The notes under the pieces: generated by a model
The model's database searches: none
What the model saw: the letters and a program-made list of their open reading frames with translations, nothing else
Told to the model about the DNA's origin: nothing
Position numbers and translations under genes: made by a program
Origin: the human T2T-CHM13v2.0 reference genome, Homo sapiens
DNA length: 64,000 bases
NCBI RefSeq assembly: GCF_009914755.1
Contig: NC_060933.1
Direction: 5' to 3' (one strand)
Shown: positions 1 to 64,000 of the stretch, one piece after another
Position numbering within the stretch: position 1 is the stretch's first letter
Layout: each line of letters begins with the position of its first letter

Positions 1-333
1 TGCCCAAAGTTACCCTGTATGGTTTGGACAGGGAAACCCCCAGTTCCAGGAGCACCCCCTCTTCCCAGAAAACTCATGAGTAATCGACCCCTTGTTTAGC
101 ATATAATCATGAAATAGTCATAAAATAGCCAGCTAACAACCCCTGCTCCCCATGCTACTATACATATGGGGTGGCCCTGCTCTGCCTATGGAGTAGCCAC
201 CCTTTTATTTTACTTTTTAATAAACTTGCTTACACTTTACTCTGTCGGCTTGCTCTGGAGTTCTTTCCTGCACAAAGCCAAGACCCCACTTGGCCTCCCG
301 GGCTAAGCCTCAGTTTTGGAGTTCACCTTGTGA
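1..333 (+). mobile_element. 3' part of an ERV-type solo LTR (cut by window edge)
   Basis: LTR-like R/U5 text: AATAAACTTGCT at ~219, followed by typical U5 sequence ending near 333; family not resolved. Confidence 0.55.
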
Positions 334-667
334 TATATCTGTAACATGCTTCTACTTAAACCTGCTATCTTAAAGAAGTAGGATTCAAGTCATTAGTGTT
401 TTTCCTGTATCAACAGTCCATGAATCTGTCCAAATTACCTTATTGCCATATAAACTTCAGAATTTGATAGGATTTGGGTACCTATCTAATACCCAAATAC
501 CATCTAATCTGTCTCTCTTCTTCTACAGCTAAGCCATTATTAACTATATTTTTCAAATCAAAATTTATTGAATACCTTCTAACTGCAAAGTAAGGTTAAT
601 GCTTCTTGTGGCTAGATTTTATCTTTCTGAGCAAAGACTATGGTAATTTTTTAAAAAAAAAAATCTT

Positions 668-970
<303 letters not shown>

Positions 971-2789
971 TTAGTAGGGTACCCCTGACGGGGTAGATGT
1001 TTTAATGAACACTCAACGATTAATGTTCTGCAAGCTATTTATTCTTTCATCAGTTTAGTTTCAGCAGCCTGCCTGTCAGAATTCTAAACTACACTTCTGC
1101 TAGTATTGCTGAATCTGTGAGGTTTCTTGGTCACAGTAGCCAGATAGAACTCATGACTAACTCCCCAAAATATGACTGGAGACCCTGTCTTACCTACTTC
1201 TTAGTATACTGGTGACCTGACAGTTGTTATTTAAAAACCCTGTGGTTACTATGTTCTCAACTCATAATGATCCCTGTAATCAGCCAGGCAAAATTAGCTG
1301 TGAGTATCCTAATCTTTGCCACATCCCTCAGGCCATCCAACTGTAAGTTCCTTTCTCTTTCAAGGCTGACTCTGATGTTGTTAGAACAGTAAAGACAGAA
1401 AATAAAAACGAGTGCCAGATGCTAGAGCTTCTTGCTCTCTAAACCTCACAAATGATGTCATAATGTCAGTGCATTTGAGTTAGAAAGAGGTTCAGGAAAC
1501 ATTAAGGCAAATTTCTTCAGTTTGCCCAGGACACACCTCAAGCCAACAGTAATGAACTGACTTGCCTAAGGTCACCCAATTAGCCACTGGCAGAGCTAGG
1601 ACTATAGCCTCTCCCCTATTCTCGAGTTCAGCATTATTTCTCTCCATTTAAAAATGGTCCAAACACTATTTCTGAAAAGAAAAAGAAGGAAAAGGAGAAA
1701 AATTTCAAATTATTAGTCAAATTCATAGAGGGAAAATTTTTCTGCATCACCGGGACAGCATTTTGTACAAAGATTTTCTTGAAAGGGCAATGAGCCATTC
1801 AAATGACCCTGAGTCCTTCTAAAGACATAAATTCTTCATAAATTAAAATTTTAATGATTATCATAAGAATGTATTAGTTTTTAATCAGGTAGTTAAGTGT
1901 AAACATTTTAAGTGGAAAGCCTCATGTTTACACATGCAAATTACTGCCTATAAAGCATATTCTCTTTAATTTACTAATGACACAAGAAAATGTACAAAAC
2001 TGAAGTGAAATCAAGACACATGTGAATGGCCTAAACTCAAATAGAAAAATACAGATACCAGGGCTTTGAGAATTGGCTAAGATGTCCTTTTTTAACATTC
2101 TAAGTAATGAAACTGAAAATGAGACAAGGGTTTGGGAGGGAATGGTGCATAGAGTAACAGGAAGAAATATTTATGAAAAGGAAGGAAATTCTACGGATTT
2201 ATGAATAGTTTTGATCCAATGGAATTACAGTTGAACTCTTTTAACAGAAGTTCCTTTCAACTCAAGAATGATAGAAACATTATGTATTTGTGGATTTCTC
2301 TCACAGTAAATTAAGTGTTGATGGATATTAGATCATTTATGATTTAAAAATCCAGCATTTTATTTGAATTTTTCTATTTTTCTGAAAAATTATGTCTATA
2401 TAGCTAAATAAGCAAAATATATATAAATGACAAAACTATCAGGAATTTTGCCCAGTGACTGTCCCAGGCACTGTCCCGGGTAAGTGAGAGAAAGTGAGAT
2501 CTAGTGCACTGGTAGAGGAGTTGGCCATAAATTAGAGTCCAGGCCATTTCTCCATAGTAACAGGAGGGAAGACAGGTTCCCTCCTGTTACTATGGAGTAT
2601 AATGGGAATACTTCCTGGAAGGTTAGGGGATGTGGTGGTGAGAGCATTTGGAAGTTCTTTTCTAGTTCTCTTAGTGAAATAGGAAGCATGAGAGTGGAGA
2701 TGGGGAGAGGAATTGGAAGTTTGGGGTGGATGAAGTGTTGGTTGGCTTAAAAAGTCAGACAATGAAGGAAATAGAAAAATCCATCTTTC

Positions 2790-3940
<1,151 letters not shown>

Positions 3941-4254
3941 AAAGAAAATTTTCCCTCCCTCTGGACAGAGGTGATATTTCAGGAAATAAAAAATACAGCA
4001 GAGCTGCGTTACAGACACACATGTATATTTTATTTGTACAAATCTGCCCAACAGGCTCAAGAAAGTATGTTATCTAAAGGTAAGAGTGAGATGGGAGAAT
4101 CTCCTGTTTCCTCAGTCTCACTTCTTACAGCCCTCTCGTAAGTGAGCATCTTGCTATGCTGAGTTATTTTAATGTTTAAAGAACATAGTCGGGGTACATT
4201 TACACATGTATATTATTGCATGGTTGTATACACATTACATGTGCATACACGTTA

Positions 4255-4455
4255 TGAACTATTGTTCATAACAATGTATTCTTGAAAATTGCTATGAGAG
4301 CAGTTTAAGTGCTCTCACCACAAAAAATGAAAAGTACGTGAGGTGATGCATGTTCATTAGCTTGATTTAGCCATTCTACTACGTATACATATTTCAAAAC
4401 AACATGTTACACATGATGAATATATAAAATTTTTATTTGTCAGTTATAAAGAAAA
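4255..4455 (+). mobile_element. old L1 (L1MA-like) 3' end
   Basis: CTTGAAAATTGCTATGAGAG...CTCACCACAAAAAATG...ATTAGCTTGATTTAGCCATT. Confidence 0.7.
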
Positions 4456-4459
4456 ATTA

Positions 4460-4758
<299 letters not shown>

Positions 4759-4894
4759 ATTGAGAGCAAATAATGAGCAATAAAAGAGATTATCAAGGGA
4801 CGTTTAATTGCATATGATTTTTCCACACTGCAAGATGGAACTTTAGAAATTAAACCCAGCTTAAGGTACAAATGCCTTGAAAAGTTTTGCTCAC

Positions 4895-4967
4895 CAAAGA
4901 CCATGTAGTCAGGGGCCAGTGGTCAGGTCCTTCTTCTTGATGCCATCTTATATAAGTAAGTAGAGAC
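4895..4967 (-). other. ZNF883: candidate 73-nt 5' UTR exon of the leftward gene
   Basis: minus strand: long polypyrimidine tract ...CTGCTTTCTCAG|GTCTC and donor TTTG|GTGAGC; gene name inferred from position. Confidence 0.45.
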
Positions 4968-5739
4968 CTGAGAAAGCAGAGCTGAAAAAGGAAAGGGGCC
5001 CTGAGAAATCAGGACTGTCTTTATGAGAAGCCTGTCTGACTACCTGGATATAACCCACACCCTCTGTAAAAATGTCAGAATGAATCTAGGAACAGATTCT
5101 TTCCCTGCAGAGTACAAAGTGAAAGGCCACTTACATTCCTCTCTCTGGTCACTGGTCCAATCTGACAAACCAGAAACAGGGCTAACTTTATCCTCCCATG
5201 ATGGGTGGCACCGAGTGCACCAGCTCCCTCTTTGTTTGTTAACAATACTTGTAAAGCATATACAATTTTTCGAAGTGCATTCACAAATGCCATCTCAAAG
5301 AACAAACAATTGCTCTTCGTCGCCCGCAGAGTGTAGGGAATCAATTCCACAGTTCTTTATAGAAGAGACTTCAGAAATTTACCAGTAAAACGAAACAAGC
5401 TATCTCTAGAGAGGAGGTGAGTTTCTGAGGAAAGAGCAAGAACTGGATGTCGGGAAACCTAAATTCTAGTTGGCACTAAATACGTATATCACGGTTTTCT
5501 TGCAATTCCCAGGTCTACCTACCACCAAGGTCTGGGGTGGTTGCCCCTCCCCAGATAAACTGCCCCCCATCACAGTCAAAGCAAGGCCCAAAAGCTCTGA
5601 GCTCTGTTCTCATGACTCTCCAACCCAGAAGAGAACCCAAGCCCCTGACTGTTAAGGCTGGGATGAGCAGACACGGCTTTGCCTCCTCCTCACCCTGAAG
5701 CGGGATGCTGGCCCAGGTCACCACCACCCCTCCACTGCA

Positions 5740-6090
5740 ACGTGAACCAAATACCCAGCCTGACCTAATCGGCTTTCCTCCGCCCCCGGGCCCGGCCAAT
5801 GCATTCTCAGGCCTCTCCCGACCCGCCCGAATGGTTGTGTTTGAAGGGGACCTCTCTCCCCACCTCCCACACGAGTGCAAGGGTCGGGAAAGAAAAAGCT
5901 CACCTGCTCCACCGAAAAATAAAGAGCACGGTCGGGCGATGTGGTTCCCAAGCCAGGAAGTACGCCTGCGCACGCGGCCGCCAGGAACTACATTTCCCAG
6001 CATCTTCTGCAAAGCGCCCTCTTGAGCTGCGTCTTTCACCGGTGTCTTTCTAATGCTTTGCGGGTTGCGAACGTGCGTCGTTTCCATCGT
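5740..6090 (-). promoter_or_regulatory. ZNF883: CpG promoter and first exon (~5904-5975) of a minus-strand gene extending left of the window
   Basis: CpG-rich; ZNF143 site ACTACATTTCCCAGCA 5987-6002; ETS CCAGGAAGT 5953-5961; NRF1-like TGCGCACGCG; minus-strand donor GAGCAG|GTGAGC at 5904/5903; name from recalled gene order next to ZFP37. Confidence 0.65.
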
Positions 6091-7774
6091 TGTTTACATG
6101 AAAAGAAGAAAAAAGGAAAAGATTTTTTCTTTTGCTATAAACAACTGTAAATCCAAAGAGATGCAAAGTTTGCGTTAACAACACCCCAGACACAAAAGTA
6201 ATACCTATTCACTACATTAATAGATGATTTATAAATAACTCTTTATTCAACAGATAAAAAACCAAACTACCCAGATGGATTCATTGCAGAAATATTTATT
6301 AACGCAGTGATTAATATTTTTTAGCATTCTAAAAGTAAATCTCTGATTTATAGCTAGCTTCTTTGTTATGAGTGTGTGTTGAGGGGACGGTGGCGGGGGG
6401 GCGGGGCGGGCAGAGACAGGGGGCAGAGAGAGAGACAGCGAGCAAGCACCAGAGAGATTCCATCCAAGAATGAGGTCATACTTTTGGGGTAGATTTTTTT
6501 CTAGCTTTTTTCTTCCTGTTAGGAACTTAGGTTATGATCCCTTCAGTGCTACCAAAAATAGTATACTGATGAACATCCTTGTAGAGTAATCTGTTCACTC
6601 CTCCACATCTGTTCTTGACAAAAACGTCCGAAAAACGAATATAATGAAGAGGGAATATGTATATCTAACTTTTTTCTTAAACAAACGAATATAGATAGAT
6701 AGACAGATTGTAGATAACAGAGAATAGAGGTAAGGAAAAAGAACAAAATTAGTCAGATAAAAGTTCACTCCAAGATACTCCCTATTATATATTTAAATAT
6801 GTAATTTCTATGCATATATATACAAATTCTGTATAATTAGATATTCTCAAGTATAAAACTATACATACTTTAAAAAATTGCTTTATTGAGCTATGATTGA
6901 TATAACTGTACACAGTTAATATACACAACTTGATGTGTTTGGAGGTAAGTATATATACCTGTGAAACCATTAAGCCATCATGCCATCAATCCCATAAATT
7001 CATCTATCACTTCCAAAAGTTTCCACCCCTTTGGGCTTCCCCCACCTTTTGTGGTAAGAACACTTAATGTGAGATCTACCCTCTTTACTTATTTTTAAGT
7101 ATATAATACACTATTGTGAATCATAGGCTCTTTATGGTAAGAAGACATCCAGATCTTATTTATTGTGTATAAATAAATACTGAAACTTTGTACTCTTTGA
7201 CCAAAACCTGCCTATTTCTCCCTCACCAGCCCCTTCACCATTTTACTTTCTGTTTCTATGTATTTCCCTATTTTTGATTCCACATATAAGTGAGATCATG
7301 CAATATTTGTCTTTCTGTGCCTAACTTCTTTCACTTAGCATAATATCCTCCAGTTTCATCCATGGTGTCATAAATGACAGGATTTCATTGTTAATAAGGC
7401 TGAATAATATTCCATTATATGTATATACCACATTTTCTTTACTTGTCCACCAATAGATATTTAGGTTGTTTCCATATCTTGGCTACTGTGAATACTGCTG
7501 CAATAAACGTGGAAGTGCAGATATCTCTTTGAGATCCAGATTTCCATTCCTCCGGATATATACCCAAAAGTGAGATTGCTGGATCAAAGGGTAATTCTAT
7601 ATTTAGAGGTACATTTATATTGATTTCCATAGTGGCTGGACCAATTTACATTCCTACTAATAGTACACAGGGTTTGTTTCCTCTACATCATCTGTTATGT
7701 ATTTATTTTTATAATAGCTATTTTAACAGAAGTATGGTGATAACTCATTGTGGTTTTGATTTGCATTTCCCTGA

Positions 7775-8369
<595 letters not shown>

Positions 8370-8919
8370 AGTGCAGGAGGTTTTTAGTTTGATGTAATCC
8401 CACTTGGTATAATCCCACTTTGGTGTCATATCCAATAAATCATTGGCCAGCACAATGTCTAGAATATTTTCCCCCATGTTTTTGTCTAAACGTTTTATTG
8501 CTTCAGGTTTTATGTTTAAGACTTTAATCAATTTTGAGTTAATGTTTGCATGTAGTATAACATAAGAGTCCAGTTTCATTCATGTGGCTATCCAATTTTT
8601 CCAACACTATTTATTGAAGAGACTATCTTTTCATCATTGTGGGTTTATTTCTGAGCTCTCTATTCTGTTCCATTTGTCTAGACGTCTGTTTTTATGCTAG
8701 TCATACACTGTTTTGATTAATGTAGCTTTATAATATATTTGGAAATTAGGGAGTATGATATTTCCAGCTTTGTTAGTCTGGCTCAAATTTTCCTTGGTTA
8801 TTTGAGTCTTTTGTGGTTCCAAATGAATTTCAGGATTTTTTCTGTAAAAAAAAAAATGCCGTTGGGATTTTACTAGTGATTGCACTGTATCTATAGGGCA
8901 CTACTGGAAGTATGGACAT

Positions 8920-9777
8920 TGCTATGCTTTGAATCTTTGTCCTCTTCAAAACTCATGTTGAAATTTAATTGCCATTGTGACAGTATTGACAGGTGGGACT
9001 TTAAAGAGGTGGTTAGGTTGTGAGAGCTGTGCCCTCATGAATGGACTAATGCCTTTATCTATCAAGAAAGTGCGTTTGCCACGTATGTTTATTGCGGCAC
9101 TATTCACAATAGCAAAGACTTGGAACCAACCCAAATGTCCATCAATGATAGACTGGATTAAGAAAATGTGGCACATATACACCATGGAATACTATGCAGC
9201 CATAAAAAATGATGAGTTCCTGTCCTTTGTAGGGACATGGATGAAGCTGGAAACCATCATTCTCAGCAAACTATCTCAAGGACAAAAAACCAAACACCGC
9301 ATGTTCTCACTCATAGGTGGGAATCGAACAATGAGAATACTTGGACACAGGAAGGGGAACATCACACACTGGGGCCTGTCATGGGGTGGGGCGGGGAGGG
9401 ATAGCATTAGGAGATATACCTAATGTAAATGACGAGTTAATGGGTGCAGCACACCAACATGGCACATGTATACATATGTAACAAATCTGTACGTTGTGCA
9501 CATGTATCCTAGAACTGAAAGTATAATAAAATGAAATAGCCTAACTATACTTTTAAAAAAAAAAAGTGCATTTGCCTCCCCTTTGCTCTTCTCTCTTTGC
9601 CCTTCTGTCATGTGATGCCTTCCATCATGTAATGATATAGCAAAAAGGGCCTATCTAGATGCTGAAACTTGGATATTGGACTTTCCATTTTCCAGAACTG
9701 TGAGACAACAAATATCTGTTCATTATAAATGACCAAGTCTATCATATTCTGTTATAGCAGCACCAAATAGACTGACA
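8920..9777. mobile_element. MaLR (MST-like) solo LTR
   Basis: TGCTATGCTTTGAAT...AAACTCATGTTGAAATTTAAT...TTATAGCAGCACCAAATAGACTGACA. Confidence 0.75.
9079..9563 (+). mobile_element. 5'-truncated L1PA 3' end inserted in the MaLR LTR
   Basis: near-consensus L1PA ORF2 end and 3' UTR; flanking near-identical AAAGTGC(G/A)TTTGCC target duplication. Confidence 0.9.
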
Positions 9778-10119
9778 GATGTTTTAACAATAGTAATTCT
9801 TCCAATTCACAAATATAGGATGTCTTTCCATTTACATGTCTTTCAAAATTTCCCAATGTTGTGTAGTTTTCCATGTCTACGTCTTTTATTTCCTTTGATA
9901 AGTTTATTCTAAGTATTTTATTCTTTTTGATGCTATTGTAAATGGAATTGTTTTCTTAATTTCCTTTTTGAATAGATTATTGTTAGTGTATAGAAACACA
10001 ACTGATTTTTACATGTCGATTTTGTATCCTGCAAGTTTTTTTATATCCTGCAAATTCAGTAAAGAATTTGCTTGTTAATTCTAAGAATTTTTTGTAGACT
10101 TCTTAAAGTTTTCTATATA

Positions 10120-11905
<1,786 letters not shown>

Positions 11906-12054
11906 GAGTGCATGCCTGTAATCCCAGCTTCTCAGGAGGCTGAGGCAGGAACCCGGGAGGTGGAGGTTGCAGTGAGCCGAGATCACACCATTGCATTTCA
12001 GACTAGGCAACAAGAGCAAAACTCTGCCTCAAAAAGAAAAGAAAAGAAAAGAAA

Positions 12055-12546
12055 TTGTTCTATCATAAAGACACATGCATGCGTATGTTCATTTCAGCGC
12101 TATAATAGCAAAAGACATGGAATCAACCTAAGTGCCCATCAACAGTAGACTGGATAAAGAAAATGTGGTACATATATGCCATGAAATACTATGCAGCCAT
12201 GAAAAAGAATGAGGTCATGTCCTTTGCAGGAACACTGATGGAGCTGGAGGCTATCATCCTTAGCAAACTAATGCAGAAACAAAAAAAACAAACATTGCAT
12301 GTTCTCACCTTTAAGTGGAAACTAAATAATCAGAACACATGAACACATAGAGGGAAACAACGCATATTGGGGCCTACTGCAGAGTGGAGGGTGGGAGGAG
12401 GGAGAGGATCAAGAAAAATAACTTATGGATACTAGGCTTAATATCTGGGTGATGAAATGATCTGTACAACAAACCTTGATGACATGAGTTTACCTATATA
12501 ACAAGCCTGCACATGTACCCCTGAACTTAAAATAAAAGTTAAAAAA
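12055..12546 (+). mobile_element. L1PB-like 3' end
   Basis: AAGACATGGAATCAACCTAAGTGCCC...CCCCTGAACTTAAAATAAAAGTTAAAAAA. Confidence 0.85.
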
Positions 12547-12668
12547 TTTCTCTCAGCAATGTTTTATAGTTTTCAGAGCTTATCTTCATTAATTTACTCC
12601 TATTTTATCATCTAACATGCTGTTGTAATTGGATTGTTAAATTTTATTTTTTAATATTTTATTTTTAA

Positions 12669-13285
<617 letters not shown>

Positions 13286-15100
13286 ACAATTGCTTTTTGT
13301 GTATTGGCCTTTTACCCTGGGAACTTGATAAATTTATTTATTAGTTTTGGTTAATACTTGTAGATTCCTTAGGATTTTATATGTCTATGATCATATTGAT
13401 GTGAATAAGTAAGTGTTACTTCTTCCTTCTCAACTTGTCTGCTTTTCATTTATTTTTCTTCTCTTACTACACTGGCCAGGATTTATATTACAGTGTTGAA
13501 TAAAAATGAGAACAGATAATTTTTTTCTGTTTTTGATCTTACATACAAAGCAGTAACCAGAAAACTGATACGGGTAGAAAAAAAACTTACAATCTCTCGT
13601 TCATTTGTTCAGAGTTTTCATCATGAATAGATGTTGAATTTTGTAAAATGTTTGTATGCCTCTATAGACATAATTGTGTAAGTTTTTGCATTACTTTATC
13701 ATGCTAAATTACATTATTTTCACAATTAAATTAAAAACTTGCATTTCTGAAATGCCATTCCAATTAATCAGAACAAATTTCTACATTTTATGTATTAATG
13801 GATTCAATATACTAATTAATGTACTAAATTCTAGAGAATTTATAAATCTATAGTCATCCAGGATATTGATTTGGAGGTTTTCCTATTTATGATGTCTTTG
13901 ATGTTGCTTTCAGGATAATACTGATCCACTAAAATGAGATGAAAAGTATTTAATTCTCTTCTACTTTCTCAAAGAGTTTTTATAGGATTGGTATTATTTC
14001 TTCCTTAAGTATTTGACAGAATACTCTAGTGAAGCCATCTAGACCTGGAGTTTTCTTTTGGGGAAAATTTAAAATTACTGCTTCAATTTATTTAACTGTT
14101 ATTGGGCCACTTAGGCATTCTATTTCTTCTATACCCTGTTTTGGTAAAATATTTTTAAAGAAAATCTTCCATTTCATCTAAGCTGTCAAATTTCATAGTT
14201 TATATTGTTTGCTTTGTTTTACATGCCTTCAAAAAATGCAAACATGATGCTTAATTTAAGACCTCTATGAAAACAGGTCACTGGACCAATTCGGCCAGTT
14301 GTCTGACCCCTTTTCTACTTCACTCATTTGTGCTCTTATATTTATTACTGATATCCTCCTACTTAATTTTGGTTTAATTTGTTTGCATTTTTCTTTCTTC
14401 ATATGGTGGAAGCTTACATCATTGATTTTAGACATTTATTCTCTTCTAACAAAACATATAAAGCTATAATTGTTTTTCTAAGCTGTGCACCAGGGCATCC
14501 CAATATTTTTTTTGTTTTTTTTATTTCATTTCAGTATTATCCAAACATTTTCTGATTGTCTTGTATCTTTTGACTCATGAGTGATTCAAAATTGTGATGT
14601 TTAATTTCCACATATTTGAGGGCACTGCAGTTATCTTTGGGTTACTGGTTTTCAGCTTAATCCTGTTTGTTCACAGAATATATTCTGAATCTTTTCAATA
14701 TTTTAAAATGTATTATGACTTTTAAAAAGTCATTCAGAAAATGGTCTTACTTGTTGAATGTCTCAGGTGCACTTGAAATAACATATAGTATGCAAATGTT
14801 GAGTGGAATGTTTATAAATGTCAATTAAATGAATTTGATAGGATTGGTCATGTCTATCACCTTCCTGCTGACTTTTCGTCTACTTGTTCTATCACTATTG
14901 GGAAAGAAGTGCTGAGCTCTATAACTGTAAGTCTGTCTGACTCTACTTTATATTCTGTCATTTTTTTCTCTTTATTTTGAAACTCTTTAATTAGGTGTAG
15001 TCACCCTTAATTAGGATTGCTAGCTATGTTTTTATGAATTAACCATTGTCTGTTTTTGTCCTTGGTAATATAGTTTTTTTAAAAAAATTACCTTTATTAT

Positions 15101-15148
<48 letters not shown>

Positions 15149-15344
15149 CATATGCACGAATGTATGCATATAGATTCAAATTTTCAAATTAGTGTTTTGG
15201 GTCGCTTGCTTTCAGCCTGAAGAACTTCTTTTATTATTTCTTGTAAGGTGGCTCAGTTAGTAATGAATTATCTCTTGCATTCATTTTTGAAAGATAAATG
15301 TTTTATGTTTTGCTGGATATAAAATTCTTAGTTGACAATTTTCT

Positions 15345-15626
15345 TTATGAGGTAGGGTGTTGCTCTGTTGCCAGGCTGGAGAGCAGTGACATATTCATGG
15401 CTCACTGCAGTCTCAACTTCCCAGGCTCAAGAAATCCTCTCACCTCAGCCTCTCAAGTAGCTGAGACTACAGGTGCACACCACCACACCTGGTTAATTTT
15501 TAAAATTTGGGTAGAAACAGGATCTCGCTATGTTGCCCAGGACTCAAACTCCTAGGCTCAAGCAATCCTCCCATCTCAGCCACCAGAAGTGTTGGGATTA
15601 TATGCATGAGCCACCGTTCTTGGCCA
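15345..15626 (-). mobile_element. AluJ-like
   Basis: diverged antisense Alu dimer. Confidence 0.85.
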
Positions 15627-15803
15627 AGAATTCTTTTAGGACTTTAAATGTGCCATCCCACTGCATCGTAGCCTCCATTTTTTTTCTGATGAGGAGTCAG
15701 CTGTTGATTTTATAAGGGCTCCCTTTTAATGACAAGTTGTTTTTCTCTTGTTGCTTTCAATATTTTCTCTGTATTTCAACATTTTAATATAATGTATCTG
15801 GGT

Positions 15804-16480
<677 letters not shown>

Positions 16481-19400
16481 GGGTGTAGTTCTCTTTGCAT
16501 GTATCCCTTTTGGAGGACATTGAGTTTCTTAGGTATGTATTTTAATGTTTTTCATCAAATTTGGGAAGTTTTCAACCATCACTTTTTTCATATATTTTTC
16601 TTTCTCTTCTCTTGTCCTGAAATTTTCATTATATATATGTTGATGTGCTAAATGATATCCCACTCTTCTCTGAGGCTGTGTTCATTTACCTTCACTCTTT
16701 TTTCCATCTGTTTTCTGAATTTCATAATCTCTGTCACTCTATCTTCAAGTTCACTGATCCTTTCCTCTGCCAGTTGAAATCTACTGTAATCACAACTAGT
16801 GATTTTTTTCATTTAAATTATACTTTTCAACTCTGAAATATTCTGCTTATTTATCATTTTCGTCTCTGTTGATATACTGTATTTGATGAGGTTGTCATAA
16901 CATCCTTCACTTCTTTAGGTATAATTTCCTTTAACTATTTGAGCACGTTTATAATGGCTGATTTGAAGTCTTTGTGTATTGTCTGACATATGTGTCTTCT
17001 CACAGTTTCTATAGCTTGCTTTTCCCCTGTGTATGGGTTACATCATTCTGATTATTTTCATGTCTCATAATTTTTTTCAAAAAGTAGATGATTTAGATAA
17101 TATATCATAGCAAGTTTAGATATGGATTCCTCCCAGGGTTTGCTGTTTGCTTGTTTACTTGTTTAACAACTTGGCTAGACAATTTTAGTCAAAATATTTC
17201 CCCCATAGTGTGAAGTCTCTGATGTAACTTATCAGAGGGTTCAGCCTTGGGCATAAGTACAGTCACTCTGGGATGACAATGGATTTAGCAGAGTTGTCTC
17301 TGTCTTCATCAAATCTCTCTGTTAAGCCATCTGCCTCAGTTGGTATCACATCCAGCTGTTAGGCTCCACAAGTTGCCAGCTGCTGTTCTATTGTTTTCAG
17401 CAATACCCTGAAGCATAAGTTGCTCCAGTCTTTTTAGAGGTAGCTTTTGAGGCCTATCTTTAAGGTTTTTTTCAGACTCCAGGAGGGCCCTTCTAGGTGT
17501 CTCTTTCCCTCCTTCTGTCTGGTAAACTAAATGGGTTACAGTTTGGGCTTATTGTCTTCACGGAGCTACTGGATTCCTCTTAAATACTTATTGCCAAAAT
17601 CTCTGTTGTGTTTGAGAGCACACTTAGGCTTGAATTTCCCTTCACTCTGTTCTAAATGAAGTCAATTTTGGAGGGGGGGGAAAGGTCAGCTTGAGTGCTG
17701 TCTGTTCTTACGGTCTTCCTGTCCTCTGGACAGAATCTCTGAGTCGTTGCTTTAGAGCTAGGGTTGGAGGACAGTGGCCCACTTCTCCTGCAGTAACACT
17801 CCTGTTTTGTGAGAAGGTACTGTATGGGTGTGGTAGTTTCTGTTCTCAGCTTGCTTCTCCTGCCACGGAACTTCCTGGATGAGTAAGCTGAAGCAAGGGT
17901 GATTGGTGCCCCAGTATTCAATACCTGTCATGGATAGGGTAAAACCTCTGGCTTGTGTAAAGGGGTCAGTGGAAGAAAGAAGCGCTTGACCTCTCAGCTG
18001 TTTTTGCCTGAAATTTAGCTTTCACAGTGTGGACCTGGTGGTGAGGGGATGAGAAATTTTGGTGGCCTGCCCCTCATGGGGTGGGGGAGGACGTACTATT
18101 ACTTGATTGGACACTGGAGGAGCCCTATCTTCTTAGCCACTTCCTAGAGTGGAGCTTCCATGATAGATGAAGTAGGAAAGTGGGAAGGAGAAGATGGGTC
18201 ATGGCACACATGCTACAGATTCCCACTGTCCTTAATGAGATTTAGATTTTCTTGAATAAATGTTTTTTCCTTTGCTGTGTTCCCTTAGGACAATTTTGAG
18301 TGTCTTTAAATTATAATATTACAAATGTCACGAGTTATGTTTGCTTTACTGGGAAAAAGGAACTCAGACCTCCTACCACCATTCTGGAAGTGGATTTGTG
18401 GCTATTTTTTTTTAAGGTCTCTGCCCTGACTGACAAAATTCCACATCTCTTCTGATGGTCTTTATGAATATTCCTCAAGGCATTTTGGGGCAGCTCTGAC
18501 AGCTTGCAGCTATTTTAGGCCAGAGAGGACAGAAAACTCAGGGAAGGAGGAAGAAACAATGACTGATAGGAATGATGAGAGCAAGAATGTCATTTAAGAC
18601 ATATCTTTAAATAAAGCTATTCTTATATGGTCAACATTTCAGTCTTGGCATTTCCCTTTCCACTTCAATCCTATTACGTGGTATTAATTTATTCTGTGAT
18701 TTAAAATATCTTCATTTCCTTTACATCACAAACTAGTATTTTTAAAACACTATAACCATATTAAAAAGACACCTTGCATAGTTACATTTGAATTCAATTG
18801 CTTTTTTTAGTTAAAGAAGGGAAACGTTCTACAGATTTTTCTTCCTCTGTCTCCCCCAAGCAATTGCAGTTAACCTGCAAAATCCGGAACCATGATTGTT
18901 TTAGTTCTTTATTGTTTGACACCCACCCCTGCCCCCAACTTTCTGCTAATGTACAAAAATTTTCTACAAACTATTGCTTGGCTGTTTCACCCTAGATAAA
19001 ATATTGATTAAAGTCATTTTGCATATACATTTTTACTTAGAATGTGCTGTTTTAAGCAAATATTGCTTTTAGTAAAGTTTTAAACAGCACAATGTAGCCA
19101 CAAGACATTTTCACTTCTTTATTCATTAAACTTTGTTTCACTAGATAAGATAAAGCAATTAAGCAAGTAATGATGAAATACCTATTCCTCTGTGTTTTCG
19201 TGGTACATGAGACAACAAAAATGAATCTTCTGCATAGAAAATCCTCCAAACCTTGAATATCTAGTGCTAAAGAAGATAGCAATTAAGAGTGTGTGTGTCA
19301 ACACCACAAAGTGATTGAGTCTTGGTGATGAGGTTGGCATGCTTTTTGTTTTTAAGATGCTGCCAAGACCCAATTCTAATCTAATGTCCTCCAAAAAGGA

Positions 19401-20213
19401 GCCTTGGTAAAGCCTAAAATATTCATGGATGTCTTGCTTATCCGTCTTTTGCCTTTGGATAATACAATATGCCCTGAAATCAGAATGCAAGCAAAGGGGA
19501 ATTGTTGGTTCTACTTTACTGTTCATGACAATGAATACACTTCTTTGTTCCTTTCCAGGATTTGAGTACTCAGTTTGGTTAGTAAGAACTTTAAAAATGA
19601 AATAGGCCGTTTGTAATTCCTCCGTCCAGCTCAGAAGCTATTCTGCAAGAGCCATACTGTCTTGACTAATCTCTACCTAAGCTACCAAAGGGGTTTTGAA
19701 ATTCCATTTTCTGCACCTTGTCAGAAAAAAAATAGTCTGCAGTGTGACTCCCTCCTATCCCATTCACCACACACTTGCATAATTCCATTTCAATCTGTTA
19801 TACCCTAAGAATGTCTGAAATAGGGTAGATTCAACTGTGAAAATGGTAAGACCTTGAACTAGAATTTTAAATAAATGTAACACCTAAGCATCAGCATATC
19901 TATACACATCAGTACATACATTTAAAATAAACATTAGCATCTCATTGGAAGGCATAATTAACTATTTAGTCATTTAATTTGCAAACAATTTTTACCATAT
20001 TTTTAGCACTAAGGTAGTCCCATTTGTTACAACTTTTAATTCTGCCTGAAATTTTTGAAATATCTGTAAGAGTTTACGTATAGTGCAATGTTTCAGAGTC
20101 TCTAGGTATGAGCTGTGCTTTCTTGTGCAACTTTAACAAGTTATTTTCTTTGTGACTCAAATCTCAGTTGTTTAAAATGAGAATGGTAACTGACTCAGAG
20201 GCCAGTATACATA

Positions 20214-21123
<910 letters not shown>

Positions 21124-22585
21124 ATTAGTAATAGTAAAATTACTGAAGTAGGAAGGAGGCAGTATTTTAAAGAGAAAAAATGTAAATAAGGCTTAGATGT
21201 CAAATATTTTGGGAGAAAAGTAAAGAGGAGAAGCACAAGAATTTCCTACCTATTTGATGTTCATTGCAATACTAGCAAGAGACCATGAAGTAGAAGGCAA
21301 AATGGTGAAATAAAGATATTGGATATTCTGAGACCAGAAATGACTATAGAAGGGGCATGGGCTTTCTTCTTGCTGAAGTCATGCACAGAATTAATAGAAA
21401 TGGTGGTGATGACTATGTGGGCAGGATAAGGACAAGAAAGACAATAAATTCTAATAATAATTGCTTTCTGAAAATATTACTTGGTTTCATATGAAACATA
21501 ATAGTAAACTGGATCTGCAGGAAATTCTAAAAGACAGGTGTTCCACAAATTATTGGTGACACTGCATAATCTGCATTATCATTTATTTTCCAAAAATGAC
21601 AATGTTGAAGAGCAAGACAGATACAGGTATTTCAGTGTGACATGTTTAGAAAACCAGTCTCATGATTTACAGTCCCACCCCAACATTTCATCTTCAAAAG
21701 TGACTAATACAACCATTACCCAGATCATGACTGCAACAGACTTAGTTAAAAATCATTACTTGAAATTTTAATTTTTTAAATTTAAATTAAAAATCATAGT
21801 TATTATTCACTATGTTCAATTTAAAAACACTATTTTTAATTTATAAACCTACAAAAGAAAAATTTGATGTAAGAAAAACTGGGTTCAAGTTCAATAGGGT
21901 ATATCAATTTCATCTTCACTCAAGAAAAGGCTTAAAAGGTTTTTTGATACCAATCCTTTTCGTATTACTTGACAATGAAAATTTATAACATGTAAGATTA
22001 GGTTATGCTTCAAAAGGCAATCATGCCTTAGATAATGACAGAATTTGTAGGAAAAGTTCTGAAAATAAAATGACAGCTCAATGAAGGAAAGATTATTTTT
22101 TTCAAACTAAAAAATAATGGTATAACTTCCAATGTTCAGGCTGGTCAAAAGGAAATTTGTAGGGCAGTAAAACTGACATACCTGAAGCAATACCCCCAAA
22201 ATATAACATTTCCAATACCTTCTACATATAAGGAATATGAATCTAATAATGGTTTTAAAATACATGTTTCTTGTTAACTTGTTGAACAAAATGCAGGGAG
22301 AGGATACAAAATGCCATGATGCCTGATCAAATTAAATTCAATAACGTTTGGAGTTGAGGTGATGTGGCACCTATCCTTCCATGTGCCCAGTGGAACAGAA
22401 CAGTGTGGGGGCTAAAAACTTGGTCTGAAGCACCATCTTACACTTACTAGCCATGTGGCCTTAGCGGGGGCAGGGACTCTTCCTGGGCTCTACTTGCTTC
22501 ATCTACAAAATGGAGAAAATGCCAGTCTCACAGATTTGCTGTACCTCACAGACCACAGATTTGTAATAATTAAATAAGAAGTATA

Positions 22586-22860
22586 GGTCACGTGCAGTGG
22601 CTCACACCTATGATCCCAGTACTTTGGGAGGATGAGGCAGGAGGACTGCTTGAGCCCAGGTGTTTGAGATCAGCCTGGGCACCAATGTGCGACCCCATCT
22701 TTACAAAAAAATAAAAAAATATATAGCTGGGTGCAGTGATGCACACCTGTGGCCCCAGCTATTTCACAATCTGAGGCTTGAGCCCAGGAGGCTGAGGCAG
22801 CAGTGAGCTATGATTGTGCCACCACATTCCAGCCTGGGTGGCAGAGCAAGACCCTGTTTT
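22586..22860 (+). mobile_element. AluJ-like element inside a MIR
   Basis: diverged Alu dimer; MIR text CTTCATCTACAAAATGG-like just upstream. Confidence 0.8.
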
Positions 22861-23206
22861 TAAAATTAAAGAAGTATATGCTAAATTGCTTAACAAAATT
22901 CCTGTGTGGCAGAAACATCCAATAAAAGCTTTAAAAAATTCACTGTGATCACCACAAGGAAACAAAGAACTTATGCTATGCATAACAGTATTTGTCTCAA
23001 TACTGTACTGAGTTAAAACTAACAGAAGTGTGTAAACAGGAGTTCCATGTGCAGAACTACTCAAGTGTGTAGCATGGCAAGCCTGTCAGCTGCCACTTTG
23101 CTGCCCTCTTTTGTGTTATTCTGGTGCCCTTCTTACCACTTTATAGAAAACTACACTTTTAAAGCCTACAAATGACTTTGGATTACATAGAAATACATTA
23201 AATTTC

Positions 23207-24734
<1,528 letters not shown>

Positions 24735-25350
24735 GGGTTCTGGTTCTGGCAGCTGGGAAGTCCAATATTGGGTGTCAGCACCTCGTCAGTTTCTGGGGAG
24801 ATCTTGTGCTGCATTATAACATGGCAGAGGCGTGGAAGAGGAAATGAGTGCATGTGAAAGGCACAAATCACAAGGGGAGGTCTTGCTCCATAACAATTGG
24901 CTTTAGTGGTTAGTAATTCAGTCCTGTAAGAGTGAGAACTTGCTCACTTCAGCAAGAATTAACCCAGTCCCGGGAGAGTGGCATTAATTCCTCTTAACAA
25001 CCTAATCACCTCTTAAAGGCTCCATCTCCCAACACCTCTACCCAGGGACCAAAATTCCAACACATGAATTTTGAGGCACACATTCAAAATATACCACTTA
25101 GATTAGGCAAAAGCATAAAGACAGAAAGTAGAATGGTTGTTTCCAGGAGCAGGAGGGTAGGGAGGATGAGGAGTTATTTTTTAATGGGTATAGAGTTTCA
25201 GTTTTATAAGAGGAACAGAGTAATGGAGATGGAGAATGGTGATGGTTGTACATTATGAATACATTTAGTAACACTGAACTGTACTGTTAAAAATGATGAA
25301 GATAGTAAATTCTATGTTATGTGTATTTTACCACATAAAAAATTGGAAAT
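24735..25350. mobile_element. MaLR LTR fragment followed by an L1MB-like 3' end
   Basis: CTGGGAAGTCCAA...CCTAATCACCTCTTAAAGGC...CAACACATGAATTTTG, then GACAGAAAGTAGAATGGTTG...TGGTGATGGTTGTACA. Confidence 0.7.
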
Positions 25351-25636
25351 AAACAAATGCATTCTGGTGAATTTTTAAATGTTACTCCACTAGTGTATGA
25401 TGTCTACCTTACTTTAAACAATGAAAGTAATTCTTACTGTCCAAAAACTCCGGGATGATCATGGTGTGTTGGATGTTCTGTTCCATGTTTCCTTCCACTC
25501 CCAGCTAGATATAAGGTGAGAGGAGGCAAGAATCAGACATTACATGAAAATGGTATTACATGGAAAAGGTATTAAATGGAAATTTCATTACATGAAAATG
25601 GTATTATGCATATGAGGAAAAAATATATATCAAATC

Positions 25637-26065
25637 TATTAAAAGAAAACAGCTGAATTAAATTTAAAAGGAGTTTAATTGAGCAGTAAATGGTTCACAA
25701 ATCAAGCAGCCCCCAGAATCACAGCAGATTCAGAGAGACTCCAGGGATGTCTCATGGTCAGAACAAATTTACAGACAAAAAAAGGGAAGGGACATACAGA
25801 AACTGGCAGTGAGATACAAAAATAGCTGGATTGGTTACAGGTTGGCATTTGCCTTATTTGAACACAGTTTGAACACTTAGCAGTCTATGCGTGGTTGAAG
25901 TACGGCTGCTGGGATTGGCCAAGACTCAGCTATTGTTACAGGCCCACACTTCTAAGTTAGGTTTTCAATCTTGTCTGCCTATTAAGCTAGGTTACAGTTT
26001 ATCCACAAGGACTCAAACACAGAAGTACAGAATCCTTCTCAGGCCATATTTAGTTCGCTTTAACA
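25637..26065 (-). mobile_element. ERV1 solo LTR, MER57A-like
   Basis: minus strand starts TGTTAAAGCGAACTAAATATGGCCTGAGAAGG; 4-bp AATC target duplication on both sides. Confidence 0.75.
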
Positions 26066-27055
26066 AATCTTATGTGCTGCAGACGTATGCATATGTGCAC
26101 TTACTGCAACACAAATGTATTTTATTATGCTACTTACTGCAATCAAATTTAGAATCCAAATATTGTCTCCAGTTAGTCAAATACGATCAAGACACATCTA
26201 AAAGAGGCGATTCTTATAGATTATTATAAACAAGAGATGTAATCAATCAGGAAAACCACACAGACAAGGAAATGCAAGGCACAAAAGATGAAGCCCTGGA
26301 AAATACCAACTGGCAAAGGATAAGAAGAGAAAGAGGTGCTGATGAAAGAAATAAAGGAGAAACAGAGGGAGCAGAAGATGAAGGAAGGCGGCGTCAAAAG
26401 AACAAATGGTGACATATTTCAAGGAAGAGTGGAGGATTAAATGTTAGATGCAACAAAAAAATCTGCTAAGTTAAGGACAAGAAAATATCCCTTGGATTTG
26501 ATAACAGCAAGATGGACTTCGTATTATAGAAGTTGTTTCAGAGTAATGATGAACACAGAAGCTCTACTGCATGATACTGAAGTGTGTATGTGAACTGAGG
26601 AAGCAGAAACACCAAGATAGTATCAGTTTTCAAAAGCTTGTGTGTTGAGGGAAAGAAAGATGAGAATGCAGGTTACAAGATGGTATTTTTAATTTCAGAG
26701 AATTTAAGCAGGTCAAAGACTGATGTGGGAAAGCTCAAGATGATTTAAACGGGTCAGAGATTAAGCAAAGAAAACTACAGAAGAAAAGGAGAAGTAAAAG
26801 GCCTATAAGAGAGTGAATTCCTAGTGGACAGTGATCCCTGGGTATAAAGGAGGAAGTTTCCAAGCTACACAAGAGATCAAAAACAAGAGAAATCAAGAAA
26901 ACAAAAATTGACTACATAAACAAATTTTAAATTCACAGTGGAACCAAAAACAAAGTCAAATTTTAAATTATTATTGAAGAAACACATTTCTTCAGAAAAT
27001 TATAAAGGGATTGATCAAAAACCCAATAGAAAAAAGGACCAAGAAAGCCCAAGAG

Positions 27056-27364
27056 GTCCCTGAGGCTTTCCATGGTGCACTGTGCTCCTGGTTAATTGAG
27101 AATGGAGAATGGTGATGACTTTTACCAAGCATACTGCCTGTAAACATTTTGTTAACAAGGCACATCCTGCACAGCCCTAGATCCCTTAAACCTTGATTCC
27201 ATACAGCACATGTTTCTGTGAGCACAGGGTTGGGGCTAAAGTTACAGATTAACAGCATCTCAAGGCAAAACAATTTCCTTAGTACAGATTAAAATGAAGT
27301 TTTTTATGTCTTCCTTTTCTACATAGACACAGTAACAATCTGATCTCTCTTTCTTTTCCCTACA
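27056..27364 (-). mobile_element. HERV-K(HML-2) LTR5A/B U3 fragment
   Basis: minus strand starts TGTAGGGAAAAGAAAGAGAGATCAGATTGTTACTGTGTCTATGTAG; stops after ~310 bp. Confidence 0.85.
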
Positions 27365-27369
27365 AAAAC

Positions 27370-28420
27370 TTTCCTGCACAATGTATGCGTTGAATCAAAG
27401 ACTTTATATGGTGGTGTGCATCCACTGGGAAGAATACATCAGTCCACTAACCAAGAGATGAGAGTGGGAGTGGAGCCTATTTACCATCACTGCCAATGCC
27501 AATTCTAGTAAGAGGCACTAGTCCCTAAAGGGGGCACATTTTCACCAGAGGACACATTGTTAGTCTCAGTAAATTATAAACTATGGCTACTTCCTGGATA
27601 CTTTGAGCTCTTTGTGTTCAGGGACCAGGAGGAAAGAGGAGGAGTCACTCTCTTGGTACAGGTAAATAACACTGATATCGGTAGGAAATGGACTGCTATC
27701 GCACAATGTGGGCAGGGAGAAACACATGTGAAATCTAGTGATTAGTATCTCTCGTCTAATTTTGATATGAATGCACTGGCCCAGCAGCTCTGGACTGAGA
27801 AGGGCATAACGACCAATGTCTCAGGTCAGCAGAGTTGATAGCTGAGAATGAATAATGAAGAAGGGAGATGATGAGTTAGTTACCTATTGTGACCCTGAGA
27901 TCAGTGTAGCAGCAGGGGCCGTGGTTCATCCCACTAATCTCCCTTTTCTAATTCCTCCTCAGGCATAGAGGCATACAGAAATCCTGGAGGAAGTACTTCC
28001 CAGACATATACGGATAATTATATCTGAGCCGAGCAAGGAATGGACTGTAATAGACACAGAGTTGCATGCCCAGATTCTCGTTTAAGGAAGGACTTGTTGC
28101 CTAGATGACAGGAGTGCCATCAGAAGACAACTTCTAGCTATCAGCTAGTTCACAGTGGGCCTCATCTACAGAGAGCTCCCTTACCTAAAGTCATGCCCTT
28201 TGCAAGACAGCCTACATCTTGTGAATGAGCAAGGTGGAGGTATAAAGCTCAAGGCAGGACACTCAGCTGGGGGAAACATTTACTCCAGAGCTCCTCTCCA
28301 GGTTGGCAAGGCTTCGTTAGGCTTGCAATAAAATTTCAACTTCTTCCTCTGCCCAATCCTCTTTCTCTCCATTCCTTTCATGGGTGTCGATCTCTAATAA
28401 ATATCTGATAACTCCAACTC
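27370..28420 (+). mobile_element. ancient ERVL-class internal fragment plus LTR (LTR16-like)
   Basis: degenerate ERVL-like internal text, purine-rich GCAAGGAATGGAC before TGTAATAG, AATAAA near 28397; family tentative. Confidence 0.45.
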
Positions 28421-28928
28421 TGTTATTATTTGGATATAGTTTGTCCCCACCAAAATTCATGTTGACATTTGATTCTCAATGTTGTGGTGTTGAGAGATAC
28501 AGGCTAGAATAGTAGTTGTATGGGTTATGGGGGATGGATCCCTCATGAATGGCTTGGTGCTGTTCTCATAGTGGTGAGTCCTCACTCTCATGAGACTGGA
28601 TTAGGTCTCACAGCAATGAATTAGTTCCCATGAGAGTGGGTTGTTTTAAAGCCAGGACACCCCTCAGGTTTTCCCCTTTTCATGTATGCACTTCTCCTTA
28701 GGACACCCCTCAGGTTTTCCCCTTTTCATGTATGCACTTCTCCTTTGACCTTCTCTGCCATGTTGTGACACAGCACAAAAGCACTTGCCAGAAGCCAGGG
28801 CCATGTCCTGGAACTTCTCAGCCAGCAGAACCATGAGCTAAATAAACTTCTCTTTATAAGAAGTTCTTTTCTTTATATATACCCAGCCTCAGACATTCTT
28901 TTACAGCAACACAAAAAGTAGTAAGACA
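28421..28928. mobile_element. MaLR (MST-like) solo LTR
   Basis: TGTTATTATTTGGATATAGTTTGTCCCCACCAAAATTCATG...GCAACACAAAAAGTAGTAAGACA. Confidence 0.75.
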
Positions 28929-28969
28929 AACTCCTTTTCAACACCTGCCTCCAGGGAACTCAAACACAA

Positions 28970-31930
<2,961 letters not shown>

Positions 31931-32253
31931 GCCATATCAGAAATATTATTACTAAAAAAAAAATTGATTCATGAAAATATAAAAATTGTTTAGAAAAACA
32001 CAAAACTTACTCTTAAACCCACGATCCCAGAAGAACCACTATCCACATAATGATAATATGCATTTTTCATCATATGTATTTGTGTGTATAAACAATATCT
32101 ATATTTAAATTAAAATCCTAATGTGCATATAGTTTTGTAAACTGTTTTTTATTTAGTATTTTAGATGCTACAGGTTGGTTTGTACAACATCCATTTTTCA
32201 ATGCCCATGTCTCTTTATTTCCTTTACTATGAAGGTTAAGAAATTAAAGATTT

Positions 32254-32555
32254 GGCCAAATGTGGTAGCTCACACTTTTAATCACAGCACTTTGGGAGGC
32301 CAAGGTGGGCAGATCACTTGAGCCCAGAAGTTTGAGACCAGCCTGAGTAACATGGCAAAACTCTGTTTCCACCAAAAAAAAAAAAAAAAATTAGCTTGGT
32401 GGCATGCACCTGTAGTCCCAGCTACTAGGAAGGCTAAGGTGGGAGGAGTGCTTAAGCCTGGGAGGTAGAGATTGTAATGAGCCAAGATTGCACTACTGCA
32501 CACTCCAGTCTGGGTGACAGAGACTTTGTCTCAAAACAAAATAAAACAAAAAAAG
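32254..32555 (+). mobile_element. Alu
   Basis: full dimer. Confidence 0.9.
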
Positions 32556-33620
32556 AAAGATTCAATTTCCTCAAGCCACCTGAAACTAGGTGTGGTCATG
32601 TGACTCATTTCTGGTCAAAAGATATGAGCACATTCTTCTAGAAGGGGGACTTTGTGGAAAATTTTAATTTTCTTCAATATTGGATTACTCACTTGATGCC
32701 TGGAGATGCATCACTCAAACACATTCCTGAGAGTAAAAGTAATAATAAAGAATTATTTGTATCTTCTTAAATATAGTTTGAAATTGTGGTTTTTAATGTC
32801 ATATTACTCAATTTTTGAAGGAATCATGCTTTATTTAATCAATTAACTAGCAATGTATATGCTATTTCTCTCTGTTCTGCAATAAATATCATAGTACGCC
32901 TTGATTGTACAACATAGAATAGATTCCTCGATGGACTGCCGACCATCATAAGGCTTTGATGTATACTGTCAGATTTACATTTTGGTAGGTTGTACAAACT
33001 TACACAACTACCAAAAGCAGTGTGTGACAGATTGTTTTCTACCTATCACAAATGTAATTTTTTTTTAAATCTTGATTTAAAAAAATGTTTCCACTTTTTT
33101 TCCTCTTCTTTATGTCAGAGGAGTTTAACATCTTTCTCTTCCCACACCCTCAGATTCTAAAAGATATATCCCTGGAATGCTCTTCCGTCATATATATATA
33201 CATGGTTTGCTCTTTTACCCTCTCTGGGTCTTTGCTTTTGTCACCATCTAAGTAAGCTTACTGCCTGCTTCCCATCACTATATTTAAAATTACATTCCCC
33301 AACACTTCCCTCCCCTTCCTTGGTTTGCTTTTTGCCATCCAGTGATCTGTTATACTTTATATTGTAGTTGTTTATTTATTACCTATGTCCTCCTCTAGAA
33401 TTAAGGTCTATGAGAACAGGGTTTTGTTTTGTTTGTTTGCTTTCTTTTTGTTTTGTAGACTGCTGTATCTCAGGCACTTAGATGATCATATCACTTGAAT
33501 AAATAAATGTTTCAAAACTGTTAATAATAATTTACTTTTATGCCCCTTCATTTTCTTAAAGAGGATCTCAAAAACAGTTTAAAAATAATTTTTTAAACTT
33601 ACTTACACCATGATTTAGAT

Positions 33621-33812
33621 TAGTGGTTCTCAAAGGGTGGTCCCCAGACCAGCAGCACAGGAATCCACTGGAAACTTATTAAAATGCAAATTCTCAAGGC
33701 CCACCCACAGGGTTTCTGATCCAATATGTCTGTGACGAGGCCCAAGAATTTGCATTCTAAAGTCTGTGTTTTAACAAATCATTCAGGCAATTTTTATGCA
33801 CACTAGAGTTTA
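33621..33812. mobile_element. MER5A (hAT-Charlie)
   Basis: AGTGGTTCTCAAAGGGTGGTCCCCAGACCAGCAGCA...AATGCAAATTCTC. Confidence 0.75.
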
Positions 33813-34709
33813 CGTATCGATTCAGACTTACCACTGTGTGTCTGTTTTCCTATACTAACCTCCAATTGTATTTAGACATCCTTTCCTCATTCATCAATGC
33901 TAACTTTTAATTCATTTTATTACTGCACAAAGTGGCTTTCAGCATTCATTTATATCATTCAGGCATACCTATAATTCTCACTGTCTCAGATGTGGCAATA
34001 CTATGGGTTCCCCAAGACATGTGGAAATTCAACATAGCCATAACCTGCAACTGTTTCATCCATCTAAAAAGTGCAGGCTTTCTACAGCTCTAGACAGTGA
34101 TGACTCATTCTGTGCATAGTGCTATATTTCCACTTGTTAAGAAATTACTGGTAGAAATGGCTTTCATATTGCATTTTCTTCCCATGTGATAAATAAGTTA
34201 CTTGGAAATGAGGGGATATATTCATGAGTTGAGCTTTCAACCCGTGCATGTGTATGCATGTGTGCACATGCACATACACGAACACATATTCCATTCTCAA
34301 TATATTATATTAACACATTATAATTCTCTGAAATGAGGTCAGGAAGGAAGGAGCTTGAATGATAAATATTTGTAAAGATGGCATTTAAGCACATATTTCT
34401 TTGGGGCCCATTATTATGCTAAATTACTGTCTAGGTGAAATATTTACTCAACAGGATTGAACATGACTAGACAAGTCCCGATTACTGCTCATATGTTAGT
34501 TCTGAGGAATAAATGAAATAATGTAGGGATTGTGCTTTAAAAAATATAAAAGATAACATGCCAAATTATAATATTTTATATTATGTAAATTAATATTGTA
34601 TTAAAATAAAGGTATGATGTTTTTGAAAACCATTTCTGTACTTATGTCTCTGCTTTTAGTGTAACAACTTAGATTTCAAAATAGTTCAGAAGTTTTGTGC
34701 ATTTTTTGT

Positions 34710-34982
34710 ATTTCTTTTTTTTGAGACAGAGCCTCACTCTGCTGCCCAGGCTGGAGTGCACTGTAACCTCCATCTCCTGGGTGCAAGCAACTCTCTTGCC
34801 TCAGCCTCCTGAGTGGCTGGGATTACAGGGATTACAGCATGCCCAGATAATTTTTTGTATTTTTAGTAGAGATGGGGTTTCATTGTGTTGGCTAGTCTGA
34901 TCTCAAACTCCTGGCCTCAAGTGATCCACCCACCTTGGCCTCCCACAGTGCTGGAGATTACAGGCATCCACCATGCCCAGCC
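34710..34982 (-). mobile_element. Alu
   Basis: antisense Alu with internal deletions. Confidence 0.85.
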
Positions 34983-36476
34983 AGAAGTATTTTTAATCTA
35001 TGGCTCAAGAGTAAAAAAAATCCAGGTGTGCAATGGCAAATAGGTCTCCTGTGACAGTCCAAGTTGATGCATAGTACCTTCTGGAATGCACGCTGCACAA
35101 TGATTCTGAGGCCAACTCTGGGTTCACTCAGAAAGAGTACAGTGATCCAGTAAATAATGCCCAATATTGAGCGAGAACAGGGAGGGGTGACATTTGTTTC
35201 ATTCGAATTCCCTGATTGAGGTGTTTGTGTGTTAGTTCTTTGAATATGAGATAAAACAGGGTGATTATTCATAAAATCACTTTCATTCACCTGCAATCAC
35301 AATTCATCATCACCTGCAATCACAATTCAACATCAAAAAATGGCAAATGTAGAAACAGTGCTGTTATAATTCACTATGTTAATGAAAGAACTTGTGTGTG
35401 ATAGAAAAAGTCTTTATGAATTCAACATCAAGTTTCATACTATATACTTTAGATTCATCATCATTCATGAATAAGCATACAAAGATTTTAACTCTGTCAA
35501 AATCTGAGATCTCACATGTTGATCTCACATGTTGTGGAGGGGCTCAGTGACAACCTTAAATAATGTTGATTTATGCATATTAAAATATTTTAATTATAAA
35601 AATAATACATGTGCATGATTTAAAAATCCAAATATACAAGGAAGTCTTGCTCCTATCCTAGACCCCAGTCCTATACTCCTCTGCCCAATGGCAACCACCA
35701 TGAAGTTTATTCTGTATTTTTTCAAAGTCTATTCACATACAGATACATGTATATATGCATACAAAGATACATACACATACAGAGATAAGAGACAGAGGTT
35801 AAACAAACATACCCTTTTGTACACAAAGGGGAACATACTATATACATGGTTCAGCAACCTACTTTTTCACACTTCACAATATATCTTGAATATCGCTCCC
35901 TACCAGCACATTTGTATCCTCAGCTGCTTTATTTTCTCTCATTTTCCTGTTAACATTTTTTACATATATAACAACCCTTTTAAAAAGATTTCTGCTGATG
36001 CAGAAGCCAACACAGACATTAAGAAAGAGCTGGGTGAAAATGTCAAAGAGGCTTATACAGATGGCCACACTCATTTACATAAGGCAATAAACAGATATGC
36101 AAATTCAACTCTAATATATGGTGCTTAAGTACAAAACAAGAAGAAACACAGGAACTGTCAGCATATATAACTTGTTTCTCCATTGCTTTGAATATTCAAA
36201 TAATTCACAATTTTTAAAGCTTTCAATTTCAATCTGAACATGTAGATCATTTATAATAATTGAGTAGTTAAAACAATATTTTTTATAAAAGGTTTTGTAT
36301 CAAGTTTAAACCCTTGTTTCCATCCACTGATTCTATATGAAGATCCATTTTCAAAGTTTCTCATGTACAACAAGGTGTGACATCTTGCTAAAGGCTTTCT
36401 AACACTCTTTAAAATCAGCATATTTCCAAGGTTCAACAAAACCTTAAATTTAGTTAACAAATTTCCCACATTAACT

Positions 36477-38020
36477 TCACTCATGAGATTTATCTTCTGA
36501 ATGAGTTTTCACATGTTTGGTTAGGGATGCATTTTGTTTGAAAGTTTTCCCACATTCATTACATTCATAGGGTTTTTCTCCAGTGTGGGATCGCTGATGT
36601 ATAACAAGCTGTGATTTTGCATTAAAGGCTTTTTCACATTCGTTACATTCATAAGGTTTCTCCCCAGTATGAGTTCTCTGATGTACAATGAGGTGAGACT
36701 TTTGGCTAAAGGCTTTCCCACATTCATTACACTCATACGGTTTCTCTCCAGTATGAACTCTCTGATGTTGAGTAAGGCCTTCAATTTGTTTAAAGCCTTT
36801 CCCACATTGATTACATTCAAAGGGACTTTCACCTGTATGAGTTCTCATATGGTAAGTAAGAGATGAGCTATGTCCAAAGGCTTTTCCACACTCATTACAT
36901 TTATAAGGTTTCTCCTTAGTATGAGTTCTTTGATGTATAATGAGGTGTGACTTCTTGCTGAAAGCTTTCCCACATTCATTACATTCAAAGGGTTTCTCAC
37001 CTGTATGAATTCTCATGTGTTTAGTAAGGGATGAGCTATACTTAAAGGCTTTTCCACATTCATTGCATTCATATGGTATTTCACCTGTATGTGTTCTCAC
37101 ATGTTCGGTAAGAGATGAGTTATACCTAAAAGACTTCCCACATTCCTTACATTCATATGGCTTCTCACCTGTGTGAGATCTCACATGTTGAATAAGGTTT
37201 GAGCTGTGTCTGAAGGTTTTCCCACATTCAGCACATTCATAGGGCTTTTCTCCAGTATGAATTCTTAGATGGTCAGTGAGTGCATGTTTATGACCATGGG
37301 CTTTGCCACACTGAATACATTCATATGGTTTTTCTCCGGTGTGAGTTCTCTGATGTACAACAAGGTGTGACTTTTGGCTAAAGGCTATCCCACATTCATT
37401 ACATTCATATGGTTTCTCCCCAGTATGAACTCTCTGATGGTCAATGAGTCCTTGTTTATGGCTGAGAACCTTTCCACATTGATTACATTCATAGGGTTTC
37501 ACACAAGCTTGAGGTTTTTCATGCTTAGTAGATGAGCTAAGGCTGGGTGATTTCTCATGTTTCTCTCCAGTTTGAATTTTGTCCTGTTTAATATGGGATG
37601 AACTATGACAGCATAATTTGTCATGTTTTTTGCCAGTTTTGTTACACTTATCAGATGAGCTATGGCTGGATAATTTCTCATGTTTCTTTCCAGTTTGCTT
37701 TTTGCCTTTCCTTGTATCAGATAAGCTATGGTTGAATGACTTCTTGTGTTCTTTAGCTGCATCAGATTTCCTTTTTACACAGTTTCTTGAGTGATCAGGT
37801 AAATCTAAATTCTGTTTCAAAATTTTTCCACATGACTCAAATTTAAGAAGCCTTTTCTTTGAAGGAACATGTTTTTTATGCAAATTATTTTTTTTCCCCA
37901 GTGAACCACAGTCACTGCCATTCTTCTTAGCTTGAGTTTTCTTCTTGACTGCAACTTCCCTGAGGAGTTTGTTTTGAGATTTCTGGATATTTTCAAGCTG
38001 GTCATCATCTTTCTGGACTT
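36477..38020 (-). CDS. ZFP37: ZFP37 last coding exon: basic linker plus 12 C2H2 zinc fingers
   Basis: acceptor CCATTTTAG|AAGTCCAG (phase 1); 12 CxxC-x12-HxxxH fingers with TGEKP-type linkers; stop TGA at 36477-36479. Confidence 0.97.
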
Positions 38021-39881
38021 CTAAAATGGAATTCAGTGAGATATTCTTGTGAATCTTTGTACTCTTATATTTTGGAATAAAACTGGTAAAGAAATGACCT
38101 GTTGTAGGGTTAAATTTTTATTCAAGCCTGGTATACCAATGTGAATGAAACAACTAGGGTGAATGGACTTGAGGGGGAAAATGTTGTAGTAAAAAGAGGT
38201 GGGAAAAGTGACAATAGTGATTTTTTAAAGTTTTTGCTGCTTAAAAATATGAGTGAGCAACCTGGGATAGAAGATGAAATAAACACAGGGAGAAGTGAAC
38301 AGGGAATAGATGGAGTTAAAAGAGCTTATGATTGTAGCTGATACTTTTTGAGGTTTCTTATAAGCCCAAGCTGCCCAGTTCTGATAACTCCCAAGCTGGC
38401 CATAATATATTGCTCCTGCAGCCTATACTATATTACCCCAATTCTCCATGGGCACAGTTGGAGACAAATCTGACTCAAACCAAGATGTCCAACAAGATTC
38501 TTTCTTCTAACAAATTTGACTCCAGTTAGTCTCCACTTGGTACTTAAATTTAGAAATTATATAAAGCAGGTACTAGTAAACCATATTTTCTCTACGTAAA
38601 CAGAAAGCTCGTCAAGTCAAAGTATGAACCATCCACACACCGAGAAGCAGAGACATAAGAACTGTGTCTTTAAAGAGATCATTTGCACAATTTCAATTCC
38701 CAATGGCTTCCTAGTTCCTTCCTAGTTCCTATTTCTAGTCCCTGGTGAGGACTGGCTGAACTATCTTGCCCTTAGCTTGTAAGGGATGTACCCAGGTCCT
38801 TATCACAAATTCCTGTATTTACTGAAGCTAGCTAACATAAACTTTTGTTATTATATCCAAAAAAGCCAGAAAAGAAAAATAAAGTGAGTCCACCAAGAAG
38901 TACTGATGAGCTGATAAGTGGCTAAGAGAATAAATAGGAAAGGTTATCCACTTTATACTACTCATGGTGAATTTTTCTTGTAGTGCTTAGATCTTTTCCT
39001 GCTGACATATCTTTTCCTTTCTATTGCTACCACTGAAATGACCCCTAAAATGATATTCTTGTACTTTAAAAATCCCTAGTTTCTCTAAATTACCTGATGC
39101 TTTCATCAAATGATAAAATTCATAGTAATTAGCTTAGCAAACAAACTTTACTCAATCTGATTTGTAGTGTACATCCAACCTTGTTTTGTTTTCCAATAGT
39201 TTGCTATGGAATATATATTTGTTCTTTTCAGGTCTTTCTAATTGTCAGTTATAAATTTTAAGTTTATTCCCAGCTCTAAGTGGTTGCTCATATTCTTTCT
39301 GCCATACATTATACACTTACACATTTTGAGATGTCTTCTTAATCCCTGCTTCCCTTCTCTGAGACCATTACCCACACTGAAAGCTGTGGGCCACTATGTT
39401 TGTATTACATAATGCAAATTCTGGCTAAAAACAATTGATTGGACCGTGGTAAACACCAGGTAGTCCAATAATATTCTTTTGCCTAAGAACCTGAAATTGA
39501 AATTTATAGACTTCTGTTAGCTAGCTATGGATACTACATGTATAAAAACCTATAATCTTAAGAGCTGGGGCCACCATTTAGGGGTGTCATTTTTCAGCTA
39601 CATGCTATAGCATGGAATAGCAGAAAAAGCTTCAGAGTGAGAATTAAACAGTCTTAGAGAGAAGCAGATATAAAAATCCCCATGACTTCAGAGAGAAAGA
39701 AGCAGGAAGTGAATAGCCACCTTGATGGTAAAGAAACATTACACTGAGAAAGTGAAAACTGGACTCAAACCGAAAAGAGTTACGGTATCTGAATGGATAG
39801 AAAGGAAATATTATTACTTTTATAAAGGACATTAGAGAGATTAATTCCCATGTTGCAGAAGATCAGTTTTTGAAAAATAAA

Positions 39882-40050
39882 ATATATATCTGTCTATATA
39901 TATAGACAGATATATATCTATATATAGACAGATATATATCTATATATGTAGACAGATATATATCTATATATAGACAGATATATATCTATATATATATAGA
40001 CAGATAAATATCTATATATATATACAGGCAGATATATATCTATATATATA
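39882..40050. repeat. AT-rich palindromic simple repeat (TA)n/AGAC
   Basis: direct reading; perfect 36-bp palindrome 39882-39917. Confidence 0.9.
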
Positions 40051-40584
40051 TTAGGGAGTCTAGAGAAGTGCAGTTGCTGGCTGCTTTTTCATTTAGGAAA
40101 TTTTAAGTGATGCAGAGAGTATAACAAACTTTTAGGTACCATGACAAGGCTGTGTCTTTCAATGCCCAAGGATGATGGAAAACATTGAGGAAAAATTTCC
40201 TTCTGGAAAGAAAGGAATCAAAACTGAAAACTTTCCCCTTGACATGTAATATTATAAGAACCTTTACAATGATGAATTTGGCTGGTCCCAACTGATATCT
40301 GCCGGCAGGAAAAGACATAAGATACTACAAGAAAATATCACCATGAAGGAAAGGAGGAGAATTTGAACGAGTAAATTGGTATAGTAATATGGGTCTGGAA
40401 GAGCAATTGACTATGGCTGGAAGTTTTTCCTGAATTTGAGACAGTAACTAAAACATAAATGCTAAGCTAAAACAACTGTAACTTCAGAAACAAATATGGA
40501 GCTCACTTGGCCCAGCAAATTATTGGAGAGAATAGAACAGTCCTTCTTTGAAGAGCCTCCTAAGTAGTATATAAGAACCTGAAC

Positions 40585-40882
<298 letters not shown>

Positions 40883-43119
40883 GAGAACCTGAACCAAGAA
40901 GAGAGTCACTGTAGCAATTATAAAGATGTATTAAGTGACTCAGGATTGTTTTTTAGCTGTAATTTAAGATGTCAACAAGAAAAGTAAGGATAGCCAAAAC
41001 TGGAGCCATTAATGGATGAATCAGAAACTCCATTGAGTCTCTTCATTTGTCATTTGAAAGACTGGTTCCTCTGGTCTCAGGGAATTCATACAGTCTTGGA
41101 CAATTCGGGGTCAAAAGAAACTTAAAAGACATAGCAGATATTCTGCTATTAATAATTTGGGGACTATGGTAACATAAATAATAACTGAATATTTTAATGT
41201 TTGGTGGTAACATGTAAGATCAATTAAAGCTGGGCATGGTGGCTCACACCTGTAATCCCAACACTGGGAAGCTGAGGAGGGAGAACTGCTTGAGACCAGC
41301 AGTTCAAGACCAGCCTGGGCAACACAGCAAGACCCTGTCTCTATGAAAAAAAAGAGAAAAAATTAGGGAAAAAAATGGATTTAGCAAATTTACCTAAGAA
41401 TTGGAAAAATTAAGTATGAGATAATATGAACCTGATTTGTGTGATGACACTGAAAATTGAGAAAAAGAACCAGAAACTGAAGACAGGATAGTAACTCTAT
41501 GGGAGACAGTCCTATAATCAGAGCACACCCTGATAAAAACAGGGAAGATGAAAAGAACCTCTAATTTAGAGAGAAAGACAAAGCTTTCCATTTCTGATAT
41601 CCTAAGAATAAGCTGTTGTTTAAGTAGGTCAAATATGAGTATAAGACAAAGGAATTGGAGCTGCCCATTTGGAAGTCACGAGTGTAGAATAAATAGCTTT
41701 TATTTGCACAATGAATAATCAATACAATTTTAAAGAAGAACAGATGGTAGAAGACAAAACCTTAGGGACACCTCAGCAAAATGAGAAGGAAGAGAAGCTA
41801 GTAAGTAAATGATAAAGAAGCACTTAGAAGATAAGATCTGATTCAAGTTGTACAATTCAAACTGGGTAAGTGAGAACTTCAAGCTAACAAAAACGATTAA
41901 AGTATGCACTGAAAAGTAAGCAGTGGTGATCTTAAAGTCAGAAATTTAGATAGAGGCATGAATTCTGTGGGATTTGACTGCAGGAGTTAAGGAGAAAATG
42001 GAAATGATGATGTGCTATAGATCATGGGTCTAGAGAATTTCCTAGTGAAAGGAGAGAAACGGAAATAACTCAGGGCAGGAGCATCATGCCAAGAGATTTG
42101 CAAAGAGGGCAGATCTAAGAATGTCCAATACATAGGAGAAAATTTGATACCGTAGGGTCTCGGAGTATGGGTGGAGAAAAGGAGAAAAGCTGAGGATATT
42201 AGGAAAAGGGAGGATGCTTTTTTTAAAAAGCACTGATTTATATAAGGTAAGCAGGAGTGGGATCGAGAATAGCTAAGAGGGTCACTGCTCCTTCTGAAGA
42301 CTGAGCAATTGAGCACAGGAATAAGGATATGTGGCTATATGGAAGGGTCAGTTAGGCATCTGAGGGGCTGGTACCAAGTTTCAGAGCCTTGATTTTCACC
42401 TTTTATCCTACCACAACCTGAGTGGTGTGACAGATAGTATTATTGCTTCCTGTGGCAAGATTATACCTCCCAGCCCCTTCCAAATGCATAGCCTTTTGAA
42501 TTATAGCGCACTTCCCAGTGGAAGGATTATACGTTCCTACCATGTTGAACTCAGGAGTGGCCAGATGGCCTGCTTTGACCAATAAAATATGAGCTGAAAG
42601 GGATATCTACAACTTCCAAGCAGTGACTTTAAGAGTTACCATGTGGTTCCACTCACCCTGTTTTTTTTTGCCTCTGCCATGAGACCAGAATTTGCTAAAT
42701 GGAGAATGCTCTTTCAGCATAGGTCCCCAAATAAAGATAATATGGAATAGGGCTGTGGCTTGAGCAAGCAATCAATTTTTCTTATTGTAAGTAACTAAAA
42801 TTTCAGGGGCTCATTCCTTCATGGAGCAAAACTGAGTGGAAATTGACTGATACAGGTGATATAACCAAACTCCCGTAGTTAACACTAGCTCACTACTATA
42901 GCGAACCTCACAAAGAACCTCTCATGTGAACAAGTTCATAAAAGGAAGAGATATTAGAATCTCTCAGGTTACAGAATCTTTGTAGTTTGAAATATTCTTT
43001 CCTCAGGAAATCCTGATTTTTTCTATTGCTATTTTCTAGTTAAGAAAGAAAGGTCTAGGATCTTTAAGAAGAATTTCAGAATAAATTATTTGCTGAAAAA
43101 TTTCAAAGTTACAACTTAC

Positions 43120-43254
43120 TTCCATCAGTTTCTTTTTGCTTGGGTCTTGCTATTTTACTTGGACAACCTTGACTGGGTCTTTTCCCCTTCCCCAACCATG
43201 GTGCTTCTCCTTTTTCCAACTTGGAGATCATGTCTGGTTTGGGAGCTTGACACC
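43120..43254 (-). CDS. ZFP37: ZFP37 coding exon 3 (KRAB-B box)
   Basis: CAG|GG...GGAA|GTAAGT; 135 nt; encodes CQAPKPDMISKLEKGEAPWLGK. Confidence 0.95.
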
Positions 43255-43548
43255 CTGCTCATGAGAAATAGCAGAAACTGAGTGTTAGAACAACCATCCC
43301 AGAAATGAAGCCCCAGCATTTGTACTTCAGGGCCTAAAGAATACATGGCTTCTGGAGTTTCACAATATGAATGCCAGGTCAGCTAAATAGACCTTCCATT
43401 TTGGAGGCAGGGGCACAAATATCCTGCCTAGTACCCAAAAAAGAAGAAAGCCCTTTGACCCACAAAAATGAAGGCCAAACTTATCAAGGACTCCAGAGAG
43501 AAGGTATCACAGTGGACACATTTTGAATTACAAAGGAATTGTTCTTAC

Positions 43549-43675
43549 CCATTGAGGCTTGGTTGCAGTAGTTCTCCAGCATCACATCATTATACAGGTT
43601 GCTCTGAGCAGGATCCAGTTGCTTCCATTCCTTCTGGGTAAAGGCCATAGTCACATGTTTGAATGTTACTGATAC
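43549..43675 (-). CDS. ZFP37: ZFP37 coding exon 2 (KRAB-A box); alternative acceptors at 43675, 43633 and 43630
   Basis: 127-nt exon, CACAG|GTATCA...ATGG|GTAAGA; [34 protein letters not shown]. Confidence 0.95.
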
Positions 43676-43860
43676 CTGTGATAGCATATTCCTGTTCATG
43701 CTAATGTTATCCACATTTGGTGAGTGATTTGGACAAGATAATAATTTGTTCTTACCTTGACTACTCACTGTTGATCATGATATTATAAAGGATACCTATT
43801 CTCTACTCAATTTTTCATTATTTTGAGAAACAAAAACCATATTAAGAAATGTCCCTACTG

Positions 43861-44150
<290 letters not shown>

Positions 44151-44381
44151 AGAAATGTCCCTATTGTGAATTTATTTATTCAAGAGGATAGAATCACGTG
44201 CATATCGGAGAGAAAGACAAATAGCCAAAAAAAAAAAAAGAAAAGAAAAAAGGAACAGAATCAATCTTTGTCTCCTCTTCTATAACAGGGGATGCTAAAA
44301 GGCTATTGAGCAGTATTTATAGTTCTGAGGTAGAAGAATTGAGACCCTTGATTTTTGTAACCAGTCAAAGAAATCATTTAT

Positions 44382-44668
<287 letters not shown>

Positions 44669-45194
44669 TTATGTTTGGCAGCAAAAGTAAGATATTGTAG
44701 GCATGTAAGAATGCAGAATGTACACTACCAATGTTCTTTAGAAATAAAGGAGAAAGTTGGGGAGAAATAGAGGAAGGGGGAAGGGGAGGAGAAAGAGGAA
44801 AAGCAGCAGAAAAAGAGAATGAATGATTTTTAAAAGAAGTAAAAATGGATCAGAATAAAGATTTCAAAATTGGGAAAGACTTAATATGCAAGACAGAGCT
44901 ATGAAAAATACAACCAGTAAAATGTCTAGTTAAATCTAAGTAACTTGATAATGTGCTTGTACAACTGTTATGAAAGTATCCTTAAAATCAAGAGGTATGA
45001 TATTAAAAAATAAGCAGAACCCTAACTAGGGGGGTGGGAGTAGGGAAGAAATTAAAGTATGTTGAAGTCCTCTTATTAGGCAGGTGGGGGAGGACGGCAC
45101 AGCTATTGGAGAATTTTGATACTAATAAATATATTCAAACATGTTTGTCTAACATTTAAAGATAATCCCTTATCCTTACAGGCAACCAAATTTT

Positions 45195-45512
45195 TTTTCC
45201 TTCTTTTTTTTGCAGTGGGGTGGGGGAGCAGATAAAGTCTCACTCTGTTGCCCAGGCTGAAGTGCAATAGCGTAATCATAGCTCACCGACACCTTGAATT
45301 CCTGGACTCAAGCAATTCTCCCACCACAGCCTCCCAAGTAGCTGGGACTATAGGCAAGCAACACCCATGCCTGACTGATTTTTAAATTTTTTTGTAGAGA
45401 CAGGTTCTTGCTATGTTGCCCAGGCTGGGCTCAAACTCCTGGGCTCAAGCAATCCTTCCACCTCAGCTTCCCAAAGTGCTGAGATTACAGATGTCAGCCA
45501 CTGTGCCTGGCC
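45195..45512 (-). mobile_element. AluJ-like
   Basis: antisense dimer. Confidence 0.85.
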
Positions 45513-46139
45513 AGACCACCATTCAATTACCTGCAAAAGTCATCAAATTAGCCCCACAGACCTGTAGTCACTGACTACCAATAATTTCCCATCATTGATT
45601 GTCACTGGCCTTCCAATCACTGAGCTGATACAGACAGCCTTGCCTAATTACTGGGCCTATAGTTCCAAAATGACTGGGTAAAGCAAACCTCCCAATCAGT
45701 AGCAGCAGCAGATCTCCCCAGCCACTTGCCCCCACAGACACTCCAATCACATATTCTCACAGGTTCCTCAACCAATGATACCCACAGGACACTGGTAATC
45801 TATCTCCTATTACCCCAAATCCCTCATCTTATCAATCCCCAATCACTAAACAGAATTCTCAAGCAGTGGCCTTTATAGAAACTCTAATTACTGCCAGCAA
45901 ATTCCACTCCTCCCTCAACCTCTTTAGCCACTCCCTTCATTTGCATGCTTCACCTGAAATCTACCTGTCTCCTGAGGATCCTGCTTCCTTATAGGAGCCT
46001 CAGAGGAGTGGAGGCTGTCTTTCCTGCACCACCCCTCTCCCTGCCATGACCCATGTACCTCAGGGTCTAAAGATGAGGTAAATGATTACTTTCAACAATT
46101 TCTCATTCTTCCTTCAAAATTCATAGCTTATTTATAGTA

Positions 46140-46680
46140 TCACCAGGTTTTCAGCCATTAACCCTTCTGGGTCCGGTGATTTGCTAGGAGGACTCACATG
46201 ACTCAGTATATAATTGTACTCATAGCTATTATTTATTGTAGCAAAAGTGTACAAAGTCAGTTAATCAGCATGAGGTAAAGTCCACAGGACACCAGGCACC
46301 AGCATCCATGAGTCCTCTCCCAGTGAAGTCATATAAAACATGCTTAATTCCTCTGGAAATGAGTTATAATAACATGTATGAAATGTTGTCTACTAGGGAA
46401 GCTCATTAGAGACCAGTACTGCCTAGGGGTTTCACTGGGGGCTGGTCAAGTAGGCACTCTCTGCCTGCATGTACAAAAATTCCAGACTCCCAGAAGAAAG
46501 CAGGTGTTCAGCATAAACCACACTGTGTATTCTTTAAGCACTCGGAACTACTCTTAATCAGTTCCAGGAATGGTGGGATCCTTCCTGAAATCTAATTTCC
46601 CAGATGACAGCAAAAAGCAGACCTTGCAGCAGGCCTGTCTAAGGATAGCAGTTTTTCACTTCTATGTTAACTCTGTTCTG
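46140..46680. mobile_element. LTR fragment, MER21-like
   Basis: ATTTGCTAGGAGGACTCAC...CAAAATTCCAGACTCCCAGAAG...GGTGTTCAGCATAAACCA. Confidence 0.65.
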
Positions 46681-46699
46681 CAGTCATCCCACCCAATTC

Positions 46700-49335
46700 A
46701 CTGAAAACTTTAGCACCAGCTAAATTCCTGCCATAATGCTGCACTACCTCCGTATCAACGTGGAAGAGCCATTCAACACCCTTGCCTCTCTTTTTCATGA
46801 GGTCAGCAACCTCTTCTTCCACTCAAATTCAGCCACCTATTCATCAATTATCTGCACTTACACCTTGCCATCACTATACCACCTGCAAAAATCTCTAAGA
46901 CATTCCGCCCTCTGACCATCATTTCCTATCCTGCTACTTTTTCTAGTACTTTCACTCCAATAATTCTCCAAACTCATTGAGCCCTCTGATCCTAACCACT
47001 TTTTCACAATCTTCCACCTTTACCTAGCCTTTCTTTCTTGTTCAGATTCCTTGTTCTAGCACCATACACAATCAATTAAAAACTATAAAGTTTTAACTTC
47101 CTTGATTCTCTTCTTCTCCACTGTACTCACCTGTCAAAGCCTCAACCTTGGTTAAATCCAACTCTCCTCTTAATCTCTGCCTGAAACCTTGCAACTGAAC
47201 ATTGCAAGAGAAAAATCAAACTGCTGAGTGGACTAACTTCAAATTTATAACACACATGCCAAATGGACACCTAATCCTGTCAGTAGTCCTACTACCTAAC
47301 CCTAGAAAATACACCTTTCCTTTTTCCTAGGTGATTATTTTGAACATTCTCCTTTTTAACTCTGAAAACTCCAACATCTACTCCTTTCCCACTCTTGGCT
47401 GATGAATTTGCTTTATGCTTTCAAGAGAAAATAAATCCAAATGGACAAGAATTACCCTGTCTTGTTACCACCAATTCCAGCAACCTGTTTCCAAACTCAT
47501 ATACAATATACCTTCTCTTCTGTTAAAATGGAAAGTCTTCCTTCTCTCACCTAAGGCCAGTTTCTCCATTTGTGCTCTCAATCCCATCCCCAACTGCCTT
47601 CCCAAAGACTTCACTCCTGCAAGTACCTCTTTCTGTTTTGTAACATCTGTGTCTCCCTTTTATTTGGGTCATTCCCATTGACACACAGAGTTGTCTTAAT
47701 ATCATTCATCTAAAGAAAACCCCCTCTTGATTTCATATCCTATACAACGTCCATTTCTCTGCTTCCTTTACCAGCAGAACTCCTCATAACTGTTGCCTAT
47801 ACTTGCTGTTTCCACTTCATTACCTCTCATTCTTTCAACTCACTCTAACAGGATATTATCCCCTTAACTCCAATAAAAGAGTTCTAATCAATCAAAATAA
47901 CCATTGAGCTACATACTGACAAAATCAAATGATCTCTAGTCCTGCTTTTAGGACTCAAAAGCATATATGACAATTGATTACTTCTATTGTCTTGAAAGGC
48001 TTTCTTCTCTATGCTACTTTGACACCCACTTGCACAGTTTTCCTCTTACTTCAATGGGCACCCCTTATTCTCTCTGTTGTTTTTTGTCTTCTACCAGACT
48101 TTTAAATGTCAGAGTGACCCAGCCCTCTGTCCCTGGCTCTCTTCTCTTCCCTATCTGTCTTCTCTTCCTAGGTGACCCGAGCCAATCTTAAGGCTTTAAA
48201 TACCATCTTTATTGTGATGCATTTCAAAAATGGTTCCCTAGCTCACCCCTTTCCTAAGTTCCAGATTCATATATATAGTGGCTACCCAATATCTCTAGGT
48301 AGATGTGCAATGAGCATTTTGACACGGCCAAAATAGAGCCACTGACATCACCCCAGATCCCATTTCCATCCACCAAATCTAGTCTTTTCCACCATAACCC
48401 TTTCCATTCAGAAAATAGAATCACCATCCATCCGGTTCTTCAGGTTAAAAGTCTAGATGTAAATCTCGATTCTTCTCTTTCCTCATACTCCATATATCAA
48501 TACATTAGTAAGTTCTATTGCTTATCTCCAGATGTATTCTGAATTTGATTTCATTTTGCTGCTACAACTCTATTCTAAATCACCATAATCTCTTGTCTTT
48601 GACTATTGCAAAAAGTTCCTAACTGACCTCCCTATATCTACCTACTCTTGCCCCTCTGCAGTCCGTCTTCCATGAGGTAGCCATGGTGATCTTTTCAAGG
48701 TGTCAGTCAGAACAGATCATTCCCCTGCTTAAACTCAATGGCTTCTCACTGCATCTAGAATAAAATCCAAATCCTTACACTAGCCAATAAAATCCTACAT
48801 TATCTGATACCTTCCTACCACTATGATTCACAGCTTTCTACTTTCCCTCTGACTGTGCTCCAACAGCACTAATCTTCCTTCTCTTTTTTAAGCACACCAA
48901 GTTTACTCCTACCCCAGGTCCTTTGCAGTTGATGTTTATTTCTTCCTGAAACACTCTTTCTTCAGATCTCTGCATGGCTGCCTCCTTGTGATGATTTATG
49001 CCTCAACCCAACTGTCATTTGCTAAGGAAAGCTTTCCATGACTAACCTGGCTAAAGTCATGCACTCCCTACCCTCAATCACTCTGTACCACACCATCCTC
49101 TTTTACTTACTTCAGCACTTATTAGTGTCTGGAATAATTTTATTTGTTTATATTTTATGATATCTTTCATATTTCTATAATGTAAGTCATTGAGGGAGGG
49201 ATTCTGGTTTTGTTTCCTGGTGTGTCTCCAGCATTTAAAACATTCCCTGGTTTTGAGGACAAAGCAGGGACTGCAAAACAACAACACCAAACAAATAAAA
49301 TAAAAAATACCCCCTGGCATAAAATAAATGCTCAT
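46700..49335 (+). mobile_element. long L2 fragment
   Basis: C/T-rich L2 text (GTCCCTGGCTCTCTTCTCTT; GAATAAAATCCAAATCCTTA); boundaries approximate. Confidence 0.75.
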
Positions 49336-50310
49336 CTTACAGACTGTTCCTACTGTTCCTGCAAGTTTTCAATCACTGACACCCAAATACTCCCCAATCA
49401 CTAACCTTCACAAACTTCTCCCAATTATGGATCTCTGCAAGTTCCCAACTATCACTCTCCACAGAACAATCATTAACCTCCACAGATCTCCAATCACTGA
49501 CCACCAAAGAACCCTCAATCATTAAATGCAGCAATCCCCTCAAACTCCTGACCCCCTTAGACTTCTAGTCACAGAATCATAGAGGATCTTCAATCATTAA
49601 TTCCTACTAATCACCTCATTACTCAAAGCACAGTTATTACTGCTAGACACCACCTAATTATTGACCTGCATACATCCCCAATTACCTTTTCTCCCCAGAT
49701 GACATACAAATCATCTACCATCCCCAGAGACACCTCAACATTGACTCCCCAAACTCCAACAGTCATATTCCCCCCTCACTGGCCCCCCGATTCCTCCATT
49801 ACCCACTGACCCTCAAAGATACTGCTAATCAAACTTCCACAGACATCACCGTCACTGACTCCCAAGCCCCAATCTCTGATGCTCCCAGATGCTCCCAATC
49901 ACTGAATTTCCCAAATCCTAACACTGACCCTCTTTGATAACCCAGGCTCTAACCACCACAGGCACCCATAATCGCTGGCTCCCATAGACATCCCAAACCG
50001 CCAACCCCCACGGTCCTTCCCTATCTCTGACACATCACAAAGCCTCCATTTCTGATCTCCTTCCAAACTCCGACACTCGGTGACTGCCACAGACGCCTCC
50101 CCATCATTGTCTCTGCAGATCCCTCCTAATACTGATATCCTAAAGCCAAATCATTAACCCCACAGATAACTCAGAACACCGACCTCCCAAAAGACCATCT
50201 AGCATCGATTCCACCAATTCCCAAATCACCTATCGTCACAGACTACTCCAATCACTGCCCCGCAAGTACACCATCTCTGACCGCCAAAACACCCTGTCTC
50301 ATCACAGCTC
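49335..50310. repeat. degenerate ~25-bp tandem repeat (CCAATCACTGAC-Cn-CACAGA-like); related block at ~45520-45900
   Basis: recurring (C)CAATCACTGA, AATCATTAAC and CACAGA cores at roughly 25-bp spacing. Confidence 0.6.
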
Positions 50311-50314
50311 TCAC

Positions 50315-50446
50315 CGCGGCGCTGGCCTCGGGCTCGGACACAGCCATCTCCAGTGGTCGCCCGGCCTCTTTGGTCGTTTCCGCACTTCTCCTCCGGTCCA
50401 CGGTCTCTGGCTTTGTCAGAATCTGGTCGCCGCTGGAGACCGACAT
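50315..50446 (-). CDS. ZFP37: ZFP37 coding exon 1
   Basis: GCCGCCATG Kozak start; 44 codons MSVSSGDQIL...EASAA; donor GCG|GTGAGA; 132+82+135+1544 nt gives 630 aa plus stop. Confidence 0.96.
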
Positions 50447-50870
50447 GGCGGCTACCCGGAGGGCGGCCTTAGCGGGTCCGGCAGCCGCGATGGCGGCGCC
50501 CTTCGGTAATAGCGCACGGGCGCGGCCATCTTGGCAAACACTCAGCCGTACAGCGGAAGTGCGGGGACTTCTGGGACAATTAGATCGGGAGGTGGAAGCT
50601 GGCGAGGGCGTTACTTGCAGGATGCAGGAGTGATGCGATCAGAGCCAGCCGGAACCGAGTTCCGTTACGCACTACAGGACTGACCTGGGCCTGACAACCC
50701 ACTGCCGGAGTTCGGATCGCATCACTGTCGGAAGATATTTTACAGAATTTGGAATTGCTTTTCCGAATACATGTCAGTGCGGCCAGCGGCTAGAAGTCCG
50801 GGAATCACAACGCTTAGTGCGGACTTTAGAAAGGCAGGATGCGAGAAATTGGAAGCATAACGGAGAAAAG
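50447..50870 (-). promoter_or_regulatory. ZFP37: ZFP37 CpG-island promoter and 5' UTR
   Basis: YY1-type GATGGCGGC (~50489) and GCGGCCATCTT (50522-50532); ETS GCGGAAGTG (50553-50561); CpG dense. Confidence 0.85.
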
Positions 50871-51169
50871 CCTGATCGAACAAATAACATTATTTTATAG
50901 GGAGAGGACGTTAATCTTTGAGATATACGATAAATCTTTTCATATATAGTATAAGAACAATAAGAAAAACTGAAACAGAAACTTAAGTAAACACACCACT
51001 CCTCCGTGAGAGCCCGGGTTTGGTGAAGATATTTCACCAGAATAATCAAGCACTTGGAGAAATAATTCCTTAATGCGCCATTTCATGCATTAATTGCATT
51101 CATTGAATATGTGCAGGTTAGGTGCTGCGCTATGCAAGGTACTGGAAAAAGAGTGGAGAGGGGTAGGGA

Positions 51170-51780
51170 TGATGTAAGTCCAGAGTCCAAAGGCCAGAAA
51201 ACCAGGGTCTCCAATGTCAAAAGGCAGAAGATGAATGTCCCAGCTCAAGAAAAAAGAAAAGGTGGGAGGGAAGTGGGGATACTTAACGGGTTTTTAAAAA
51301 AAAAGAAAAGAAAGAAGGAATAAGACCTAGTATTTGATAGCACTACAGGTGTATATATCCAATAATAATTTAGTTGTACATTTCGAAATAACAAAGTATA
51401 AATGGATTGTAACACAGAAGATAAATGCTTGAGGGGATAGATACCCCATTTTCCATGATGTGATTATTGCACTGTGCATGCCTGTATCAAACTACTTCAT
51501 GTACCCCATAAATATACTCACCTACTATGTACCCACAAAAGTTAAAGATTAAAAAAAAATAGAAAAGAGGATTCACCCTTCCTTTTCCTTTTTGTCCTTT
51601 CAGGCCCTCAGTGGATTAGGTGGTGGCCACCCACATTGGTGGGGGCTTTTTTATTCAGTTTGCTAATTCAAATGCTAATCTTTTCCCAGAAACACACTAA
51701 CAAACCCAGAAACAATGTTTCACCAGTTTTCTGGGCATCCTTTAGCCCAGTCAAGTTGACCGATAAAATTAACCATCACC
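51170..51780. mobile_element. MLT2-like LTR fragment interrupted by an L1 3' end (~51265-51560)
   Basis: GTAAGTCCAGAGTCCAAAGGCC...CCAGTCAAGTTGACCGATAAAATTAACCATCAC; L1 end GTACCCCATAAATATA. Confidence 0.75.
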
Positions 51781-52179
51781 CTAACCATGATATACACAGA
51801 CTTCCAGGTTACAGAATCTGTGAGATAATAGGTTTGTGATACTTTAATCCACTAAAGCTGGTGATAATTTGTTATCCAGCAATACTAAACTAAGGACTCA
51901 GTGAAGACTGAAAAATAATTGATGGCTTGAAATTACTCTTCACCTACTTAAGACACGGCCCCCTACACTGTGTTCCTGACAGAGTATTCTTTGAGCATCA
52001 CCTTTGTACGGATAGGCAATTGCTTTGTTTCTGCCTCAGATATGGTCCTGACTTTAATTGTTCCTGATATTAGAGTCGTAAAAAGGTACAATATTTTTTT
52101 CAATACCTCTCCTTTCCTTTCTTCCTCACAAATCAGAAAGAGGGGCAGTTCAGTTTCTCAAGGATTTTCTTGAAACCAA

Positions 52180-52361
52180 CATATATATACATAATATATA
52201 CATATATATACATATACACATATATACACATGTATACATATATACACATATATACATATATACATATATACACATATATACATATATACACATATATACA
52301 CACATATATATACATATATACACACATATATATATACATATATATACACATATATATATAT
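52180..52361. repeat. (TA)n/(TACA)n simple repeat at the macrosatellite boundary
   Basis: direct reading. Confidence 0.95.
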
Positions 52362-53001
52362 GTGGTAGGGATGAGTTAGTACGGAGGATCAGAACATAAT
52401 GTTGTACTGTTGAGTATATTCATTCGAGTAGACCTGAAAATTCTCCCGACAGGGACAGGGGAAGCAAGTGCGGCGATAACTGTGTGAATTCGGCTGATTC
52501 TAGTGAATTCCCTAATGAAGAGGTCACACACGGTAAATATGTATGGTATTTATTGTCATTCATACTTGAAGGCACCGGGAGGGGAAGAAAATATTAATCA
52601 GGCAAAAAAACGTAAAAGAGACATTACTTCTATGAGACTCTAGCATTCGTAGGAACACTCTCTGGTTCACAAGGATTGACCGAACACCTCGATATGTGGC
52701 TCTCCATCTGAGGCTTGCTCCAAATGGCCCTCCACTATTCCAGGCACGTGGGTGTCTCCCCTAACTCTCCCTGCTCTCCTGAGCCCATGCTGCCTATCAC
52801 CAATCAGTGCAGGTCCTTTCTGAAGAGCTCGGGTGCATTCTCTCCATCCCACCTCTTTTCCCAAGAAAGAAGCCACCTGTTCCAAGACACGAAGTGGGAC
52901 ATTCCCCTTCCACCTCCTTCTCCAAAGTTCCCCAGGTGATCATCACAGGGTAGGGAGACAAGTTCCCAGATTTCAGTTACAAGACATAGGACGCTGGCAT
53001 G

Positions 53002-53044
<43 letters not shown>

Positions 53045-53843
53045 CGAAGAGGTAGCCACAAGGGTCATTAAACACATGACGACTGATTTCCAAAAACGTG
53101 GATGCAGTTCATCCTTGCCAAAGCCGAGGGTGCAAACGCGGAATGGCGGAGAGATTCCAGAGGCTCACCAAAACCTGCCAGGAATATTTTCCTGACCCTG
53201 GGGGCAGAGGTTGGAAATATTGAGGACATTTCTTGGGACACACGAAGAAGCTGAGGGACCAGGCATTTTCCTTTCCACTACGAATGACCTACACCGAGGG
53301 CATTTCACTTTCCCCTGGAAATCCCCTATGGTGAGGTACCGCCCCAAGCCCCCACCCCCACTTCCGCGAATCCACGTGGCTCAGTCTCTACACGGGTGTC
53401 ACTCCAGGTAGGCTTCTCAACGCTCTCGGCTCAAAGGACAATCCCACATCCAAACGCAAAGCCCACACCTCATCCCTTCCCAGAAAACGCGCAAAAATTC
53501 AATGGGAGAGAGGTCCCGAGTCATCAAAGTCCCAGATGTGGTGAGCCCCCGGAAGGAAAAACCGTGTCGTCCTTAGGATGTCCGGAACAAGAGCTAGGCT
53601 TCCGGAGCTAGGCAGCCATCTATCTCCGTGAGCCAGCGGGAGGGAGACCGCCGGGAGGCGAAGTGGGGCGGGGCCATCCTTCTTTCTGCTCTGCTGCTGC
53701 CGGGGAGCTCCTGGCTGGCGTCCAAGCGGCAGGAGGCCGCCGTCCTGCAGGGCGCCGTAGAGTTTGCGGTGCAGAGTCGGGATCGCCTCTGGGGCAGAGG
53801 GTTCGAGCTTTTCCAAGGCGAGGGTGCTGGCTCCCGTGCGCAC

Positions 53844-54889
53844 CTAAGGCCCCCCAGGAGCGGGCGCAAAGGGCGGCGGGCCCGCGGGCCAGGGCCCCGC
53901 AGCCAGCAGGCTGTCGAGCGTGGCCAGCGCCCAGTGCAGGGCGGCCCCGGCGTGCGCCACCTGCCAGGTGAGCCAGGCGCGCTGCGAGGCGCTGGGCTGC
54001 GTGCCGCCGGCGGGCCCCGGGAGGAAGGCGCCCCCCGGGGCCCGAAGCTCGCCCAGGGCCACGTCCAGCCCGCCCAGGTGGTTGACGACTCGCGAGAGTG
54101 GGCACGGGAGGGAGACCCAGGCTTCTGGGGAGTGGCGTCGGCGGCGCTTTGGGGAGGTGGGTCGCTCCTCCCGGACGTCAACGCGGCGTTGCGGGCCGCT
54201 CGTCCTCCCTGGCGATCTAGGCCGGTGCTTTGGCTCCTCCAGGAGCCTCGGGCTGGGAACAGATCCTGCGCGGGAGACAGAGCGGGAGGTGTCAGAGGGA
54301 CTGCGCGCAGCGCTAGGGGACCCATTTCCAAGGTCCCGAAGCCGCTCCCGACCCCGCCTCCCCCTGCCCTCCATCCCCCACCCCTCCGCGGCTCGCCTCC
54401 GCGCCCCATCCTCTCGGCCCCTCCCTGCATCCTGGGGACTCCGGTGCCCCGTCCGGGGTGCCCTCCCCTCCGCCCGTTCAAACTTGAAGCACATCTCATC
54501 TGGGGCCACCGGGGGCCCGGGTTCCTGGCGCACTGAGGGCTTCCTCGGCCCCCTCGGGGCCCCCCACTCCCCGCTCCCCTTCCCAGGGCCCTGCGCCCTC
54601 CTCCCCACCCCTCCAAGCTCCCAGCCCCTAAACCTGCCTCCTCTGCGCTCGTGGGGGCGTCGTGCTCTGCCGGACTCGGGCTTGTCGTGGCCTCGCTCTC
54701 CGGCTGGGGCTGGTCGTGGCTTGACCTTCCGCCCTCGGTTTCCGGTTTCTCTGCCGGGACTGCGAGGGGAGCCGTCGGGGCTTCTCCACCGTTTGTGCCT
54801 GGACGCAGAGGCCTCCCGGCTGTGCCCGCTGGAAGCTGCGGGGGAAGAGGAGGTCGACAGTGAGTGGGCCATGACCCGTCCGTAGACGG
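53844..54889 (-). CDS. putative macrosatellite gene copy 1, coding exon 2 (362 aa with exon 1)
   Basis: acceptor CCCTCCCGCAG|CC phase 1; open to TAG at 53844; helical hydrophobic C-terminus; prediction only. Confidence 0.45.
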
Positions 54890-55302
54890 CTGCGGGAGGG
54901 TTGCAAGGGCCAAGCTCCCAGAGTGACTTCAAGGCAGGAATGGCTCTGCTCCCAGGTGTCCCCCACCCCCTCCTCTTTCTCCAGCTGCCCAAGACCTCCA
55001 GGCCCCACTCCCCTGGTCCCTTCCTGTCTCCTGACTCTGGCTGTTCCCCAGCTGCCTGGCACCCTCCAGCAAACCCTCCTCCGCGGGCGCACCCAGAGGA
55101 TGGCCCAGCTGGCGGAGCCACCCAGCACACAAAAAGTCTGCCTTTCTTTGACCTTAGGTTTCCCCACCACCTGCCGGATCAGGGCCCGTGGGGCGGGGGC
55201 CGCTGCCTTTGTCACCCCAGCTCTAACTCTCCTGCCTCCCTGGCCCCTGCCACCCCCTCCACACACCAATCCGCACAGACGAGACACTCGACCCTCACTC
55301 AC

Positions 55303-55345
55303 CTCGTCCTCTCTCAGAGCCCTCCCGGTTCTTGCTGGTCTCCAT
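55303..55345 (-). CDS. putative macrosatellite gene copy 1, coding exon 1 (METSKNREGSERGR)
   Basis: Kozak GAAGATGG; consensus donor GAG|GTGAGT, phase 1. Confidence 0.45.
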
Positions 55346-55499
55346 CTTCCCCTGCTTTCCACAGGGAGGTCTGTCTTCTCCCGTCTCCTCAAAGGACAGC
55401 TTCCCCATCCAGGAAAGAGCTCTGTGTTCCCGGCGAGGAGGCTCTAACCTCTGGCAGCCTGAGCAGCGCAAGCCGGGCAATGGCCGGTTGGGCGCAGCC

Positions 55500-55600
55500 G
55501 GCGGGTTTTGATAGGGAGCCAGGACCCCCTGCTGGGAGTTCCCAGGAGGATTGGCTGCGGACACGCCCACAGGGGCAGGCTACCTTGATTAGGTTAGGCG
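55500..55600 (-). promoter_or_regulatory. putative monomer promoter, copy 1: DUX4 motif, KLF/SP box, CCAAT, TATA-like
   Basis: minus strand: TAACCTAATCA 55586-55596, GTGGGCGTG 55562-55570, CCAAT 55550-55554, CTATCAAAA 55506-55514. Confidence 0.6.
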
Positions 55601-56639
55601 GGTTGGAGGGGTTCCGCTTTCTCCCTGGGTCCCTGCCGCTCTGTCTCCCGCAAGTGATGAGCAATTTTGCGGAGTGGCAGAACAGAGACAAAGGTAGCTG
55701 TGGGCTTCACGGTAATTTCAAAGGAAGTGCCCTACTTCGTTGCCCATTTCGAAGTCCTCTCTACCTCTGCGTTGGACGATTTCTCCACTTCCTGGTGTGC
55801 ACCTGCGTGTGTGCGTGCCTGTGTGTATGTGTGTGTGTGTGTGTGTGCGCGCCCGCGTGCTTGGGTGTGTGCACACCATGCCGAGAGTCGGGCAAATTTC
55901 GAGTGAAGGGAGACCGAGTCCCGCAGGTTCTCTTGCTCCTGCAGTCTGCGGAGGAAAAACTCCTTTCTGGCACGGCGGCAGGAATCCATCTACCGACGTT
56001 AGGAAAGGACAGGGTGTGCTTTCGTCCCAGCTTAGTTTTCTATGGAGAAACAGGCAGCAGAGGAGAGTGGGCCAGAGGGCCACATTTTGCCCACGACCAG
56101 CCAGGTTTGAGTTGGTTCCTCCTAGGCCTCACGGTCTGATTTTCTCCTCCCCTTTGTGTACCCGACGGGTGTTGCTCTGAGATCAGGACCATCCCGGCGG
56201 GCTGCGGATGGGATCATCGTGTGTGTATGGCCACAGCCCTCCGCCTCGCTCGCTCGGTGAGCACGTGAATCAAGGAAGGGGCACAGGACTCTAGGCAGGA
56301 CCCGGCGGGGTGTCGGGAGGAGAAACTCGGTAAGAGAAGAGAGGGAGAGGGAGACGTGCGAGGCGCAGGCTGTCCCAGGCGAGTCTGAGAAACGGCGTGC
56401 GCGGAGACGTCCGCCAGAATGCAAGCAGGCGAAAGGAAATGGAACATCCGCAGGGCCGGTGCCGTGGGATCCGATCACGCCCTGACGGCTTTCGGGGACA
56501 TCTCAGGCTCGCTGTCTCCCCCTTGGACCTGGCGCAGAGAGGAGTGAGGCCTGAGGACAGGGCTCCGTGGCCAGCTAGGTGTGGGAGGTGCCAACACAGT
56601 GAGGGCTGGTCAAGGGGTGGCCGGGAGCGATACGGGGGG

Positions 56640-57345
56640 GTTGCTCAAGAAATCACCGCTGGAACTGGGATTCCAGTCCAGTGGGATACGTCCAGTCATC
56701 CCACTTCTGGACGTATCGCCTAAGGACACGAAATCGGGATGTGGTGCAAATATGTGTCCTGCTGCGTTGGTTGTCGGCACGCTGCCTGTAACCAAGACGT
56801 GGAATCGACCTAAGTGCCCATCAGCAGATGACTAGAGAAGGACAAAGGAGTGGGGTTCGCAGAAGAAACACATCAGGGAAAGGAAAGGAGAGCCGGTCAT
56901 CTGGGACGTCATGCACGGACCCAAAAGTCATGGTGCCCAGTGAAATCAGCCAGGCCCATCCGACCCGTATTGCGTGATCTCCTTGGGATGTGGGATGGAA
57001 AGCGGTGAGGATCGCGAAAGTAGAGAGGAGAAAGGTGGTTGGCCGGGCCTGGGGCCGGGGTAGGGGCAGGGAAAAGATGCCAATGCGAGATGTGGGTCAA
57101 AGGGCAGAAAGTTTCCGAGAGGCAGGTGGAGTGCTTCCTGGATATCCGTGGCAGGGCAACGTGAGTACGGTGGAGCAGAATGTAAGGTTCTCGTGAATAT
57201 ACCCACGGGAGTAGAGCTGAAAATTCTCCCAACAGGGACAGGGGACGCATGTGGGGCGATAAGTGTGTGAATTCGGCCGATTCTAGTGAATTCCCTAATG
57301 AAGACGTCACACACGGTAAGTGTGTATCATATTTATTGTCATTCA
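56640..57345 (+). mobile_element. GC-shifted old L1 3' end within the monomer (also ~62085-62770, partial at 52362-52560)
   Basis: ATCCCACTTCTGG...CAAGACGTGGAATCGACCTAAGTGCCCATCA...AGTGAAATCAGCCAGGC; ORF 56581 ends TKTWNRPKCPS, like L1 ORF2. Confidence 0.75.
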
Positions 57346-57785
57346 TACTTGAAGGCACCGGCGGGGGAAGGAAATAATTAAATCGCAAGACAAAACCTCC
57401 AAGAGAGATCACCTCGAAGAGAGTCTAACGTCCGTAGGAACGCTCTCGGGTTCACAAGGATTGACCGAACCCCAGGATACGTCGCTCTCCATCTGAGGCT
57501 TGCTCCAAATGGCCCTCCACTATTCCAGGCACGTGGGTGTCTCCCCTAACTCTCCCTGCTCTCCTGAGCCCATGCTGCCTATCACCCATCGGTGCAGGTC
57601 CTTTCTGAAGAGCTCGGGTGGATTCTCTCCATCCCACTTCCTTTCCCAAGAAAGAAGCCACCGTTCCAAGACACCCAATGGGACATTCCCCTTCCACCTC
57701 CTTCTCCAAAGTTGCCCAGGTGTTCATCACAGGTTAGGGAGAGAAGCCCCCAGGTTTCAGTTACAAGGCATAGGACGCTGGCATG

Positions 57786-57826
<41 letters not shown>

Positions 57827-58270
57827 CTCGAAGAGGTAGCCACAAGGGTCATTAAACACTTGACGACTGTTTTCCAAAAACGTGGATGCAGTTCATCCAC
57901 GCCAAAGCCAAGGGTGCAAAGCAAACACGGAATGGTGGAGAGATTCCAGAGGCTCACCAAACCCTCTCAGGAATATTTTCCTGACCCTGGGGGCAGAGGT
58001 TGGAAACATTGAGGACATTTCTTGGGACACACGGAGAAGCTGACCGACCAGGCATTTTCCTTTCCACTGCAAATGACCTATGGCGGGGGCATTTCACTTT
58101 CTCCTGCAAATCACCTATGGCGAGGTACCTCCCCAAGCCCCCACCCCCACTTCCGCGAATCGGCATGGCTCGGCCTCTATCCGGGTGTCACTCCAGGTAG
58201 GCTTCTCAACGCTCTCGGCTCAAAGAAGGACAATCACAGGTCCAAGCCCAAAGCCCACACCTCTTCCTTT

Positions 58271-58918
58271 TGTTATACCCACAGAAGTTAGAGAAAACGC
58301 CACACTTTGAGACAAATTAAGAGTCCTTTATTTAAGCCGGCGGCCAAAGAGATGGCTAACGCTCAAAATTCTCTGGGCCCCGAGGAAGGGGCTTGACTAA
58401 CTTCTATACCTTGGTTTAGGAAGGGGAGGGGAACTCAAATGCGGTAATTCTACAGAAGTAAAAACATGCAGGAATCAAAAGAAGCAAATGGTTATAGAGA
58501 GATAAACAGTTTTAAAAGGCAAATGGTTACAAAAGGCAACGGTACCAGGTGCGGGGCTCTAAATCCTTCATGACACTTAGATATAGGTGCTATGCTGGAC
58601 ACGAACTCAAGGCTTTATGTTGTTATCTCTTCGAGAAAAATCCTGGGAACTTCATGCACTGTTTGTGCCAGTATCTTATCAGTTGATTGGGCTCCCTTGA
58701 AATGCTGAGTATCTGCTTACACAGGTCAACTCCTTGCGGAAGGGGGTTGGGTAAGGAGCCCTTCGTGTCTCGTAAATTAAGGGGTCGATTGGAGTTTGTC
58801 CAGCATTCCCAGCTACAGAGAGCCTTATTTACATGAGAAGCAAGGCTAGGTGATTAAAGAGACCGACAGGGAAGATTCAAAGTAGCGACTTAGAGTAAAA
58901 ACAAGGTTAGGCATTTCA
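58271..58918 (-). mobile_element. 648-bp ERV1-class solo LTR within the monomer (LTR6/HERV-S71-like, tentative)
   Basis: TG...CA termini; CTTT 4-bp target duplication (58267-58270, 58919-58922); minus-strand AATAAA at 58327-58332; absent from the edge unit. Confidence 0.85.
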
Positions 58919-59287
58919 CTTTCCCAGAGAACGCGCAAACATTCAATGGGAGAGAGGTCCCGAGTCGTCAAAGTCCCAGATGTGGCGAGCCCCCGGGAGG
59001 AAAAACCGTGTCTTCCTTAGGATGCCCGGAACAAGAGCTAGGCTTCCGGAGCTAGGCAGCCATCTATGTCCGTGAGCCGGCGGGAGGGAGACCGCCGGGA
59101 GGCGAAGTGGGGCGGGGCCATCCTTCTTTCTGCTCTGCTGCTGCCGGGGAGCTCCTGGCTGGCGTCCAAGCGGCAGGAGGCCGCCGTCCTGCAGGGCGCC
59201 GTAGAGTTTGCGGTGCAGAGTCGGGATCGCCTCTGGGGCAGAGGGTTCGAGCTTTTCCAAGGCGAGGGTGCTGGCTCCCGTGCGCAC

Positions 59288-60333
59288 CTAAGGCCCCCCA
59301 GGAGCGGGCGCAAAGGGCGGCGGGCCCGCGGGCCAGGGCCCCGCAGCCAGCAGGCTGTCGAGCGTGGCCAGCGCCCAGTGCAGGGCGGCCCCGGCGTGCG
59401 CCAGCTGCCAGGTGAGCCAGGCGCGCTGCGAGGCGCTGGGCTGCGTGCCGCCGGCGGGCCCCGGGAGGAAGGCGCCCCCCGGGGCCCGAAGCTCGCCCAG
59501 GGCCACGTCCAGCCCGCCCAGGTGGTTGACGACTCGCGAGAGCGGGCACGGGAGGGAGACCCAGGCTTCTGGGGAGTGGCGTCGGCGGCGCTTTGGGGAG
59601 GTGGGTCGCTCCTCCCGGACGTCAACGCGGCGTTGCGGGCCGCTCGTCCTCCCTGGCGATCTAGGCCGGTGCTTTGGCTCCTCCAGGCGCCTCGGGCTGG
59701 GAACAGAACCTGCGCGGGAGACAGAGCGGGAGGTGTCAGAGGGACTGCGCGCAGCGCTAGGGGACCCATTTCCAAGGTCCCGAAGCCGCTCCCGACCCCG
59801 CCTCCCCCTGCCCTCCATCCCCCACCCCTCCGCGGCTCGCCTCCGCGCCCCATCCTCTCGGCCCCTCCCTGCATCCTGGGGACTCCGGTGCCCCGTCCGG
59901 GGTGCCCTCCCCTCCGCCCGTTCAAACTTGAAGCACATCTCATCTGGGGCCACCGGGGGCCCGGGTTCCTGGCGCACTGAGGGCTTCCTCGGCCCCCTCG
60001 GGGCCCCCCACTCCCCGCTCCCCTTCCCGGGGCCCTGCGCCCTCCTCCCCACCCCTCCAAGCTCCCAGCCCCTAAACCTGCCTCCTCTGCGCTCGTGGGG
60101 GCGTCGTGCTCTGCCGGACTCGGGCTTGTCGTGGCCTCGCTCTCCGGCTGGGGCTGGTCGTGGCTTGACCTTCCGCCCTCGGTTTCCGGTTTCTCTGCCG
60201 GGACTGCGAGGGGAGCCGTCGGGGCTTCTCCACCGTTTGTGCCTGGACGCAGAGGCCTCCCGGCTGTGCCCGCTGGAAGCTGCGGGGGAAGAGGAGGTCG
60301 ACAGTGAGTGGGCCATGACCCGTCCGTAGACGG
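59288..60333 (-). CDS. putative macrosatellite gene copy 2, coding exon 2
   Basis: same structure as copy 1 at +5444; ORF intact. Confidence 0.45.
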
Positions 60334-60746
60334 CTGCGGGAGGGTTGCAAGGGCCAAGCTCCCAGAGTGACTTCAAGGCAGGAATGGCTCTGCTCCCAGG
60401 TGTCCCCCACCCCCTCCTCTTTCTCCAGCTGCCCAAGACCTCCAGGCCCCACTCCCCTGGTCCCTTCCTGTCTCCTGACTCTGGCTGTTCCCCAGCTGCC
60501 TGGCACCCTCCAGCAAACCCTCCTCCGCGGGCGCACCCAGAGGATGGCCCAGCTGGCGGAGCCACCCAGCACACAAAAAGTCTGCCTTTCTTTGACCTTA
60601 GGTTTCCCCACCACCTGCCGGATCAGGGCCCGTGGGGCGGGGGCCGCTGCCTTTGTCACCCCAGCTCTAACTCTCCTGCCTCCCTGGCCCCTGCCACCCC
60701 CTCCACACACCAATCCGCACAGACGAGACACTCGACCCTCACTCAC

Positions 60747-60789
60747 CTCGTCCTCTCTCAGAGCCCTCCCGGTTCTTGCGGGTCTCCAT
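60747..60789 (-). CDS. putative macrosatellite gene copy 2, coding exon 1 (METRKNREGSERGR)
   Basis: same Kozak ATG and GAG|GTGAGT donor. Confidence 0.45.
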
Positions 60790-60943
60790 CTTCCCCTGCT
60801 TTCCACAGGGAGGTCTGTCTTCTCCCGTCTCCTCAAAGGACAGCTTCCCCATCCAGGAAAGAGCTCTGTGTTCCCGGCGAGGAGGCTCTACCCTCTGGCA
60901 GCCTGAGCAGCGCAAGCGGGGCAATGGCCGGTTGGGCGCAGCC

Positions 60944-61044
60944 GGCGGGCTTTGATAGGGAGCCAGGACCCCCTGCTGGGAGTTCCCAGGAGGATTGGCT
61001 GCGGACACGCCCACAGGGGCAGGCTACCTTGATTAGGTTAGGCG
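60944..61044 (-). promoter_or_regulatory. putative monomer promoter, copy 2
   Basis: DUX4 motif 61030-61040, KLF/SP box and CCAAT conserved; TATA-like element reads CTATCAAAG. Confidence 0.6.
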
Positions 61045-63209
61045 GGTTGGAGGGGTTCCGCTTTCTCCCTGGGTCCCTGCCGCTCTGTCTCCGGCAAGTG
61101 ATGAGCAATTTTGCGGAGTGGCAGAACAGAGACAAAGGTAGCTGTGGGCTTCACGGTAATTTCAAAGGAAGTGCCCTACTTCGTTGCCCATTTCGAAGTC
61201 CTCTCTACCTCTGCGTTGGACGATTTCTCCACTTCCTGGTGTGCACCTGCGTGTGTGCGTGCCTGTGTGTGTGTGTGTGTGTGCGCGCGCGCGCGCGCGC
61301 GTGCTGGGGTGTGTGCACACTATGCCGAGAGTCGGGCAAATTTCGAGTGAAGGGAGACCGAGTCCCGCAGGTTCTCTTGCTCCTGCAGTCTGCGGAGGAA
61401 AAACTCCTTTCTGGCACGGCGGCAGGAATCCATCTACCGACGTTAGGAAAGGACAGGGTGTGCTTTCGTCCCAGCTTAGTTTTCTATGGAGAAACAGGCA
61501 GCAGAGGAGAGTGGGCCAGAGGGCCACATTTTGCCCACGACCAGCCAGGTTTGAGTTGGTTCCTCCTAGGCCTCACGGTCTGATTTTCTCCTCCCCTTTG
61601 TGTACCCGACGGGTGTTGCTCTGAGCTCAGGACCATCCCGGCGGGCTGCGGATGGGATCATCGTGTGTGTATGGCCACAGCCCTCCGCCTCGCTCGCTCG
61701 GTGAGCACGTGAATCAAGGAAGGGGCACACGACTCTAGGCAGGACCCGGCGGGGTGTGGGGAGGAGAAACTCGGTAAGAGAAGAGAGGGAGAGGGAGACG
61801 TGCGAGGCGCAGGCTGTCCCAGGCGAGTCTTAGAAACCGCGTGCGCGGAGACGTCCGCCAGAAAGCAAGCAGGCGAAAGGAAATGGAACATCCGCAGGGC
61901 CGGTGCCGTGGGATCCGGTCACGCCCTGACGGCTTTCGGGGACATCTCAGGCTCGCTGTCTCCGCCTTGGACCTGGCGCAGAGAGGAGTGAGGCCTGAGG
62001 ACAGGGCTGCGTGGCCAGCTGGGTGTGGGAGGTGCCAACACAGTAAGGGCTGGTCAAGGGGTGGCCGGGAGCGATACGGGGGGGTTGCTCAAGAAATCAC
62101 CGCTGGAACTGGGATCAAGTCATCCCACTTCTGGACGTATCGCCTAAGGACACGAAATCGGGATGTGGTGCAAATATGTGTCCTGCTGCGTTGGTTGTCG
62201 GCACGCTACCTGTAACCAAGACGTGGAATCGACCTAAGTGCCCATCAGCAGATGACTAGAGAAGGACAAAGGAGTGGGGTTCGCAGAAGAAACACATCAG
62301 GGAAAGGAAAGGAGAGCCGGTCATCTGGGACGTCATGCACGGACCCAAAAGTCATGGTGCCCAGTGAAATCAGCCAGGCCCATCCGACCCGTATTGCGTG
62401 ATCTCCTTGGGATGTGGGATGGAAAGCGGTGAGGATCGCGAAAGTAGAGAGGAGAAAGGTGGTTGGCCGGGCCTGGGGCCGGGGTAGGGGCAGGGAAAAG
62501 ATGCCCATGCGAGATGTGGGTCAAAGGGCACAAAGTTTCCGAGAGGCAGGTGGAGTGCTTCCTGGATATCCGTGGCAGGGCAACGTGAGTACGGTGGAGC
62601 AGAATGTAAGGTTCTCGTGAATATACCCACGGGAGTAGAGCTGAAAATTCTCCCGACAGGGACAGGGGACGCATGTGGGGCGATAAGTGTGTGAATTCGG
62701 CCGATTCTAGTGAATTCCCTAATGAAGACGTCACACACGGTAAGTGTGTATCATATTTATTGTCATTCATACTTGAAGGCACCGGCGGGGGAAGGAAATA
62801 ATTAAATCGCAAGACAAAACCTCCAAGAGAGATCACCTCGAAGAGAGTCTAACGTCCGTAGGAACGCTCTCGGGTTCACAAGGATTGACCGAACCCCAGG
62901 ATACGTCGCTCTCCATCTGAGGCTTGCTCCAAATGGCCCTCCACTATTCCAGGCACGTGGGTGTCTCCCCTAACTCTCCCTGCTCTCCTGAGCCCATGCT
63001 GCCTATCACCCATCGGTGCAGGTCCTTTCTGAAGAGCTCGGGTGGATTCTCTCCATCCCACTTCCTTTCCCAAGAAAGAAGCCACCGTTCCAAGACACCC
63101 AATGGGACATTCCCCTTCCACCTCCTTCTCCAAAGTTGCCCAGGTGTTCATCACAGGTTAGGGAGAGAAGCCCCCAGGTTTCAGTTACAAGGCATAGGAC
63201 GCTGGCATG

Positions 63210-63254
<45 letters not shown>

Positions 63255-63698
63255 CTCGAAGAGGTAGCCACAAGGGTCATTAAACACTTGACGACTGTTT
63301 TCCAAAAACGTGGATGCAGTTCATCCACGCCAAAGCCAAGGGTGCAAAGCAAACACGGAATGGTGGAGAGATTCCAGAGGCTCACCAAACCCTCTCAGGA
63401 ATATTTTCCTGACCCTGGGGGCAGAGGTTGGAAACATTGAGGACATTTCTTGGGACACACGGAGAAGCTGACCGACCAGGCATTTTCCTTTCCACTGCAA
63501 ATGACCTATGGCGGGGGCATTTCACTTTCCCCTGCAAATCACCTATGGCGAGGTACCTCCCCAAGCCCCCACCCCCACTTCCGCGAATCGGCATGGCTCG
63601 GCCTCTATCCGGGTGTCACTCCAGGTAGGCTTCTCAACGCTCTCGGCTCAAAGAAGGACAATCACAGGTCCAAGCCCAAAGCCCACACCTCTTCCTTT

Positions 63699-64000
63699 TG
63701 TTATACCCACAGAAGTTAGAGAAAACGCCACACTTTGAGACAAATTAAGAGTCCTTTATTTAAGCCGGCGGCCAAAGAGATGGCTAACGCTCAAAATTCT
63801 CTGGGCCCCGAGGAAGGGGCTTGACTAACTTCTATACCTTGGTTTAGGAAGGGGAGGGGAACTCAAATGCGGTAATTCTACAGAAGTAAAAACATGCAGG
63901 AATCAAAAGAAGCAAATGGTTATAGAGAGATAAACAGTTTTAAAAGGCAAATGGTTACAAAAGGCAACGGTACCAGGTGCGGGGCTCTAAATCCTTCATG
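63699..64000 (-). mobile_element. next copy of the monomer solo LTR (cut by window edge)
   Basis: matches 58271 onward at +5428. Confidence 0.85.

What the first reader, a model, noticed from the sequence alone, without database searches (positions are those of the whole stretch)
53455..53500. Edge monomer preserves the pre-insertion empty site of the array's LTR
Seen: the edge unit reads CCCACACCTCATCCCTTCCCAGAAAACG. The next unit reads CCCACACCTCTTC-CTTT-[TG...648 bp...CA]-CTTT-CCCAGAGAACG (58271-58918), and the LTR starts again at 63699. This explains most of the short 4786-bp first period. Inference: the array predates the ERV; one integration was reduced to a solo LTR and spread through the units by concerted evolution, sparing the boundary. 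That gives a datable marker for array turnover.
Basis: partly seen in the sequence, partly recalled or inferred. Interest (0 to 1): 0.7.

Follow-up and report, generated by a model that had tools for sequence, protein, structure and literature searches.

The report
Frozen repeat edge predates viral insertion
In a known human tandem repeat on chromosome 9, ten of eleven units carry the same remnant of an ape retrovirus while the edge unit has an empty site, likely because the edge stopped exchanging DNA before the remnant spread, which gives an inferred date of roughly 20-30 million years for the repeat's turnover.

Summary
The locus is the known ZAV/MSat10 macrosatellite (9q32): 11 units plus 187 bp in this genome. 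All 10 inner units carry one 648-bp minus-strand solo LTR at the same junction with a CTTT duplication. The proximal unit has one target copy and no leftover bases. The LTR is HERV-T1: coordinates match a published catalogue, sister copies have 4-bp duplications, and proviruses have a likely Thr primer site. That catalogue lists LTRs at the matching position in gorilla, orangutan and gibbon (two copies 5,364 bp apart) and no T1 LTR in macaque or baboon, bracketing insertion at about 20-30 Myr (split dates recalled). Only the first ~1.25 kb of the edge unit is frozen (10% diverged); the rest is 99% homogenised. An AT-rich ~65%-identical relic on the distal flank shows the duplication is several times older. 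The LTR inside the array evolves about twice as fast as sister copies, biased toward GC, so its sequence clock overestimates age. This is a new example of a known kind (RNU2, LTR6A-marked arrays). Other primates' edge units could not be read here.

The parts
52380..53474 (+). Frozen proximal segment of edge unit 1 of the ZAV/MSat10 array; 10.0% diverged from inner units (109/1091 sites, K2P 0.107) and more AT-rich
53475..53478 (+). Single copy of the 4-bp integration target (CCTT; inner units CTTT): the empty site
53479..53636 (+). Transition zone: 8 private differences in 157 sites; maximum-likelihood change point 53636 (support 53582-53658), about 160 bp right of the site
53637..57165 (+). 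Homogenised remainder of unit 1 (about 1% from unit 6), with the CpG islands and the L1 3' fragment
   Evidence: L1MA7 label from PMC2588610
57166..62589 (+). Unit 2, first LTR-bearing monomer (5424 bp)
58267..58270 (+). Left target-site duplication CTTT
58271..58918 (-). 648-bp solo LTR, HERV-T1 clade; TG..CA termini; its only AATAAA is on the minus strand
58919..58922 (+). Right target-site duplication CTTT
62590..64000 (+). Start of unit 3. The array continues past the window to chr9:125,289,688, with a ~630-bp frozen distal edge (5-6% diverged, no LTR site) and, beyond it, an AT-rich relic of the unit at chr9:125,289,701-125,291,190
63699..64000 (-). Same solo LTR in unit 3 (continues past the window end)

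Best explanation
The edge unit of the ZAV macrosatellite has an empty site where all ten inner units carry one HERV-T1 solo LTR, most likely because a single ape-lineage integration in an inner unit spread by unequal crossover or gene conversion while the first ~1.25 kb of the edge unit stayed out of exchange. Shown here: the empty site, the identical filled junctions, the LTR family, the step from 10% to 1% divergence about 160 bp right of the site, the older distal relic, and the faster GC-biased change inside the array. Inferred steps: (1) an array or duplication already existed; (2) a HERV-T1 provirus integrated in minus orientation about 20-30 Myr ago, after the monkey split and before the gibbon split; (3) LTR-LTR recombination left a solo LTR; (4) unequal exchange carried it to every inner unit; (5) an exchange can bring the LTR into unit 1 only through the 1.1 kb between the array end and the site, where homology is short and now 10% diverged, so that segment kept the pre-insertion state and drifted toward AT while inner units gained GC by biased conversion.
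For: Exact 652-bp gap with one target copy left. 1 empty and 10 filled sites genome-wide; identical junctions. 15 of 20 sister copies have 4-bp duplications. HERV-T1: chr14 solo-LTR-to-provirus spacing is 13,371 bp here and in the catalogue; chrY provirus LTR divergence is 0.049 here and 0.0496 there. Gibbon LTR pair 5,364 bp apart, minus strand, 14.64 Mb from an anchor LTR that lies 14.39-14.44 Mb from ZAV here; orangutan 14.83 Mb, gorilla 15.44 Mb. Macaque 0 LTR rows of 5 T1 rows, baboon 0 of 3. Divergence continues on both sides of the empty site. Edge-versus-inner K2P 0.107 +/- 0.01 matches ZAV LTR versus its seven closest sister copies, 0.089-0.105. Distal relic E = 1e-36 to 1e-41. Polarised AT-to-GC versus GC-to-AT changes: inner 18:2, edge 6:11, Fisher p = 0.0013.
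Against: Precise excision through the 4-bp duplication would give the same letters. No non-human sequence could be read: the primate evidence is coordinates in old draft assemblies, and orthology rests on distance to one anchor. The orangutan rows are 8.6 and 4.8 kb apart, not 5.4 kb, and one is labelled T2. The catalogue has no chr9 T1 row for human (HuRef) or chimpanzee, so it misses the array there and absence in monkeys could partly be assembly collapse. The relic does not reach the insertion site (local score 17 versus shuffled 12-17). Polarised total change counts are equal on edge and inner lineages (25 versus 25, 25 unpolarised), so acceleration is shown for the LTR but not for this segment. 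One human haplotype only.
Confidence: 0.85

Rival explanations
1. The edge unit once had the LTR and lost it precisely, by microhomology deletion across the 4-bp duplication.
For: The product would be identical in length and letters to what is seen.
Against: Four bases is a very short microhomology and precise retroelement loss is rare (recalled; the source paper was not held). The edge segment is as diverged from inner units as the LTR is from its sister copies, which leaves almost no time in which it could have shared the LTR.
Confidence: 0.05
2. The present array was re-founded at the time of insertion: an unequal exchange between an LTR-bearing allele and an empty allele made the first modern two-unit duplication, which then amplified. 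The LTR would be as old as the modern array, not younger.
For: Edge-versus-inner divergence equals the LTR's age within error. The macaque Nanostring signal for MSat10 is low, 0.27 of the human mean, with the identity-filter columns NA.
Against: The distal relic (JC 0.30-0.52, 3-5 times deeper) spans the unit junction and shows earlier tandem duplication. Inner units differ from it mostly by AT-to-GC changes (e.g. 87:13), implying long exchange among copies. The low macaque signal may be probe mismatch.
Confidence: 0.08
3. The empty edge junction is an assembly error or a haplotype mosaic of this one genome.
For: Macrosatellite edges are hard to assemble; only one haplotype was examined.
Against: The segment has 109 private substitutions and a distinct composition and joins unique flank. 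The hg18 probe table lists 5 inner-type hits, while hg18 holds 5.9 units, consistent with a diverged first unit there too.
Confidence: 0.02

Closest known systems
ZAV / MSat10 macrosatellite, 9q32 (PMC3018141, PMC4063668, PMC2588610)
   Same: This is that array: next to ZFP37, 5.3-5.5-kb units, 60% GC, two CpG islands, 'an LTR' and LINE homology per unit, 3-31 copies per allele (passages).
   Different: The passages read do not name the LTR family, note the LTR-free edge, the distal relic or a date.
HERV-T1 LTR (PMC5388530)
   Same: Same length class (~640-650 bp); family copies map onto the catalogue's T1 rows; gorilla, orangutan and gibbon rows fall at the ZAV-matching position.
   Different: The catalogue lists the copies as LTR rows dated by divergence; the passages read do not mention the tandem array. 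The array copies are accelerated, so such ages (19-25 Myr for orangutan and gibbon) are not clock-like.
RNU2 array solo LTR (PMC3795722 passage; original 1995/1999 papers not held, details recalled)
   Same: One retroviral insertion, reduced to a solo LTR, present in every unit of a concertedly evolving primate macrosatellite.
   Different: In RNU2 the LTR is suspected of a role in origin or maintenance and the junctions fall within it (recalled). At ZAV neither junction is in the LTR, and an empty site survives.
LTR6A insertion in MSTA/MaLR 'LTR arrays' on chr13/18/21 (PMC2588610)
   Same: A HERV-T-family LTR inserted in one monomer is used to order the events of array evolution.
   Different: There the LTR marks 1 of 6 monomers per higher-order repeat; here it swept all inner units and only the edge stayed empty.

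Membership tests
ZAV/MSat10 macrosatellite | 5.3-5.5-kb, ~60% GC tandem units starting ~2 kb from ZFP37 at 9q32 | tested here: met
   Periods 5424-5446, GC 0.598, start 52380 versus ZFP37 exon 1 end 50482 (description)
Solo LTR from retroviral integration | TG..CA termini, short target-site duplication, no internal sequence, dispersed family with proviruses | tested here: met
   a sister provirus carries Gag_MA, RT, RNase H and integrase domains
HERV-T1 LTR clade | Sister copies coincide with catalogued HERV-T1 loci | tested here: met
   chr14 spacing 13,371 bp in both and provirus 10,482 versus 10,477 bp; chrY LTR divergence 0.049 versus 0.0496
HERV-T1 LTR clade | tRNA-Thr primer-binding site in proviruses | tested here: inconclusive
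   The chr14 site is nearest tRNA-Thr(TGT); the chrY site matches a tRNA-Gln(CTG) gene end exactly and Thr with two transitions
HERV-T1 LTR clade | 4-bp target-site duplication | tested here: met
   ZAV CTTT; 15 of 20 other copies; 4 bp stated for a HERV-T provirus in PMC5388530
HERV-T1 LTR clade | Dfam/RepeatMasker family name | not testable with these tools
   No repeat library on hand; LTR6A/LTR6B are T3/T2, and T1 was described as new in PMC5388530
Pre-insertion empty site | One target copy, no residue, continuous flanks | tested here: met
Pre-insertion empty site | Empty orthologous site in an outgroup | not testable with these tools
   No primate genomes held; the distal relic stops short of the site
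RNU2-type array with LTR at the junctions | Array-flank junctions fall inside the LTR (recalled) | tested here: not met
   Array ends lie ~1.1 kb before the site (52380) and at unit phase 187
GC-biased gene conversion signature | Excess AT-to-GC fixation and faster change in recombining copies | tested here: met
   Inner 18:2 versus edge 6:11 (p = 0.0013). ZAV-unique 34-43 versus partner-unique 12-23 in 14 of 14 triplets, 11 of 14 at p < 0.05; the triplets are not independent

The most novel reading that the evidence does not exclude
The LTR itself froze the edge. Its 652-bp heterology blocked exchange within about 160 bp (near the recalled minimum homology for mammalian recombination) and cut off the first 1.1 kb at the moment of insertion. 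ZAV would then hold three dated layers of one sequence side by side (relic at ~36% GC, ~20-30-Myr edge at ~48%, modern units at ~52% over the same stretch), showing biased conversion turning ordinary AT-rich L1-containing DNA into the CpG-rich, methylation-variable array that represses ZFP37.
Probability: 0.3. Interest if true: 0.6.

Novelty: new member of a known kind. Interest (0 to 1): 0.38.

Why it matters
It supplies a fixed time point inside a human macrosatellite whose copy number tracks methylation and ZFP37 expression (PMC4063668). One insertion reached every inner unit in human, and probably at least two units in gibbon, so turnover rate and GC-biased conversion can be measured against an in-place control. 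It also warns that LTR ages from divergence are inflated about two-fold inside concertedly evolving arrays. The principle (frozen edges, a transposon sweeping an array) is known, so the gain is a clean dated example, not a new system.

Tried and rejected
Retrogene in the unit: 4 of 8 long ORFs were scanned against Pfam with 0 hits. A 140-aa part of the 342-aa ORF matched only the 11 array units. The protein atlas gave no usable hit. No support for a coding unit. Paralogues elsewhere: none at first-look sensitivity; the whole-unit search returned only CA/GT microsatellite matches on chr1 and was uninformative. Empty site in the distal relic: not found. Proximal relic: only L1-like hits at 7181-7589, 9079-9407 and 12108-12167. 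Change point exactly at the empty site: worse by 6.7 log-likelihood units than at 53636. The step at the site itself (109/1095 versus 8/157) is not significant, p = 0.056. The distal edge has a ~630-bp frozen zone with no LTR, so frozen edges do not need an LTR. LTR10 identity (first guess, recalled) was dropped after the HERV-T1 match. Macaque copy number from Nanostring was judged unreliable. Literature searches listed no paper on the ZAV empty edge or its HERV-T1 LTR. Four papers were not held, and supplements of the T2T repeat preprint (0 'ZAV' hits in its main text) were not seen and may annotate the unit. Earlier scan findings were not available.

Full report
Observation. The described letters are at the stated places. 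Unit 1 aligns to unit 2 with one 652-bp gap, the 648-bp element plus one 4-bp target copy. The surviving copy is CCTT against CTTT in filled units. The first period, 4786, plus 652 gives 5438, within the other ten periods of 5424-5446. A 501-bp junction query against the whole genome gave 21 matches from 21 candidates: one uninterrupted and ten split pairs, all in this array. With 80 kb of adjacent sequence, the array runs from window 52380 to window-equivalent 111688, 11 units plus 187 bp. 10 of 10 inner units have identical left and right junctions, and their LTR copies differ by 0-1 base.

The array. Position and make-up identify ZAV (PMC3018141, passages), also called MSat10 (PMC4063668, passages and supplement rows) and listed with an L1MA7 label in PMC2588610 (passages). 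The first paper notes 'an LTR' per unit without naming it. The second reports that copy number correlates with methylation and inversely with ZFP37 expression.

The element. A genome search gave 402 candidates, of which 40 were scored; the best copies outside the array are 85-91% identical. Of the 20 outside copies fetched, 15 have an exact 4-bp duplication, 2 have one mismatch, 2 are proviral 5' LTRs and 1 is interrupted. A sister provirus on chrY carries Gag matrix, RT, RNase H and integrase domains. The primer sites point to tRNA-Thr, though the chrY one also fits a tRNA-Gln gene end. The family matches the HERV-T1 sheet of PMC5388530 (passages; the T1 sheet read in full; searched rows). 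A chr14 solo LTR and provirus start 13,371 bp apart both here and there, and the chrY provirus LTRs differ by 0.049 here and 0.0496 there. The ZAV copy is on the minus strand.

Date. That sheet lists minus-strand T1 LTRs on gorilla chr9 (95.55 Mb, a fragment), orangutan chr9 (109.54 and 109.55 Mb, plus a fragment labelled T2) and a gibbon scaffold (two copies 5,364 bp apart, one ZAV period). To test orthology I located a 526-bp minus-strand HERV-T LTR at chr9:139,673,972, which is 14.39-14.44 Mb from ZAV. The catalogue's T3 row lies 14.64 Mb from the gibbon pair, 14.83 Mb from the orangutan rows and 15.44 Mb from the gorilla row. Macaque has 5 T1 rows and baboon 3, none an LTR. The insertion is thus bracketed between the monkey and gibbon splits, about 20-30 Myr (split times recalled). 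Against this: the assemblies are old drafts; human and chimpanzee have no chr9 T1 row although human clearly has the LTR; orangutan spacings (8.6 and 4.8 kb) do not fit the period; and no non-human sequence was read.

What is frozen. Unit 1 differs from unit 6 at 109 of 1091 sites left of the empty site, 10 of 200 just right of it and 33 of 3471 beyond. The best single change point is 53636 (support 53582-53658), 6.7 log-likelihood units better than the site itself. The distal edge has its own frozen zone of ~630 bp at 5-6% with no LTR in it. The edge-left K2P distance, 0.107 +/- 0.01, equals the distance from the ZAV LTR to its seven closest sister copies, 0.089-0.105, so the edge stopped exchanging about when the LTR arrived. 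That fits a barrier effect of the LTR, or re-founding of the array at insertion, or coincidence; one haplotype cannot separate them.

Older history. Beyond the distal end lies a 1.5-kb collinear relic (chr9:125,289,701-125,291,190) covering unit phases 4488-5427 and 15-598 (nhmmer E 1e-36 to 1e-41). Its p-distance is 0.25-0.38 and its GC 0.28-0.44, against 0.47-0.65 in the unit. Two parts outside the main L1 match had no other hit in the flanks, and a 296-bp part matched only itself genome-wide, so it is a duplicate and not a separate transposon copy. It is 3-5 times deeper than the edge split, which independently shows duplication before the LTR. It does not reach the insertion site.

GC bias and speed. 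Edge and inner units differ as edge-AT/inner-GC 51 times against 22 (p = 0.0009). Polarised on the relic, inner changes are 18 AT-to-GC against 2, and edge changes 6 against 11 (p = 0.0013). The relic is distant and AT-rich, 25 sites could not be polarised, and totals are equal (25 and 25). The ZAV LTR has the longest tip in a 21-copy tree (0.065, median 0.033; the interrupted copy L034 left out) and the highest GC. In 14 of 14 triplets it has more unique changes than its partner (34-43 against 12-23; 11 of 14 at p < 0.05, not independent), mostly toward GC. Catalogue divergences for the longer orangutan and gibbon copies are also high (0.082-0.110). GC-biased gene conversion is the inferred cause. 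A sequence clock on this LTR would overdate it.

Mechanism. One HERV-T1 integration in an inner unit, reduction to a solo LTR (order relative to spreading unknown), spread by unequal exchange, and protection of the terminal segment because exchange needs homology on both sides. Precise excision from the edge gives the same letters but is unlikely with 4 bp of microhomology (recalled) and with the edge as old as the LTR.

Comparison and novelty. The RNU2 array has an LTR in each unit (PMC3795722 and PMC5687341, passages; the original papers were not held, and its solo-LTR history is recalled). PMC2588610 uses an LTR6A insertion to order events in another array. Passages of PMC4041453 and PMC3218863 showed no empty-edge case. 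Searches listed nothing on the ZAV empty edge, its HERV-T1 identity or the relic; most subscription papers and preprint supplements were out of reach. Verdict: real, correctly read, a new and well-dated example of a known kind. Interest 0.38.

Noticed in passing
L005:9701-10000 and L006:1-1190 (chr9:125,289,701-125,291,190): AT-rich relic of the ZAV unit, 62-75% identical, spanning the unit junction; differences are mostly relic-AT versus unit-GC (e.g. 87:13), and CpG counts are 1-5 versus 7-33 per block.
   Followed up: yes
window 58271-58918: The array's LTR has about twice the tip length of sister copies and the highest GC of 21 copies.
   Followed up: yes
window 59288-60316 (-) and the same place in other units: A 342-aa ATG frame in the large CpG island; a 140-aa part is free of stops in all 11 units. 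No Pfam, paralogue or atlas hit; possibly a by-product of 70% GC.
   Followed up: partly
units 1-11 (window 52380 to equivalent 111499): Inner-unit variants come in blocks (units 8-10 share several; units 1, 3 and 11 share others; a 20-bp duplication is in units 1, 3, 8 and 10), a patchwork of recent conversion or unequal crossover.
   Followed up: no
orangutan chr9:109,540,572-109,554,134 (PMC5388530 supplement): Three LTR rows spaced 8.6 and 4.8 kb, not one period; assembly gaps or a different unit structure.
   Followed up: no
window 52179-52361: A 180-bp (TA/CA)-type microsatellite sits directly at the proximal array boundary.
   Followed up: no
L036/L045/L047 (chrY 7,486,903-7,497,063) and L022/L046 (chr14 100,468,535-100,479,016): Two-LTR HERV-T1 proviruses, already catalogued; used here only for family assignment.
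   Followed up: partly
MSat10 row, PMC4063668 supplement file 10: Signal relative to human: gorilla 2.7 and 3.4, chimpanzee 4.7, bonobo 3.7, gibbon 0.70, macaque 0.27; identity-filter columns are NA.
   Followed up: partly
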